64,000 bases of DNA from Candidatus Sericytochromatia bacterium (GTDB taxonomy: Bacteria; Cyanobacteriota; Sericytochromatia; S15B-MN24; UBA4093), in assembly GCA_036676495.1 (NCBI GenBank), contig JAKFCT010000082.1, forward strand, positions 1 through 64,000. Direction: 5' to 3'. The notes under the pieces are model-generated. The model was given only the letters and a program-made list of their open reading frames with translations, was not told the origin of the DNA and did no database searches. How positions within the stretch are numbered: position 1 is the first letter of the stretch; the number at the start of each line of letters is the position of its first letter. This document shows positions 1 through 64,000 of this stretch, piece by piece. A program made the position numbers and the translations under genes.

Positions 1-286
1 GATTTCACAAGCAACTAAGACGGGCACGACGCTGCTCAAGGTCTCTTCCAAGTCGAATCCGGCCTCCGTGGCGGGTGCGATCGCGGGCATGATCCGGGAG
101 ACCGGGCGCTGCGAGGTGCAGGCCATCGGGGCCGGCGCGGTGAACCAGACGGTGAAGGCGATCGGGATCGCGCGGGGCTACGTGGCTCCGGGCGGGATCG
201 ATCTGGTGGCGATTCCGGCGTTCCTGGACATCGAGGTGGGGGGCGAGGAGCGCACGGCGATCCGGTTCATCATCGAGCCGCGGTAA
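1..286 (+). CDS. spoVS: Stage V sporulation protein S family (5'-partial; frame open from position 2)
   Basis: LKVSSKSNPASVAGAIAG...VQAIGAGAVNQTVKAI...PAF...ERTAIRF matches SpoVS. Confidence 0.9.
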   Translation, partial: ISQATKTGTTLLKVSSKSNPASVAGAIAGMIRETGRCEVQAIGAGAVNQTVKAIGIARGYVAPGGIDLVAIPAFLDIEVGGEERTAIRFIIEPR

Positions 287-290
287 GCCA

Positions 291-310
291 GAGGGGGGGC
301 AACCCCCCTC
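291..310. terminator. Hairpin between convergent spoVS and nadK
   Basis: G-run / GCAA loop / C-run inverted repeat. Confidence 0.55.
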
Positions 311-1150
311 AATCCTCGGCATCCGATCCGTCCTGGCGGGGGTCTCCCCAGCGGAGCTTGTCGCGCAGGGCGTTGAAGAAGTCGGAGCCCTTGACCTTGA
401 CGAGCCGGACGACGTGTTCGGAGCGGCGGAAGGTGACTTCGTCGTCGGGCCGTAAGAGGCCGACGGTGAAGCCGTCCGCGGAGAGGAGGGCGCCCTCGGC
501 GCGCTCCTTGGCGACCACGCGGACGATCGTCTCGCTCGACATGACGAGCGGGCGCGCGGTCAGGGTATGCGGGCAGATGGGCGCGAGGACCCATGCCGGC
601 ACGTCCGGCGCCATGATCGGCCCTCCCGCCGACAGGGCGTACGCCGTCGAGCCCGTCGGAGTCGACAGGATCATCCCGTCCGTCCCGTAGCGCGCCACCA
701 GCGACTCCCCCGCGAAGACCTCCAGCTCCAGCATCCGCGAGGACGTCCCCTTCAGGACCACGCCCTCGTTCAAGGCCGTCTGACGCGCCAGCGTCTCGCC
801 CCCGCGGTGATGACGCACGTCCAGCAACGTCCGCGACTCCAGCCGGTACTCCCCGGCGAAGACCCGCTCCAACGCCTCCGCCAGCTCCCCGTACTCCACC
901 TCCGCCAGAAACCCCAGCGTCCCCAGGTCCACCCCCAGGATCGGGGTCTCCAGCGGCGCGATCAAGCGCACCGCCCTCAGAAACGTCCCGTCTCCCCCCA
1001 GCACCACCACCAGGTCCACCGGAGGCAAGGCATGACCCGAGCCCGGCACCGCGTAGACCCGCTTGCCGTGCGACTCGATGAACTCCCGCACCTGCGGCAC
1101 CAGCCCCGCGACCCGCGTCAGCGTCCCGTTGTAGACGATCCCGACCGCGT

Positions 1151-1154
<4 letters not shown>
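309..1154 (-). CDS. nadK: NAD kinase
   Basis: [15 protein letters not shown] and [16 protein letters not shown] motifs. Confidence 0.95.
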
Positions 1155-2005
<851 letters not shown>

Positions 2006-2009
2006 GGGA

Positions 2010-2438
2010 CTAGAGGGCGTTGAGCCCGAGGGCCACGAGAATGCCGAGAATGGCCCCCCCGATGACCTCGAGCGGGGTGTGCCCGAGCAGCTCCTTGAGG
2101 TGGCTCTCCTTGAAGCTCAGCGAATGCTGAAGGTCGAAGATGATCCGGTTGATGATCCGAGCCTGCTTCCCGGCCGCCCGGCGCACTCCCGCCGCATCGT
2201 ACATGACGACCATCGCGAGGACCAGGGAGACGTCGAAGATCGTCGACGTGAACCCTTCGAGGAGGCCGACGGAGGTGCAAAGGCCCGTCACCAGCGCGGT
2301 ATGGGAGCTGGGCATCCCCCCGGTGGTCACCAGGGTGCGAACGTCGATGCGGCGTTCGCGGATGAGCAGGGTGAAGAACTTGATCAGCTGAGCGATGACG
2401 GCGCCGAGGACGCCGGCGAGTAAAGCTTGGTTGGACAT
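2010..2438 (-). CDS. Divergent PAP2 family membrane protein (DUF212)
   Basis: [25 protein letters not shown] motifs. Confidence 0.9.
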
Positions 2439-3341
2439 CTAGCGGTTGCGCTCCGAGACGAAACGGGCGATCGCCCCCAGCGCCACGCCCCGGTCTCCCA
2501 GAGGAGCAATCGCTGACAATGCGGCTTGAATCTGACGATCCGCCTCGCTGCGGGCCTGCTCGAGTCCGTAAAGGGCGGGGTAGGTGGCCTTGTGGGCCAC
2601 GAGGTCCTTGCCGGGGCTCTTGCCGAGCGCCTCGGCGGTCCCCGTGAGATCCAGGATGTCATCGACGATCTGGAACGCCAGGCCCACATGCTCCGCGTAG
2701 CGCGTCAGCATCTCCATCGTGGCGGCCGGCGCGTCCGCGACGTGGCCCCCCAGCCGAACGGCCGCCACGATCAGGGCGCCGGTCTTGTGCCGGTGGATGA
2801 AGTCGAGCGTCGCGGCTTCCACGGGCTTGCCCTCGGCCTGCATGTCCACGACCTGGCCCTCGACCATCGAGAGGGTCGCACTCGCGAGCTCGCCCACCGC
2901 GATGAGCGCCCGCTCGGGGGGACAATATTGGGGCAATTCCTTGGCCAGCACCTGGAAGGCATGGGCCAAGAGTCCGTCCCCAGCGAGGAGCGCCATGGCT
3001 TCGCCGTAGACCACGTGGTTGGTGGGACGCCCCCGGCGCAGCTCGTCGTCATCCATGCAGGGAAGGTCGTCATGGATCAAGGACTGGGTGTGAATCAGCT
3101 CCAGGGCGCAGCCGGCGGGAATGGCCTCCTCGCCCTTGCCTCCGGCTGCCAGGCAAGCCGCGATCCCGAGCAGGGGACGCAGGCGCTTGCCGCCTGCAAG
3201 CACGCTGTAGCGCATGGAGTCCCAGAGCGTCCGAGGGAGCTCCGGGGAGGGAGGAACGATCCGATCGAGCTCCGCTTCGATGCGGCTTCCGTAATCGGAC
3301 CAGAGGGTTTCCAACGTCGAGGGGCCAGTGGAGGGGGTCAC
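2439..3341 (-). CDS. ispA: Polyprenyl (farnesyl/geranylgeranyl) diphosphate synthase
   Basis: GGKRLRP, SLIHDDLPCMDDDELRRG, FQIVDDILD, KATYP; GTG start after GAAGGA. Confidence 0.9.
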   Translation of the reverse strand: MTPSTGPSTLETLWSDYGSRIEAELDRIVPPSPELPRTLWDSMRYSVLAGGKRLRPLLGIAACLAAGGKGEEAIPAGCALELIHTQSLIHDDLPCMDDDELRRGRPTNHVVYGEAMALLAGDGLLAHAFQVLAKELPQYCPPERALIAVGELASATLSMVEGQVVDMQAEGKPVEAATLDFIHRHKTGALIVAAVRLGGHVADAPAATMEMLTRYAEHVGLAFQIVDDILDLTGTAEALGKSPGKDLVAHKATYPALYGLEQARSEADRQIQAALSAIAPLGDRGVALGAIARFVSERNR

Positions 3342-3545
3342 GCGATGTCCTTCAATCTCTAGAGAAAAACGGGCGGCCTTTGGCACGCGCGGCTTTTCGC
3401 ATCCGCCGTGGGCGCTTCGCAACGGCCGCGGGCGCTAAATCCGGCAAGCGGTGGACATTATACCATTTCCCGCATGATACACTAGCCACACGATCGCTCC
3501 GTTGCCCAATTGATGGATGCCCCTGGCAGAAAGAAGGTAAGCCGC

Positions 3546-4577
3546 TTGAGCAAGCAGAACGCCCTTTGCAAGGCCCTCGTAGCCTCCGTTGCCGCCCTCA
3601 CGATCCCCGTGATGCCGGCGATGGCCCAGATGAAGACTCCCGCGAAAGCGCCGGCCCCGGCTCCGGTGGCCGAGCCCGCTCCGGCCTCGACTGAAGCCCC
3701 TGAGATCCCTCCGGCCGCGGCCGAGGTGGCCGCACCGCTGCTCGAGCCGGCCTCTGGCAGTCTCATCGCCGCTCCGGCGAGTGCCAGCATCTTCGCCGCT
3801 CCGGCGAGCCCCAGCGTCATCGCGGCCCCCGAGGCGAGCGCCAGCGTCCCTGTCGCGGGTCCCGGCTTCTCGCTGCCCAGCGTGAAGCTGCCCTTCGCGT
3901 TGACCCTCAGCTATCGTCCCGAGACGGCCGCCTTGGGCGGAAAGGGCTTCGCCCCGGGGGTCGCCACCGTGCCGACCCAGTTCGACTTCCCCGCCGCCAA
4001 CGGCGCCGGCTGGTCCGGCACCGCGGAGATCGGCCTGCCCTTCATCACGCTCGGAGGCCGCACCACCAGCTACGGCAGCATCGGCAACTTCGACGCCTCT
4101 TCGGTCGCGGCCGGCCTCCCCTACTACTGGCCCGAAGGCGCGTGGTCGACCTACATCCGAGCCTTCGGCTTCCGCCTCGGCTACCTGAACGAGCAGTTCA
4201 ACCGCAACATCGGCAAGGACGGAGCCATCGGCTCGCTGGTCGGCGGCATCGACTCGGGATTCAACATCCTGGGACTTCTCGGGGTGGACTACCATGCCCT
4301 CGCAGGCTGGGGCGTCCACGGTCAGACGGTCGAGGGCACCACCACCAGCCATATCCCCACCGAGGCCGAGGCCAGCGTCTACGCGAACATCGGGCCGGTG
4401 AACCTCCGCTTGGGCTACGTCGCCCGGGCCAGCTTCACCGGGGACCCGAGCACCTTCCTCACCGTCATCACCAGCCCCATGTCCCTGGCGACCGACGAGG
4501 GCAAGCGCGACACGGTCAACGCCACCCGCCTCGGCACCTACATGGGCCCCTTCTTCGGAGCAGGGTTCACGTTCTAG
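3546..4577 (+). CDS. Secreted protein, probable outer-membrane beta-barrel with Pro/Ala-rich N-terminal linker (paralog 1)
   Basis: Signal peptide ending AMA-Q, alternating beta pattern, C-terminal GFTF; TTG start inferred. Confidence 0.65.
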   Translation: MSKQNALCKALVASVAALTIPVMPAMAQMKTPAKAPAPAPVAEPAPASTEAPEIPPAAAEVAAPLLEPASGSLIAAPASASIFAAPASPSVIAAPEASASVPVAGPGFSLPSVKLPFALTLSYRPETAALGGKGFAPGVATVPTQFDFPAANGAGWSGTAEIGLPFITLGGRTTSYGSIGNFDASSVAAGLPYYWPEGAWSTYIRAFGFRLGYLNEQFNRNIGKDGAIGSLVGGIDSGFNILGLLGVDYHALAGWGVHGQTVEGTTTSHIPTEAEASVYANIGPVNLRLGYVARASFTGDPSTFLTVITSPMSLATDEGKRDTVNATRLGTYMGPFFGAGFTF

Positions 4578-4611
4578 CGTCTGGCTTTTATTCATAAAGA
4601 TATATTAAAAT

Positions 4612-4640
4612 AGGAGGGCTCCCTTTCGGGGGGCCCTCCT
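4612..4640. terminator. Hairpin between the two barrel paralogs
   Basis: AGGAGGGCTCCC-tttc-GGGGGGCCCTCCT; no downstream U-tract, so could be a 5'-UTR hairpin. Confidence 0.45.
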
Positions 4641-4693
4641 CTGCTTGGACGTTGGCACGTTCGTTGTACGGTCAAAGAAAGAAGGGTACGACC

Positions 4694-5635
4694 ATGTCGC
4701 ATCACTACGCAATCCGCGCAGCCCTCCTGGCCACGACCTTCGCCCTGATGGCCCCCGCCGCCCTGGCGGCCATGGGATCGTCCGAAGGCACGCAAATCGC
4801 TCAGGCTCGCCGGCCGAGTCCGAGCCCCACCGTTCGCCCGCTCGCCACGCCGACCCCGATGCCCACCCCGATGGCGACTCCGCTGCCCCCGGCGCGAGAG
4901 CCCATCCAGCGCGGCACCGAGCCCCTCCAGCCGATGGGCGAAACGGGCCCGGCGGACCTGACCCCCCTCGACCTCACCGTCGGAGTGGAGTACGAGTTCG
5001 GCAACGCCTCCTCGGGCGGTTTTGCGGCCAACGCCGGCGGCACCCCCACCCAGATCACCAATGCCACCGAGGCCGTCAACGCCTGGTCGGGAGTCGCGGA
5101 GATCGGCCTGGGGGCGTTCGATCTCGGCGCCAAGTACACAAGCTACATGGGCGTCGGCCCCCTCAACGTCGTGAACCCCGCCGGTGGGTTCCTCCCGTTC
5201 TACTGGCCCCAAGAGGCCTGGAGCGCCTACGCTCGCCTGGGAGCCCTGCGCCTGGGCTATCTTAACGAGTACTTCGGCCGGGGCATCGGAAGCGACGGCA
5301 CTATCGGCTCGGTGATCCTGGGATTCGACGGCGGCTTCCCGATCTTGCCCGAAATGCTCGACGTGGACTGGAGCCTCACCGGCGGCTGGGGCGTCCTCGG
5401 ACAGGGCCCCGGCCACATCCCTGCCGAAGCCAAGCTAGGCTTGAGCCTGGTGCTCGGCCCCCTCAACGTGACCGGCGGCTACGTCGGCAGGGCCTCCTTC
5501 ACCGGAGCGCCGGGAGCCTTCTTCACCGCCCTCACCAACCCCGGAGGCCTGAGCGCCGGCGATGCGGCCACGGTCAACCAGACCCGCCTGGGCACCTATC
5601 AGGGACCGTTCATCGGAGCCAGCATCGGCTTCTAA
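4694..5635 (+). CDS. Secreted protein, probable outer-membrane beta-barrel with Pro/Thr-rich linker (paralog 2)
   Basis: Signal peptide; shares WSGxAEIGL, YWPxxAWSxY, RLGYLNExFxRxIGxDGxIGS, HIPxEA, RASFTG, TRLGTYxGPF with paralog 1; C-terminal F. Confidence 0.7.
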   Translation: MSHHYAIRAALLATTFALMAPAALAAMGSSEGTQIAQARRPSPSPTVRPLATPTPMPTPMATPLPPAREPIQRGTEPLQPMGETGPADLTPLDLTVGVEYEFGNASSGGFAANAGGTPTQITNATEAVNAWSGVAEIGLGAFDLGAKYTSYMGVGPLNVVNPAGGFLPFYWPQEAWSAYARLGALRLGYLNEYFGRGIGSDGTIGSVILGFDGGFPILPEMLDVDWSLTGGWGVLGQGPGHIPAEAKLGLSLVLGPLNVTGGYVGRASFTGAPGAFFTALTNPGGLSAGDAATVNQTRLGTYQGPFIGASIGF

Positions 5636-5705
5636 ACACCCTGGCTCGCAAAAAGGTGATATGAGCCTGGGGCCGCGACTGAGCGGTCCCAGGGAAGCCA
5701 TCCCC

Positions 5706-5730
5706 GGGGGGCGCTTCGGCGCCCCCTTTC
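5706..5730 (+). terminator. Intrinsic terminator
   Basis: GGGGGCGC-TTCG-GCGCCCCC-TTTC; same hairpin recurs at ~58806. Confidence 0.7.
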
Positions 5731-5767
5731 GATTGCTCCGGAAGCCCCTGCAAGCTCGCATGCGCGT

Positions 5768-5796
5768 TTGACAGGCAGGGGGGCACATGGTACACC
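5768..5796 (+). promoter_or_regulatory. Sigma70-type promoter of the SLH-porin gene
   Basis: TTGACA-17bp-TACACC with TGn extension. Confidence 0.6.
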
Positions 5797-5858
5797 CCTA
5801 CAACTTTGCGACACCCTGCAATCCGTAGACGCCCCACCCGTCCTTCGAGGAGGAACCG

Positions 5859-7661
5859 ATGGTCATGAAGCACGTGACGACCCTGGGCCTGGCTGCCACC
5901 TTGCTGGTCGGTGCCGTCCCGATGGCGGCGAACGCCCAGGGGTTCACGCCGGTGAGCGAGTTCTCGGATGTGGGCCCCAACCACTGGGCCTACAATGCGA
6001 TCAAGGCCATGGTCGAGAAGTATCAGATCATGGAGGGCTTCCCGGACAATACCTTCCGCGGAGAGCGCACGGTGAACCGCTACGAGATGGCGGCCCTGCT
6101 CGCCAAGGTCATGTCGCGCGTCGAGGAGATGATCGCCTCCGCCACCGGCGAGGTCCCGCCTCCTCCCCGCACGCAGCCGAACGTCTCCTCGGACGATCTG
6201 CGGGTCCTGGCGCGCCTGCAGCAGGAGTTCCGCGATGAGCTGGCGGTCCTCAAGGGCCGTTTCGACACCTTCGACGGCCGTCTCAGCGCCCTGGAGCGCC
6301 GCACCCGCCTGGGCGGCTCCCTTCAGTTCCTGTATCGGACCTACATGTCCCAGCCGGGCACCCAGCAGAACATCCAGGAATTCGATAACCTCCGGGTGCA
6401 GACCAACCTGACGCTGGCCTCCGAGCTGGCGCCCAACATGGCGTTCCGGGGAGCGTATTCGATCTTCAACAACGGCGTGCAGAACTTCCAGAACGGCCAC
6501 CAGGCCGTCGACGGTGGCCTGGGATCGCTGACCGGGGCGGATACCCCCACTCCGATCTATGTCCGCCAATCCTACTTCTCCTGGACGCCGGGCGCGCTGG
6601 GTCTCTACGCGGGCATCATGACGTTCAAGGACTCCAGCTTGAAGGTCGGCAGCGTCCTTCCCAATGCCTTCCGCTCGGCGGCAATCTGGCCGCAAAGCCA
6701 GTCGGGCTACGGGTTCGTGGGAACTCCTCCGCTGGAGCCCACGGCCGAGGGGCTGCGCCTGGTCAGCTTCGGCGCGGGGCTGGCGGATACGCCTCAGGGC
6801 CGCGTGGCCTGGAACCCGGGCATCAACGTGGCGCAGGACCTCCTGGATCCGAACTCGGTGGATCCGATCAACACGGGCTCGGCGCCCAGCGTGGTCCTCG
6901 ATGCGTCGCTGGGCCCGGTGGACCTCGGCTTCGGCTACAACCACGGGACCCCGGGGGCCTCGACGGTGGGGGCGCTCGGCAATTTGCCGGACGCGTTCCC
7001 GATCATCGCGGGGCCGGTGGGCTCCGGCTACTCGCTGCTGCGGCTGGCGACGGACATGGGACCGGCTCGCCTGGGCCTCTACGGCCGGGCGGACAACACG
7101 GCTCTCGGCCGCTTGACCGGCGGTTCTCCCTCTGGGAAGGGCTGGGGGGCCACGCTGGATCTCGGATCCGAGGCGCTGGGCTTGCAGCTCGGCTGGGCCG
7201 AGATGACGCGGACCTACTCGCTCACGGCCTTGCCTTATTTCAACGAGGGCTCCGTGGCGCTCGTGACCAACAACTTGTTCGGGTCGCTGGAGTTCGGCCT
7301 GGCGACCAAGTTCGGCAACGCGGGCGGGCTCGCGCCCACGCCCAATCCGGTCCTGCCCCAGGTGGGCTACAACTGGACCTCGACGGGCGCCTACGTGAGG
7401 TTGCCGGGCTTCTCGGTCTTCCCGTCGATCACCTTGGCGGCCCAGCAGTCGGGCTCGGATCTCTGGGGCTCGAACTACGGCTCGGGGTTCTCGGCGATCG
7501 TGGGCTTCCAGCCGAGCCCGGTGCTTCCGGTGATCGCGATCGAGTACGATCAGGGGAAGTTCTACGGGACCAGCGGGGGACCGGCGGGGGACAACTCCTT
7601 GTTCGGAGGCTCCAAGCAGACGCATGATCAGCTGATCGTGGGGACGTCGCTGAGTTTCTAA
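5859..7661 (+). CDS. SLH-domain outer-membrane protein (OmpM/cyanobacterial porin-like)
   Basis: Signal peptide, SLH motif FSDVxxNHWAY...GFPDNTFRG...NRYEMA, coiled coil LQQEFRDEL, C-terminal barrel ending in F. Confidence 0.85.
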   Translation: MVMKHVTTLGLAATLLVGAVPMAANAQGFTPVSEFSDVGPNHWAYNAIKAMVEKYQIMEGFPDNTFRGERTVNRYEMAALLAKVMSRVEEMIASATGEVPPPPRTQPNVSSDDLRVLARLQQEFRDELAVLKGRFDTFDGRLSALERRTRLGGSLQFLYRTYMSQPGTQQNIQEFDNLRVQTNLTLASELAPNMAFRGAYSIFNNGVQNFQNGHQAVDGGLGSLTGADTPTPIYVRQSYFSWTPGALGLYAGIMTFKDSSLKVGSVLPNAFRSAAIWPQSQSGYGFVGTPPLEPTAEGLRLVSFGAGLADTPQGRVAWNPGINVAQDLLDPNSVDPINTGSAPSVVLDASLGPVDLGFGYNHGTPGASTVGALGNLPDAFPIIAGPVGSGYSLLRLATDMGPARLGLYGRADNTALGRLTGGSPSGKGWGATLDLGSEALGLQLGWAEMTRTYSLTALPYFNEGSVALVTNNLFGSLEFGLATKFGNAGGLAPTPNPVLPQVGYNWTSTGAYVRLPGFSVFPSITLAAQQSGSDLWGSNYGSGFSAIVGFQPSPVLPVIAIEYDQGKFYGTSGGPAGDNSLFGGSKQTHDQLIVGTSLSF

Positions 7662-7876
7662 GCGCTCCGGCCTGCGTGACGAGGCTTGCGGGGCGTGGGG
7701 CGCGCCGAAGCAAGCAAGCGTAGGGCCGCGCCCCAGCACGATTGGATGCGGTTTCCGGGACGCCCGGGGATGCGGCCGCCTGGGCCGCCCTCCCCGGGTG
7801 TCCATGCTTTTTGGCGCCCATGCCGATGCTCGCTCGAACCCTACCGACATAAGGTGGGGGCAGAGAGGAGGGCGTC

Positions 7877-9769
7877 ATGGCGAGGGCATGGCAATCGCGG
7901 GCTTGGCAATCGCGGGCTTGGCAATCGCGGGCATGGGCATCGCATGCCTGGAAATCGATCGCCTGGCGGTCGGGCGTGCTGTTGGCCTTGTTCGGGGCGA
8001 TCGCCCTGGATCAGGCGGCCGCGCGATCCCAGCAAGCCCCTGAGCGTCCCCCGGGACCGATCTTCGGGATGCAGTCCGTGCCCAAGTTCGACGAGCGTCT
8101 GGGCAAGGGGGCATGGAGCGGCTCTCGGGACCGCGGCATGGCCATGCACCGCGATCTCGGCGTGCGCCTGAGCCGGGAGGGCATGATCTGGCGCCTCTAC
8201 CAGCCGGAGCCGGACGGGAGGGTCCCGCACCAGGACGATTTCGACGACGTCGTCGCGCGCCTCGCCCAGGCCGGGATCGCCCTGCAGTTCATGGTGACCG
8301 AGACGCCGTTCTGGGCCTCGACGGCCAAGGACAAGCGTCTGGCGGACCCGGTTTCCTACCGGCAGGCTCCCCCCGAGGGCCTCTACCGCTCGATCTTCAC
8401 GGACGGCACCGACGTCCCGGGTCCGCAAAAGCGCATCAACCCCGATCATCCTTGGGCCGCCTTCCTCGAGACGGTGGTCCGGCGCTACCAGGGCAAGGTG
8501 CGCTACTGGCAGTGCTGGAACGAGCCCGATTACCCCAAGGGGGTCCTCGAGCCGGCTCCCGGGGATCCGCAGCGCTCGTGGCAAGGGAGCGTCAAGGACT
8601 ACGTCCGCCTGCTCGCGGTCACGCATACCGTGGTCAAGTGGATCGACCCCGAGGCGCAGGTCGTGACGGGAGGGCTCGGTTACGCCTCCTACCTGCAGGC
8701 GATGATCGACCACGGCGCGGGCCCCTACTTCGATCTCCTGGATTTCCACGCCTATGGCTGGCCTGGCTCGGACGAGGCCCTCAAGGCCTTTCTCTCCGTG
8801 CATCAGGCCATGCGCCATGTCCTCGATAGCAACGGCCTTTCCCAGAAGGGCATGCTCTGCTCGGAGACCGGTTACAGCGCCGCCGAGCCCGAGATCCAGG
8901 CCGAGTACATCCTCAAGCTCTACGCCACGACCCTGGCGCTGGGGATCGAGGGCACGGTGTACTACAGCAACACCAACCCCAGCTGGCGGCAGATGGGCCT
9001 GGTCGACTGGCGCAGCCTGACCCAGCGGACGGCGGGCTACTGGGCCTACAAGAACGCCTCCGCGGCCCTGGACGGCATGCGTTTCGTCTCGAAGCTGCCC
9101 TTGCCGCCCCAGGCCGTGGGCTACCTCTTCGCCGATCCGTCGAGCAAGCGGGAAGTCGCCGTCCTCTGGGCCCCCTACCGGAAACCCGAGGAGGCCTTGG
9201 CGCTATCGTGGAAGCGCCCCGGCGCGTGGACGCAGGTCACCCCGGAGGGTAAGCACCAAGCGCTGGAGCCCGGGGCGCGCTTACGCCTGCATGCCGGCCC
9301 CGTCATCCTGGATACCGAGGCTGGCGATCGCTACGCGCGGCAGGTCCCCAATCCGCCCCTCTCCCGTAACGGCCTGGCGGTACTGGGGGCTTTGGCCTCC
9401 GGGACGAGCGACGACGGCTTCCATGGTCCGGAGCTGGCGCTCGATGGTGATACCGACAGCCAGTGGATGGGACCGGGCTTCCGCCAGGCGACGGCGTCCT
9501 TCGCGGTGGAGCTGGCCGAGCGATCCGTCATCCGCGAACTACGCCTCAAGACGGGCCCCCTCAAGGGGGCGCGGCTCGATCTTCAGGTCTCCGAGGACGG
9601 CCGTTCCTGGCGAACCGTCCGCGCGGGTGCGACCTTCGAGAGCTGGAAACTGGAGCGCCTGACCCTCCCGAAACCGACGGCCGCCCGCTGGGTTCGCGTG
9701 CTCTGGCGCAACACCCCGGATCGCCGCGCTCCACGCTTCGAGCTCTTCGAGTTGGAGGTCTACGACTAG
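7877..9769 (+). CDS. Secreted clan GH-A glycoside hydrolase with C-terminal discoidin/CBM32-like domain
   Basis: WNEPD acid/base, DFHAYG, SETGY nucleophile; ALDGDTDSQW...VSEDGRSW...ARWVR. Confidence 0.75.
   Translation: MARAWQSRAWQSRAWQSRAWASHAWKSIAWRSGVLLALFGAIALDQAAARSQQAPERPPGPIFGMQSVPKFDERLGKGAWSGSRDRGMAMHRDLGVRLSREGMIWRLYQPEPDGRVPHQDDFDDVVARLAQAGIALQFMVTETPFWASTAKDKRLADPVSYRQAPPEGLYRSIFTDGTDVPGPQKRINPDHPWAAFLETVVRRYQGKVRYWQCWNEPDYPKGVLEPAPGDPQRSWQGSVKDYVRLLAVTHTVVKWIDPEAQVVTGGLGYASYLQAMIDHGAGPYFDLLDFHAYGWPGSDEALKAFLSVHQAMRHVLDSNGLSQKGMLCSETGYSAAEPEIQAEYILKLYATTLALGIEGTVYYSNTNPSWRQMGLVDWRSLTQRTAGYWAYKNASAALDGMRFVSKLPLPPQAVGYLFADPSSKREVAVLWAPYRKPEEALALSWKRPGAWTQVTPEGKHQALEPGARLRLHAGPVILDTEAGDRYARQVPNPPLSRNGLAVLGALASGTSDDGFHGPELALDGDTDSQWMGPGFRQATASFAVELAERSVIRELRLKTGPLKGARLDLQVSEDGRSWRTVRAGATFESWKLERLTLPKPTAARWVRVLWRNTPDRRAPRFELFELEVYD
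7883..7942 (+). repeat. 15-bp tandem repeat (about 4 copies) encoding RAWQS
   Basis: GGGC(A/T)TGGCAATCGC repeated, last copy degenerate. Confidence 0.85.
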
Positions 9770-9782
9770 CCTGAATCGTTGC

Positions 9783-9811
9783 TTTACAAGCCATTTCGAC
9801 CTGCCTATAAT
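9783..9811 (+). promoter_or_regulatory. Sigma70-type promoter
   Basis: TTTACA-17bp-TATAAT. Confidence 0.65.
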
Positions 9812-9868
9812 GAGCGAACGCTACACCTCCCGGCGTCGCACCCTCAGACGAACTCAAAGGATTCTGCC

Positions 9869-10651
9869 TTGCGGACGATTGGCGAGCCCCCCTACCTGTC
9901 GACTCTTCCTCTTTACCATGCCCTCCGGGCGACGGGCCTTTCGCAAGACTTCGAGGTCTCTCGCGCGCGCCTCTCGCACCTCTCCGAGCGCCTGGTCAAC
10001 GGAACGATCGATGCGGGCCCCATCTCGGTCCTCTCCTACCTGCAGCATCGCGAATCGCTCGACCTGATCCCCAACATGGCCCTCAGCTCCATGGGAGCGG
10101 GCGGCTCCGGCGTTTTGGTGAGCACCAAGCCCATCGGCACGTCCTCCGAGTTCGAGGTCGCCGTTCCCAGCCTGAAGGACGGCACCGTCTACCTCCTGCG
10201 CTGGCTCTTCGCCGAGATGTTCGGCTACGAGCCCATCTTGGTGGAGCGTACGGGTAACCCCGACCACTTGCTCCAGGAGCATGGCGCCGCCCTGCTCTTC
10301 GAGGATCAGGCCCTGAGCGCCCGCTTCCACTCGCCCAACCTCCATGTCTGGGATCTCGGGGATGCCTGGTGGCAATGCACCCATACGCCGCTGGTGTACA
10401 TGCTCTGGGTCGCCCGCAAGGAAGTGCCGGAGGCGGAGCGCGAGGCGCTCGCCGCCCGCTTCGCCGAGGCCAAGCGCAGCCTGGGATCCCTCAAGGCCGC
10501 CATCGTGCAGGAGGCCGAGGAGCAGTCGGGGTATCCGACGGAGTACCTCGAGAACTTCTGGTCGCGCTTCAACTACGACTTCACCCCGGCGCACCAGACG
10601 AGCCTGCGGCTCTTCGAGCAATACGTCTGCGCGCTGGACCCGGCCCGCTGA
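9869..10651 (+). CDS. MqnA/MqnD-family (chorismate dehydratase-like) protein, divergent
   Basis: PYLSTLPLY, IDAGPIS, DLGDAWW, PLVYMLWVAR; TTG start inferred. Confidence 0.7.
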   Translation: MRTIGEPPYLSTLPLYHALRATGLSQDFEVSRARLSHLSERLVNGTIDAGPISVLSYLQHRESLDLIPNMALSSMGAGGSGVLVSTKPIGTSSEFEVAVPSLKDGTVYLLRWLFAEMFGYEPILVERTGNPDHLLQEHGAALLFEDQALSARFHSPNLHVWDLGDAWWQCTHTPLVYMLWVARKEVPEAEREALAARFAEAKRSLGSLKAAIVQEAEEQSGYPTEYLENFWSRFNYDFTPAHQTSLRLFEQYVCALDPAR

Positions 10652-10730
10652 CGGTCTAGCGGTTAAGCAGGCATTGGGCAGGGGTACAAGGCTTCCTGGT
10701 ACCGGAGTGAACTAGGAAGGATGTACCCCC

Positions 10731-11384
10731 TTGAAGAAATTCACCGTCCTCGCTTCCACGCTTTCCCTCTCCTTGCTGGCGGCCGCTCTCCTCGGCTGTA
10801 ACCCCCAGGCGACCACCGGCGTCGAGAAGCCGGATGAGGCCAAGGCTCTCCTCGAGAAAGGCAAGAAGCTGGCCACCATCGGTGAGTGCATGAGCTGCCA
10901 CACGCCGATCCGTCCGCTGGCGGATGGGACGGTGGGCCCTGACTTCGAGAAGGCCCTGCTGGGCGGCGGCAACGCCTGGCTGACCCCGATGGCGGGTATC
11001 GGCGTCTCTCCCAACCTGACGACGGGGGGTAAGTTCCTCAAGGACTCCGTCGACGAGATCGTCGATACCTGGATGGCCCGCCAGGAGCCCTACCTGCCTC
11101 CGATGCCTCCGATCGGCAAGGTTTACAGCAAGGAAGAGCTCAAGGCCATCGTGACCTACCTCAAGAGCGTTCCCGCGCAGACCGCGCCGGTGCCCGAGAA
11201 CTACTACTTCGCCGGGAAGACGAGCGGCGACGAGACCTGGCCCATGCCCGGCTGGATGGCGGCTCCTGGCCAAGAGGCCCGGATCATTCCCGGCAACCTC
11301 GAGATCTCCATCGCCCCGGGCCTGGCGCAAGCCTTCGGTCAGGACCTCATCAACGCGAACATCGCCTCGTCCAGCGTCAAGTAG
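10731..11384 (+). CDS. Monoheme cytochrome c lipoprotein
   Basis: Lipobox LLGC, CMSCH, SPNLT, PMP distal Met, AIVTYLKS. Confidence 0.8.
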   Translation: MKKFTVLASTLSLSLLAAALLGCNPQATTGVEKPDEAKALLEKGKKLATIGECMSCHTPIRPLADGTVGPDFEKALLGGGNAWLTPMAGIGVSPNLTTGGKFLKDSVDEIVDTWMARQEPYLPPMPPIGKVYSKEELKAIVTYLKSVPAQTAPVPENYYFAGKTSGDETWPMPGWMAAPGQEARIIPGNLEISIAPGLAQAFGQDLINANIASSSVK

Positions 11385-11400
11385 GCTTCTTTCCCTACAG

Positions 11401-11437
11401 GAGGCCGGGCAGCCCACGGGCTGCCCGGCCTCTTTTC
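11401..11437 (+). terminator. Intrinsic terminator
   Basis: GAGGCCGGGCAGCCC-ac-GGGCTGCCCGGCCTC-TTTT. Confidence 0.85.
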
Positions 11438-11495
11438 GGGCTTTTGCGGGTATAATACGCTCGCTAGCAAGTCTTCCACGGAGTTAGCATCCGCG

Positions 11496-12533
11496 ATGCC
11501 TCATAGAAAGCGTATGTCTCGGCCACGTCGCGTCATGGCGACCGCTCTCGGTCTCGGCTTGTTCCTCGCGCTCCCGGGTCCGGGACTCGCGAAGCAGGTC
11601 CGCGAGGTCTTCGGCGATCTCGGGCTCCTGCCGGAGGTCGCGCAACCCGAGCAGAATCCCGCGACGCCGGCCAAGGTCGCGCTGGGCCAGCAGCTCTTCT
11701 TCGATCCCCGGCTCTCCGGAGACGGCAAGCTCGCCTGCGTGAGCTGCCACGTGCCGGCCCTCGGCTGGGCGGACGGTCGCGCCACGGGAGTCGGGGCCGG
11801 GGGGCAGAAGCTCTCGCGCAACGTCCCCACGGTCCTGAACTCCGCTTACTACGCGGGCTTCTTCCATGACGGCCGGGCGAGCTCCCTGGAGGAGCAGGCC
11901 CTCGGCCCGCTCTTGAACCCCCTGGAGATGAACGCGGATCCCCAGCAGGTCGTCCGCACCCTGGCGGGCATCCCCGAGTACCGGAAGCGCTTCCGCGAGG
12001 CCTTCGGGGAGGAGCCGTCCCTGGAGGGCGTGGCCAAGGCGCTCGCCGCCTTCGAGCGGACGCTCGTCAGCAAGGATTCGGCCTTCGATCGCTGGCTCCA
12101 GGGAGAGGATGCGGCCCTGAGCCCCCAGGCGAAGCGGGGCCTCGAGGTCTTCACCGGCAAGGCGGACTGCACGGCCTGCCACAAGGGCCCCAACTTCTCG
12201 GATGGGGAGTATCACAACATTGGGGTGCCGGGCTCGGGCACGACGGACATGGGCCGCTTCGACGTGACCCGCAATCCGGAGGATCGCGGGGCCTTCAAGA
12301 CTCCCTCCCTGCGCAACGTGGCGCTCACGGCGCCCTACATGCACGACGGCTCGATGAAGACGCTTCGGGAGGCCGTGAAGCACTACGAGGAGGTCTCGAT
12401 GGACTTCCCCAACCTCGATCCGCTGATCGAGAACTGGGGAATGACCGAGGAAGAGATCGACGACGTGGTGGCCTTCCTGGAGTCGTTGACGGGAAAGCCG
12501 GTCAACCTCCAGCCCCCCCGCCTACCTGATTAA
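11496..12533 (+). CDS. Diheme cytochrome c peroxidase (bCCP/MauG family)
   Basis: LFFDPRLS, CVSCH, RNVPTVLN, CTACH, FKTPSLRNVALTAPYMHDGS. Confidence 0.92.
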   Translation: MPHRKRMSRPRRVMATALGLGLFLALPGPGLAKQVREVFGDLGLLPEVAQPEQNPATPAKVALGQQLFFDPRLSGDGKLACVSCHVPALGWADGRATGVGAGGQKLSRNVPTVLNSAYYAGFFHDGRASSLEEQALGPLLNPLEMNADPQQVVRTLAGIPEYRKRFREAFGEEPSLEGVAKALAAFERTLVSKDSAFDRWLQGEDAALSPQAKRGLEVFTGKADCTACHKGPNFSDGEYHNIGVPGSGTTDMGRFDVTRNPEDRGAFKTPSLRNVALTAPYMHDGSMKTLREAVKHYEEVSMDFPNLDPLIENWGMTEEEIDDVVAFLESLTGKPVNLQPPRLPD

Positions 12534-12575
12534 TTTATCGCTGAGCGCCCGCGGCCTTTCGAAACGACGTTTGCT

Positions 12576-12929
12576 TTAGAAGGCCTTCGAATCGTCGGGG
12601 GCTCCCGCCGCGATCCAATCCAGGACGTTCTGGATCTCCTCGGCGGTGAAGAGGTTCTTGGCGTAGCGCGCGTCGGTGAGCATGGTGCGGATGCCGGCGC
12701 GGTTGGGCCGGTCGACGGAGTACTGGCCCAGGTCCTTGGGGGCGCCCTTGGCGGCAGGATCCGTCTGGTGGCACTCTTTGCAACTTTCGTGCTCGGTCAC
12801 GGGTTTGACGTGGGTGGTGTAGGTCCGGGTCTTGGGCTGGCCGGCCTGTCCCACGGCTTCCATGCGGTTGGTGCAGCCGGTGGCGAGGAGGGCGATCGCC
12901 GCGCCCAGGAGGATGCCGCGCGTCATCAT
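12576..12929 (-). CDS. Small monoheme cytochrome c lipoprotein
   Basis: MMTRGILLGAAIALLATGC lipobox, TYTTHVKP...CKECH...WIAAGA; start overlaps upstream stop (ATGA). Confidence 0.8.
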   Translation of the reverse strand: MMTRGILLGAAIALLATGCTNRMEAVGQAGQPKTRTYTTHVKPVTEHESCKECHQTDPAAKGAPKDLGQYSVDRPNRAGIRTMLTDARYAKNLFTAEEIQNVLDWIAAGAPDDSKAF

Positions 12930-13723
12930 GAGTCGTCCTCCGTCTCGATCGTGAACTTCCGCTTCGGGAAGAAGGGGGCGTCGAAGTGGGCGTGGTACTC
13001 GAAGCCCACCCGCAGGGTGTCGGTGCCCGGCGAGAAGGTGCGGCCGTAGGTGGTGCCGGGGCCGAAGCGCCCGACCATCAGGAGCATGACGTGCGGGGTG
13101 TCGGGAATCCACCAGGCGAGTCCCGTGGACCAGTTGAAGCCATTGATCTCGATGACGCTTCGGTCGAGAGGGGCCACGATGTCGCCAAGTAGCGCGAAGC
13201 CGTCCCCGAGCGCGTAGGAGAGGCCGGCGCCCGCGGCGGTCATCCAGCCGGGATTGGCGGAGTAGTCGCCCACGTACGAGAAGTAGCGCCCCACGACTCC
13301 CGCGCCGAGGCCGGGCAGGAGATTGTTCTTGGAGGCGGTCACCTCGGCGATGCCGCTGCCTCCGAGGTGGGTGGTGTAGCCCAGCCGGGTGTTGAGGGCG
13401 AAGGGGGCGCCCTCGTACTCGTCCATGGCCTGGTAGCGCATGGCGAGTTCGCCGTCGAAGGGGGTGTTGCGGGTGGAGGCGACGAAGTCGAGGTTGAGCT
13501 GCTGCGAGAGGCCGAGGCCCAGGTTCAGGGCCGGAGCCGAGTCGTTCGGGAAGGTGGCCGCGTTGTAGCGATGGGACATCCGGAGGTACATCTGGCCGCG
13601 CTTGGCGTTGAGCGGCGAGGTGATGCCGGGAGTCCCGTAGTCGAACTGGAAGGCGGCGGCGGGCGCCGCCACGAGGCACGGGATCAGCGTGCCAGCCAGG
13701 AGCCAGGGGAGTTTGCGGCGCAT
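12926..13723 (-). CDS. Probable outer-membrane beta-barrel protein (DUF5777-like)
   Basis: Signal peptide MRRKLPW...AAA-F, alternating beta strands, SHRY and TPHVM motifs; real start is ATG at 13723 inside the longer spurious ORF. Confidence 0.65.
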   Translation of the reverse strand: MRRKLPWLLAGTLIPCLVAAPAAAFQFDYGTPGITSPLNAKRGQMYLRMSHRYNAATFPNDSAPALNLGLGLSQQLNLDFVASTRNTPFDGELAMRYQAMDEYEGAPFALNTRLGYTTHLGGSGIAEVTASKNNLLPGLGAGVVGRYFSYVGDYSANPGWMTAAGAGLSYALGDGFALLGDIVAPLDRSVIEINGFNWSTGLAWWIPDTPHVMLLMVGRFGPGTTYGRTFSPGTDTLRVGFEYHAHFDAPFFPKRKFTIETEDDS

Positions 13724-13734
13724 GGAAGTCCTTT

Positions 13735-15474
13735 CTAGAGGGTGAATCGGGTGACCAGGCTGCGGAGCTCGCTGGAGAGCTTCGTGAGCCCTTGAGCCGA
13801 ACCGGAGACGCGCTCGACGCTCGCGGTCTGCTGGTGGGAGGTGGCGGCGACCTCTTCGGCGCCGGCCGCGGATTCCTCGGAGATGTTGGCGATCGCGTCC
13901 ATCTCGCGGACCATGACCTCGGCGGAGGTGGCGAGCTGGCGGGCGGCCTCGCGGATCTGCTGGATCTCGCGGTCCGTCCGCTCGATGGCCGAGACCACCC
14001 GGTCGAAGGCGTCTCCGGCCTCGTGGATGATGTCCACGCCCTGGGTCACGCCCTGGCTGCCCTGGTGCATGATGGAGACGGCGCGCTGGGTCTCGTCGTG
14101 GATGTTGCTGACCAGCTCGGCGATGTGCTGAGCCGCGTTGCCCGACTCCACCGCGAGCTTGCGGATCTCCTGGGCCAGGACGCTGAAGGCCAGGCCCTGG
14201 TTGCCGACACGGGCCGCCTCGATGCCCGCGTTGAGGGCCAGGAGGTTGGTCTTCTTGGCAAAGCCTCCGATCAGGGTCACGATGGCCTGGATCTGCTGGC
14301 TGAGGGCGCCCAGGCGTTCGACGACTTCCGCGGAGTCCGTGAAGACCCCCTGGACGGCGTCCATGTGGCTGAGAGCGTCTTGCAGGACCCGGTCGCCGGC
14401 AGCGGCGGCGGCGGCGGCTTGCTGGGAGCTCTGGGCGGCGATCGCGACGTTGGAGGAGACCTTTTCGGCGGCGTTGGCGACGGCGAGGGCCTCGTCCGAG
14501 CTCTTGGTGATGCCCCTCACCTGCTCGGTGACACCGATGGCGAGCTGCTCCATGGTCAGGGAGACCTGGTGGGCGCCGGTGCCGGTCTCGTCCGCGGACT
14601 GAGCGAGGGCCTGGCTGGACTCCTGAAGGCGCGAGGAGACCGAGTCGATCTGGGAGACCATGCCCCGCAGCTGGGCGAGGAAGCGGTTGAACCAGAGGGC
14701 GAGCTCTCCGATCTCGTCGTGGCGATCGGCGTTGAGGGTCTTGCTGAGGTCGCCTTCCCCTTCGGCGATGTCGCGCAGCACGGCGATGAGTTCGTGGAGG
14801 GGAGTGGCGATCTGGCGGGCGAAGAGGAAGGCGATGGCCATGGCGAGGCCCAAGGCGATGCCGATGCTGACGAGCAGCTGGATCAGGGAGTTCTTGAACT
14901 CGGCCTGGGCCAGTTTCTTCTGGCGGTCGACTTCTTTTTCGCTGAGGGTGATCAATTCGTCGATCTTGACGTCGACGATCGTGGTCATGAGGCGCACGCC
15001 GCGCGTATTGCTGAGAGCCAGGGCCTGTTGGGTCTTGTTCTGTTCGACCAGGGCGAGGATCTCCTCGTTGAGGGCGGTCCACTCCTCGATGAGGGGCATG
15101 ATCTCGTCGCGGAACTTGGTTTCCTGGGCAGGGTTGGCGAAGAAGCGGAGGAAGGCGCGGCTGGCGCCGTCCATGTCGAGCACCTTGTCCTCGAGCTCGG
15201 GCATGAGGCGTTCGCGCTCCTTGGGGGAGCCGGCGAGGATGTAGTTTTTCTGGAGGCGATCGGCCTGGAGGTTGACCGAGCGGAGGTGGGAGATGGACTG
15301 GCCGCTCTCCATGGTGGTGGCAAGGGTGTCGAGCTGGGTCTTGACCCGGCTCATGGAGAGATAGCCTTCGAGCCCGACTCCGATGAGGAGCGCGAGCATG
15401 AAGATCATCATGAGGAAGAGCTTGGTGAGGATGCGTCGGTTGCGTAACCAGACGAAGGGGTTGAAGCTGCGCAC
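13735..15474 (-). CDS. Methyl-accepting chemotaxis protein
   Basis: Two TM segments around a helical periplasmic domain, HAMP (DEIGELA), signalling tip TNLLALNAGIEAARVG. Confidence 0.93.
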   Translation of the reverse strand: MRSFNPFVWLRNRRILTKLFLMMIFMLALLIGVGLEGYLSMSRVKTQLDTLATTMESGQSISHLRSVNLQADRLQKNYILAGSPKERERLMPELEDKVLDMDGASRAFLRFFANPAQETKFRDEIMPLIEEWTALNEEILALVEQNKTQQALALSNTRGVRLMTTIVDVKIDELITLSEKEVDRQKKLAQAEFKNSLIQLLVSIGIALGLAMAIAFLFARQIATPLHELIAVLRDIAEGEGDLSKTLNADRHDEIGELALWFNRFLAQLRGMVSQIDSVSSRLQESSQALAQSADETGTGAHQVSLTMEQLAIGVTEQVRGITKSSDEALAVANAAEKVSSNVAIAAQSSQQAAAAAAAGDRVLQDALSHMDAVQGVFTDSAEVVERLGALSQQIQAIVTLIGGFAKKTNLLALNAGIEAARVGNQGLAFSVLAQEIRKLAVESGNAAQHIAELVSNIHDETQRAVSIMHQGSQGVTQGVDIIHEAGDAFDRVVSAIERTDREIQQIREAARQLATSAEVMVREMDAIANISEESAAGAEEVAATSHQQTASVERVSGSAQGLTKLSSELRSLVTRFTL

Positions 15475-15885
15475 TTACTTCTCGAGCTTTTCTTTGACGT
15501 AGCCGCTCCAGTCCGCCGGAACGGGGCCGAAGCCGTCTTTGGGGAGGGAGGAGACGAAGGTGACCAGGTCGATGAACTGGGCGTCGCTGAGCTCGAGCTG
15601 GGCGTCTTCCTCGAGGTGTTTGAGGGTCTTGGCGATGAGCTTCTTCTCGCTGATGCGGCTGGCGCTCTCGATGAGGTTGGGGATTTTCTTGCCGCGGATG
15701 ACCTCGCCGGTGGTGAGGCCGATGGGGTGGCAGGTCATGCAAGCTTGGCCCTTCTTGCCCTTGGTGAGGAAGAGGATCTTGCCTTTATGGCGATCGCCGT
15801 CGAGGGCGGCGTGGGCGTTCGGGGTGAGGAAGGGGGTCAGGACGATGGCGATCGTGGCTGCGGCGAGCCAGTTCCGATACAGCAT
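15475..15885 (-). CDS. Periplasmic monoheme cytochrome c
   Basis: Signal peptide ending AHA, KGKILF...CMTCH, DLVTFVSSL; SD AGGAGG. Confidence 0.8.
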   Translation of the reverse strand: MLYRNWLAAATIAIVLTPFLTPNAHAALDGDRHKGKILFLTKGKKGQACMTCHPIGLTTGEVIRGKKIPNLIESASRISEKKLIAKTLKHLEEDAQLELSDAQFIDLVTFVSSLPKDGFGPVPADWSGYVKEKLEK

Positions 15886-16049
15886 GCGGGTCCTCCTGGG
15901 CTGAGTGGCGGGTCCAAGCTTGCGGCGTGGGGGCGAGGGCTCTGTCGCGGCGCGCGCCGAGGGTGTGGAAGTAAGCTTGTCTAGCTTCCATCCGCTTATA
16001 CCCCTGAGCAGGGGGTTCTATGCAGTTCAGGACGCGGAGGAAAAGGGGA

Positions 16050-16085
16050 GAAAAAAACGACGAGCCCCCCGTGAGGGGGGCTCGT
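16050..16085 (-). terminator. Intrinsic terminator of tRNA-Leu(CAG)
   Basis: ACGAGCCCCCC-loop-GGGGGGCTCGT followed by a T-run on the minus strand. Confidence 0.8.
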
Positions 16086-16088
16086 GAG

Positions 16089-16171
16089 TGCGGATGAGAG
16101 GATTTGAACCTCCACAGGGAAATCCCTACATGCTCCTGAGGCATGCGCGTCTGCCGTTCCGCCACATCCGC
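16089..16171 (-). tRNA. tRNA-Leu(CAG), CCA not encoded
   Basis: GCGGATGTGGCGGAACGGCAGACGC...CATGC-CTCAGGA-GCATG, long variable arm, GGTTCAAATCC; TTGTCC-17-TAACAT promoter upstream. Confidence 0.95.
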
Positions 16172-16232
16172 GTGACAAGAATTGATGTTAGCACAGCCTT
16201 TTGGGGAGGACAAGGGGTCATTATCAATTCGA

Positions 16233-16658
16233 TCAAAGTCCCCGCGCCACGGAGGGGTAGTCCTCGGGGGTGATCACGCCCTCGTCGAGCAGGGTTTGGG
16301 CCAGGGCCTCCAGCAATTGCCGGCGCTTGAAGGGTTTCGAGAGGTAGTGGGTGCAGCCCGCCGCCATGCCGCTCTGCTGGTCCGAGCCGGAAGCCTTGGC
16401 CGAGACGCAGATGATGGGAAGTTTGCGGGTCCGCGGGTCGGCCCGCAGGGCCTGGCTGGCCTCCAGCCCGTTCATCACCGGCATGAGGATGTCCATCAGG
16501 ACCGCGTCGACCTGCAGCCCCTCGTCATGGAGCAGCTTCAGGGCCTCCTGGCCGTCCGCGGCCGTGGTGACCCGGTGGCCGGCGCTCACGAGGATGATCT
16601 CCGCGATTTCCCGGTTCGAAGGTTCGTCCTCGACGACCAAGACATTCAAGGCTCTCAT
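16233..16658 (-). CDS. Single-domain response regulator (CheY/DivK-like)
   Basis: VLVVEDE, VLMDILMPVMNG, SAKA, YLSKP. Confidence 0.9.
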   Translation of the reverse strand: MRALNVLVVEDEPSNREIAEIILVSAGHRVTTAADGQEALKLLHDEGLQVDAVLMDILMPVMNGLEASQALRADPRTRKLPIICVSAKASGSDQQSGMAAGCTHYLSKPFKRRQLLEALAQTLLDEGVITPEDYPSVARGL

Positions 16659-16735
16659 GCCCATCATGGTAGCATTGCCCGCCCCGGGAGGGGCTTGGGG
16701 GGTTTGAACGGCATCGGCGCGGGAAAGGGGACAGC

Positions 16736-17227
16736 ATGGCCAAGATCGCGATCCTCGACGACGAACCCGAGGTCGTGACCCTCCTTTCGCGCTTCCTCAC
16801 CGAGCGCGGCGACGCCTTCATGCGCCGGGTCGGCGACACCGCCCGCGTGGCCGCCCAGGTCGTCGCCTTCCAGCCGGATCTGATCCTGATCCCGCTCTAC
16901 CGCCCCTTCCACCTCATCGCGCACCCCCTCACGGATTTCTTTCACGACGTGCGCGGGGCGGGCATGCTCGACATGATCGTCCGCATCCCCGCCCTGCAGG
17001 ACGTCCCGTTGATCCTCTTCAGCTTCTCCGTGCGCCCCGACGAACTGCCCCCCAATCTCATCGGGCGCTGCAAGGCCTTCTTGATGTTCCCCGAGGGCCT
17101 GCACGAGCTCAATCCCACCATCAGCGGCTTCGTCGGACCCGCCCAGGGCAGCCTCGACGACCTGCGTCGCCTCCGCGGCGAGCCCCCCCTCACGCCCCTC
17201 CCGAACCCGGACGATCCGGACGCGTGA
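16736..17227 (+). CDS. Atypical (pseudo-)receiver domain protein
   Basis: KIAILDDEP and PDLILI, but Pro at the phospho-acceptor position. Confidence 0.65.
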   Translation: MAKIAILDDEPEVVTLLSRFLTERGDAFMRRVGDTARVAAQVVAFQPDLILIPLYRPFHLIAHPLTDFFHDVRGAGMLDMIVRIPALQDVPLILFSFSVRPDELPPNLIGRCKAFLMFPEGLHELNPTISGFVGPAQGSLDDLRRLRGEPPLTPLPNPDDPDA

Positions 17228-18359
17228 GGCTGCCGCGCCGGATTACCCCCGTCCCGTAGCGATCCTTCAAGCGATCGAGGGCCTCGGTCAGCGGCTTCGA
17301 CCCCTCGAACAAGCTCAGCTGAGCATCCGGCCTGAAGTTCGAGAGGCTCGCGCCGATCAAGCGCAGGGGCTTCCTCCCGTCCCAGCCCGCCTTCACCAGA
17401 TCCCACGCCGTCGCGTAGATCTCCTCGTCGTCCTGGGTCGGCAACGCCAAGGTCACGCTGCGCTCGACCGTTTGAAAGGTCTTGGCGTAACGCACCTTGG
17501 CCGAGATCGTCCCCGCCAGGTAATCATGCCGCCGCAGCCGGTAACCCAGCTCGCATGCGATCTTCAGCAGGGCCCGCCGCAAGAAGACCGGATCCGCGCT
17601 GTCCTGATCGAACGTCTCCTCGCCCCCGATGCTCTTGGGCGGCCCCGCGGGGCTCACCGGCCGCGGATCCTTCCCCTGGGCCACCAAACACAAATCCGCC
17701 CCCTGGACCCCGAACTGCGCCGTGAGATAGGCCAGGGAAACCCCCGCCAGCTGCCCGACCGTCGAGATCCCCAGCTGCCTCAAGCGCTCCTGCGTCCGCT
17801 CTCCCACCCCGGGGATGATCCCCACGTCTCGCGGATGCAGCCACGCCTCTTCCTCGCCCGGCCGTACGATGCAGACTCCCGCCGGCTTGGCGGCCTTGGA
17901 GGCCACCTTCGCCAGCAGCTTCGACGTCCCACCTCCCACCGAGGCCGAAAGGCCCGTCTCGCAGGCGATCGCATCCCGGAGGGCATAGGCCACCGCCTCC
18001 AGCGGTCCCAGCAAGCGCTCGGTCCCCGTCATATCGAGGTAGGCCTCGTCGAACCCCACGGGCTCCACCACCGGGGCGAAGCGCTCCCAGATCCCCCTCA
18101 GCTGCCCGTTGATCTCCCGGTACTGTTCCATCGCGACCGGCACCCGGATGGCATGCGGGCAAAGCTCGTAAGCCTTGTACAGCGGCATCGCCGAGCGCAC
18201 GCCGAACGCCCGCGCCTCGTAGCTGGCGCTCGCCACCACTCCTCGCTTGGTCGAATGTCCCCCCACGATCACGGGCTTGCCCCGCCACTCGGGATGCTCC
18301 CGCTGCGCCACCGAGGCGAAGAAGGCATCCATATCCACGTGCAAGATCTGTCGCTTCAT
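17190..18359 (-). CDS. dinB: DNA polymerase IV (Y family)
   Basis: ILHVDMDAFFASV, SYEARAFGVRSAMP, FDEAYLD, KPAG, clamp motif QLSLF. Confidence 0.95.
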   Translation of the reverse strand: MKRQILHVDMDAFFASVAQREHPEWRGKPVIVGGHSTKRGVVASASYEARAFGVRSAMPLYKAYELCPHAIRVPVAMEQYREINGQLRGIWERFAPVVEPVGFDEAYLDMTGTERLLGPLEAVAYALRDAIACETGLSASVGGGTSKLLAKVASKAAKPAGVCIVRPGEEEAWLHPRDVGIIPGVGERTQERLRQLGISTVGQLAGVSLAYLTAQFGVQGADLCLVAQGKDPRPVSPAGPPKSIGGEETFDQDSADPVFLRRALLKIACELGYRLRRHDYLAGTISAKVRYAKTFQTVERSVTLALPTQDDEEIYATAWDLVKAGWDGRKPLRLIGASLSNFRPDAQLSLFEGSKPLTEALDRLKDRYGTGVIRRGSLTRPDRPGSGGA

Positions 18360-18415
18360 CGGGTGCTCCTTGCCGAGCCGCGGGCGCTATCCACATGCAA
18401 GATCGGTCGCTTCAT
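18356..18415 (-). CDS. 19-codon bridging mini-ORF MKRPILHVDSARGSARSTR (duplicate of the dinB 5' end)
   Basis: ATGA overlaps at both ends; first 9 codons nearly identical to dinB's. Confidence 0.45.
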   Translation of the reverse strand: MKRPILHVDSARGSARSTR

Positions 18416-21400
18416 GCGCTTCTCCCCACTTCGGGCGCTTCCTCGGCGCGGGCGATTGTCACGACTTCCGCCCCGGAGACGATCAAGATGACCTCTCCCT
18501 CCTCGTCTCCGAGCGTCCCGTCGAAGCAAATCGGCATCCCCCGTCGCAGCAGCGGACTCAGCTGGCGGTAGACCCTCGGGAAGACCACGCCCTGGAACTG
18601 CTCGCGCCCGTCGGAGAGCGTCAGGAAGACCATCTTCTCGCCTTGCTTGGTGCGGTGCCCGAAGCGCGAGACGATCTCGGCGACCACGCTCACCTGGATC
18701 TTCTCCCCGGGGAACTCGGCCCTCTGGGGCCCGGCCCCTTGCACCTCGGCCCCTCGGGTCTCGGCCCTCTGGGCCCGGGCCTCGGCGAAGCGGATGGCTC
18801 CGACCACCCGGGGCATCTCCACGACGGTCACGCTGTAGCCCAGCAGCTCGTTCTCGATGCGCTGGCGCTCGCGCGGGGAGTAATCGACGAGATCGGCCGG
18901 AGGTTCGGGGATGCGCTCGGGAAGGGGGAAGAGGCTCGCCTGCATGGAGCCTTCGCGGCGAGGGGGATGGCAAGAGGCTTGTCCCAGCATGCCGAGTTGC
19001 CAAAGTAGCCCCGGCCGAGACGTCTTGAAGCCTTCGCAGGCGCCGACCCGGATCAGCGTCTCCAGCTCGGGCCGCGAGAGCCCCGAGCGCTCCTTGAGAT
19101 CGCTGAGACCCTGGTAGGGGCCCTCCCGGCGACCCTGGAGCAGGCGCGAGACCCCGGCGGGACCGATGCCCGCGAGGTAAGACAGCCCGATCCTCAGGAC
19201 GTTCTCCCCTTCCACCGTGTAGGCGGCTTCGGAGCGGTTGACGCAGGGCAAGGCCAGCTCCGCACCGAAGGCGCGGGCGTCCTCGACGTAGACCCGGGGC
19301 GGGTAGTAGCCCTGTCCGCTGGAGAGCACCGCCGAGAGGTACTCCACGGGCCAGCGCGCCTTGATGAAGGCCTCTCTCACGGCGAGTGCCGCGCATGAGG
19401 CGGCATGGGCCTTTACGAAGCCGTAGCCCCCGAAGCTCTCCAGCATCTGCCAGACGGCCTCGGCCCGCTCCGGATCCCGGCCGAGCCTTCGCGCGCCCTC
19501 GAAGAAGGCATCCTTGAGCTTGGCGATTTCCGGGGGGATCCGCTTGGCGATGCCCTTGCGGAGGTTCTCGCATTGCCCCAAGGGGATCCCGGCGAAGACG
19601 TTGGCGACTTGCAAACATTGCTCCTGGTATAAGATGCAGCCATACGTGTGAGACAGGACATCACGAAGACAGTCGTCGGGATAGCGGACGGGCTCCTTGC
19701 CGTGCCGTCGAGCGACGTAGCGGGGGGTGATCCCGCCGTCGATGGGGCCGGGGCGGTAGAGGCTGGTGATGGCGGTGACGTCCTCGACGTGGCTGGGCTT
19801 GAACTGCCTCAAGAGGCCCTGGACCCCGCCGGATTCCAGCTGGTAGATACCGAGCGTCCGTCCCGAGCGCAGGAGGGCGAAGGCCTCCGGGTCGTCGAGG
19901 GGAAGCTCCTCGGGGACGAGGGCGATCCCGTGACGCTGGTTGATCAGCCGCACGGCATCCTGGAGGATGGCGAGGTTGCGGTTGGCCAGGAGATCCATCT
20001 TGAGCAGGCCGACCTCTTCGACGCCATGCATCTCGAACTGGGTGACGACGGGGCCTTTCGTCGAGCGCTCCAGGGGAACGACTTCCTTGAGCGGTTCTCG
20101 GCTGATCACGATTCCGCACGGATGGAGTCCCAGGTGATCCGGGATCCCTTCGAAGCGCGCGGCGGTGCTGATGAGCGTGCGGTAAGGCTCCTGGTCGACG
20201 GGAAGATCGCGGCATTCGGGATTCCTGGCGAGGGCGCCCATCAGGTCATCAGAGCTGAATGCCCAGGGCATGCGGCGGGAGACCTTGTCGATGAGCGTGT
20301 TCTCGAGGCCGAGGGCGGCTCCGGCGAGCCGGATGGCGCCACGCGGGCCGTGGTGCTGGTGGGTGGCGATCCGGGCGACGTGCTCGGCGCCGTAGGTGGC
20401 GTAGCAGTAGTCGATCACCTCGTCGCGCCGCAGCCAGTGGAAGTCGAGGTCGATGTCGGGAAGCCCCTTGCGTTCGAGGTTGAGGAAGCGCTCGAAGCAG
20501 AGCGTATGCTCCAGCGGGCAGATCTGCGAGATGCCCAGCACGTAGAGCACGAGGCTGCCGGCGGCGGAGCCGCGCGGCACGTGCGGGATGCCCGCCTCCC
20601 GGGCGAAGCGGACGAGGTCCCAGGCGATCAGGAAGTAGTCGACGAAGCCCATCTTCCGGATGACCGAAAGCTCTGATTCGAGGCGGGTCTGGGCCGCCTC
20701 GCGGAGCGGGGACGTGCCGTAGCGCGCGGCGAGGCCTTCGGCACAGAGGCGAGCCAGGAAACGATCGCTCTCTTCGCCATTCGGAGGCGTGAACGCGGGC
20801 AGGCGCGGCTGTCCGAAAACCGGCGCGTAGGTGCAGCGCTCGGCGATCGCCCGCATGGCCTTCAAGGCCTCGGGCAACTCCCCCCAGGCCGATCGCAACT
20901 CGGCGTCCGTTGCCAGATGCCTGGGTCCTGGCTGGGCATGCCCCAGGCCATGCCCCATCTGGAGCGCTTCCCAGGCTTTTTTGTCCTCGGGATGCAGGTA
21001 GAGCGCCTCGTGAGCGGCCACGACTCCGAGCTCGAGCTCGCGCGCCAGCCTCACCAGCGGCAGGGCCGGCCACCAGGGGCCGAGCTGGACGACGCAGTCC
21101 TCGGCCCCGAAGGCCTCCCGCCAGAGGGCGAGGAGGTGCTTGGCTTCCTGGTTCTGGCCATGGGCGAGGAGGCGCGGCACGGCTCCTTGCGCGCCGCCCG
21201 AGAGGAGGGCGAGGCCTCGGGCATGTTCGGCCAGCTCCTGGGGGTTGCGGGGGCCGTCGAGGTGCGTGAGGCTGATGAGGCGGGAGAGGTTGGCGAAGCC
21301 CGTCTCGTCGCGCACCAGCAGGGTGACGCGGGTGGGGCGATCGCCGGGCAAGCCTGCGATCGTCAGGCTCAACTCGGCCCCGAGCAGCGGCTGGATCCCG

Positions 21401-21573
21401 GCGTCGCGGGCCTGCTTCACGAAGGGCACCATGCCGTAGAGCCCGTCGAGGTCGGTGAGGGCGACGGCCCGGTGCCCGCGGGCCTTCACCTCCGCGAGGA
21501 GAGCCGGCAGGGTGAGCATGCTTTGGCGCAACGAGTAGACGGAATGGGTCTGAAGGTGGACAAGGTCGCTCAT
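18412..21573 (-). CDS. dnaE2: Error-prone DNA polymerase III alpha homologue (DnaE2-type)
   Basis: Degenerate PHP domain, RGSAAGS, FERFLN, PDIDLDF, KMDLL, YGFVKAHA, OB fold; paired with dinB under an SOS box. Confidence 0.85.
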   Translation of the reverse strand: MSDLVHLQTHSVYSLRQSMLTLPALLAEVKARGHRAVALTDLDGLYGMVPFVKQARDAGIQPLLGAELSLTIAGLPGDRPTRVTLLVRDETGFANLSRLISLTHLDGPRNPQELAEHARGLALLSGGAQGAVPRLLAHGQNQEAKHLLALWREAFGAEDCVVQLGPWWPALPLVRLARELELGVVAAHEALYLHPEDKKAWEALQMGHGLGHAQPGPRHLATDAELRSAWGELPEALKAMRAIAERCTYAPVFGQPRLPAFTPPNGEESDRFLARLCAEGLAARYGTSPLREAAQTRLESELSVIRKMGFVDYFLIAWDLVRFAREAGIPHVPRGSAAGSLVLYVLGISQICPLEHTLCFERFLNLERKGLPDIDLDFHWLRRDEVIDYCYATYGAEHVARIATHQHHGPRGAIRLAGAALGLENTLIDKVSRRMPWAFSSDDLMGALARNPECRDLPVDQEPYRTLISTAARFEGIPDHLGLHPCGIVISREPLKEVVPLERSTKGPVVTQFEMHGVEEVGLLKMDLLANRNLAILQDAVRLINQRHGIALVPEELPLDDPEAFALLRSGRTLGIYQLESGGVQGLLRQFKPSHVEDVTAITSLYRPGPIDGGITPRYVARRHGKEPVRYPDDCLRDVLSHTYGCILYQEQCLQVANVFAGIPLGQCENLRKGIAKRIPPEIAKLKDAFFEGARRLGRDPERAEAVWQMLESFGGYGFVKAHAASCAALAVREAFIKARWPVEYLSAVLSSGQGYYPPRVYVEDARAFGAELALPCVNRSEAAYTVEGENVLRIGLSYLAGIGPAGVSRLLQGRREGPYQGLSDLKERSGLSRPELETLIRVGACEGFKTSRPGLLWQLGMLGQASCHPPRREGSMQASLFPLPERIPEPPADLVDYSPRERQRIENELLGYSVTVVEMPRVVGAIRFAEARAQRAETRGAEVQGAGPQRAEFPGEKIQVSVVAEIVSRFGHRTKQGEKMVFLTLSDGREQFQGVVFPRVYRQLSPLLRRGMPICFDGTLGDEEGEVILIVSGAEVVTIARAEEAPEVGRSA

Positions 21574-21598
21574 CCGTTGGGTCTCCGATGGTAGCGCC

Positions 21599-21742
21599 CG
21601 CGGCTGTTTCGAAGCGCCAGCGGCTTTTGGTTGTAAAGCGTAGCTGACCTGTAGAAACGACTGGCTTTGAATCGCGGCTGTTTCGAAGCGTCAGCGGCTT
21701 TAGTAGTAAAGCGTCGCTGACCTGTAGAATCGACAGGCTTTG
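21599..21742 (-). repeat. Tandem ~70-bp structured direct repeat (period 74) in the dnaE2 leader
   Basis: 21599-21669 versus 21673-21742, about 90% identical by manual alignment. Confidence 0.9.
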
Positions 21743-21756
21743 GAACGTATGTTCGA
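21741..21756. promoter_or_regulatory. LexA (SOS) box, Gram-positive/actinobacterial type
   Basis: tgGAAC-gtat-GTTCga, 9 nt downstream of the -10 of the dnaE2-dinB promoter. Confidence 0.85.
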
Positions 21757-21763
21757 GACCATG

Positions 21764-21792
21764 AGCCTAAGCCCTGACTGCCTCTCAGTCAA
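21764..21792 (-). promoter_or_regulatory. Sigma70-type promoter of dnaE2-dinB
   Basis: TTGACT-17bp-TAGGCT on the minus strand. Confidence 0.75.
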
Positions 21793-21912
21793 GGAAGCAA
21801 GTCAGCAACGCGGCAAGCGAGCCGTCGATGGCCCTGGGACGGGATCGCCGCGCCGGCTGTCAACTTGCTTTTGTTGTGTTTTGGTGGAAATGTTGTTTTG
21901 CCTGTTGCGTGA

Positions 21913-24339
21913 TCAGCAAACAGGTCCTTCCTCCGAGTGAAGCGTGAGCGCGCAATCCGCGATCTCGAACCAGAAGCAGCTTCCTTGCCGGGGGCTGCTC
22001 TCCACTCCCATGCGCCCCCCGTGAGCCTCGACGAACGCGCGGCAGATGGCGAGGCCCAAGCCCACCCCTCCTTGCTCGCGGGTGTTGCTGGAGTCCGCCT
22101 GGTAGAACTTGGCGAAGACGTGGGGCAGGTGCTCGGGGGAGATCCCGATGCCGGTATCGCGAACCTCGATGCGGAAGCCCGTCTCGCGGGCCTGGAGGCT
22201 CATGGTGATCCGGCCGCCGGGCGGCGTGAACTTCACGGCGTTGCCCAGGAGGTTGCGGAGCACCTGGCGGATGCGCTGGGAATCCACCTCCACCCAGAGG
22301 GGCGCGGCCGGCATCTGGGTGATGAGCGTGAGTCCCGCCTCTTCCAGGTGCGGCATGAAGCCTTCCGCCTCCTGGGTGATGAGCTCCGCGATGTCGATCT
22401 CGTGCTTCAGGAGGGTGAAGTTGCCGGCTTCCAGACGGGCGAAGTCGAGCATGTCGTCGACCATCCGGGCGAGTCGCAGGGCCCCGGTCTCGATCTGCCC
22501 CAGGAAGTCCTGCTGAGAGGCGTTCAAGGGGCCTGCGACCTCGTCCTTCAGGAACTCCGCATAGCCGAGGATGGCCGAAAGCGGGGTCCGCAGCTCATGG
22601 GAGGTGGTATTGAGGAACTCCCCCTTGAGGCGGTCCAGCTCTTGCAGTTCCGCGTACATGCGCTCCAGCTCCCGCGTCCGCGCCTGGCTCTCGTGAAAGA
22701 GCTGGGCATTTTGAAGCGACAGCATCAGGTGCTGGGTCAGGCCTTCGAGCAGGAGCCCGTCCGAGGACTGGTAGGGAAGGCCGGATTTCGCGGGGCCCAC
22801 CAGGACGCAGCCGCGGATCGCTTCCAGGTCGACGAGCGGCAGCAGCAGGGCTTGCTCGAACTCCCCGTAATCGAGAGGCCGTCGGGGGGAGGTTCGCGGC
22901 GCGCGCAGGGCCGCGGCGAGGGCGGGATGGTCGAGGTCGTAGCGCGTGCCGGGATCGGCTTCGCGTCCCCGCATCTGGGCGATCGCGAAGCCCGAGGGGC
23001 CCTCCGAGCGGAGGAGGATGACGACGTACTCGGGGTGCAGGGCCTCGTCGAGGGTGTCGAGGTAGGCGTCCAGGAGGATCTGGCGGTCCAGGGTCGAGTG
23101 GGCGAGCTTGCCGAAGCGGGTGGAGAGCTTGCGGTGATCGCCCTCGTTCCGGAAGAAGGCCCGATCGACCACGCGCTTGAAGCCGTCGCGCATGGGGATG
23201 AGCCCGAGGGCGACCAGGGCGGTCAGGAGCAGGTCGGCCTTGGGGGAGTGGGGGCCGATGGCCATGTCGAGCCCGATGACCGAGGCCAGGTAGAAGAGAG
23301 CGACCATGGCCGTGACGAGGGTGTAGGCCAGGGTTCGCTTGACGAGATCCTCGACCTCGAAGAGCTGGTGGCGGAGGATGGCGTAGGCGACGGCGATCGG
23401 GAAGAGGGCGAGCCCCAGTGAGATGGCCTCGGGGTAGGCGGAGATGCCGCGCAGGAAGCGGACATGCTCCATGAAGACGACCAGCCCGACGGGAACGAAG
23501 CAGAGCAGGCTCCCTCCGAGGAGCGTCCGGGCCTGAACCTTGATCTGAGGAGTGCTCGTGCGGCTGAGGGCGGCCCAGAGCGCGCTGCCGATCAGGGCCA
23601 GCACGTTGAGGGTGGTCACGCCGGAAAGGAGGCGGATCGCATCGAGCTGCCGGCCTCCGAACCACATGGGCAGCATCACCAGTACGATCAGCCCCGCGAA
23701 GAGCCAGTTGACCGTGGGCAGCCAGGGGAAGCGCTCCAGGAGGGGCCAGCGGCGCGGGAGGTTCCAGGCCAGGTTCAGGGTGACGGGCCCGTAGAGCGCG
23801 AACGGCACCATGCATGGCAGGCTGGCCAGCAGGTAGGTGTTTCCCGACTCGAAGGCGCTGACCAGGATCAAGGCCGAGCAGACGCTGTAGAGCCAGTGGG
23901 CGATGGTGACGGGCTGCCCGGGCCGGAGGATGGAGACCAGGGCCCCCATGCCGAGGTGAAGGAGTCCGATGAGCCAGAAGATCAGGGGGTAGCGGATCCA
24001 GGATCGCAGGCGGTAGGTCTGGGTGGGGAGGGTGGCCGTGAACACGTCCGTCCCGCGGGTCAGCTGATAGGTGATGGGGGTGCCGAGCGGTTTCGATTCG
24101 GCGTAGCGGTAGAGCGCGGGGCCGTCGCGCATCGGTTGGCCGTCCACCGTGAGGAGGCGATCGCCCGAACGGATGCCGCTCGCGCTCTCGGAAAGGATCA
24201 CCGCGCCGACCGTTTGGTCGGCACGGAGCGTGAAGCCCGGGTAGGTTCGGTTGATCCAGGGCAGCTCCAGGACCAGGCAGAAGGCTCCATAGAGGAGCAC
24301 CGCCAGAAGCGTCGCATAGAAGCTGAGTTTGCGGAGCAA
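21913..24339 (-). CDS. Multi-TM sensor histidine kinase (PDZ-like, membrane domain, GAF, HisKA, HATPase)
   Basis: GIRSGDRLLTVDG, SHELRTPL, NLLGNAVKFT, DTGIGI, GVGLGL. Confidence 0.92.
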   Translation of the reverse strand: MLRKLSFYATLLAVLLYGAFCLVLELPWINRTYPGFTLRADQTVGAVILSESASGIRSGDRLLTVDGQPMRDGPALYRYAESKPLGTPITYQLTRGTDVFTATLPTQTYRLRSWIRYPLIFWLIGLLHLGMGALVSILRPGQPVTIAHWLYSVCSALILVSAFESGNTYLLASLPCMVPFALYGPVTLNLAWNLPRRWPLLERFPWLPTVNWLFAGLIVLVMLPMWFGGRQLDAIRLLSGVTTLNVLALIGSALWAALSRTSTPQIKVQARTLLGGSLLCFVPVGLVVFMEHVRFLRGISAYPEAISLGLALFPIAVAYAILRHQLFEVEDLVKRTLAYTLVTAMVALFYLASVIGLDMAIGPHSPKADLLLTALVALGLIPMRDGFKRVVDRAFFRNEGDHRKLSTRFGKLAHSTLDRQILLDAYLDTLDEALHPEYVVILLRSEGPSGFAIAQMRGREADPGTRYDLDHPALAAALRAPRTSPRRPLDYGEFEQALLLPLVDLEAIRGCVLVGPAKSGLPYQSSDGLLLEGLTQHLMLSLQNAQLFHESQARTRELERMYAELQELDRLKGEFLNTTSHELRTPLSAILGYAEFLKDEVAGPLNASQQDFLGQIETGALRLARMVDDMLDFARLEAGNFTLLKHEIDIAELITQEAEGFMPHLEEAGLTLITQMPAAPLWVEVDSQRIRQVLRNLLGNAVKFTPPGGRITMSLQARETGFRIEVRDTGIGISPEHLPHVFAKFYQADSSNTREQGGVGLGLAICRAFVEAHGGRMGVESSPRQGSCFWFEIADCALTLHSEEGPVC

Positions 24340-24588
24340 AGGCGACTACCTCCTTGGACGGCATGAGGCATTATCCCATGCTTCCTTCCCGGACGGGCGG
24401 GGGGTGACGGAGTAGTGGTTAACCTTATGGACGTTGGTCGTCGTGAGATCAGAGCAGGCGTCTCGGTCGAGGGCGTTTGAAAAGTGATTGCGATCACCTT
24501 CTGTTTCGCTTTATCAGGCGGTTTGCGGCGTCACGACTGGGTTTTCTGCGCTTGACAGCCTGCCGCCAAGTAGGGTAACCCTAGAGTA

Positions 24589-25419
24589 ATGGCTTGCTTG
24601 TTAACGAAGAAATCCACCCATCGTCGCCTGATCCAGCAGGCTCTTGCCTGTCTGATGATCGTCGGGGCCTTCGCCCCCACTCCGCTGGCCTTTGCCGCGG
24701 CTGAGCGGCCCGCTCAGACTCAGGCTTACGATCAGGTTTACCGCTTCGTCGAAGGGGCGAAGGGGAAGGCCACGGCTCATCGCTACACGGCGCTGATCGT
24801 GAAATCGGCCCAGAAGCACGGCTTGTCCCCCCTGCTGGTCGCCAACCTCATCCTGACCGAGAGCAGCTTCAACCCCAAGGCGATCAGCCCCATGGGAGCC
24901 ATCGGCCTGATGCAGGTCATGCCCTTCCACTACACCAAGCGCCGGATCCCGATCTCGCAGTGGCACGATCCCGCGGTGAATATCGACCTGGGCTGCCAGA
25001 TCTACGCCTCCTACGTCGCGATGATGAACGAGCGCTACCCCGGCTTGACGCCCTCGGCGCTGCAGCACCGGGCGCTGGTGGCCTACAACATGGGCCCTCG
25101 GGCCGTCATTTCCCGCGGCATCTACCGCTCCCGCTACTCCCAGAAGGTCTTCGAGAAAGGCGCGATGACCGCCGCCGCTCCGGCCCCCCGGCCGTCGCGT
25201 CCGATTCCCGCTCCGCCTCCCGAGCCCAAGCCGGAAGTCGCGCTGCCCGTCCGCTGGGAGGATCTTCCCCTCTCGACCACGGCCTTGAGCGTCACCTTCG
25301 ATGCCGGGTCCGCGGATCGCCTCCGGGTCGGCTACGCGATGCCTGAGACGGTCTTCCTCATGCCGGCCGAGCCCTCGGAGTTCTTGCGGCGCTCCGGCAT
25401 CGAGCGGGGCACTCCTTAA
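24589..25419 (+). CDS. Lytic transglycosylase (SLT domain)
   Basis: Signal peptide, ESSFNPKAISxxGAIGLMQVMP, ALVAYNMG. Confidence 0.9.
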   Translation: MACLLTKKSTHRRLIQQALACLMIVGAFAPTPLAFAAAERPAQTQAYDQVYRFVEGAKGKATAHRYTALIVKSAQKHGLSPLLVANLILTESSFNPKAISPMGAIGLMQVMPFHYTKRRIPISQWHDPAVNIDLGCQIYASYVAMMNERYPGLTPSALQHRALVAYNMGPRAVISRGIYRSRYSQKVFEKGAMTAAAPAPRPSRPIPAPPPEPKPEVALPVRWEDLPLSTTALSVTFDAGSADRLRVGYAMPETVFLMPAEPSEFLRRSGIERGTP

Positions 25420-25484
25420 ATTTCAGCCGCAGGCGCTAAGATTCAGCCGCCGGCGTTCCCGGAGTTTTTTCCCCACCTAATAAC

Positions 25485-25516
25485 AAGGCGAGTCCCCGTC
25501 GGGGACTCGCCTTTTG
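25485..25516. terminator. Intrinsic terminator between convergent genes
   Basis: AAGGCGAGTCCCC-gtc-GGGGACTCGCCTTTT. Confidence 0.8.
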
Positions 25517-25531
25517 TGTGGAATGGGGGCC

Positions 25532-26029
25532 TTACTGGAAGGTCCGGTAGCCTCCGTGGTAGAGCAGGGGGTTGGTGTTGTCATGCACTCTCAACCCCAC
25601 GACCTCTCCGAGGAAGAGCGTGTGATCTCCGCCGTCGTACTCGGCCCAGAGGCGGCAGGCCACGTTGGCGAGGCCACCCGAGAGCATGGGGATCTTTTCG
25701 TGCCAGTCGTAGGTCAGCGTGGCTTCGACCTCCGGGGTCCGCTTCCCGGCGAAGTAGTTGGAGGCCTCGATCTGATCGGCAGACAGGACCGTGACCCCGA
25801 AGAACCCCGCCTCGTGGAGGTTGCCATGCATGCTCAGGTTCTTCCCGACGGAGACGAGCACGAGCGGCGGGTTCAGTGAAATCGACGTGAACGAGTTGGC
25901 GGTCATCCCGACGATATCCGACCCCTTGGTCGTGGTCACGACGGTGACCCCGGTGCAAAAGGTCCCCATCGCCTTGCGGAACTCGGAGTTGTCGAACTGC
26001 GTCGAGAGGGTGGTCTCTGGAGCGGACAT
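25532..26029 (-). CDS. Flavin reductase (HpaC-like)
   Basis: FRKAMGxFxTGVTVVT, GMTANSFTSISLNPPLV, GGDHTLFLGEV. Confidence 0.92.
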   Translation of the reverse strand: MSAPETTLSTQFDNSEFRKAMGTFCTGVTVVTTTKGSDIVGMTANSFTSISLNPPLVLVSVGKNLSMHGNLHEAGFFGVTVLSADQIEASNYFAGKRTPEVEATLTYDWHEKIPMLSGGLANVACRLWAEYDGGDHTLFLGEVVGLRVHDNTNPLLYHGGYRTFQ

Positions 26030-26148
26030 GGCAAACTTCCCTTCTATCCAATGCTGTCCCCATTATAAGGCTTGTGGGGTGGGGTCAAGTGCCGGGTCTG
26101 CCTTATTTCACGCATGGAACGCCTGAGACCCCGGGAAGAGGACCATGC

Positions 26149-27132
26149 TTAATCGCTTGAGGCCCCCGTCCGCGGCGTGAGATGGGTCACGTAGAACCGC
26201 TGGGGACGGGGCTCTCCGGCCCGCGCTCCCCCGACGGGAATCCGCGTGAGGGAGTAGTCTCCGCTCTCTTCGAGGATCGCTTCCACCGGGGGGAGGCCGG
26301 GAGCGTAGATGAAGGTCCCGCCCACCTTGAGAGCCCGGAGGATCTCCCGGGTGGTTCGGGCATAGGCCGCCAGCTTTTCGTCCTGCTTCAGGTAGTGGTG
26401 CCAGAAGTGATTGGAGAACGCCATGTGGGAGATGATCGTCCCCCAGGACCGGGCCTCCCATGCGTGTTCGAGCCAACTGCCGCGCATGAGGTAGGGTCGC
26501 TCGTCCACCAGCCGATCGAGGCCGTACGCCTCCACTCCGTGCGTGCGGAGGTGCTCGACGAGCGTGGCCTGGGACCCGCAGCCGAGGTCGAGCACGGGCT
26601 GGCGCAGCGCCGAGGGAACGATGCCCAGCAGCTCGCATTGAAGCTCAGCGCTGTACTCGGCGCAGGGGATGGTGGGGACCTCGGGGCTCTTTTGGTAAGC
26701 CTCGAACGAGTCTTCGCCGTTCGTGAGGATCAGGAAGTCTTTCAAGCGGGCGTAGTGCCGGGCCATGAGGGTTTCGACCTCATGGCGGGCGCGCGGGGAG
26801 GAGCCGAGCGCTTCGAGGTCGTCGAGCAGTCGCGCATAGTGCGCTTCGAGCGCTTGCTCGTCCCCGGCGCTGAAGCTCAGGAACTGGTTCGCCTGCATGA
26901 ACTGCGCGAGGCATGCGTGGGCTAAGCGCTCGAGGAGGGCGCGGCGCCCCGGGGCGTCGAGCTCCGCCAGGAAGCTTCCGACCTGCTCGGGCCGGGACGT
27001 CAGGAGAGCCGTCAACTGGGGGGAGGGGCGAACGGCGAGCTTGCCGCTCGGGTACCGGAAGAAGAGGCTGCGCGTGCGGTTCGTGTGAAACTGCCGCTCG
27101 ATGTTTTCCTGGATGAGTGCGGGGAGGTGCAT
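26149..27132 (-). CDS. Class I SAM-dependent methyltransferase-like protein
   Basis: VLDLGCG, AYGLD, LKVGGTFIYAP; SD AGAAAGG. Confidence 0.7.
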   Translation of the reverse strand: MHLPALIQENIERQFHTNRTRSLFFRYPSGKLAVRPSPQLTALLTSRPEQVGSFLAELDAPGRRALLERLAHACLAQFMQANQFLSFSAGDEQALEAHYARLLDDLEALGSSPRARHEVETLMARHYARLKDFLILTNGEDSFEAYQKSPEVPTIPCAEYSAELQCELLGIVPSALRQPVLDLGCGSQATLVEHLRTHGVEAYGLDRLVDERPYLMRGSWLEHAWEARSWGTIISHMAFSNHFWHHYLKQDEKLAAYARTTREILRALKVGGTFIYAPGLPPVEAILEESGDYSLTRIPVGGARAGEPRPQRFYVTHLTPRTGASSD

Positions 27133-27169
27133 GCGTGCCGCCTTTCTTTGAAGGAGGGCTCGGGTGGCC

Positions 27170-27796
27170 TTAGGCGGGGCGCCGGCTGAACAAGGCCGTC
27201 AGGCCGCTCAGGTGGTAGGCGGAGTACTCGGCGATCGCCTCGCGGAGGGCGGCTTCCGGGGAGTTTTGGCTCAGGATGGCCACCATGGCGCTGACGAAGT
27301 TCCGGTAGATCAGCTCGAGGATGGCGCGGGAAGGTTCGGGGCCTTGCTTGGACGGGGCGAGGGCGTGGTAGTGGGCGAAAGCGACCTCGACGAGGGTTTG
27401 GACGACCTTTTCGGGAACGGCGTCATGGCGGGTCCCCTGGGAATGGGCGAGCAGGATGACGACTTGGAGACGGTTGGACAGGCAGAAGACGAGCAATTCC
27501 TCGGAGAGCAGGTGGTAGCGATCGCCCTCGTCCAGGCGCTGGAGATCGTCGATTCCTTTGAGGGCTTCGGCGCGTTGGCGAAGCAGCTCGACGAACCGGC
27601 CGGCGAAGGCCTCGCTGAGGAGGGCGTCGAAGAGAGCTTCCTTGTTGCGGTAGTAGCGGTAGATATTGCCGGTCGAGACCTGGGCGACGTTCCCGATCGT
27701 GGCCATCGTCGCCCGCTCGAACCCGAGCTGGGCGAAGACCTCCAGGGCCGCCGCGCGGATCCGCGCCTCCACCTCGTCCTTGAGCATCTGGGCCAT
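27170..27796 (-). CDS. TetR-family transcriptional regulator
   Basis: AALEVFAQLGFERATM...VSTGNIYRYYxNKEALF HTH. Confidence 0.9.
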   Translation of the reverse strand: MAQMLKDEVEARIRAAALEVFAQLGFERATMATIGNVAQVSTGNIYRYYRNKEALFDALLSEAFAGRFVELLRQRAEALKGIDDLQRLDEGDRYHLLSEELLVFCLSNRLQVVILLAHSQGTRHDAVPEKVVQTLVEVAFAHYHALAPSKQGPEPSRAILELIYRNFVSAMVAILSQNSPEAALREAIAEYSAYHLSGLTALFSRRPA

Positions 27797-27810
27797 CGCT
27801 CCCCCTCGTT

Positions 27811-27838
27811 TAGTGAATAGTGAATTCTTTATTCATTA
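27811..27838. promoter_or_regulatory. Palindromic operator upstream of the TetR gene
   Basis: TGAATA-gt-GAATTC-tt-TATTCA, perfectly centred dyad. Confidence 0.7.
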
Positions 27839-27887
27839 ATACCATGGCAATCCCCTCCACGAAAAGCAGGGCGCGTGCTTGAGGCGG

Positions 27888-28994
27888 TTACGCTTGCGGC
27901 GGCTCGACTTTCAGGTCGAAGGACTGGGCGTCCTCCTCGGAGAATCGCAGCGCCTGGAGCCCCTCTTCGGCGAGGGCATCGCGGGCTGGCCCCGACAGGG
28001 CCTCGAAGGGCTCGAGGGTGAGCGTGGCGGCCTTTCCCTTCCGGGTCACCTTCCAGGTTCCCGCGACAACTCCGTCGACCAGGAACGTGGCCAGGACCTT
28101 CAAGTTGGCCGTGACGATCTTGGGGCGGTACGCCTCGGCGATGATCCGGCTGCGGTCGGAGTGGGCGAGGACCAGGTTGTCGTACTCCGGCAGGAACCGG
28201 GCGGGAGCGTCGGTTTCCTCGGAGGGGCGGGGAGCGTCCGGCAGATCGAATAGTTCGCGCCCGCGATCGTCGCGGAAGGTCACGAGCTCGCCTCTCAAGG
28301 CTTCGAACGTGCTTTTGAGACCTTTGAGCCCCGACCAGACCTGTGCATCGGTCACCGTGGCGGGCCCGAAGGCCGCGAGGTAGCGGCGGACCAGTTCAAA
28401 GGGCTCCTCCGAGCCTTCGAGGGGCTCACCGAGCCACGCGTCGGCGGGGGTGAAGCCGGCATCGGCGGGGAAGCCCCAGGGCGAGTCATTGGGGACCATG
28501 ACGAGCGGAAGGTGCATGCGCACGGCGTAGCCCATGGCGCGTTCATCGCCCTCGGGGAAGCGCTCCATGAGGTGCGCGCGCAGCTCGGTGAAGGTCCGGG
28601 GTTCCGCTTCGAGGAAGTTGCGGGCGGCTTCGACGAGGGCCCGCAGGTCGAGGGTTCCGGCGCGCTGCCGCAGCACCGAGGCCATGGCGGCGCTCAGCAC
28701 CGGCTGGAGGGCCGGGCGGAGCGCCCGGTAGTCGGCGGCGGTCATGAGGTGGAGGGTGGCGCGCATCGCGGTGGCCCGGACGACCTCGCGGCGGTGAAGC
28801 ATGCCCAGCAACTCCTCGCGGCGGAAGCCGGAAAGCCGTGACCACAGGCCCAGGAAAGGCGGCTTCGGCACCTGGGCCTGCATGCCGCCCAGGCGGCTGA
28901 TGGCGTCGAGGGCGGAGGTGGCTTCCCGGGCGAGCAGCATCTGTCGCGCGAGGGTCGCACGGTTGAGCGCCTTGAGGGAAAGCATGTCGGGCAT
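27888..28994 (-). CDS. AlkZ-like (HTH_42) DNA glycosylase
   Basis: LNRATLARQ, QAQ motif, MRATLHL, RRYLAAFGPAT, FLPEYDN, VDGxVAGTW. Confidence 0.88.
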   Translation of the reverse strand: MPDMLSLKALNRATLARQMLLAREATSALDAISRLGGMQAQVPKPPFLGLWSRLSGFRREELLGMLHRREVVRATAMRATLHLMTAADYRALRPALQPVLSAAMASVLRQRAGTLDLRALVEAARNFLEAEPRTFTELRAHLMERFPEGDERAMGYAVRMHLPLVMVPNDSPWGFPADAGFTPADAWLGEPLEGSEEPFELVRRYLAAFGPATVTDAQVWSGLKGLKSTFEALRGELVTFRDDRGRELFDLPDAPRPSEETDAPARFLPEYDNLVLAHSDRSRIIAEAYRPKIVTANLKVLATFLVDGVVAGTWKVTRKGKAATLTLEPFEALSGPARDALAEEGLQALRFSEEDAQSFDLKVEPPQA

Positions 28995-29020
28995 CGGGAT
29001 CTCCTGGCGAGAGGGGCGGG

Positions 29021-29569
29021 TTATTCCCCGGCGAGACGTCTATCCACCACGTAACGGAGCTGCGTCAGCCCGGACGACCATGACTGGCTGCTCTCCAGCT
29101 TCAAGGCTTGCTCGGGCTCTCCACCCGCGAAGAGGCGGATGCCGCTTCCCAGCAGGATGGGGATGACTGAGATGGTCATGTCGTCGATCAGGCCCGCTTT
29201 GAGGAATTGCTGGATGACCACCCCGCCGTCGACGTACAGCCGCCGAACTCCCGTCTCGCCGAGCTGCTGGACGAGGGTTTCCACGTCACCGGAGTAGAAC
29301 TCCTCGCCGTGCCGGGACTCCGCCGGCCGATGGGTGAGGACGATGCAGCGCTTGCCGGGGTAGTACCATTCCGGGAAGCCGAGCACCACGTCGTAGGAGT
29401 TTCGCCCGAGGACCAGAGCGTCCACCGAGTCGAAGAACTTCTGGTAGCCGTAGTCCTCGCCCGGCATCTCGACGCTGTGCAACCAGTCGATGCCGCCGTC
29501 GGGGCGGGCGATGTAGCCGTCGAGGCTGACGGCGATGAACACGGAGCAACGGGGACGAGGTGTCTTCAT
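29021..29569 (-). CDS. Dihydrofolate reductase / RibD C-terminal family protein
   Basis: IAVSLDGYIA, LGRNSY, YVDGG, IPILLGSGIRLF. Confidence 0.88.
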   Translation of the reverse strand: MKTPRPRCSVFIAVSLDGYIARPDGGIDWLHSVEMPGEDYGYQKFFDSVDALVLGRNSYDVVLGFPEWYYPGKRCIVLTHRPAESRHGEEFYSGDVETLVQQLGETGVRRLYVDGGVVIQQFLKAGLIDDMTISVIPILLGSGIRLFAGGEPEQALKLESSQSWSSGLTQLRYVVDRRLAGE

Positions 29570-29975
29570 GGTTCAGGGACCTCCCTTGGCGTTGGAACCT
29601 ATCTTGAATCTGTACATCGGCATGAACCCAAGCGTTATTGCTGCCCGGAAGTGACGGTCGGCGATGGGGACCACGACGCCGAGTGCGTTCGCGATGCAAG
29701 CGAGCGTCCGCTGTTTATTATAGGTCGTTGAGGAGCAAGCATGTCGCCCATGAGACTGAGCCAAACTCACCGGGGGCGAGGGGACAGTGGGAGTGCTCGC
29801 GTGCTACCATGCCCTTGCAGTGCGGTCACATCGTCCTTTGTGGGCAGGAGAGTTGCTAATGCCGGAAGCCGATCCGATTGAGGTTCTGTGGCTTCCGGAG
29901 GATGTCGAGTCGTTCCTTGGGACGGTTCGAGCGTCAGAAGAATCGCTTCTCTGATTGGGCAGTGGAGTCGATCGG

Positions 29976-30407
29976 ATGGAACAACGTCTCACACTCATCA
30001 CGCTTGGCGTCGCGGACCTTGTTCGGTCGCGTCGCTTCTACGAATCTGGGATGGGTTGGAAGCCCGTACCCGGGGATCATGAGGGCGTCGCCTTCTATGA
30101 CCTCGGAGGGTTCGGTCTTGCCCTTTACGGCTTCGAGGGCCTTGCCTCTGATACCGGCCTGCCACCTGTAACCGCAGGGTCAAGCGCGATGTCGCTCGCC
30201 TTCAACGTGGACTCGGCTGAGCAAGTGGACCGAATCTTGTCCGAAGCGATTGCCGCAGGGGCAACGATGCTCAAGCCTGCTCATAAGGTCTTCTGGGGTG
30301 GGTACTGTGGGTACTTCGCCGATCCGGATGGCCATGTCTGGGAGATCGCCTGGAACCCCTTCTGGAAGCTCGATGAGTCGGGGCGCATTGTGGCTTGGCA
30401 GGTATGA
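29976..30407 (+). CDS. VOC/glyoxalase family protein
   Basis: LITLGVADLxRSRRFYE, FWGGYxGYFADPDGHVWEIAWNP. Confidence 0.9.
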   Translation: MEQRLTLITLGVADLVRSRRFYESGMGWKPVPGDHEGVAFYDLGGFGLALYGFEGLASDTGLPPVTAGSSAMSLAFNVDSAEQVDRILSEAIAAGATMLKPAHKVFWGGYCGYFADPDGHVWEIAWNPFWKLDESGRIVAWQV

Positions 30408-30961
30408 CAGCGAGCCCTGACTTCGGAGCCAGCCCGAGACCGAAGACCATTCTCGAGACCGACCGGCTCATCCTCCGCGAGATGACCGATGCTGACGTCG
30501 AGCCCCTGCTGAAGGTGCTCGGGGATTCGGTCGCCATGAGGTACTACCCTGCCCCTTATACCCGCGAGGGCGTCGAGGGGTGGGTGCATCGGAGCCAGGA
30601 GCGCTACCGGACCTATGGATTCGGATTATGGGCCGTCGTCCTGAAGGAGACCGGTGGAGTAGTTGGCGATTGCGGGCTTACCCTACAGACCGTCCAGGGC
30701 CGTGAGGAGCTGGAGATCGGCTATCACATCCAGCGAGAGTACCAGGGCAAGGGGCTCGCTACGGAGGCTGCCCGAGCGTGCCTCGAGTGGGGCTTCCGTA
30801 ACACGAGTTGCGATCGGATCATCTCGCTGATGAACGTCGAGAACCTGCCGTCGCGTAGGGTGGCCGAGAAGGTCCACGCCCGGTTTCTCGGGGAGTGTGG
30901 GGAACGCGCCGGCCTTCCTCACGTCTACTACGGGACTGAGCGGTCGGAGTTTGAATCGTAG
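30404..30961 (+). CDS. GNAT acetyltransferase (RimJ/RimL family)
   Basis: LETDRLILR, EIGY, QGKGLATEAA, NLPSRRVAEK. Confidence 0.9.
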   Translation: MTASPDFGASPRPKTILETDRLILREMTDADVEPLLKVLGDSVAMRYYPAPYTREGVEGWVHRSQERYRTYGFGLWAVVLKETGGVVGDCGLTLQTVQGREELEIGYHIQREYQGKGLATEAARACLEWGFRNTSCDRIISLMNVENLPSRRVAEKVHARFLGECGERAGLPHVYYGTERSEFES

Positions 30962-30999
30962 ACAATTTGGTTCTGGTCTTGATGGTCACTTCAGCCGTG

Positions 31000-31818
31000 T
31001 CACGCGTTGATGAGTATCCAACCTGACTTCCGATAGTAGCTGGCAAGCATGTGTTCGATGAACCTGCGGATGAGCTTGTCGTCGAGGTCGGATTCCGAGA
31101 TGCTGGCCTCGCCCAAATTGAAGGGCTGGAAGCGTAGGACATCGAGGCTGATGGATATTCCCTCCTGGATGAAGCCTTCAAAGAGCTTGTTAAGTCGCCA
31201 GGAAGTCTGTTGCCGCGGGTAGGGATTGAGGTAATTCCCGATCCGCCTCGGCAAGTTCACGGTTTCCCCGATGTAGAGCTGACCAAGGTCACCCGGGGTT
31301 TCACGAAACGGCACCCATCGGTAGATCGCTGGCTGCTCAAGATTGACTCGCATCCATTTCGACACCTTGGTCGGGAAGCGGTAGGCGTTGAGGCCATCTT
31401 CGAGGATCGGTTCCCAGGTGAACTCGAATGCCGTATGGAGAGTCGGCAAGGTGAGCGACATTGGGTCGGGGAGTGAGTCTGGGAGAACTGGGGCAACAGG
31501 TTCTCGAGGCGTGGAAATGTCTACAGGGGACGGAGCAATCAACCGGGGTATCGATTGGTTTTCAGCTGGCTTAGCGTTCGGGACTTGATGAGTCAGCCAG
31601 CTAACCAACTTCGTAGAGCCGCAATAGGCGCAGCGGCCAGCCTCTTTCGAAATCAGCCCTTTGATGAGGAGTTTTCTGCCCTCGCGATTGGCATCCTGGC
31701 GTTGTTTCAGGGGACCTCGTTTGGCGAGGCAGTCGTCACACATGGGGCCATTGGCTCCGTCCAGTTGTTTCAAGATCAGCTGCTGGATCGTCTGCTGCAT
31801 CGCCTTCCGAGTCCTCAT
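31000..31818 (-). CDS. Hypothetical protein: N-terminal CxxC...CxxC domain plus GIY-YIG-like domain
   Basis: CDDC, CAYC; AIYRW...LYIGETxNLxRRI; lower GC than the flanks. Confidence 0.6.
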   Translation of the reverse strand: MRTRKAMQQTIQQLILKQLDGANGPMCDDCLAKRGPLKQRQDANREGRKLLIKGLISKEAGRCAYCGSTKLVSWLTHQVPNAKPAENQSIPRLIAPSPVDISTPREPVAPVLPDSLPDPMSLTLPTLHTAFEFTWEPILEDGLNAYRFPTKVSKWMRVNLEQPAIYRWVPFRETPGDLGQLYIGETVNLPRRIGNYLNPYPRQQTSWRLNKLFEGFIQEGISISLDVLRFQPFNLGEASISESDLDDKLIRRFIEHMLASYYRKSGWILINA

Positions 31819-31920
31819 CGTCCAAGGGGTATCGTCAATTTACCCGTAGTAGGCCATGGCCACCCTTGGGGAGTGAGAAGTTGACCAAGAACCGGGGGAT
31901 CCTCACACTAAGGGGCCTCT

Positions 31921-32290
31921 CTACTCATCCATTGCCGATAAACCGCCGATGGATTGCCGATAAATTTCCGATAATCCGAATGCACGCGATCGGAGGGAGG
32001 CCTCCAGTACGACCAACCAACCGGCCTCGACCCATTCCAGCTGAGGTTCCGGGCCATCCGGTCGGAGAGGCCCAGGAGCTTCGCCATGTCGGCGGTGGTG
32101 ATGGTCTCCCGTTTGGCGAACAAGCCCAGGACCATCCGATAGTTCGGACCTCGCCCACGTCCCGCTCGCGCCCATGGAACTCGGCGTGCCGTCCCTCGAT
32201 GGCCTGCTCGGCCTCTGCGAGCGTCAGGCGGTTGCCCCCGATGCGGGTCAAGTAGTGGGTCGAACGGATCCGCGCCCGGTGGCACAGCTC
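31921..32290 (-). pseudogene. Fic-family gene remnant (Fic domain deleted, frameshifted)
   Basis: IRSTHYLTRIGGNRLTL N-terminal motif joined out of frame to a C-terminal HTH fragment (MAKLLGLSDRMARNL / WVEAGWL); no HPFxxGNGR. Confidence 0.65.
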
Positions 32291-32304
32291 GGCCTTCCCT
32301 GAAG

Positions 32305-32356
32305 TAAAAAAGAGTGATGCGGCCCTCGGCGAAGAATCGCTGAAAGCCGCATCACT
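32305..32356 (-). terminator. Terminator of tRNA-Leu(CAA)
   Basis: AGTGATGCGGC...GCCGCATCACT stem, then T6 on the minus strand. Confidence 0.7.
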
Positions 32357-32364
32357 GCATGTAG

Positions 32365-32446
32365 TGGCCAAGGTGGGAGTCGAACCCACACGCCTTTCGG
32401 GCGGTCGATTTTGAGTCGACTGCGTCTGCCATTCCGCCACTTGGCC
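32365..32446 (-). tRNA. tRNA-Leu(CAA), CCA not encoded
   Basis: GGCCAAGTGGCGGAATGGCAGACGC...GTCGA-CTCAAAA-TCGAC, variable arm, GGTTCGACTCC; TTGCGC-17-TAGAAT promoter. Confidence 0.95.
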
Positions 32447-32511
32447 GCGGAAGAGTTTTATTCTACGCCAAGCGCTCTCGGCGCGCAAGCATCGATTGCG
32501 AGAAGCCGCGT

Positions 32512-33657
32512 TCAGGCGATGTAGGCGGCCGGATCGACGAAGCTGCCGTTCTTCTTGACCTCGAAGTGGAGGTGCGGGCCCGTCGACACCCCCGTGTTGC
32601 CGACCTTGCCGATGACGTCCCGGGCTCCGACCGACTGGCCCTTCGAGACGTTGATCTTGGAGAGATGGGCATAGGCGGTCTGAAGCCCGTTGCCGTGATC
32701 CACCACGACGTAGTTGCCGTAGCCGCCGTTCCAGCCTGCGAAGCTGACCTTGCCGCCCTGCACCACGTGGACTGGGGTGCCCGTCCCGGCGCCGATGTCC
32801 ATGCCCGAATGCAGCTTGTGGACTCCGGTGACGGGGTGCTTGCGGTGGCCGTAGTTCGAGGTCTTGCGGCCGGAAGTAGGCCATTGCCACTTGCCGGAAG
32901 GCTTGCTCGGGGCGGAGGGCGGCGCCGAGGCGTTGGCCCCACCCGGCAGGCGCAGCGTCATGCCGGCGGAGATCTGGTTGGGGTTGCCGCCGATCACATC
33001 TCGGTTGAGCTCGTAGATCTCGCGCCAGCGATTGCTGTCTCCCAGCGTGCGGCCGGCGATCGCCGACAACGAATCCCCGCTTCTCACCGTGTAGCTAGGG
33101 CCGGACGCCGGAGGCGGCGACGCCGGGGGCGCGGGAGGGGCCGGCTTCGGGGCTTCCGCCCCACCGGGCAGCTTCAGCGTCTGACCCGCGTGAATCAGGT
33201 TGGGGTTGGAGCCGATCACGTCCCGGTTCAAGTCGTAAATCTCGCGCCAGCGGTTGCCGTCGCCCAGCGTGCGCTTGGCGATTGCCGACAACGAATCCCC
33301 CTTCTGCACGGTGTAGGTCGGCGCCGGGGCGGGCTTCGCCGGTTCGGGAGGAGCGGGAGGTGCCGGGGCCGGCTCGGGTTTCGCGGATTCCGGCGGTGCC
33401 GGCTCCGGCTTGGGCGCGGGCGAGAGCAGCCGCTTCGCGAACTCCGCCAGGCGCTTCACGAGGTTGTCGTACGCCGTCCGCAGGTCGCCCAGCAGGCCCG
33501 AGGCTTCGACGCCTTGGGGCGCCGGCATCATCGGGGGGGCGGGAATCGCGACCGGAGCCGCGATCGGGACCGTCGCCGCCGAGGAGGCGGCCTGATGCAG
33601 TTGCGCCAGCATGGACTGGTACGAGCCCCCTGAATGGGTCGTGTTCATCATCTGCAT
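32512..33657 (-). CDS. LysM(x2)-M23 peptidoglycan endopeptidase
   Basis: Two YTVxxGDSLSAIA LysM repeats; HSGMD, YAHL, STGPHLHFEV. Confidence 0.92.
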   Translation of the reverse strand: MQMMNTTHSGGSYQSMLAQLHQAASSAATVPIAAPVAIPAPPMMPAPQGVEASGLLGDLRTAYDNLVKRLAEFAKRLLSPAPKPEPAPPESAKPEPAPAPPAPPEPAKPAPAPTYTVQKGDSLSAIAKRTLGDGNRWREIYDLNRDVIGSNPNLIHAGQTLKLPGGAEAPKPAPPAPPASPPPASGPSYTVRSGDSLSAIAGRTLGDSNRWREIYELNRDVIGGNPNQISAGMTLRLPGGANASAPPSAPSKPSGKWQWPTSGRKTSNYGHRKHPVTGVHKLHSGMDIGAGTGTPVHVVQGGKVSFAGWNGGYGNYVVVDHGNGLQTAYAHLSKINVSKGQSVGARDVIGKVGNTGVSTGPHLHFEVKKNGSFVDPAAYIA

Positions 33658-33927
33658 AGGCACCTCCTGCAACGTCGGGCCGAGTTCGCGCGCCGGAGGC
33701 GCTGGAAACCACGGAGTAGGGCGTTGGTCGCCCGAAATGCTGCGGGCTGATCGTGCTTATCCGCCGTTAAGAGGGAGTTCGCGGTTATGGGGATATTAAC
33801 TTCGGCTAAAATTTCCTTTACCGGAGGAGCCGCCCTCGCCGGGAAGGAGGGCCGGGGGCCCGTGCTATACTGAGAAGACACCCGCTCGCCCTTGTTTCCA
33901 CCTGATTTCACCACCTTCGGAGCCCGC

Positions 33928-35670
33928 ATGTCTCCCTCTTCATGGCTGCTCAAAGCGGCGGATCCCGCCCACGTCTCCCTGCTCGCCCGTGACCTGAAGG
34001 TCTCCCCCTTGCTCGCCCGGCTATTGCTGGTTCGCGAGGTTTCGGATGCCGCTGCCGCGCGTCGCTTCCTCGGGCAGGACCCGTCCTTGCTCGACCCCTG
34101 GGCCCTTCCGGGGATGGAAACGGCCGCCGAGCGCCTGCTGGACGCCCTGGAGGCTGGAGAACGAGTCGTCGTCTACGGGGACTACGACGCCGACGGGGTC
34201 ACCAGCACCGCCCTGCTTTACAGCTACCTGCTGCGCGCCGGCTACAACGTCACCTACTTCCTGCCGCATCGCTTCGAAGACGGCTATGGCATGAACCTTC
34301 ACGCCATCGAAGAGCTGGCCGATCAAGGCGCGCGCCTGATCGTGACGGTCGACAACGGCGTGAGCTCGGTTCGCGAGGTCGCCTACGCCCGCGAGCTCGG
34401 CCTCGACGTCATCGTGACCGATCACCACACGCCTCCGGCCCTCCTTCCCGAGCCCTACGCCCTCCTCAACCCTCGCCTGGGCGGATGCCCCGCCGAGATG
34501 AGCGGCCTCGCCGGAGTCGGCGTGGCCTTCGCCCTGGCGGCGGCCCTCGAGCAGCGCGCCCCCTCCTACGGCGTGGAGGACCTGCTCGACTTCGTCGCCA
34601 TCGGCTCCATCGCCGACATGGCTCCCCTGACCGGAGTGAACCGGACTTTGGTGGGAGCGGGCCTTCACCTGATCGCCACGGCCACCCGTCCCGGCATCAA
34701 GGCGCTCGCGGACGTCGCGGGCGTGGCCTCGGTCGCCAATATGGCCGCTCAGGACATCGGCTTCCGGATTGGCCCGCGCATCAACGCCGCGGGCCGCATG
34801 GACCATCCCGAGGTCGCTCTCAAGCTGCTGCTGGCGGAGGACCTCGACGAGGCCGAGGTGCTCGCCGCGGAGCTGGAGCGCCTGAACCGGCTGCGTCAGG
34901 AGACCTCCAAGCGCATCGAGGCCGAGGCGCATGCCCTGGTGGCCGTCGAGGTCGATCTGGAAAAGGACGCCGCCATCGTCCTCGCCAAGGAGGACTGGCA
35001 CCGCGGGATCATCGGGATCGTCGCCGCGCGCCTGGTGGATGCCTACGGCCTCCCGGTGATCCTGATGGGAGCCGACGGGGACTATTGGAAGGGCTCGGGG
35101 CGATCGCCCGACGCCATTCATCTCTTTGCCGCACTCGAAACCTGCCGCGACCACCTCGATCGCTTCGGGGGACACGCCCAGGCGGCAGGCCTGGCGCTGG
35201 AAGCGGGGCGTCTCGAGGCGTTTAAGGCTCAGCTCAACGACGCCGTGCGGAGTCAGACCGGGGGCGAGCGTCCGCAGGGACCGATTCTGCTAGATGCCGA
35301 GGTCTCGCTCGCCGAGGTCTCGCCCCAGCTCATCCGAGAATTGATGTGGCTGGAGCCGACCGGCCAGGGGAATCCCGAGCCGCGTTTGGGGATGCGCCGC
35401 GTCCAGGTGCTGCGCCAGAAGCTGCGTGGCAAGGACAAGACCCACCTCTGGCTGGAGCTGCGCGACGGGGTCGAGATCCGCGAGGCGGTCGGCTTCGGCA
35501 TGGGCGGACTCTACCCGGTCCCCGAGGTCGTCGATGTCGCCTTCACTCCGGAGTTCAACTTCTGGCAGGGACAGGCGCGCGTTCAGATGCGCCTGCATGC
35601 GGTCTTTCCCGCGACACCCGACCCCGTGGTCGCCTTCGAGGGCGCTTCGGACGTCGGAGACCCTCGCTAG
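33928..35670 (+). CDS. recJ: ssDNA exonuclease RecJ
   Basis: YGDYDADGVTS, TVDNG, TDHH, GPRINAAGRM, FGGHAQAAG. Confidence 0.95.
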   Translation: MSPSSWLLKAADPAHVSLLARDLKVSPLLARLLLVREVSDAAAARRFLGQDPSLLDPWALPGMETAAERLLDALEAGERVVVYGDYDADGVTSTALLYSYLLRAGYNVTYFLPHRFEDGYGMNLHAIEELADQGARLIVTVDNGVSSVREVAYARELGLDVIVTDHHTPPALLPEPYALLNPRLGGCPAEMSGLAGVGVAFALAAALEQRAPSYGVEDLLDFVAIGSIADMAPLTGVNRTLVGAGLHLIATATRPGIKALADVAGVASVANMAAQDIGFRIGPRINAAGRMDHPEVALKLLLAEDLDEAEVLAAELERLNRLRQETSKRIEAEAHALVAVEVDLEKDAAIVLAKEDWHRGIIGIVAARLVDAYGLPVILMGADGDYWKGSGRSPDAIHLFAALETCRDHLDRFGGHAQAAGLALEAGRLEAFKAQLNDAVRSQTGGERPQGPILLDAEVSLAEVSPQLIRELMWLEPTGQGNPEPRLGMRRVQVLRQKLRGKDKTHLWLELRDGVEIREAVGFGMGGLYPVPEVVDVAFTPEFNFWQGQARVQMRLHAVFPATPDPVVAFEGASDVGDPR

Positions 35671-35928
35671 CCGGGTATAAGGAAACTCTGCCCGCGCAGC
35701 GCCCCCTTCCGCGACAATTGCAGGTGCTCGATCGGCAGGCCGATGTGCAGGCTCCCACGAGCGACCTGCGAACCCGCTGGGGAATGCGCATGAGTTGCGG
35801 TATACTGGGGGTTTCAAGGCTGAGGCGAGGCGCGGGGGCGCCGGGGCTCAACGGGGCAGAATTGGGGTCGGGAGCGCCAGCGGCTCACGTGGCAGCCGTG
35901 AGTAACGCGGCAGATTTGGGGTCAGTTG

Positions 35929-38100
35929 ATGAACGGAGCGGTTGCGACCGAGAGCTTGGTCACCACCATCAGCAAGTATATGACGCCCGAGGAGGTCAAC
36001 CTCGTCGAGCGCGCCTATGATTTTGCCCACCAGATGCATGAGGGCCAGTTCCGCAAGTCGGAGGAGCCTTACATCATCCACCCCTACGAGGTGGCGCTGA
36101 TCCTTGCGCAGCTCGAGGCCGACGGTGCCACCGTCGCCGCGGGCCTCCTGCATGACGTCCTCGAAGACACCGACACCACCCCCGAAGAACTCGCCAAGCG
36201 CTTCGGTCCCGACGTCGCCCGCATCGTGCAGGGCGTCACCAAGCTGGGCAAGCTCACCTTCTCCAGCAAGGAAGAGCGCCAGGCCGAGAACTTCCGCCGC
36301 ATGTTCGTGGCCATGGCCCAGGACGTGCGGGTGATCATGGTGAAGCTCTGCGATCGCCTGCACAACATGCGCACTCTCAAGCACATGCGCGCCGAGAAGC
36401 AGCAGGAAATCTCGAAGGAGACCCTGGAGATCTTCGCTCCGCTGGCCCACCGACTCGGTATGGGACGGATCAAGTGGGAGCTCGAGGACTGGTCCCTGCG
36501 CTACCTGCATCCCGAGGCCTACTACGAGATCGCCAAGCTCCTCGGCGAGAAGCGCGACGAGCGCGAGCGCTACATCGAGGAGATCGTCGGCCGCATCCAG
36601 GACGAGGTCCGCCGGGTCGGCGTCAACGCCAACGTCTACGGTCGCGCCAAGCACTTCTTCTCCATCTGGAACAAGATGGAGAAGAACCGCAAGGAATTCA
36701 ACGACCTCTTCGACATCACCGCCGTGCGCGTCCTGGTCGACAACATCAAGGAGTGCTACGAGGTCCTGGGCATCGTTCACTCCATCTGGCGCCCGATTCC
36801 CGGACGCTTCAAAGACTACATCGCGATGCCCAAGCCCAACCTCTACCAGTCGCTGCATACCTCGGTGATCGGGCCGGGCGGCAAGCCGGTGGAGGTGCAG
36901 ATCCGCACGTTCGAGATGCACCGCGTCGCCGAGTTCGGTATCGCCGCCCACTGGCGCTACAAGGAAGGCGGCGCCGCGAGCCAGCAGCCCGAACAGACCT
37001 TCACCTGGCTGCGCCAGCTGCTCGACTGGCAGGGCGAGGTCCGCGATTCCCAGGAGTACGTCAACACCGTCAAGGAGGACCTGTTCTCCGAGGAGGTCTT
37101 CGTCTTCTCGCCGCGCGGGGACGTCGTCGACCTCCCGTCGGGCGCGACCCCTGTCGACTTCGCCTACCGGGTCCATACCGAGGTCGGCAACCGCTGCATC
37201 GGGGCCAAGGTGAACGGCCGCATCGTCACGCTCGACACCCGCCTCAAGACCGGGGACATCGTCGAGATCATGACCTCGAAGACCAGCAAGCCCTCTCTGG
37301 ACTGGCTGAACTTTGTCTCGGCAAACTCCACCAAGAACAAGATTCGCGCCTGGTTCAAGAAGCAGCGCCGCGAGGAGAATATCCAGACCGGCCGGGACGT
37401 GCTGGAGCGCGAGCTCGGAAAAGACTCGCTCGACCAGTTCCTCAAGCTGGGCAAGGAAACCCAGCTCGCCGACAAGTTCAACTACTCGAACTTCGACGAC
37501 CTGCTGGCGGCGGTCGGCTACGGAGAGCGAACGGCCTTGCAGGTCGCCAACCGGATCCGCTTGGACTTCCTGCCCCAGCCGGAAGTGACCCCCGAGCAGT
37601 TCAGCACCAAGCTTCCCACCAAGGAGCGCCGTGGTACCGGCATCCTGGTCAACGGGGATGCCGGCATGCTGCTCAACCTCTCCAAGTGCTGCGCTCCGGT
37701 GCCGGGTGAAGCCATCATGGGCACGGTGACCCGGGGACGGGGCATCTCGGTGCATGCCTCGGACTGTCCGAACCTCTTGGCCGTGGAGCCCGAGCGGCGC
37801 CTCGCCGTCGAGTGGGGAGCCAACACCAGCCAGGCGAGCTACCCGGTGGAAGTGGCCGTCGAGGTCATCGACCGGGTGGGCATCCTCAAGGACATCACCA
37901 TCAAGATTGCCGATACCAAGACCAACATCCGCACGGTGAAGGTCCGTCCCGCCAAGGACAAGATCGTGGTCATCACCCTGATCCTGGAGGTGGTCGACAT
38001 GGCCCATCTCAACCGGGTGCTGGCGACCATCGGGCGGATCTCGGACGTCATCAAGGCCTATCGGGTGGCGCGGAGCCCCCGCCGAGGAAAGAAATCGTGA
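35929..38100 (+). CDS. relA: Bifunctional (p)ppGpp synthetase/hydrolase (long RSH)
   Basis: HD domain (LLHDVLED), RFKDYIAMPKPNLYQSLHT, EVQIRT, TGS, ACT. Confidence 0.96.
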   Translation: MNGAVATESLVTTISKYMTPEEVNLVERAYDFAHQMHEGQFRKSEEPYIIHPYEVALILAQLEADGATVAAGLLHDVLEDTDTTPEELAKRFGPDVARIVQGVTKLGKLTFSSKEERQAENFRRMFVAMAQDVRVIMVKLCDRLHNMRTLKHMRAEKQQEISKETLEIFAPLAHRLGMGRIKWELEDWSLRYLHPEAYYEIAKLLGEKRDERERYIEEIVGRIQDEVRRVGVNANVYGRAKHFFSIWNKMEKNRKEFNDLFDITAVRVLVDNIKECYEVLGIVHSIWRPIPGRFKDYIAMPKPNLYQSLHTSVIGPGGKPVEVQIRTFEMHRVAEFGIAAHWRYKEGGAASQQPEQTFTWLRQLLDWQGEVRDSQEYVNTVKEDLFSEEVFVFSPRGDVVDLPSGATPVDFAYRVHTEVGNRCIGAKVNGRIVTLDTRLKTGDIVEIMTSKTSKPSLDWLNFVSANSTKNKIRAWFKKQRREENIQTGRDVLERELGKDSLDQFLKLGKETQLADKFNYSNFDDLLAAVGYGERTALQVANRIRLDFLPQPEVTPEQFSTKLPTKERRGTGILVNGDAGMLLNLSKCCAPVPGEAIMGTVTRGRGISVHASDCPNLLAVEPERRLAVEWGANTSQASYPVEVAVEVIDRVGILKDITIKIADTKTNIRTVKVRPAKDKIVVITLILEVVDMAHLNRVLATIGRISDVIKAYRVARSPRRGKKS

Positions 38101-38702
38101 CCCAGAAGAAACTGCGCGTCGTGCTCGCCACGACCAACCGCCACAAGCTCGACGAGCTCCAGCGGATGCTCGCCGATTCCCCCGTCGAACTGGTGATGCC
38201 TCCGCATGCCATCGAGGTGGACGAGACCGGAGAGACGTTCCGCGAGAACGCCCGGCTCAAGGCCCGGACTTACGCGCGCCTGCTTGGCGAGCCGACCCTG
38301 GCGGATGATTCCGGCCTCTCGGTGGATGCCCTCGATGGGCGCCCCGGAGTGCATTCGGCCCGCTACGCCGGAGCCAACGCCACGGATGCCGATCGCAATC
38401 GCAAGCTCCTGGGGGAGCTCGCGCGCGTCCCCGACGCCGAGCGTGGCGGAAGCTTCCACTGCGCTCTGGTCCTGGCCTGGCCGGGCGGCGACGAGCTGAC
38501 GGTCGAGGGCATGGTGAGCGGCCGGATTCTCCACGAGCCCCGCGGAGAGCATGGCTTCGGTTACGACCCGGTCTTCTACGTGCCGTCCCTGGACAAGACC
38601 TTCGCCGAGCTCACGCCCGAGGAGAAGAACGTTCACTCGCACCGCGCCAAGGCTGCCGCTTTGCTGGTCGAGGCGCTCCAGCATGCGACTGCTCGTCGTT
38701 AG
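38097..38702 (+). CDS. rdgB: Non-canonical purine NTP pyrophosphatase
   Basis: ATTNRHK, ADDSGL, PGVHSAR, GFGYDP, SHR; GTGA overlap with relA stop. Confidence 0.93.
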   Translation: MTQKKLRVVLATTNRHKLDELQRMLADSPVELVMPPHAIEVDETGETFRENARLKARTYARLLGEPTLADDSGLSVDALDGRPGVHSARYAGANATDADRNRKLLGELARVPDAERGGSFHCALVLAWPGGDELTVEGMVSGRILHEPRGEHGFGYDPVFYVPSLDKTFAELTPEEKNVHSHRAKAAALLVEALQHATARR

Positions 38703-39153
38703 CGATACCCACGGCGAAGCCCCGCTCCATCGAATCGCGGACCTGGGCGCGGCCTGCGATCTCATCGTTCACCTGGGCGACGGGTTCAACGACGGCCAGA
38801 AGCTCTGCCTCATGCAGCCGACTCCCGTCATCCAGGTCCTGGGCAACGCCGACCTGCCCCTGAGCGTGGTCCCCGAGAAGGTCATCGAGATCGAAGGCTG
38901 GACCGTCCTGCTCACCCACGGCCACCTCTACGGCGTGAAGCGATCGCTGGTCGACCTGGTCGCCCATGCCGAGGCGATGGACGCGAATCTCGTCCTCTTC
39001 GGCCATGTGCATCGCCGCTGCTGGGAGGACGCGGGTCGGATCAAGGCTTTCTGCCCCTCGAGCGCCGCGTATTCCTACGATGGGACTCCCCCGTCGGTGG
39101 GCATCCTGGAGTTGAGTCCCGGAGAGATTCGCCACGAGTGGATCTCTCTGTAA
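38683..39153 (+). CDS. YfcE-family metallophosphoesterase
   Basis: SDTHG, HLGD, GNAD, THGH, FGHVH. Confidence 0.9.
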   Translation: MRLLVVSDTHGEAPLHRIADLGAACDLIVHLGDGFNDGQKLCLMQPTPVIQVLGNADLPLSVVPEKVIEIEGWTVLLTHGHLYGVKRSLVDLVAHAEAMDANLVLFGHVHRRCWEDAGRIKAFCPSSAAYSYDGTPPSVGILELSPGEIRHEWISL

Positions 39154-39320
39154 TCTTCCCTAATTTGTCCCCCCTCGACGGGGGGACCGGCGAAGCCGAG
39201 GGGGGTGTTACTGCTCCCAGGTTCCTTATTGCGAGGAACGCCATGGCTACGCCGGCCAACACCCCCCTGCCGGCTGCGCCGGCCGTCCCCCCGTCAAGGG
39301 GGGACAATTAGCGGAAAATT
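39152..39320. repeat. REP-doublet/MITE-like palindromic element, copy 1
   Basis: Terminal inverted 23-mers TTGTCCCCCCTYGACGGGGGGAC around a palindromic core; second copy at 52713-52876. Confidence 0.85.
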
Positions 39321-41010
39321 ACAGGCCCAGTTCGGCCGCGCACGCTTCCATCAGCGGCTTGAAGACGTCCGGATCGAAGGGGCTCTGAAGCTCGCCCGAC
39401 TGGAAGATGTCCAGCACCGACTGGGTGCCGCCGATATGGCAGAGCTTCAGGTAGATCTCCATGGTCCGGTCGTGATCGTCCTGCGCCTTCCGCCAGAGCT
39501 GCATGGCGCCCGATTCGGCGATGCCGTAATCGATGTAGTAGAAGGGCGATTCGTAGATGTGGGCCTGATACTTCCAGCGCGCCGGCTTGTACTCCTCGAC
39601 GCCCTCCCAGTCGACTCCCACCATGAAGGTGTCCCAGATCCGGCACCACTCGGCGTCGCGCTCCTCGGCGGTATGCGCGGGGTTCTCGTAGACCCAGTGC
39701 TGGAAGGCGTCGACGGTGGCGATGTAGGGCAAGAGCACCACCGTTTCGATCAGCTTGAGCTGGCGGAACTTCGCGGCGTCCTCCGGCGTGAAGTAGGCCT
39801 CGATCTCGCGCAGGGCCAGGAACTCCATGCCCATCGAGTGGATCTCGGCGGCGTCAGAGGTGGGCCAGCGAAGCTCCAGGGGCTCGATCCAGCCGGATTC
39901 CCAGGCCTGGAAGGCGTGTCCCATCTCGTGGTTGAGGGTTCCGATATCCTCCGAGGCGCCCGTGCTGTTGCAGAGGATGGCGACCAGCCCCTCGTCATCG
40001 AAGGTGGTGCAGAAGGCGCCGGGCTGCTTGCCGGGGCGGTTCTCGAGGTCGATCAGCTTCTCCGCGACCATCCGCTGGAAGTGGGCCAGCAGCTTCGGGT
40101 GCATCCGACCGAAGAGCTTCTCGGCGTTCGCGAGCTGGGTTTCGATGGGGGCCACCGTGGGCGAGAGCGAGAAGCCGGGGAAGTAGCTCATGTCCCAGGG
40201 CCTCACGGTTTCGGCGCCCAGGGCCTTGGCTTGCATCTTGCGGATCTTGGCGGCCAGGGGCACCACGTGGCGGAGGATGCCCTCGCGGAAGGCCGCGGCC
40301 TGAGCGGGGCCGTAGTCCGTGCGGTACATGCCCCGGTAGCCCATGGGGATGAAGTTGGCTTCGTCCAGGTTCCGGGCGCGCTGGTGGCGGCGTGCGACCA
40401 GCTCGGAGTAGAAGCCGTGAAGCTCGGGAGCCTTCGCGTTGATCCAGCGGGCGACGGCGAGCCAGGCTTCCTTGCGAACCGCGGAGTCGGGATCGCTGAA
40501 GCGGGCGCGGGCCCGGGGCAGGGTCAGGATCTCGTCACCGACCGGAATCTGGGCCGAACCGAGCACCTTCTGGTAGTCGGCTCCGATCTCCCCTTCCTCG
40601 ATGACCAGGGGGATGTTCACTGCGGCGAAGGATTCTTGTTCGAGCTCGAAGTACCGGAAGAGGAGCTTCCCGAAGCGGGCTTCCAGGTGGTCACGATGCT
40701 GGGAGGCCAGCAGGATCTCGCGAACCTTGGCGTTGACGACTTCGGCGATGGGCTGAATCTGCTCGCGGAAGTACCGGACTGCCTCTTCGGCCTGGGTGTC
40801 CTGGGTGTTCTGCGCTTCACGGTAGTGACGGCGGGACGATTCCCCGGCGAGGACCTTCTTGAACGCGTTCCAGCGGAGGAAGAACGCCTCCCAGTCCGCA
40901 GGCTCGTCGGGCATGGCCTTGAGCTGGGCGAGGAGGTCGTCGAACGTGGTTTGGACGTAGTCGGCCGTGAGGTTTGCGGGACGCCGCAGGGTAGGGTTGG
41001 GAGCAGCCAT
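39319..41010 (-). CDS. M3-family oligoendopeptidase
   Basis: RPGKQPGAFCT, HEMGHAFQ, AEIHSMGME, PFYYIDY. Confidence 0.92.
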   Translation of the reverse strand: MAAPNPTLRRPANLTADYVQTTFDDLLAQLKAMPDEPADWEAFFLRWNAFKKVLAGESSRRHYREAQNTQDTQAEEAVRYFREQIQPIAEVVNAKVREILLASQHRDHLEARFGKLLFRYFELEQESFAAVNIPLVIEEGEIGADYQKVLGSAQIPVGDEILTLPRARARFSDPDSAVRKEAWLAVARWINAKAPELHGFYSELVARRHQRARNLDEANFIPMGYRGMYRTDYGPAQAAAFREGILRHVVPLAAKIRKMQAKALGAETVRPWDMSYFPGFSLSPTVAPIETQLANAEKLFGRMHPKLLAHFQRMVAEKLIDLENRPGKQPGAFCTTFDDEGLVAILCNSTGASEDIGTLNHEMGHAFQAWESGWIEPLELRWPTSDAAEIHSMGMEFLALREIEAYFTPEDAAKFRQLKLIETVVLLPYIATVDAFQHWVYENPAHTAEERDAEWCRIWDTFMVGVDWEGVEEYKPARWKYQAHIYESPFYYIDYGIAESGAMQLWRKAQDDHDRTMEIYLKLCHIGGTQSVLDIFQSGELQSPFDPDVFKPLMEACAAELGL

Positions 41011-41143
41011 CGTGGGGTCCTTTCCAGGCGCAGGGCATGAGCGGAAGCTGGCTACCCCTATTATTCCATGTTTCTGGGATCCATGACGAAGCAGGCTATG
41101 GACTGCTCACGAGCCGCGGACGCCGACGATGCAGGCGGGAGGC

Positions 41144-41515
41144 TCACTCCGTTCCGATCAGCGTCTCCACGGGCCTGGGCTCGATCGACAGGCCCGCCGA
41201 TTTCCATGCGCTCATCCCCCCCTGGAGCGGGTGGGCATTCCGATACCCTTGCCCGATGAGCTTCTCGGCCACTTGGGCGCTCAGCTCCTCGTCCGGGCTG
41301 TCATCGTACGTCACGATCAGCTGATCCTTGCGCGCCGAGAGCAAGATGCGATCGGCCTTGAGGATGTCCATGGGATCGAACCAGAAGGAGGCCGGGATCT
41401 GGCGGTCGTCGCGCCGGGGGCGCGCGTCCAGGATGAAGATCGCCTCACCCGCGTCCAGGCACTCCTTCACCCGGGTGGGGGAGATACGGGAAACCTCGGA
41501 AGCGCTTTGGCTCAT
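41144..41515 (-). CDS. Rhodanese-like domain protein (no catalytic Cys)
   Basis: ILDAR, IPAS, IVTYD, LQGGMSAW. Confidence 0.75.
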   Translation of the reverse strand: MSQSASEVSRISPTRVKECLDAGEAIFILDARPRRDDRQIPASFWFDPMDILKADRILLSARKDQLIVTYDDSPDEELSAQVAEKLIGQGYRNAHPLQGGMSAWKSAGLSIEPRPVETLIGTE

Positions 41516-41637
41516 GCTGCCCTCCATGCCGTCGTCGCGCTCGCGGCCCGGATCCCGGGAGCGAGGCTGCCCCCAAGACTCGGCATGCGAAGCATGATGC
41601 GCCGTCCGGGGAGGCTCCGCAAGGTTCGATTCGTGGG

Positions 41638-41850
41638 CTATGGCGACGTCGAGGGCGATGCCGGGCCGCGAAGCGCCTCGCCGGCCGAGCGAAGATCAGC
41701 CGCACCGTTGGCCTTGGGGGCGATCAGATCGGTGTCGTGGGTGAGCGTCTTGATGCGCTCGGCCTCGTAACGTCGGGCCGGGGTGGACTGAGGCTCGGCC
41801 TTCTGGCAGCCGGCGGTGACGAGCAGCGTCAGGATCAATAGGTTTCGCAT
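41638..41850 (-). CDS. Small putative lipoprotein (70 aa)
   Basis: MRNLLILTLLVTAGC lipobox-like signal. Confidence 0.5.
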   Translation of the reverse strand: MRNLLILTLLVTAGCQKAEPQSTPARRYEAERIKTLTHDTDLIAPKANGAADLRSAGEALRGPASPSTSP

Positions 41851-41953
41851 GGCACCATCATACCGAACCTCCGCCGCGGGAGTCGACCGTCCCCCGCCGC
41901 CCGCCGCCGCGGGCAAGTCGCGGGCGAACGGGGGAGGGGTTCGGTGGGAATGA

Positions 41954-42829
41954 TCAGGAGAGCTTGGTGACGAATTCGCGAAGCCGGCCCTTGGAGAGGC
42001 GATCGCCCGCGATCTCGGCGACCTTCGCCTCCCGCTCCTCGGGGGTCAGGCCCGCGAAGGCCATTTCCAGCAGGTCGGTGAGCACCGAGCGCTCGGATTT
42101 GCTGAAGGACGTGGCCTTGAGCGTGTGCTCCTCGAAGACGGCCCAGGTCTCGGGCCAGAGCTTGCGGATGATCTCGGCCAGGGCGTTGGCGTAGACCCGG
42201 ATCTCGTACTGGGCATTGGGAGCCATGCGCAGGTTGAGGAAGTGCATCCAGTTGCGAAGATTCGCCTGGGCGCGGAAGCGCGTGTACTGGCTGAGCGGCA
42301 TGTTGATGCGGGCGACTTCGCGGGCCAGGCCCTGCTCCAGGTACCACTCGTAGTTCTCGCGCACCAGGCGCTGCTCGGCGTTCATCCGCTCCAGCATCTC
42401 CGCGCGCAGCTCGGGGGAGAGCGCGCCCTCGGAGCCCTGCTTGTTGGTCAGGGACTGTGGCTGGAGCCGATCGGACTCGGGCATGTACTGGATGTCCGGC
42501 ATCTCCATGTACCGTCCCGAGGCTTCGTTGTAGCTCTGGGTCCGGTGGCGGTGCCACTCGGAGCGAACGAAGAGCGGGCACTGGACCTCGATCTGCAGGA
42601 CCGCCATCTCGAAGGGAGTGGCATGGGCGTGGCGCCAGAGGTAGTCCCGGGTGGCGGCGTCCTTGGCGGGATCGGCGCCCGTGGGGTTGCCGGTGCTCAT
42701 GCGGGCCGCCTCGAGCGGCGTGAGATCGTCGCCGAGGTGGGCGATGTACTTGATGTAGCCGTGATTGAGCAGGGGGATGGTGTCCGTGAGCGGATCGAGG
42801 TTCGGGGGAATCGCGGTGTCGCGGGTCAT
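41954..42829 (-). CDS. thyX: FAD-dependent thymidylate synthase
   Basis: HATPFE, RHRTQSYNEASGRY, NKQGS, AQYEIR. Confidence 0.95.
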   Translation of the reverse strand: MTRDTAIPPNLDPLTDTIPLLNHGYIKYIAHLGDDLTPLEAARMSTGNPTGADPAKDAATRDYLWRHAHATPFEMAVLQIEVQCPLFVRSEWHRHRTQSYNEASGRYMEMPDIQYMPESDRLQPQSLTNKQGSEGALSPELRAEMLERMNAEQRLVRENYEWYLEQGLAREVARINMPLSQYTRFRAQANLRNWMHFLNLRMAPNAQYEIRVYANALAEIIRKLWPETWAVFEEHTLKATSFSKSERSVLTDLLEMAFAGLTPEEREAKVAEIAGDRLSKGRLREFVTKLS

Positions 42830-42892
42830 GGCAAGTCCTTTGAATGACAAAGGCGGAACCTTTCGGCTCCGCCTCGTAGAATTCCTGGCGCT

Positions 42893-43114
42893 TTAAGCCT
42901 TCTTCTGACCCTTGGCGTTCAGGTTGTACTTCTTCATGAAGCGCTCGACGCGGCCTTCCGTGTCGACGATCTTCTGGGTGCCGGTGAAGAAGGGGTGGCA
43001 GGCCGAGCAAATTTCGGTCCGGATTTCCTTCTTGGTCGAACCGGTCTTAAAGGTGTTGCCACAAACGCAGGAGGCGTTCACCTGGTTGTAGACGGGATGG
43101 ATATTGGCTTTCAT
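42893..43114 (-). CDS. rpmE: 50S ribosomal protein L31 (Zn-binding type)
   Basis: [27 protein letters not shown]. Confidence 0.96.
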
Positions 43115-43474
43115 GAGAGCTCCTCGCGCCGATCCCGGTAGGCATGGGGTTGCCCACCATCGGACCTGTTTAATCAGACGAGGAGATAGCATACTCCATT
43201 AGCGGCCAGGGGTCAACGGGCGGCCTCCCGGCGATGATCGGCCGCAAAGGCCCCCAGGGCCAGCCTCTCAGACGTGTCGTGGGGACGTTCGAGGGGCATC
43301 GCCAAGCACCCTGCGAGGCCCGCTTTGGAGGCCGCAACCCGACGGCGCTTGTGCCGCTTTCTCCCATGGTATGATGAGGCTTTAAATCATCAACCCCATC
43401 GCCCGGAAGCCATTCCGGGCATGCGACTGGACGCAGGGAAGACATTTCCCCGGAAGGACTAGGGCGTTATCGAC

Positions 43475-46051
43475 ATGTTGAAGCTACTGGGCAAGGTACT
43501 GGGCGACGCCAACGAGCGCAAGATCAAATCCGTTCGTCCCATTCTGCAGCGCATCAACTCCTTGGAAGAGGAGATGGTGAGGCTCTCTGATGAGGATTTG
43601 CGCGGGAAGACCGCCGAATTCCGCCAGCGCCTCGCCAACGGAGCTCCGCTCGACTCCCTGTTGCCGGAAGCCTTCGCCACCGTGCGCGAGTCGGGCCGGC
43701 GCGTCCTCGGGATGCGTCACTTCGACGTCCAGATGATCGGCGGCATCTACCTCCACCGCGGCAACATTGCCGAGATGCGCACCGGTGAAGGCAAGACCCT
43801 GGTCTCCACCCTGCCCGCCTACCTCAACGCCCTTCCGGGCAAGGGCGTCCACGTCGTCACCGTCAACGACTACCTCGCCAAGCGCGACGCGGAGTGGATG
43901 GGCCAGATCCACCGCTTCCTCGGGCTCGAGGTCGGCCTGATCCAGAACCACCTCTTCCCCCACCAGCGCCGGATCGCCTACGGCGCCGACATCACCTACG
44001 CCACCAACAACGAGCTCGGCTTCGACTTCCTGCGCGACAACATGGCCCAGTCCCTCGAGGACTGCGTGCAGCGCGGCCTCCACTACGCGATCGTCGACGA
44101 GGTCGACTCGATCCTGGTGGACGAAGCCCGGACCCCCCTCATCATCTCGGGGCAGATCGAGCAGGACATCTCGCTCTATTCGAAGATCGCCCAGATCGTG
44201 ACCCGCCTGCAGCGCGAGGCCCATTACACCCTCGACGAGAAGGCCAAGAACGTCATCATGTCCGAGGACGGCATCACCGAGGCTGAGAAGCTGCTCGGCG
44301 TGCGGGACCTCTACGATGCCGCTAACCCCGAACTGGCTCACCACGTGACCCAGGCCCTGCGCGCCAAGGAAATCTACCTGCGCGACCGGGAGTACGTGGT
44401 CCGCCAGAACCCCGAGAACGGCGACATGGAAGTCGTGATCGTCGACGAGTTCACCGGCCGCCTCATGGTGGGACGTCGCTACTCGGACGGCCTCCACCAG
44501 GCCATCGAGGCCAAGGAGGGCGTGCCCATCCAGAACGAGACCCAGACGCTCGCGACCGTCACCTTCCAGAACTACTTCCGCATGTACGACAAGCTCGCCG
44601 GCATGACGGGGACCGCGGCCACCGAGGAAGCGGAGTTCGGCAAGATCTACAACCTCGAAGTCACGGTCATCCCCACCAACAAGCCAGTCCAGCGCAAGGA
44701 CCTCTCCGACGTGGTCTACAAGTCCGTCAAGGCCAAGTTCAATGCGGTGGCCGACGACATCCAGGAAGCCTACAAGCAGGGCCGTCCGGTCCTGGTGGGC
44801 ACCGTCTCGATCGAGAAGTCCGAGTTCCTCTCGGAGATTCTCAAGCAGCGCGGCGTCCCCCACTCGGTCCTCAACGCCAAGTACCACGAGCAAGAAGCCA
44901 AGATCGTCGCGCAGGCAGGACGTCTGGGAGCGATCACCATCGCCACCAACATGGCCGGCCGCGGGACCGACATCATCCTCGGCGGCAACCCGCAGGGGCT
45001 CGCCATGGACATGCTCCTCGACAAGGGCATCAACCCCGCGGAGGCCCCCGAAGCCGAGCTTCAGGCGGCCATCGAGGAAGCCACCCGGATCTGCGCCGAG
45101 GAGAAGCGGAAGGTCCTGGAGATGGGCGGCCTTCACATCATCGCCACCGAGCGCCATGAGAGCCGCCGCATCGACAACCAGCTGCGCGGCCGCGCCGGCC
45201 GTCAGGGCGACCCCGGCACCACCCGCTTCTACCTCTCGCTCGAGGACGACCTCATGCGCCTCTTCGGCGGCGATCGCATCTCCAAGCTCATGGATCGCAT
45301 GAACGTTCCCGAGGAGGAGGCCATCGAGTCCGGTCTCGTCACCAAGGCCATCGAGGGAGCCCAGCGGAAGGTCGAGGTCTACCACTTCAACATCCGTAAG
45401 CAGGTCCTCGAGTACGACAACGTCATGAACAAGCAGCGCGAGATCATCTACGCCGAGCGCCGCAAGGTGCTCGAGGGCGCCGACATGCAGGCCAACGTCC
45501 AGCAGATGATCAAGCGGGTCATGGAAGACCTGGTCGACCAGTACGCCAACTCCAACGTCAGCCGCGACGAGTGGGACTTCCACGGCCTCCACGCCTCGGC
45601 GGCGGATTACGCCCCGCTGCTGGGCCAGATCAGCGTCAAGGAGTTCGAGGACTGCCCGTCGCCCGAGGCGCTCAAGTCCTTCATGGTCGAGCAGGCGCTC
45701 GATGCCTACCAGGCCAAGGAAGCGACCATGGGCGCGGAGATGATGCGCCAGATCGAGCGCTACCTGATGCTGCGGATCATCGACTCCAAGTGGATCGAGC
45801 ACCTCCACGACATCGACGCCCTGCGCGACGGTATCGGGCTGCGGGCCTACGGCCAGAAGGATCCCCTGCGCGAGTACCAGCGCGAGGCCTATGACCTCTT
45901 CCAGGACCTCTTGAAGGCCATCCAGCATGACCTGATCAAGCAGGCCTTCCACATCCAGGTGGTCTACGACGTGCCCCCCATGGCGCCGCCGATGATCCAC
46001 AACATGGCCGCGTTCGGCCCCGAGGGAATCGACGAACAGGGCAACGCCTAA
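43475..46051 (+). CDS. secA: Preprotein translocase ATPase SecA
   Basis: [56 protein letters not shown]. Confidence 0.98.
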
Positions 46052-46060
46052 CCCATCCGC

Positions 46061-46097
46061 TGAAAGACCCGTGGCGACCCGCCGCGGGTCTTTCAAA
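46061..46097 (+). terminator. Hairpin after secA
   Basis: TGAAAGACCCGTGGCG...CGCCGCGGGTCTTTCA. Confidence 0.7.
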
Positions 46098-46183
46098 TCG
46101 TCCCCTTTTTCGGTAGAGTAAGTCTGTTCGCCCGCCTTTGAGCGCTTCTGTGGCGTTGCGGGCCGTCTATGAGGGAGTTTTTC

Positions 46184-47315
<1,132 letters not shown>

Positions 47316-47319
47316 CAAC

Positions 47320-48339
47320 ATGATCAATGCCACTACCCTTTCCCAGATCCTCCATGGGTTCGAGAAGACCCGCGTTCTGGTGCTCGGCGACCTGATCGCC
47401 GACGAGTTCCTCAACGGCGAGGTCACCCGGATTTCCCGCGAGGCTCCGGTGCTCATCCTGCGCCACCGGGCCACGGACGTGGTTCCCGGGGGAGCGGCCA
47501 ACGCCGCCGCCAACATGGCGAGCCTCGGCGGGCGGGTCGAAGTCGTGGGCGTCTTCGGGGAGGACACGTCGGGGGAGACCCTGGCCCAATCCCTGCTGGA
47601 GCGCGGCATCGACACCTCCGGCGTGGTGATCGACCCCGACCGGCCGACCACCACCAAGACCCGCATCTCGGCCTCGTCCCAGCAATCGGTCACCCAGCAG
47701 ATCGTGCGCGTGGACCGCGAGTCGCATGACCCGCTGTCGCCGGAGCTCGAGGACGCGGTGATCGCGGTGCTGGAGGAGCGGATTCCCGAGATCGACGGCC
47801 TGCTGATCTCGGACTACGGCAACGGCGTCCTGACCCCGCGGATCATCGCGGCGGCGCTCGAGCTGGCTCGCCGGCACGGCAAGCTGGTGACGGTGGACGC
47901 GCAGGGCGACCTCTCGGTCTTCAAGGGCGTGGCGGCGTTGACCCCCAACCAACCCGAGGCCGAGGGCGTGGTGGGCTTCCCCATCATCGACCAGGATTCG
48001 CTCAAGCGCGCCGGCAAGCGCCTCCTGGAGCTGACCGAGGCCCAGTCCGTGCTCATCACCCGCGGGGGCAACGGCATCGCGGTCTTCGAGGCTTCCGGGG
48101 AGATCACCCAGATCCCGGCCTTCAACCGGACGGAGGTCTTCGACGTGACCGGTGCGGGCGATACCGTGGTCGGCACCTTGACCCTGGCCTTGGCCGGCGG
48201 AGCGTCGTACGTGGAAGCCACCATCCTGGCCAACCTGGCGGCGTCCATCGTGGTCCGCCGCTTCGGGACCTCCACGACGACCGTCGAGGAGATGGAGCGG
48301 ACCTTCGCGACCATGCCCGAGGAGGTTTTCTTAAGATGA
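47320..48339 (+). CDS. rfaE1: Heptose-7-phosphate kinase (RfaE/HldE domain I)
   Basis: RISREAPV, PGGAANAAAN, SDYGNG, TPNQPE, DVTGAGDT. Confidence 0.9.
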   Translation: MINATTLSQILHGFEKTRVLVLGDLIADEFLNGEVTRISREAPVLILRHRATDVVPGGAANAAANMASLGGRVEVVGVFGEDTSGETLAQSLLERGIDTSGVVIDPDRPTTTKTRISASSQQSVTQQIVRVDRESHDPLSPELEDAVIAVLEERIPEIDGLLISDYGNGVLTPRIIAAALELARRHGKLVTVDAQGDLSVFKGVAALTPNQPEAEGVVGFPIIDQDSLKRAGKRLLELTEAQSVLITRGGNGIAVFEASGEITQIPAFNRTEVFDVTGAGDTVVGTLTLALAGGASYVEATILANLAASIVVRRFGTSTTTVEEMERTFATMPEEVFLR

Positions 48340-48812
48340 GCGCCAAGATTCTGACCCGCTCCGAGATGGAGCGCCTCGCCGAGACCTGGGCCCAGGACGG
48401 CTCGACGACGGTTTTCACGAACGGGTGCTTCGATCTGCTGCACGTGGGCCATACCCGTTACCTGCAGGCGGCGCGGGCGCTGGGCGATCGCCTCGTGCTC
48501 GGCCTCAACTCGGATGCCTCGGTTCAGGGCCTCAAGGGCCCCAGCCGCCCCATCCTGCCTCAGGACGAGCGCGCCGAGCTATTGGCCGCCCTGGAATGCG
48601 TCGATTACGTTCTGATCTTCGACGAGCCCACGGCGGATGAAGCCATCAAGGCGGTCCGTCCCTCGCTCTACGTGAAGGGCGGCGATTACGAGCCCGACAG
48701 CATCCCGGAGACCCCGCTCGTGCGCGCGCTGGGGGGCGAAGTCAAGGTCCTGCCCTTCGTCGAAGGCCGCTCCACCACCAGCCTGGTCGCACGGATCCAG
48801 TCACTCGGGTAG
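48336..48812 (+). CDS. rfaE2: Heptose-1-phosphate adenylyltransferase (RfaE/HldE domain II)
   Basis: FTNGCFDLLHVGH, NSDASV, KGGDY, STT. Confidence 0.92.
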   Translation: MSAKILTRSEMERLAETWAQDGSTTVFTNGCFDLLHVGHTRYLQAARALGDRLVLGLNSDASVQGLKGPSRPILPQDERAELLAALECVDYVLIFDEPTADEAIKAVRPSLYVKGGDYEPDSIPETPLVRALGGEVKVLPFVEGRSTTSLVARIQSLG

Positions 48813-48835
48813 CCTCCCTGGGCTGCAGCCGTCCA

Positions 48836-48960
48836 CTGGATTCCTGCTTGCGCGGGAATGACAGGGTATCTGTGGGGCAGCTCTTTCTGCGGTTTGTGGG
48901 GCGGGCCTCCGCGCCCGCCAAGGCTTCCATGCTCGCCAGGGCTTCCATGCTCTTGCCAAG
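48836..48960. repeat. Cluster of short extragenic palindromes and 18-bp direct repeats
   Basis: GATTCCTGC-ttgc-GCGGGAATGAC; GTGGGGCGGGC-ctccgc-GCCCGCC; GGCTTCCATGCTC x2. Confidence 0.6.
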
Positions 48961-49045
48961 GGGCCCGATTCTCGTCAAAATCAATAGGTTTCCCCGTCAG
49001 AGGCCCATGCCCCCGGGGAAAGCGACTTAGGAAGTCCAGAGGAGA

Positions 49046-49567
49046 GTGTCCAAGGTGATCGACGCGCAAGGTAAGCTGTTCGGACGGGTCAACGTCCTCG
49101 ACCTGCTTCTATTGGTAGTGGTTTTCGTTTCCGCCCTCGGCGTGGTCCTGGCCCGCACCGGAAACGCCGGAGTCAATCAGGTCCTCAAGGGCGAGGGAAC
49201 GGCCGAGGTCGACCTCTTCTTCCGCGGCTCCATCTCCGATCCGAGCATGTTCAAGGTCGGGGATTCGACCTTCATCACCATTCGCAACCAGCCTCACGCC
49301 TCCCTGAAGATCGTGGGCGTCAAGGTCACCCCCAAGATGATCACCATGCCGGCTCCCGGGGGCGTGAAGGCCTACCCCGATCCCTCCGAGCCCTTCGGCA
49401 AGGACGTGGTCCTGACCGTTCGGGAGAAGGCGCAGTTCACCGAGGACGCCGTCATCATGGGTGGCCAGAAGATCAAGGTCGGCGTGCCGATCGAGGTCGA
49501 AGGCTTCAAGTACCGCCTGCGGGGCTCCATCGTGGACGTCCGCGTCGTCTCGCAGCCCAAGCTCTAA
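49046..49567 (+). CDS. DUF4330-like membrane-anchored protein
   Basis: IDxxGKLFGRVNVLD, TM segment, IRNQP, KIKVGVPIEVEG. Confidence 0.75.
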   Translation: MSKVIDAQGKLFGRVNVLDLLLLVVVFVSALGVVLARTGNAGVNQVLKGEGTAEVDLFFRGSISDPSMFKVGDSTFITIRNQPHASLKIVGVKVTPKMITMPAPGGVKAYPDPSEPFGKDVVLTVREKAQFTEDAVIMGGQKIKVGVPIEVEGFKYRLRGSIVDVRVVSQPKL

Positions 49568-51031
49568 ATGGCGACCCACCCCGAACGCTATCCCCTGGGG
49601 GGGGCGCCCGCGGCACCGGCCGAGCACGCCCCCGCATGGCTCGTCTCGACCATGGCGGCCCTGGGCTTGATGACGTGCGAGGGCGCGTGGTCCGAAACTC
49701 TCCGCACCTCGCTTCCGGTCCGGGCCCTGCGGGCCTCCCGGGCGGGCCTCGATCGCTTCCTGCAACCCCTCATGGCCTCTTCTCTGGCCGCCCGCCTCGC
49801 CCCGGCCTTCGCCGTCCTGAGCGTCGCGCTCCTCCTTCTGGCCTCGCCCTACGTCGGCACCGGCCTGAATGCGCTCCTGGTCCTCGTCGCCTTCGCGGCC
49901 TTCGCCTTCAAGGCGGTGACCCACCCGCCCCACGACCGGGACCATACCGCCCTCGACCTTCCCTTCCTGGCCATGGTCGCCCTCACGCTCGTCGCGGCGG
50001 CCTTCTCGCCTTACCTGATCTTGAGCCTCAAGGGGCTCGCCAAGCTCGTCGTCTTCTGGATGGCCTTCTACGCCTTCCGGGGTGTGCTGGCGCGCAAGGA
50101 AGCCTGGGTCCCGGTGCTGGCCGCCCTGCTCGTGGCGGCCCTGGCGCAGTCGCTCTACGGGGTCTACCAGTGGACGATCGACGTGCCTCCCCTGGCCCTC
50201 TGGGATGATGCCGAGTCCGAGATCCAGCTGACGCGGGTTTACGGCACCCTCTTGAACCCCAACCTGCTCGGCGGATACCTGGTTCCGATCCTGCCCCTCG
50301 CGGCGGCCGGAGTCGTGGCCTTCCGCCACTGGGCCCTGAGGGGCCTCGGGCTGCTCACCCTGCTCGCGGGGAGCGCGTGCCTGTACTTCACCTATTCGCG
50401 CGGCGCCTGGCTGGCTTACGCCGCCGAGCTCGGCGTCCTCGCCGTCGCCGCCCTGGCCTGGGCATGGCCCCTCATCAAGCGGGACTGGCGCCTCAAGCTG
50501 GCCCTCGGGATCGTCGCGGCCATCGCTCTGGGGGCCGGTATCTACCTCTTCATGGACTCGCCCGTCCTGCAGCAGCGGGTGGCGAGCATGTTCGCCACCC
50601 GGGACCACTCGTCCAACTCCTTCCGGATGAACGTCTGGCTCGGCGTGATCGCCATGATCCAGGATTCCTGGTGGGCCGGGGTCGGCATCGGGAACGAGAC
50701 CTTCCAGAAGGTCTACGGCCTCTACATGATTTCCGGCTTCGAGGCCCTGGGCGCCTATAACATCTTCCTGGAGGTCGCCGTCGAGACCGGAGTCTTCGGC
50801 CTTCTGGCTTTCCTCTGGGTCGTGCTGGCTGCCGTCGCGCGCAGCACCTTCCATGCCCTGCGGGGAGAGGCCCGTCCATGGGCCGTGGCGGCGATCGCCG
50901 GTCTCCTGGGCTTGATGGTCCACGGCCTCGTCGATACCGTCTTTTATCGCCCCAGCGTCCAGATTCTCTTCTGGCTCTTGCTGGCCATGATTATCCGGCT
51001 GCCGGTGGCAGCTCAGGGAGAACGCGCATGA
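49568..51031 (+). CDS. IctB / O-antigen ligase family membrane protein
   Basis: TRVYGTLLNPNLLGGYL, TYSRGAW, SSNSFRMNVW, GIGNxxFxxVY. Confidence 0.85.
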   Translation: MATHPERYPLGGAPAAPAEHAPAWLVSTMAALGLMTCEGAWSETLRTSLPVRALRASRAGLDRFLQPLMASSLAARLAPAFAVLSVALLLLASPYVGTGLNALLVLVAFAAFAFKAVTHPPHDRDHTALDLPFLAMVALTLVAAAFSPYLILSLKGLAKLVVFWMAFYAFRGVLARKEAWVPVLAALLVAALAQSLYGVYQWTIDVPPLALWDDAESEIQLTRVYGTLLNPNLLGGYLVPILPLAAAGVVAFRHWALRGLGLLTLLAGSACLYFTYSRGAWLAYAAELGVLAVAALAWAWPLIKRDWRLKLALGIVAAIALGAGIYLFMDSPVLQQRVASMFATRDHSSNSFRMNVWLGVIAMIQDSWWAGVGIGNETFQKVYGLYMISGFEALGAYNIFLEVAVETGVFGLLAFLWVVLAAVARSTFHALRGEARPWAVAAIAGLLGLMVHGLVDTVFYRPSVQILFWLLLAMIIRLPVAAQGERA

Positions 51032-52176
51032 TCCCCACCGACTCCTCGATCCAGCGGATCCTCGCCATCAACTTCGGCGGGATCGGCGACGAGATCCTGT
51101 TCTTCCCCGTGATCCAGGGCCTCCGCGAGACCTACCCCAATTCCCGGATCACCATGCTGGTGGAGCCCCGCTGTGCGGGCATCGGAGCCTTCAACCCGGC
51201 CATCGACGAGGTGCTCACCTTCGACATCAAGGCCAAGCCCGGCCCCGCCGAGCTGATGGCCCTGGTCGGCGAGCTGCGCAAGCGCAAGTTCGACCTTGCC
51301 ATCTCGTCCGGCGGCTCAGCCCTGGTGCCGGTCCTCCTCTGGCTCACGGGGGCGCGCTACCGCGCCGGCTACGGCGCGAGCAAGACCGCTCGCCTGCTCA
51401 CCTACAAGGCCCCGCTCAACAAGCAGCAGTACGCCGCGGACATGTACTACGACCTGATCCGGGAGTGGGTGCCCAGCCCGGAGCGGCTGCCGCAGGTGGC
51501 GATCGCCCCGGCGGACCGCCTCTGGGCCAAGGAGTTCATGGCCGCCCAGGGCGTGCAGCCCGGTGAATCCGTCGTCATGCTCCATCCCGGCTGCAGCCGC
51601 CTCAGCGTGATCAAGGGCTTCATCAAGAGCTGGGAACCCTCGAAATGGGCCGAGCTCGCCCGCCGGCTCGACGCCGAGGGCGTCCGCGTCCTGATCGCCG
51701 GCGGCCCCGACGACGAGGAGACCCTCGCCGCCATTCGCGCCGAGCTGGCCAACCGGCCCAGCGCCGGCGGCTCACCGATTAGCGCCGGCGGCTCACCGAT
51801 TAGCGCCGGCGGCTCACCGATTATTGATGCCTACGGCCAGACCAAGGGTCTGGGGCAACTGGCGGCCTTGATCGAGCAAGCAAGCGTCCTGGTCGCCGTT
51901 GATTCGGCTCCCATGCACCTGGGCATTGCCGTGGGTCGCCCGACCGTGGCGATCTTCGGGCCGACCGATCCCAAGAAGCTGCTTCCCGAGGGCACCATTC
52001 ACCAGGCCGTCCACGTCTCGGGCCTCGAGTGCCGGCCTTGCCTCTGGGATCGTCGCCAGACCACCTGCGAGGCGCTCACGTGCCTTAAGGATCTCTCGGT
52101 GGACATGGTCGACCAGGCCGTCCACCGGGTGCTTCCCGCCAAGCGTCCGGGACCCGTCGACTCGAACACCCACTAG
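51028..52176 (+). CDS. Glycosyltransferase family 9 (heptosyltransferase-like)
   Basis: GGIGDEILFFP, LHPG, DSAPMHL, IFGPT. Confidence 0.9.
   Translation: MIPTDSSIQRILAINFGGIGDEILFFPVIQGLRETYPNSRITMLVEPRCAGIGAFNPAIDEVLTFDIKAKPGPAELMALVGELRKRKFDLAISSGGSALVPVLLWLTGARYRAGYGASKTARLLTYKAPLNKQQYAADMYYDLIREWVPSPERLPQVAIAPADRLWAKEFMAAQGVQPGESVVMLHPGCSRLSVIKGFIKSWEPSKWAELARRLDAEGVRVLIAGGPDDEETLAAIRAELANRPSAGGSPISAGGSPISAGGSPIIDAYGQTKGLGQLAALIEQASVLVAVDSAPMHLGIAVGRPTVAIFGPTDPKKLLPEGTIHQAVHVSGLECRPCLWDRRQTTCEALTCLKDLSVDMVDQAVHRVLPAKRPGPVDSNTH
51760..51822 (+). repeat. 21-bp perfect tandem repeat x3 inside the GT9 gene (SAGGSPI)
   Basis: AGCGCCGGCGGCTCACCGATT x3. Confidence 0.95.
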
Positions 52177-52214
52177 CCATCCTCATTCTCTAGAACTAGC
52201 CAGGAGCCAACCCC

Positions 52215-52712
52215 ATGTCCGACAAGTCCGACGAAATCCAGGTGGCCGTCGCGAAGATCCCGACCCTGCTCGCGACCGAAGAGGCCCAAGCGGCCTTCGG
52301 GCCCGGCGAGCGCGAAGGGGCCGCGTGGCTCCATGGTGCGAACGCCCTGGCCGACCAGGCCGACGAGTCCGTCGACGAGATCCAGGCCAGCTTCGAGGTG
52401 CCCCTGACCGAGAACGAGAGCGATTTCGCCCTCTTCGATCAGCTGGCGGAAGGCTGGAATGACCAGCCGCCCAGCGAAGAAGAGCTGGCGACGATCTCCC
52501 TGGGCTGGGGAGCCTACCTCGGCGAGGTGATCCGCAACGTGCTCGGAGGCAAATGGGTCCTGCGGGCCGATTCCGAGCACGCCAGTCTCTACTTCGAGCG
52601 ACTGGGCGTCGAGTTCTTCCCCGTCCACGCCGTCATCCGGCGCTTCATGCTCGGTATCGACGCCTCCCTCGAGGCGGAGTACGAGCGCCTGGTCGAAACC
52701 CTCACGCAATAA
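52215..52712 (+). CDS. Acidic hypothetical protein
   Basis: SD AGGAG, typical codon usage, GAYLGEVIRxxxGGxW motif. Confidence 0.7.
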   Translation: MSDKSDEIQVAVAKIPTLLATEEAQAAFGPGEREGAAWLHGANALADQADESVDEIQASFEVPLTENESDFALFDQLAEGWNDQPPSEEELATISLGWGAYLGEVIRNVLGGKWVLRADSEHASLYFERLGVEFFPVHAVIRRFMLGIDASLEAEYERLVETLTQ

Positions 52713-52876
52713 AATCTTCCCTATCTTGTCCCCCCTTGACGGGGGGACGGGGCAAAGCCCCAGGGGGGTGTTGGCCGGCGCAGCCAAGGCGTTCCTCGTT
52801 TTAAGGAACCTGGGAGCAGTAACACCCCCCTGGCTTCGCCAGTCCCCCCGTCAAGGGGGGACAAGAAATGGAAAAT
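52713..52876. repeat. REP-doublet/MITE-like palindromic element, copy 2 (core inverted)
   Basis: Same 23-mer inverted repeats; interior is the near reverse complement of copy 1. Confidence 0.85.
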
Positions 52877-52883
52877 CAATGGG

Positions 52884-52910
52884 CAAGTTTTCCGGGGACG
52901 CTTCCGATAA
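52884..52910 (+). promoter_or_regulatory. Sigma28 (FliA/SigD)-like promoter
   Basis: CAAGTTTT-N11-TCCGATAA versus consensus TAAAGTTT-N11-GCCGATAA. Confidence 0.55.
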
Positions 52911-52982
52911 GGTTAATGGAAGCTTAAGTCTATCACGTCAGGTTAACCTGTGCGTCGATTCCACCGGAAAGGGAGCAGGCCC

Positions 52983-53288
52983 ATGCGCAAGATCCTCTCG
53001 TTCGTATCGCCGGAGCTCGGCATCACCTACCAGGAGCTTTACGGGGAGCTGGCGGATCGCGCGGAGACGACCTTCGAGGAGGCGACCCGCCGCTTCCCCC
53101 CCGATGAGGCCGTTACCGCCTTGCAGTACCACCGCCGGATGGCCGAGCGGCGGCAAGTCTACCGGGACCTCGCCGAGCGTCTCGGGGTCAGCGCCGACGT
53201 CGTTTTCGCGGCCTGCACCACCGAAGGCGCGAAAAAGCTGCTGGATGCGCTCGACGCCAAGGCCATGCCGCTCGCAGCCGCCCAGTAA
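52983..53288 (+). CDS. Small helical hypothetical protein
   Basis: SD GGGAG, ATG at 52983, terminator hairpin follows. Confidence 0.65.
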   Translation: MRKILSFVSPELGITYQELYGELADRAETTFEEATRRFPPDEAVTALQYHRRMAERRQVYRDLAERLGVSADVVFAACTTEGAKKLLDALDAKAMPLAAAQ

Positions 53289-53300
53289 CTTGACTTCCGC

Positions 53301-53339
53301 TCGCCCCCTGGTCTGAAACCCAGGGGGCGAGATTTCTTT
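53301..53339 (+). terminator. Intrinsic terminator
   Basis: TCGCCCCCTGG...CCAGGGGGCGA-gatttcttt. Confidence 0.7.
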
Positions 53340-53383
53340 GGGGAGGACTTGTAGGACAGGCAAGCGCGTGGTACAAGACCCAC

Positions 53384-54781
53384 GTGACACAACGATTCCT
53401 CCTTATCATCATGCTGATGGCGGCGCTCCTCGTTCCGGCGATCCCGGCGCAGGCCGTGACCTACACGGTCCACTCCGATGCGGAGGGGACCACTTTTCGC
53501 TTCTTCGCTCAGAACCCGAAGCTGATCCGGAAGGTCGGCCTGGCGGAGGGCATCCGGTATGACGTCTCGGTGGCCCATTCGGCGCGCTACACGCTAAAGA
53601 AGCCCCTGGGCCGCGGCCCCATCCGGGAAGTGACGATCGTCCAGCGCGGGAAGAAGGCCTCGGTGAGCTTGCACTGGCGCTTCCCGGTGGCTCCCAACCC
53701 CCAGTTCACTCGGGGACGGATGGAGCTCTACTGGCCCCATGAACTCGGCAGGACCACGTCCAGCCGCCTGGCGGACGGGGTGATGCTGACCCGGACGCAT
53801 CGCTTCACGCCGGCCGGCCCCCAGGTGATTCACGTGGTGCGGGCCGACCTCTCGAAGGCCTCGCTCATCCCGCAACTGGCCGTCGGCGACGGAGACGGCT
53901 TCGGGCTGGAGCCCGTGGGCTCCATTGCCCGCCGCTCGAAGGCCTTGGCGGCCATCAACGGAAGCTTCTTCTCCCCCAAGGGCGGCGAACCCATCGGGCT
54001 CCTGGTCCTCGACGGGCAGATCATCTCGTCGAGCTATTACAACCGCTCGGTCTTCGGGATCCGTCACGACGGCACCTGCTTCATCGACAACGCCAAGCTG
54101 CTGGCGGCGGTTCGCCTGGAGCGTGAGGACAAGGTCTTCATCGCCAACGGCGTCAACCAGAACGCGAGCCGCGACAAGATCGTCCTCTACACCCATCACT
54201 ACGGCCATCGCACCCGGACCGTGCCCGATCCCAGCCGCCGGGAGTTCGCGATCGCGGAGGATGGGACCGTGCTCGCCGCGGCGACGGGCAACATGGAGAT
54301 CCCGCGCAACGGCTACGTCCTCTCGGCCCAGGGGGAGGCCATCTGGAACCTCAAGAAGTTCATGCGCGTCGGGGACCGGGCCCATGTCTACTCCGAGCTG
54401 AACGGCCTCTGGCGCGGCGTCAAGTATGCGATCGGCGGTGGCCCCACCCTGGTCGAGCGCGGGCACGTCAACGTCACGGCCAAGGAGGAGCGCTTCGGGC
54501 CTCAGATCGCCCGGGGACGCGCGCCGCGCACCGCCATCGGCTACCTCGGCGCCAAGGAGGTCGTGCTGGTGACCGTTGACGGTCGCCACCAGCACTCGGT
54601 GGGGATGACCCTCTACGAGCTGGCTCGCTACCTCAGGGGCATCGGCGTGATGGATGCCATCAACCTCGACGGGGGCGGATCCACGACCCTGGTGGTGGGC
54701 GGCCGCACCATGAACCGTCCCAGCGACGGCCACGAGCGCCCGGTCAACAACGCCCTCTTGCTCAGCGTCGGACGCCGCTAG
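53384..54781 (+). CDS. Secreted phosphodiester glycosidase (NAGPA/DUF2233) family protein
   Basis: Signal peptide, AAINGSFF, RAPRTAIG, TVDGR, AINLDGGGST. Confidence 0.88.
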   Translation: MTQRFLLIIMLMAALLVPAIPAQAVTYTVHSDAEGTTFRFFAQNPKLIRKVGLAEGIRYDVSVAHSARYTLKKPLGRGPIREVTIVQRGKKASVSLHWRFPVAPNPQFTRGRMELYWPHELGRTTSSRLADGVMLTRTHRFTPAGPQVIHVVRADLSKASLIPQLAVGDGDGFGLEPVGSIARRSKALAAINGSFFSPKGGEPIGLLVLDGQIISSSYYNRSVFGIRHDGTCFIDNAKLLAAVRLEREDKVFIANGVNQNASRDKIVLYTHHYGHRTRTVPDPSRREFAIAEDGTVLAAATGNMEIPRNGYVLSAQGEAIWNLKKFMRVGDRAHVYSELNGLWRGVKYAIGGGPTLVERGHVNVTAKEERFGPQIARGRAPRTAIGYLGAKEVVLVTVDGRHQHSVGMTLYELARYLRGIGVMDAINLDGGGSTTLVVGGRTMNRPSDGHERPVNNALLLSVGRR

Positions 54782-54825
54782 CTCCTCGCCTGGCGCCCCC
54801 CGGCTCGTACGGCTATAATGGGGGC

Positions 54826-55179
54826 GTGGAAACCTTCGTTGGCTTCGGAGCTTGGCGTAATGCCGCCGTCTTGCTCAACCTCGTGGCGTTTTTCTTCGGC
54901 TTCTCCGCATTCAGCGTGGGCCTGCTCATTGCTGCGCGCGTGAAGCGCCTGCTGACGGGCTCGCAGGGTGGGATGCTCGTGGGCCTGGTTCACGCCTTCC
55001 TGCTCGCGTCGGGGACCTTGGCCCTGCGCTCCCTCGCCATCATCCTCTTTCACCTGAATCTCCTGCCGCGCATGCTGGCGCTTCCCGTGGCCGATCTCTC
55101 TCTGCTCGCCCTGGGCGGGGCGCTCTTCTGGGCGTACCTCGTTTTCGAACGCTTCCTCGATAGCAAGGAGAACGCGTGA
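54826..55179 (+). CDS. Small membrane protein (3-4 TM)
   Basis: Hydrophobic segments; TATAAT 6 nt before the GTG. Confidence 0.6.
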   Translation: METFVGFGAWRNAAVLLNLVAFFFGFSAFSVGLLIAARVKRLLTGSQGGMLVGLVHAFLLASGTLALRSLAIILFHLNLLPRMLALPVADLSLLALGGALFWAYLVFERFLDSKENA

Positions 55180-55359
55180 GGACGGATCTTCGGCCGTCGC
55201 GCCTCCGGTAAGATCGGTCACAGCCTTCCTTCCCGCCGCCGTGGTACTCCCGATCATGGGGGAGTTTCACTCGCCGGTCGTTGCTTCAGGTCTGCTTCGC
55301 TTTCCAGCGAGAGCCGCAGGCGCTCCGCAACAGCCGCTGGCGCTAGGGGGAGGATGTGG

Positions 55360-56562
55360 ATGAAGGCGGCCTACTTCGATTGCTTCAATGGGGCGAGTGA
55401 GCCCATGCTGCTTGCGGCCCTTCTCGACGCGGGGGCCGACGTCGATCGGCTTCGCGCGGAGCTCACGGCCCTGGTCCCCGACGGCTGCACCCTCAGTCTC
55501 TTCCGGGATCCCGGCGCGCTGGGCGTGCGGGTCGAGGTCCTGGCTCCGGCAGGGGCCTCGCTCAAGGAGATGAAGGACGTCGTCGCGTTCTTGCAGGCCT
55601 CCACGCTCCCCAAGTCGGTCCAAGAGCGGACGCTCCGGGCGTATCACAAGCTTGCTCTCGCCGAGGCCAAGCTCGGCGGGACCACCTCCGATCGGGTCTT
55701 CCTGCGCGAGCATGGCGCGCTCGAGCGCTTCCTCACCGTGGTCGCGATCAGCCTCGCCGTCGACATGCTGGGGCTTTCGGTCCTTTACGCCTCCCCGCTT
55801 CCGATGGGCTCCGGCCTGGTGCGGACGGCGCAGGGGCTCTTGCCCAACCCGCAGCCGCTGGTGGTCGAGATCCTGGCGGGGGTGCCGATCTATGACAACG
55901 GCGAGCCCGGAGAGAAGGTGACTCCCCTGGCGGCGGCCTTGCTGGCGACGATGATCCGAGAGTTCGGGGCGCTGCCGGCTTTCCGGCTGGAGGCCCAGGG
56001 CTGGGGCCGGGGCCCGGCCGCGACCGAAGGGGGCTTGCCGCAGGCCATGCGGGTCCTGCTGGGGCAGTTGCAGGCGGCGGGCGGCGAAGGTCGCGAGACG
56101 GTCTCGGTGATCGAGACCAACATCGACGACTCCAATCCGCAGTTCTACGAGTACGTGGTGGAGAAGCTCTTTGCCGAGGGGGCGTTGGACGTCTTCCTGA
56201 CGCCGGTGATCATGAAGCGGGGCCGACCGGCGATCAAGCTGACGGTGATCGCCCCGAACGAGAAGGTGGAGGCGCTGGGGGCGATCATCTTCGCGGAGAC
56301 GCCATCGATCGGGCTGCGGACCTACCAGGCGGAACGGCAGGTGCTCAGCCGGGAGATCCTGTCGATCCGGACGGATTTCGGGCCGATCCGGGTGAAGGTG
56401 GCGCGGCAGATGGGGGCGATCGCCAACCTCATGCCGGAGTACAAGGATTGCGTGACCGCGGCCCGCATGCAGGGCGTTCCCTTGAAGGTGGTCTGGCAAG
56501 CGACGGTGGCGCAGGCGCTGCAAGAAGTCGGGGGGCCGGGACTGCCGTCGCCGCACGCATGA
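55360..56562 (+). CDS. LarC-like (nickel insertase family) protein, degenerate N-terminal half
   Basis: YFDCFxG, IETNIDD, GALDV, MKRGRP, ETPSIGLR, PEYKDC. Confidence 0.8.
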   Translation: MKAAYFDCFNGASEPMLLAALLDAGADVDRLRAELTALVPDGCTLSLFRDPGALGVRVEVLAPAGASLKEMKDVVAFLQASTLPKSVQERTLRAYHKLALAEAKLGGTTSDRVFLREHGALERFLTVVAISLAVDMLGLSVLYASPLPMGSGLVRTAQGLLPNPQPLVVEILAGVPIYDNGEPGEKVTPLAAALLATMIREFGALPAFRLEAQGWGRGPAATEGGLPQAMRVLLGQLQAAGGEGRETVSVIETNIDDSNPQFYEYVVEKLFAEGALDVFLTPVIMKRGRPAIKLTVIAPNEKVEALGAIIFAETPSIGLRTYQAERQVLSREILSIRTDFGPIRVKVARQMGAIANLMPEYKDCVTAARMQGVPLKVVWQATVAQALQEVGGPGLPSPHA

Positions 56563-56675
56563 CGCCTCCTCTCATGCTGGACATGCCGCGTGGGCTTCGC
56601 CATCATGAGGGCACCGCGAGGCCCGCGGCAGCGGGAAGCGCCCGCGGCCCCGGCATCAATAAAGGAGCTTGCGCC

Positions 56676-57167
56676 ATGATCGACTTGACCGTTTCCGGGG
56701 TGATCCTCGAGCCGCAGTCGCAGGCGCCGATCGTCGTCCTGAAGGATGCCGAGGAGCGGCGCGCCCTGTTGATCTGGGTGGGGGAGTTCGAGGCGAGCGC
56801 GATCGCCATGGCATTGGAGCATGTGCGGACTCCGCGGCCCCTGACGCATGATTTGCTGATGCGCCTGTCGGACGCCTTGGGCGCCAAGCTCCTCGAGGTG
56901 CGCATCAACGACATGCGCGAGGCCACGTTCTTCGCGGAGCTGGTCTTCGAGGCGGGCGGGCAGCAGCAGGTGGTGGACGCGCGGCCCTCGGATGCGATCG
57001 CCATGGCGCTACGGGCCGGGGCCCCGATCAAGGCGGCGGAGCCCGTCATGGAGTCCTCCGCGGTGCCGATCAGCCATGGCCAGGAAGAGGAAGAGTCCGA
57101 GGAGTTCCGGAAGTTCCTCGAGAACGTGAAGCCCAGTGACTTCGGAAAGTTCGGGGAGCGGTCCTAG
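56676..57167 (+). CDS. Bifunctional nuclease family (DUF151)
   Basis: IWVGxFEA, RPLTHDL, DARPSDAIAMALR; SD AAGGAG. Confidence 0.9.
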   Translation: MIDLTVSGVILEPQSQAPIVVLKDAEERRALLIWVGEFEASAIAMALEHVRTPRPLTHDLLMRLSDALGAKLLEVRINDMREATFFAELVFEAGGQQQVVDARPSDAIAMALRAGAPIKAAEPVMESSAVPISHGQEEEESEEFRKFLENVKPSDFGKFGERS

Positions 57168-57180
57168 GCGGATAGCCGCG

Positions 57181-57834
57181 CTAGACCGATTGCGCCGAGG
57201 CGACCCGCTCCCAGCTGAGCTGCGTGAGCTCCAGATCAAGCGACCGTGCCTCATGCCAGAGGCTGGTCGCTTTTCCTTCAATCTCCGCGGCGATTTCGGG
57301 CACTTCGCGGCTCTTGGCGAGGGCGAAGAGGGCGCAGGCCATGGTGGCGGCGGCGGCGGTGCGGGCGGCGAGGAAGGCGGCCGAGGTGCTTTGCGGGTGC
57401 CCGTAGCGCAGGACCGATTCGGCGAGGCCGAGCACTTCCTTGGCGGATTGCGCCAGGGACAGGGGGTTCTTGGCCTGGTTCGAGAGGGCGAGGGCGATGC
57501 AATCGCGCCGGACGGCGAGTTCTTCGGCCGAGCTCTGCGGCAGGGCATGGGCATGGCTGAGGCGGTTGGCGGCGATGGCGTCCTGGTCGATGGTTTCCTG
57601 GAGGCCGTCGGAGAGCGCTTCGGCACGGGTGATGATGCGGTTCATCTCCTCGGTCATGGGCTCGAAGCCGTCGCGGCCCAGGGTCTTGCGAGCGGCCTTG
57701 GCGACGAGGCTGGCGGCAAAGGCGGCCTGCATGGCGGCACCTCCGACGGTCCCCGGGCCTTGGGGGCTGGCGAACTCCTGGAAGAGTTCTTCGAGGGGAT
57801 AACGGTAGGAGGGAAGGTTTGCGGGTTTCGTCAC
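57181..57834 (-). CDS. Cyclodeaminase/cyclohydrolase (FTCD C-terminal)-like protein, divergent
   Basis: FxxxFAS, AASLVxxAARxTLGR, IDQDxxA, ALPQSS; all-helical pattern; start inferred. Confidence 0.6.
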   Translation of the reverse strand: MTKPANLPSYRYPLEELFQEFASPQGPGTVGGAAMQAAFAASLVAKAARKTLGRDGFEPMTEEMNRIITRAEALSDGLQETIDQDAIAANRLSHAHALPQSSAEELAVRRDCIALALSNQAKNPLSLAQSAKEVLGLAESVLRYGHPQSTSAAFLAARTAAAATMACALFALAKSREVPEIAAEIEGKATSLWHEARSLDLELTQLSWERVASAQSV

Positions 57835-58013
57835 CGGTGGTCTCTCTTGCTTGAAATGGGCCGGATGGGCCGAGCAAAGGGCATTATAGCATGCGGCATG
57901 CGTCACACTTCGCGCCGAAGGCTTGATCGAGAGGCAAGGGGCACGTTACACTGAGTCAATAACTTTCGCTTAATCTTTGTCGCGTTGTTACGACGTAGCC
58001 ATCAACAGAGGAG

Positions 58014-58790
58014 ATGACGATGAAACTGAAGCTTGCTGCCGCGCTCGTCGCCGGCACCGCCGCGATCACGATGCTCGCCGGCTGCCCCAACATCACCGCG
58101 CCGGATACCGGTAAGAAGGAAGAGTTCAAGTTCAGCCCCGACGCCCTGATCTCGGGCAAGGTCCTCTATGATGGTCAGGCCTTGAACTTCGCGGATGAGA
58201 CCTACAAGCACAAGTTCAAGCTCAAGAACGCCGAGACCGAGAAGGGGACGTCGATGAGCGCCGAGGCGGAGCTCAAGGACGGCATGTTCTTCGAGTACAC
58301 CTCCGGCCCCGAGGAGGGCAAGAAGTACCAGGTGATCTCGGACTACACGGGCGCGGAGCCGACCAAGGCTTCGGAAGTCAACATGATCCGTCTCTTCGTG
58401 ACGGACCCGATCAAGGCCGAGAAGGCAGCGCTCAATCCGATGGTGACCTTCGACCTCGAGTGGGTGATGAACCCCTCGGTGGAGTACAACTCGACCGTCA
58501 CCAAGGGCGCCTCGATGTCCTTCAAGGTCGATCCGATCCAGGGTCGCGAGGCGAAGTACCAGGTGCGCGTCCTCGACAGCAGCAAGACCTCGATCTACGA
58601 GTCGGCGTTCCAGACGACTCCGACCTTCGTGTGGGACATGAAGGCCAACAAGGGCACCAACAGCGGCAATACCGTCGCCGCGGGCAACTACTTCTACCAG
58701 ATCCTCTTCATGCAGAAGGATAAGGCGACGTACGACACCACGACGGCCTACTTCGGCGACAGCTTCCGGATTCCCTTCAAGATCCAGTAG
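58014..58790 (+). CDS. Lipoprotein with Ig-like/FlgD-like domains (paralog 1)
   Basis: Lipobox LAGC; WDMKANxG...AGNYFYQI. Confidence 0.75.
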   Translation: MTMKLKLAAALVAGTAAITMLAGCPNITAPDTGKKEEFKFSPDALISGKVLYDGQALNFADETYKHKFKLKNAETEKGTSMSAEAELKDGMFFEYTSGPEEGKKYQVISDYTGAEPTKASEVNMIRLFVTDPIKAEKAALNPMVTFDLEWVMNPSVEYNSTVTKGASMSFKVDPIQGREAKYQVRVLDSSKTSIYESAFQTTPTFVWDMKANKGTNSGNTVAAGNYFYQILFMQKDKATYDTTTAYFGDSFRIPFKIQ

Positions 58791-58804
58791 CTTCAAGACC
58801 ACAC

Positions 58805-58833
58805 GGGGGGCGCTTCGGCGCCCCCTTTCCTTT
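58805..58833 (+). terminator. Intrinsic terminator
   Basis: GGGGGCGC-TTCG-GCGCCCCC-TTTCCTTT. Confidence 0.75.
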
Positions 58834-58950
58834 GCCCGTATGCCGCAAAACTCCTTCTCTGCTCCGGCCAATCCCCGGCCGGGGCGATCGCCCTAGGATT
58901 TGGCCAGAAGCGATGAGGCCGGGGGGTCTCGTAGAGGAGGATGAACGCGC

Positions 58951-59700
58951 ATGAAGCTAAAGCGCTTGGGGCTCGGCATCGGCGTTCCGATGGCGATCGG
59001 CGTCTTGGTGGCTTGTAACGCCCTGCCGCCTGGCATCACTCCGGGGAACGAGTCGCTGACGGGGCGGGTGACCTTCAACAACCAGGCTCCCCCCGAACGC
59101 CTGACCGTTCGACTCCGCAGCGACCTCGGTGGCGGGCAGTTCTCGCCGGTGGTCGCGACCACGGCCCAGACGAACGCCAACGGGGAGTTCGCCTTCCAGA
59201 GTCTCGCCCAGGGGACCTATCAGCCTTACTGGGACGATCAGGGACAGATCACCTCGGATCCGGGAGTCAACACGGCGGGCGTCGCCGTGCCGGACGCCGT
59301 GCAGGTGACCGCCAACCAGACGACGGCCCCGAGCGTGAACTTCGACGTCGCCTGGCCGGTCAACCCCAACCCCACGGTGGATGCCTCGATTGCTCTGCCC
59401 TACAACTTCTCCTGGGCTCCCAAGCCGAACCTTCCGTCGGCCGCTCAGTACCAGGTCCTCGTCAAGCAGTACAACGCGGCCAACAAGACCGTGGGCGGCG
59501 ACATCTGGTCGTCGGCCTGGAACACCGGAAACTCGGTGAGCTGGAACGGGAATGCCGGCACCGAGACCAATAGCCCCACCGGAACGAAGGCGGGGGCCGG
59601 AGACTACGTCTACCAGGTCAAATACCGCAAGTCGGGCGGGACCTATGGTGGAGGCAACTTCTTCGGCCAGACCAAATGGATCCCCTTCAAGGTCCAGTAA
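58951..59700 (+). CDS. Lipoprotein with Ig-like/FlgD-like domains (paralog 2)
   Basis: Lipobox LVAC; TNANGEFAF; WNG...AGDYVYQV; ends IPFKVQ like paralog 1 (IPFKIQ). Confidence 0.75.
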   Translation: MKLKRLGLGIGVPMAIGVLVACNALPPGITPGNESLTGRVTFNNQAPPERLTVRLRSDLGGGQFSPVVATTAQTNANGEFAFQSLAQGTYQPYWDDQGQITSDPGVNTAGVAVPDAVQVTANQTTAPSVNFDVAWPVNPNPTVDASIALPYNFSWAPKPNLPSAAQYQVLVKQYNAANKTVGGDIWSSAWNTGNSVSWNGNAGTETNSPTGTKAGAGDYVYQVKYRKSGGTYGGGNFFGQTKWIPFKVQ

Positions 59701-59833
59701 CCGGTCGGGGAATCGGGCGCCGGGCTGTGGTCCGGCGCCTTCGCCATGGCGGGTTTAAGAATTCTTATCTGTTGCCTTGATGACGGCGCGCTAAAATTGT
59801 CATGCTGCGGGCCTGCCTTGTTGTCGAGAACGG

Positions 59834-60949
59834 ATGATCGAAGCCACCCCCCTTCACCTCGCCGAACTTCCCACCGTCCCAGGGGTCTACCTCTTCACGG
59901 GTCCTTCGGGGGAGACGCTCTACATCGGCAAATCCGTCAACCTGCGCGAGCGGGTCCGATCCTACTTCCGCAAGCACGGGGGGCATTCCAAGCGGACCAA
60001 GCGCCTTGCGAACGAGGTCTCGGGGATCCGCCTCCTGCCCACCGGGAACGAACTCGAAGCCCTGCTCCTGGAATCCCGTCTCATCAAGGAGTACCAGCCG
60101 CCTTACAACGTTCGCGGCCGGCGCTACGAACATTACCCCTTCGTCAAGATCACCCATGAGCCCTACCCGCGCCTCCTGGTCACGCGCCTGCTGGAGGATG
60201 ACGGAGCCCAGTACTTCGGTCCCTTTCACAGCGCGAGCCGCCTCACGGAGACGCTGGATGCCCTTCAGGCCTTCATGGGCTGGCGGCGCTGCAGCCAGCT
60301 GGAGGCCGCCCCCTGCCTGCACGCGCAGATCGGCCGCTGCCTCGCGCCATGCTCGGGGGAGGCCGACGCGGCCTACGCGACGATGATTGCCCAGGTGGGG
60401 GCGCTGTTGCGTGGTGAGCCCGGCCCGTTGCTCGGGGACCTGCGCGCCCAGATGCGGGAGGCGAGCGATGCCTTGGAGTTCGAACGGGCAGCTCGACTTC
60501 GCGACCGCCTGGCCCCGCTCGCGCGGCTGGTCGCGCGCCAGGAGCGCCTGCGGGGAGCGTTGAGCGAGCTCGACACGCTGGTGGTGGTCCCCGGTGCCTC
60601 CGAGGATTTTCAGCCCACCATCACCCTCCTGGCGATTCGCGCCGCGCGCTGGGTCGGGTCGTTCACCCTGCGGGCCGAGGACCTTCTGCGCTATCCCGAG
60701 CGCCGCAGGAGCCTCAAGCGACTCGAGCGCTTCCTCACGGAGCGCTTCGTGCTGGTCCCTCCCCCGCCCACCCGCATCTCCGCCGTCGAGCTCGACGAGG
60801 TTCAGATCGTGGGCTCTTGGCTGTTTCGCCAGCGCTTGAAACCCGGCTACTTCTCGATTCATGCGGGCCTGCAGGCCGAGACGGCGCGCGACGCCGTGGC
60901 CTTCGCGGTCGGAATGCTGCGTCCTTCGGGAAAAGATCAGCCGCGCTGA
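59834..60949 (+). CDS. UvrC N-terminal-like (Cho-like) GIY-YIG nuclease with UVR domain
   Basis: PGVYLF, YIGKSVNLRERVRSYF, EALLLE, CLxxQIGRCxAPC, LEFERAARLRD; no RNase H or HhH half. Confidence 0.85.
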   Translation: MIEATPLHLAELPTVPGVYLFTGPSGETLYIGKSVNLRERVRSYFRKHGGHSKRTKRLANEVSGIRLLPTGNELEALLLESRLIKEYQPPYNVRGRRYEHYPFVKITHEPYPRLLVTRLLEDDGAQYFGPFHSASRLTETLDALQAFMGWRRCSQLEAAPCLHAQIGRCLAPCSGEADAAYATMIAQVGALLRGEPGPLLGDLRAQMREASDALEFERAARLRDRLAPLARLVARQERLRGALSELDTLVVVPGASEDFQPTITLLAIRAARWVGSFTLRAEDLLRYPERRRSLKRLERFLTERFVLVPPPPTRISAVELDEVQIVGSWLFRQRLKPGYFSIHAGLQAETARDAVAFAVGMLRPSGKDQPR

Positions 60950-61016
60950 TCCTTGGGCGCTCGACGCCCCCCGACTAGGGTGGGAGACGGGGCGCGATCA
61001 TCCCGAGGAGGTCCTC

Positions 61017-62456
61017 ATGAAAATCCTGCTGGTCACGGCTGCGCTTCGTCCCGAGGCGAGCGGCATCGGGCTCGGCGGCTTGTCCGCAGCCCAGCGCGTC
61101 TCGGCACTGGCTGCGACCTTGAAGGCGAGCGGGCATGACGTCCGGGTGGCCACCTGCCTGGAAGGCTTCTCGGCGGAGGACAGATTGGAGATCGGTCGCT
61201 GGGGCGAAGAAGTCGCGGTTCCGGGAGGCCGCCTCTCCGTGCATGAGGGGCGTTGGGGAGAGGTTCCGCTCTATGTGCTGGGCGGCGGCCCCGAGGCGGG
61301 CCCGGGGACCTTGGCGCGCGGCGTGCCGGAACTCATGCGCATGGGCGATTGGCAGCCCGAGATCCTCCACGCGCACGACGCCGAGGCGGGGCTCTTGCCC
61401 CTGGTGATCCGGGATACCCTTCGCGATCAGCCCTTCTTCGAGCCGATGGCGCTGGTCTTCACCGTTCATGATCTGGCACGGCAGCTTGTCCAGCCGCCGG
61501 AGATGCTGGATCGCCTCGGGATCGACCGGCGCGTGCTCACGCTCGATGGGGCGGAGTACTACGGCCAGGTCAACGTCCTCAAGGCAGGCCTCACGTTCTC
61601 CGACGAGGTGACCTTGCCTTCCGAGCGCTATGCCCAGGAAGTGCAGGAGCCGACATTCGGGGAGGGCCTGGAAGGGGTTTTCCGCATGCTGGCCCGGAAG
61701 GGCAAGCTGAGCGGAGTGGCGGACGGGATCGATTACCGAAGTTTCGACCCGGCGGCGGATCCGGCGATCGCCCATCCCTTCACGTTGGTGAACCGCACCG
61801 GCAAGTCGCGTTGCAAGGAGGCCCTCCAGCGGGAGTTCGGCCTGCCTCATGAGGACGTTCCCTTGGTCGCGGTGATCGGCGAGCTCAGCGAGGCCAAGGG
61901 GCTCGATCTCATCCGGGAGACCATGGGGATCCTGAGCCACATGGGGATCCAGCTCGCGTTGCTGGGTTCGGGGCAGCCCGAGGACGAGGCGCTTTTCCGC
62001 GCGGCCTTCGCCGAGACCCGCGCCTTGCGGGGGGCGATCGGGTGGGATGAGCGGCTTGCGCGCCGGATGCTGGCCGGCGCGGACATGCTGCTGATGCCGG
62101 AGCGCTTCGAGCCGGACGGGTTCTGGCAGCAAGCCGCCATGCGCTACGGCACGGTGCCGGTCGTCTACGAGACGGGCGGCCTGGCCGATGCGGTGCGGGA
62201 GTTCCAGCCCCGCACGGGGGAAGGCACGGGCTTTCGTTTCTCGCGCTACAACGGAGAGGCCATGCTCGCGGCGTTGCGGCATGCGCAGGCGGTCTACGCG
62301 CAGCCGGCGGCATGGAGCCGCCTGGTGGTGAACGTGATGACGCGGGACTGGTCCTGGGAGGCGGCGGCCGCGCGCTACGAGCAGGCCTACGAGAGGGCGC
62401 TCGCAGCGCGGTCGCTTGCTTTGTCAGCGCGCGCGGTGCCGCCGCTGAGGGGCTAA
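61017..62456 (+). CDS. Glycogen synthase (GT5)-like protein with altered catalytic motifs
   Basis: HAHD, FTVH, NVLKAG, YAQE, AGADMLLMPxRFEP, YGTVPVV, TGGLAD. Confidence 0.8.
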   Translation: MKILLVTAALRPEASGIGLGGLSAAQRVSALAATLKASGHDVRVATCLEGFSAEDRLEIGRWGEEVAVPGGRLSVHEGRWGEVPLYVLGGGPEAGPGTLARGVPELMRMGDWQPEILHAHDAEAGLLPLVIRDTLRDQPFFEPMALVFTVHDLARQLVQPPEMLDRLGIDRRVLTLDGAEYYGQVNVLKAGLTFSDEVTLPSERYAQEVQEPTFGEGLEGVFRMLARKGKLSGVADGIDYRSFDPAADPAIAHPFTLVNRTGKSRCKEALQREFGLPHEDVPLVAVIGELSEAKGLDLIRETMGILSHMGIQLALLGSGQPEDEALFRAAFAETRALRGAIGWDERLARRMLAGADMLLMPERFEPDGFWQQAAMRYGTVPVVYETGGLADAVREFQPRTGEGTGFRFSRYNGEAMLAALRHAQAVYAQPAAWSRLVVNVMTRDWSWEAAAARYEQAYERALAARSLALSARAVPPLRG

Positions 62457-64000
62457 TCTCCCAGGTGGTGGAGCAGGAAGCCCCAGCGATCGCTGGCTTC
62501 CTCGATGAGCTTCGCCGTGGGTTTGCCTGCTCCGTGCCCGGCGCGCGTCTCGATCCGGATCATGACCGGTGCGGCGCTTCGCGTCTCGGTGCCCTGCGCG
62601 GGGCGTTGCGCTACGGCGTGCTGCAGGGCCGCGGCGAACTTGAAGCTATGGGCCGGGAAGACCCGGTCGTCGTGGTCGGCGGTCATGATCATGGTCGCCG
62701 GGTAGCGCGTTCCGGGTTTCACGTTATGCACGGGGGAGTAGGCGAGAAGGGCCTTGAACTCCTCGGGATCGCTCGACGTGCCGTAGTCAGAGGCCCAGGC
62801 CCAGCCGATCGTGAAGTGCTGGTAGCGGAGCATGTCGAGCACGCCGACCTCGGGGATGGCGGCTTTGAAGAGTTCCGGCCGCTGGGTCATGCAGGCTCCC
62901 ACCAGGAGGCCGCCGTTGCTGCCTCCCCCGATGGCGAGCTTCTGCGAAGAGGTGTAGCCGTTGGCGATCAGCCACTCGGCCGCAGCGATGAAGTCGTCGA
63001 AGACGTTCTGCTTCTTCAGCTTGGTTCCGGCCTGGTGCCAGTCCTGGCCGTACTCGCCCCCGCCCCGGAGGTTGGGCATGGCGTAGACGCCGCCCTGCTC
63101 CATCCAGACCAGGTTGCTGACCGAGAAGGTGGGAGTGAGCGAGACGTTGAAGCCGCCGTAGCCGTAGAGGTAGGTGGGGTTCTTGCCGTCGAGCGCGAGC
63201 CCCTTCCGGTGGGTGATGAACATGGGGATCCGCGTGCCGTCCTTGCTGGTGTAGAAGACCTGCTTGGTCTCGAAGCGCGACGGGTCGACATCCACCTCCG
63301 GCTTGCGGAAGCGCGTGCTCTTGCCGGTCTTCAAATCGTAGCGGTACAGGGTCGTGGGCGTCGTGAAGCTGGTGTAGGCGTAGAAGGTCTCCGTGTCGTG
63401 GCGCTTGCCGCCGAAGCCCCAGGCGCTTCCGATGCCGGGAAGGTCCACGTCTCTCACGAAGCGGCCATCCGTCCGGTAGAGCTTGACCACGCTCCGGGCA
63501 TCCTTGAGCGTGGTGACGACGAACATGTCCCCGAAGAGCGAGACGTCCTCGAGGTTCTCCGCGGACTGGGGGAGGGCTTCCTTCCAGTGCTCGGGAGCGG
63601 GCTTGCGGGTATCGACGGCGATTACCCGGCCACGCGGGGCGTTCCGGGTGGTCAGGATCCAGAAGACCGGACCGTCGTTGCCGATGAAGCTATAGGAGGC
63701 GTCCGCCTCATCCAGGAGCGGTACGATGGGGGAGCCCGGAACCGTGAGATCCTGGTAGTAGAGGCGGTTGTTGGGATCGGTGCCCTGGCTGACGTAGAGG
63801 ATCAGGTAGCGGCCGTCCTCGCTCACGCTCCCGTAGAAGCCCCATTCCTTCCGATCGGGCCGCTCGTAGACGAGCTTGTCCTGGGATTGCGGCTCGCCGA
63901 TGCGGTGGTAGTAGAGCTTCTGGTAGTAGTTGGCTTCCTTGAGGTCGTTGCCCTTGGGCGCGTCGTAGCGGCTGTAGAAGAAGCCCTTTCCATCCTTGGT
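62453..64000 (-). CDS. Prolyl oligopeptidase (S9A), 5'-partial
   Basis: YGYGGF, NLRGGGEYG, GGSNGGLL, DHDDRV, AGHG; frame stays open to the window end. Confidence 0.95.
   Translation of the reverse strand, partial: TKDGKGFFYSRYDAPKGNDLKEANYYQKLYYHRIGEPQSQDKLVYERPDRKEWGFYGSVSEDGRYLILYVSQGTDPNNRLYYQDLTVPGSPIVPLLDEADASYSFIGNDGPVFWILTTRNAPRGRVIAVDTRKPAPEHWKEALPQSAENLEDVSLFGDMFVVTTLKDARSVVKLYRTDGRFVRDVDLPGIGSAWGFGGKRHDTETFYAYTSFTTPTTLYRYDLKTGKSTRFRKPEVDVDPSRFETKQVFYTSKDGTRIPMFITHRKGLALDGKNPTYLYGYGGFNVSLTPTFSVSNLVWMEQGGVYAMPNLRGGGEYGQDWHQAGTKLKKQNVFDDFIAAAEWLIANGYTSSQKLAIGGGSNGGLLVGACMTQRPELFKAAIPEVGVLDMLRYQHFTIGWAWASDYGTSSDPEEFKALLAYSPVHNVKPGTRYPATMIMTADHDDRVFPAHSFKFAAALQHAVAQRPAQGTETRSAAPVMIRIETRAGHGAGKPTAKLIEEASDRWGFLLHHLGD

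Follow-up and report, generated by a model that had tools for sequence, protein, structure and literature searches.

We find that four abutting minus-strand genes in an uncultured Candidatus Sericytochromatia, a soil bacterium among the non-photosynthetic cyanobacterial relatives, encode a putative envelope redox island that carries its own sensor. The sensor belongs here to a methyl-accepting chemotaxis protein (MCP), and our reading, to which we give slightly less than an even chance, is that the island has been rewired in this organism to flagellar taxis, possibly through docking of a small periplasmic cytochrome, cytA, on the sensor. What the analysis shows is the order and domain content of the genes, the predicted fold of the barrel, the orthology of the sensor and the co-occurrence of the parts across genomes. 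The cluster lies in a 64,000-nt stretch of DNA, referred to as the window, in the order cytA, MCP, barrel and lipoprotein cytochrome (Table 1).

Table 1. Features of the cluster (12576..15885) and its surroundings, in window positions
Feature	Position	Strand	Description
cytA, secreted monohaem c-type cytochrome	15475..15885	-	136 aa, single CMTCH
MCP, 579 aa	13735..15474	-	TM1, periplasmic four-helix-bundle (4HB) sensor, TM2, HAMP, MCP signalling domain
Periplasmic 4HB sensor domain of the MCP	14890..15357	-	residues ~40-195
Predicted 12-stranded outer-membrane beta-barrel	12926..13723	-	265 aa, signal peptide
Monohaem lipoprotein cytochrome c	12576..12929	-	117 aa, lipobox LATGC, CKECH
tRNA-Leu(CAG) and terminator-like hairpin	16060..16171	-	upstream boundary of the cluster
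Accessory monohaem lipoprotein cytochrome c	10731..11384	+	217 aa, CMSCH, PPMP
Accessory dihaem cytochrome c peroxidase (CCP/MauG family)	11496..12533	+	PF03150, 5.1e-62; convergent with the cluster

As described in the original prediction, the four genes are separated by gaps of 0, 11 and -4 nt. The cytA-MCP gap is 0 nt because the GTG start of the MCP gene lies directly behind the TAA stop of cytA; 11 nt separate the MCP stop from the barrel gene, and the ATG of the lipoprotein gene and the TGA of the barrel gene share the letters ATGA, a 4-nt overlap. Within the run of four genes, the strand that encodes them has no recognisable terminator-like site, and a strong terminator-like hairpin (16085..16060, minus strand) lies with the tRNA-Leu gene just upstream of cytA. 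We infer that the four genes are co-transcribed as one transcription unit. The proteins foreseen for them, a secreted CMTCH cytochrome, an MCP with a periplasmic sensor, a barrel-like protein and a lipobox CKECH cytochrome, were all recovered from the sequence and domain analyses.

The signal peptide of cytA ends AHA/A and its CMTCH motif occupies residues 49-53. With a Sec signal, a single CxxCH and a helical fold it has the features of a class I c-type cytochrome, and it is an atypical haem protein: no Met follows the haem motif, as had been predicted, and 16/16 homologues keep the one later His, H90 of LKHL, which forms an invariant pair with K89. The paralogues of cytA, which adjoin a cytochrome b561 in 3/3 loci, carry Phe at the H90 position and Met seven residues later, and the His of cytA has probably replaced this probable Met as haem ligand. 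A model built without haem was poor (pLDDT 61) and placed H90 in a predicted helix (80-93). No Pfam or NCBIfam model matched cytA above its cut-off, and Cytochrom_C matched 15 of the 16 family members, all below cut-off (best E 0.0034). SHP and cytochrome c'' (PMC2909971; bioRxiv 10.64898/2026.01.22.701106) are class I cytochromes in which an insertion precedes the haem motif and a helix supplies a sixth ligand other than Met, an arrangement that cytA may share; the SHP/cytochrome c'' systems with their CytB-DHC operon also share with cytA a membrane cytochrome b, here beside the paralogues, and sensor genes that are often in the cluster. cytA differs from both in lacking a dihaem partner and a disulfide after the ligand, since it has no Cys outside CxxC. 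Its profile matched SHP (E 0.014) and c'' (E 0.15) weakly, at a noise level where a sortase appears at E 0.013. DUF1924 (PF09086) matched 5/16 cytA members, all below cut-off (best E 0.025), and a PF09086 search of the genome returned nothing on cytA.

The protein first described only as beta-barrel-like is, by prediction, a genuine outer-membrane barrel of the 12-stranded class with a signal peptide. Its AF2 model has 12 strands (pLDDT 81.4, pTM 0.77), and the folds that match it best belong to small channels for solutes and polypeptides. VIA-align of the model returned FapF (Z 18.7, rmsd 3.1, 198 aligned), KdgM (Z 17.8, 2.6, 169), a COG4313 channel (Z 16.7, 3.5, 196) and NanC (Z 16.6), and Foldseek also returned NanC (E 7e-8). 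H51, D181, W198 and P210-H211 are invariant. No Pfam family, including DUF5777 (PF19089), matched the window barrel at E <= 1, and a genome-wide search with the DUF5777 model gave no hit at E <= 10. The same model matched 8 of 29 aligned barrel relatives (best E 3.9e-8) and 11 of 105 barrel profile hits scanned, 2 of them over cut-off, and DUF5777 accounted for 27 of the 30 nearest clusters in the Atlas, the top three scoring 0.96-0.97 with 188-192 shared features. As judged from these intermediates and language-model features, the barrel is a divergent and remote relative of DUF5777. Both are small 12-stranded barrels that share a neighbourhood, or a polypeptide chain, with small electron carriers containing haem or copper; the locus is distinct in that it comes from Sericytochromatia and not from Bacteroidota, the Pfam model misses its barrel, its partner is a Met-less soluble cytochrome and it has a dedicated 4HB sensor. 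A profile search with the barrel gave 249 clusters at 50% identity, C-terminal fusions among the 105 hits scanned were to cupredoxin (54) or cytochrome c (6), and two fused copies occur elsewhere in the same genome. A literature search found no paper that names DUF5777.

The lipoprotein cytochrome, with its lipobox, single CxxCH and helical fold, likewise appears to be a class I c-type cytochrome, and it bears a C-terminal motif DW..AG.P.D. It had been predicted to lack the usual MP distal motif; no 'MP' is present in the 117-aa protein, but a Met, M83, is present and invariant in 6/6 members. The six genomes that hold the island, and none of the others, gave strong matches (E <= 1e-48), and Pfam Cytochrom_C matched one of these six members, below cut-off. 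The 217-aa lipoprotein cytochrome was found in five of the six island genomes and in 0/35 others at E <= 1e-8, and the peroxidase lies in the island of three (G000, G002 with two copies, and G008).

The MCP contains 4HB_MCP_1 (1.2e-11), HAMP (1.1e-10) and MCPsignal (PF00015, 1.7e-35; 122.8 bits, cut-off 34.6) domains and thus has the signalling domain, HAMP and two TM helices flanking a periplasmic sensor of a methyl-accepting chemotaxis protein. Conservation at its N-terminus sets in right at the GTG start, and all 7 homologues share the architecture. The sensor domain has no Cys and so carries no covalent haem, and a sequence search found no solved homologue of it. The genome has about 21 MCP-signal places, 8 CheW-domain places and 3 flagellin-N places, with the CheW and flagellin-N matches all over cut-off, which points to a chemosensory pathway and a motility organelle; assignment of the island MCP to that pathway is putative.

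We compared the locus across 41 related genomes, of which 6 carry the island; these are kin, not independent, and represent only three genera. The MCP gene lies inside the operon only in the window's genus (G001, G002 plus the window), and the coordinates show the 0-nt abutment with cytA in G001 and G002 as well. Two other genera, with three genomes, have cytA and the barrel gene immediately next to each other, so that in 6/6 island genomes cytA adjoins the barrel or only the MCP intervenes. The best matches of the window sensor (residues 1-225) are 4HB-SpoIIE proteins encoded in the sister-genus islands (G005, 6e-34; G006, 1.5e-34; G008, 1.4e-30), followed by a next-best match at E 7e-9, and the reverse search from these sensors returned the island MCP (E 1e-29 to 7e-32). 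By this reciprocal best match the MCP sensor is orthologous to the 4HB-SpoIIE sensor. Loss of MCP synteny in relatives had been named as an argument against the original prediction, and it applies by half, because relatives have a different gene at this place and yet keep the sensor. The sensor, cytA, the close barrel and the lipoprotein cytochrome occur in the identical 6/41 genomes. The other 35 relatives, which have neither cytA nor the close barrel, gave no match to the sensor at E <= 1e-10. Both outcomes occur within one genus: all four parts are present in G006, and the 100% complete G003 yields nothing beyond a weak partial lipoprotein match (E 7e-16). We conclude that the output of the sensor has been swapped between phosphatase and chemoreceptor and that the module travels with a dedicated sensor; orthology and co-occurrence support a functional tie between the receptor and the cytochromes.

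Adjacency by itself does not exceed chance, whereas conservation across genomes does. A crude gene call of the genome gave 3594 ORFs, 48 with CxxCH, and 18 MCP-like ORFs, so about 1 of the 18 would be expected to have a CxxCH neighbour within two genes; 1/18 was observed in that call, and it is the island MCP.

Folding of cytA with the sensor dimer, which had been proposed as a check, passed its controls with weak support: ipSAE was 0.54 (runs 0.54, 0.60 and 0.52) against 0.01 for the best control, with partner pLDDT of at least 87 and at least 92% of contacts agreeing between runs. The mark used was reached by 116/157 solved complexes and 2/215 mismatches, in a calibration that covered neither our own alignments nor an accompanying haem. 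We call the support weak because scores of up to 0.60 hold only 18 of the 157 solved complexes together with both passing mismatches; in the band of 0.54, a pairing that was not already likely turns out wrong in most cases. cytA may bind the sensor dimer.

In the mechanism that we propose, the core of the island would be the 12-stranded DUF5777-superfamily barrel working with small one-electron carriers, namely cytA in the periplasm and the haem lipoprotein, which are often accompanied by a further lipoprotein with haem and by cytochrome c peroxidase. The periplasmic 4HB sensor would drive a PP2C/SpoIIE phosphatase in the sister genera; here it forms part of an MCP encoded directly behind cytA, and the island signal would therefore steer flagellar swimming. 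The most likely input to the sensor would be the state of Met-less cytA docked on the dimer. The island would most likely pass quinol-derived electrons outward to handle an oxidant or redox-active compound at the outer membrane, with peroxide, lipid radicals, O2 or NO as candidates. An oxidant theme is suggested by CCP and YceI, each in only part of the loci. A more specific form of this proposal is tentative and somewhat unlikely in its entirety: a labile His90 (or Lys89) ligand would enable cytA either to signal the redox poise or to act as a binding site for O2, NO or peroxide, cytA would dock on the haem-free receptor to steer swimming, the same pair in sister genera would act on a PP2C partner-switching pathway, and the barrel and haem lipoprotein would link the sensor to the cell surface. 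The original prediction envisaged a haem relay or ligand-sensing haem that feeds chemotaxis; the tie between sensor and cytochromes was supported, and a trans-envelope haem relay in the style of the porin-cytochromes was not, in view of 12 strands (16 in Cyc2, 26 in MtrB) and monohaem-only partners.

Several described systems share parts of this arrangement. In E. coli, the c-type cytochrome TorC binds the periplasmic helical-bundle region of the sensor kinase TorS and inhibits the kinase (PMC8534201, citing Ansaldi et al. 1999), a likeness to the proposed use of a c-type cytochrome as protein input to a haem-free four-helix-bundle periplasmic sensor. TorC, however, is described there as a membrane-anchored pentahaem protein that acts in its apo form, the output of TorS is a histidine kinase and that of the locus a chemoreceptor or PP2C phosphatase, and binding in the locus is a weakly supported in-silico prediction. 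The haem-containing chemoreceptors GSU0582 and GSU0935 of Geobacter also link periplasmic c-type haem to MCP signalling; according to PMC3460858 and PMC8396549 their haem is held covalently inside a PAS-like sensor, whereas the locus has a Cys-free 4HB sensor and a haem protein from a separate gene. BcnA-LcoA, a YceI lipocalin with a cytochrome b561 that protects against lipid peroxyl radicals (PMC9113575), has a parallel in the b561 beside the cytA paralogues (3/3) and in YceI beside barrel relatives (5/9 class-level loci). The window's own island has neither YceI nor cytochrome b561, and no barrel or c-type cytochrome is described for BcnA-LcoA.

Docking has to be weighed against direct sensing of a small molecule, such as a substrate or product of the island (peroxide, a quinone-like compound or a metal ion), with the cytochromes as co-workers and not co-receptors, a reading that we consider unlikely and still of real weight. 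Sensor orthology and co-occurrence fit it equally well, 4HB sensors such as Tar and NarX commonly bind small ligands at the dimer interface, polar sensor positions (Q59, E86-R87, R106, R110-F111 and W132) are invariant across both output types, and in sister genera the gene nearest the sensor is the 217-aa lipoprotein cytochrome, not cytA. It is opposed by the 0-nt abutment with cytA kept in the genus, by the cytA-sensor fold, which passed its controls if weakly, and by the failure of domain and homologue searches to recognise a known ligand-binding motif. That the chemoreceptor is a passenger, which as one of some 20 MCP genes landed in a cytochrome operon and senses something unrelated, is doubtful. 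Its insertion is genus-specific, one MCP with a CxxCH neighbour is the chance prediction, and it is the lowest-scoring full-length MCPsignal match in the genome (125 bits; others 150-182 bits), but the reciprocal match with the sister-genus sensors and the absence of the sensor, at E <= 1e-10, from the 35 island-free relatives argue against it.

Two further alternatives place metal at the centre. We consider it highly improbable that the island is a miniature porin-cytochrome conduit of Cyc2 or Mtr type for extracellular Fe or Mn, with taxis toward the substrate. The single haem and barrel of Cyc2 can oxidise dissolved Fe2+, and MtrCAB/PioAB likewise couple an outer-membrane barrel genetically to c-type cytochromes (PMC8406198); 60/105 barrel relatives are fused to one-electron carriers, and the lipoprotein cytochrome could sit at the outer membrane. 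Yet the barrel has 12 strands, where the same source gives 16 for Cyc2 and 26 for MtrB, and is too narrow for such a conduit. Its top fold matches are small channels. It shows neither 16-26 strands housing a cytochrome nor a fused N-terminal cytochrome as in Cyc2; its carriers are separate, or C-terminal in fused relatives. The island encodes monohaem carriers only, with no multihaem or predicted extracellular cytochrome, and no sequence relation to Cyc2 or MtrCAB/PioAB was found. A unit for copper or other metals like PcoB/CopB, with the cytochromes changing the oxidation state of the metal, is hardly credible. It would draw on the His/Asp/Glu/Cys-rich N-terminal tails of class-level barrel relatives, the predominance of blue-copper domains among fused partners and the presence of PcoB among the fold matches (Z 11.7, rmsd 4.0, 172 aligned). 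The window barrel has no His-rich tail, however, PcoB ranked 18th, well below the KdgM/NanC/FapF-type barrels, and no Cop, Cus or Pco genes lie nearby. Cupredoxins, moreover, carry electrons and do not traffic copper.

The pairing of a small outer-membrane barrel with one-electron carriers, as separate proteins or in a single chain, is widespread, and the locus extends this theme to Sericytochromatia as well as to many forms in which the barrel is fused to a cupredoxin. Should cytA prove to be the input, this would be the first chemoreceptor to read a separate periplasmic cytochrome, and cells could plausibly use it to follow oxidant or redox gradients through soil. Both cytA and the sensor domain are small and soluble and hence offer an experimental way in. 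A split haem chemoreceptor, if true, would be a new input class for chemoreceptors and would offer a first approach to the function of DUF5777-type barrels with their carriers, a family as yet unstudied.

The original prediction described a minus-strand cluster of four genes, which encode a monoheme cytochrome c (cytA), an MCP, a barrel and a heme lipoprotein, and this description was right in all details that we checked, including strand, order and gaps (0, 11 and −4 nt). The genome that carries the cluster has 4.14 Mb on 106 contigs, with 67% G+C, and is 92% complete. A tRNA-Leu(CAG) gene and a strong terminator-like hairpin directly before cytA form the upstream boundary, and no terminator-like sites were found between the four genes on the minus strand. 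No sigma-70-like promoter was found upstream of the cluster, a negative that carries no information for this lineage. The MCP has the domains 4HB_MCP_1, HAMP and MCPsignal, and its amino terminus is conserved from the GTG start on.

Positions of the cluster genes and of other features mentioned in the text
Feature	Sequence	Position	Strand	Remark
cytA	window	15885..15475	-	first of four genes
MCP	window	15474..13735	-	GTG start, 0 gap after cytA stop
Barrel, 265 aa, secreted	window	13723..12926	-	11-nt gap before start
Lipoprotein, 117 aa	window	12929..12576	-	start overlaps barrel stop as ATGA
CheY-like receiver-domain protein, 144 aa	window	16233-16667	-	just upstream of tRNA
ORF, 163 aa	window	16736-17227	+	just upstream of tRNA
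Stretch of lower G+C	window	29900-32450		ends at tRNA (32365-32446, minus)
Secreted protein, 630 aa	window	7877-9769	+
Barrel-cupredoxin paralog	contig C100	29762-30880	-	locus L034:4763-5881
Barrel-linker-cupredoxin paralog	contig C67	17245-18951	-
cytA paralog and cytochrome b561 gene	contig C96		-	locus L037:4612-5597
Class-level barrel locus	L029	3211-4374
Class-level barrel locus	L032	5623-6831
Tandem cytochrome c peroxidase genes, G002	L018	2492-4485

Several neighboring features were also recorded. The CheY-like protein stands alone and the divergent 163-aa ORF has only faint receiver-like similarity; both are kept in one of the two other genomes of the genus (G002) and not in the other (G001). 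Cytochrome c peroxidase occurs as a tandem duplicate in G002, with copies 67% and 73% identical to that of the window, and is absent from the G001 island. Elsewhere in the window, a stretch with a G+C of 0.59 compared with ~0.67 contains small ORFs of 150, 188 and 272 aa and may be a small acquired islet, because it ends at a tRNA gene. The 630-aa secreted protein combines an N-terminal tandem RAWQS repeat with a C-terminal F5/8 type C (discoidin) domain.

The order cytA-MCP-barrel-lipoprotein recurs, among 41 related genomes, in the two that share the window's genus (G001 and G002), where the coordinates give the same 0-nt abutment of cytA and MCP. G005, G006 and G008 come from two further genera of the family; in them, cytA directly adjoins the barrel gene with no MCP between them, and the islands encode a protein of 527-540 aa in which a TM helix, a four-helix-bundle (4HB) sensor and another TM helix precede a SpoIIE/PP2C domain. 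Its gene adjoins a homolog of the window's 217-aa lipoprotein cytochrome. When residues 1-225 of the window's MCP were searched, the best matches were the island 4HB-SpoIIE proteins of these three genomes (E 6e-34, 1.5e-34 and 1.4e-30; 31-36% identity), and the next best match had an E of 7e-9. The reverse search with the G008 protein returned the island MCPs of the window's genome, G001 and G002 as best matches (E 1e-29 to 7e-32). The two kinds of sensor align across the whole periplasmic domain and have invariant positions in common, and no solved relative of the domain was found by sequence. As reciprocal best matches, the sensor parts of the MCP and 4HB-SpoIIE are shown, at the level of sequence comparison, to be orthologous with their outputs swapped. 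The synteny of MCP and cytochromes on which the original prediction depended thus stands for the sensor, which is retained in the islands of the sister genera, but not for the MCP gene, which is limited to one genus.

Six of the 41 related genomes contain a close barrel with 67% identity or more, cytA, the sensor at E ≤ 1e-10 and the lipoprotein at E ≤ 1e-48, and each of these four parts, so defined, is found in exactly those six. The six genomes fall into three genera and are kin, and hence are not independent samples. The 217-aa cytochrome follows this pattern, occurring in five of the six island genomes and nowhere among the remaining 35. One genus is split, with the full set in G006 and only a weak partial lipoprotein match (E 7e-16) in G003, which is 100% complete. 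Taken alone, the presence of a CxxCH gene beside an MCP gene is at chance level in the window's genome, with one case observed among 18 MCPs and ~1 expected.

The AlphaFold2 model of the barrel, built on an alignment of 29 relatives, has 12 strands (pLDDT 81.4, pTM 0.77) and matches solved outer-membrane (OM) barrels that are likewise 12-stranded, namely FapF (Z 18.7, rmsd 3.1, 198 aligned), KdgM (Z 17.8, rmsd 2.6, 169 aligned), the COG4313 channel (Z 16.7, rmsd 3.5, 196 aligned), NanC (Z 16.6; E 7e-8 with Foldseek) and PcoB (Z 11.7, rmsd 4.0, 172 aligned). The model therefore argues for the OM barrel that had been proposed and against a soluble protein. No Pfam or NCBIfam model matched the protein, no sequence relative was found among solved structures, and H51, G165, D181, W198, P210, H211, G227 and G240 are invariant in all 29 sequences. 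Searching 1.84 billion representatives with a profile yielded 249 relatives at E ≤ 0.001, 56 of them at E ≤ 1e-30, and 105 of the best 150 were scanned for domains, leaving out P0002, which was already included, and 44 others that were mostly fragments of fewer than ~240 residues. DUF5777 was matched by 8 of the 29 aligned relatives and by 11 of the 105 scanned (two over the cut-off), and made up 27 of the 30 nearest clusters in the Atlas; the Pfam DUF5777 model found nothing in the whole genome even at E ≤ 10. Judged from these profile matches, the kinship of the barrel with DUF5777 is remote, and no paper treating DUF5777 by name was found in literature outside subscription journals.

The barrel family is rich in fusions to electron carriers. 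A C-terminal cupredoxin is present in 54 of the 105 scanned relatives and a C-terminal cytochrome c in six, and another is linked to a TonB-dependent receptor. Profiles of cytA and the lipoprotein gave no significant match (hmmsearch) to the C-terminal cytochrome domains of the fused barrels; neither protein is thus a homolog of the fused carriers, and the barrel would therefore accept different carrier families. A FastTree phylogeny of the barrel domains, rooted at the midpoint, separates the fused forms from the window clade and the class-level clade that bears His-rich tails, which hints at a split between the two groups. The class-level relatives (30-35% identity) often have an N-terminal tail rich in His, Asp, Glu and Cys, and in the nine class-level loci scanned, YceI adjoins the barrel in five, heme lipoproteins lie near it (P460 type in one locus, otherwise cytochrome c type), and a signaling gene (histidine kinase, CHASE2 cyclase or CheB) is adjacent or close in three. 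From these domain and neighborhood data, the barrel seems always to be paired with a small electron carrier.

Two further family members are encoded in the window's genome, on contigs C100 and C67. The C100 paralog ends in an amicyanin/plastocyanin-like cupredoxin (motif HCTPHPFM; NCBIfam amicyanin, 6e-14), and its gene is seemingly solitary among unrelated neighbors. On C67, the barrel is followed by a Pro/Ala/Lys-rich linker of ~130 residues and a cupredoxin-like domain (YHCRLHPQETG) without the usual Met ligand, a layout that looks like an OM-tethered carrier on a periplasm-spanning leash. In two class-level loci (L029 and L032), the barrel gene is directly followed by hemA (glutamyl-tRNA reductase) and a pyridine-nucleotide disulfide oxidoreductase gene, with YceI and a heme lipoprotein, of the cytochrome P460 type in L032, on the upstream side.

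All 16 cytA homologs have the motif CM.CHP and the pair K89-H90, and none has a Met after the heme motif, save directly after H90 in two sequences. The paralogs of cytA (45-51% identity) adjoin a prokaryotic cytochrome b561 gene in 3/3 loci and have a Phe in place of H90, followed by a Met seven positions further on, so that the probable sixth ligand would have changed in island cytA. In all three loci (C96, L038 and L039) the paralog overlaps the start of the b561 gene (PF01292), and the pair in the window's genome has a divergent GAF histidine kinase alongside. The AlphaFold2 model of cytA without heme reached a pLDDT of 61, and Foldseek returned nothing at E ≤ 0.001. We did not assign cytA to a named cytochrome family. 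All of the nearest score under threshold: SoxA/TsdA (16/16 members, best E 3.6e-4), Cytochrom_C (15/16) and DUF1924, the SHP family (5/16, best E 0.025). In the Atlas, cytA lies near SoxX-like clusters (score 0.94, on just 143-154 shared features), and its matches among solved structures, SHP at E 0.014 and cytochrome c'' at 0.15, stand beside an obviously spurious sortase (0.013). SHP-type cytochromes have been described as having a sixth ligand other than Met, which is placed in a helix and dissociates upon reduction, as binding O2, NO and CO, and as encoded in operons containing a membrane cytochrome b and often sensor genes (PMC2909971; bioRxiv 10.64898/2026.01.22.701106). cytA resembles them in its probable non-Met sixth ligand, the membrane cytochrome b near its paralogs and the sensor gene in the cluster; it has neither the disulfide nor the diheme partner, and we therefore regard the likeness as a lead and not as membership.

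The lipoprotein cytochrome does lack the usual MP motif, as originally noted, and M83 is invariant in all six homologs. Its Pfam matches were weak (Mcp40H-20_sensor in 3/6 members, best E 0.0038; Tll0287-like in 2/6, best E 0.004) and span just ~25 residues around the heme motif, for which reason these hits to two heme-PAS sensor families were rejected as indicators of the fold. No solved relative was found.

A complex of two sensor-domain copies (residues 40-195), mature cytA and one heme was predicted alongside three controls. The score was 0.54 (runs 0.54, 0.60 and 0.52) compared with 0.01 for the best control, with a partner pLDDT of at least 87 and contact agreement between runs of at least 92%. 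In a calibration set run without own alignments and without small molecules, 116 of 157 solved complexes and two of 215 mismatches attained the pass mark, and passes at 0.60 or under comprised 18 of the 157 and both mismatches. A score in this band misleads in most cases, except for pairings that were likely beforehand, and the prediction is therefore weak support for docking of cytA on the sensor dimer. [quoted passage not shown] The Geobacter chemoreceptors GSU0582 and GSU0935 are described as holding heme covalently within the sensor domain; unlike these, the window's sensor is Cys-free and so cannot carry covalent heme. Literature outside subscription journals on periplasmic cytochrome or c-type heme chemoreceptors, Sericytochromatia chemotaxis and fused barrel-cupredoxins yielded no such system.

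Taken as a whole, the original interpretation is partly supported. A trans-envelope heme relay of the porin-cytochrome kind does not fit, and a conduit of the Shewanella or Cyc2 type, as outlined in PMC8406198, is unlikely because the modeled barrel has 12 strands and all of its partners are monoheme. The name "redox-taxis system" can fairly be used for now, on the evidence of the sensor orthology, the co-occurrence and one weak structural prediction and not of the operon layout alone. The kinds of system involved are known, namely modules of an OM barrel and its carrier, and chemoreceptors that work with periplasmic accessory proteins, and we consider it rather unlikely that the locus is bolder than a variation on these.

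We suggest that electrons from the quinol pool would reach the periplasmic cytochromes, to which the cytochrome b561 genes adjoining cytA paralogs are a pointer, and would pass onward to an OM site formed by the barrel and the lipoprotein cytochrome. The island may deal with oxidants or lipid radicals, a role pointed to by the cytochrome c peroxidase within three of the six islands, by YceI near the class-level relatives and by the YceI-b561 system, which is reported to act on lipid peroxyl radicals (PMC9113575). The sensor would report the same condition, through docking of cytA or through a small ligand. By gene content, the host is motile and chemotactic, with ~21 MCP-signal places, eight CheW-domain places and flagellin in its genome, and the output of the sensor would feed flagellar taxis in the window's genus and a PP2C pathway in the two sister genera.
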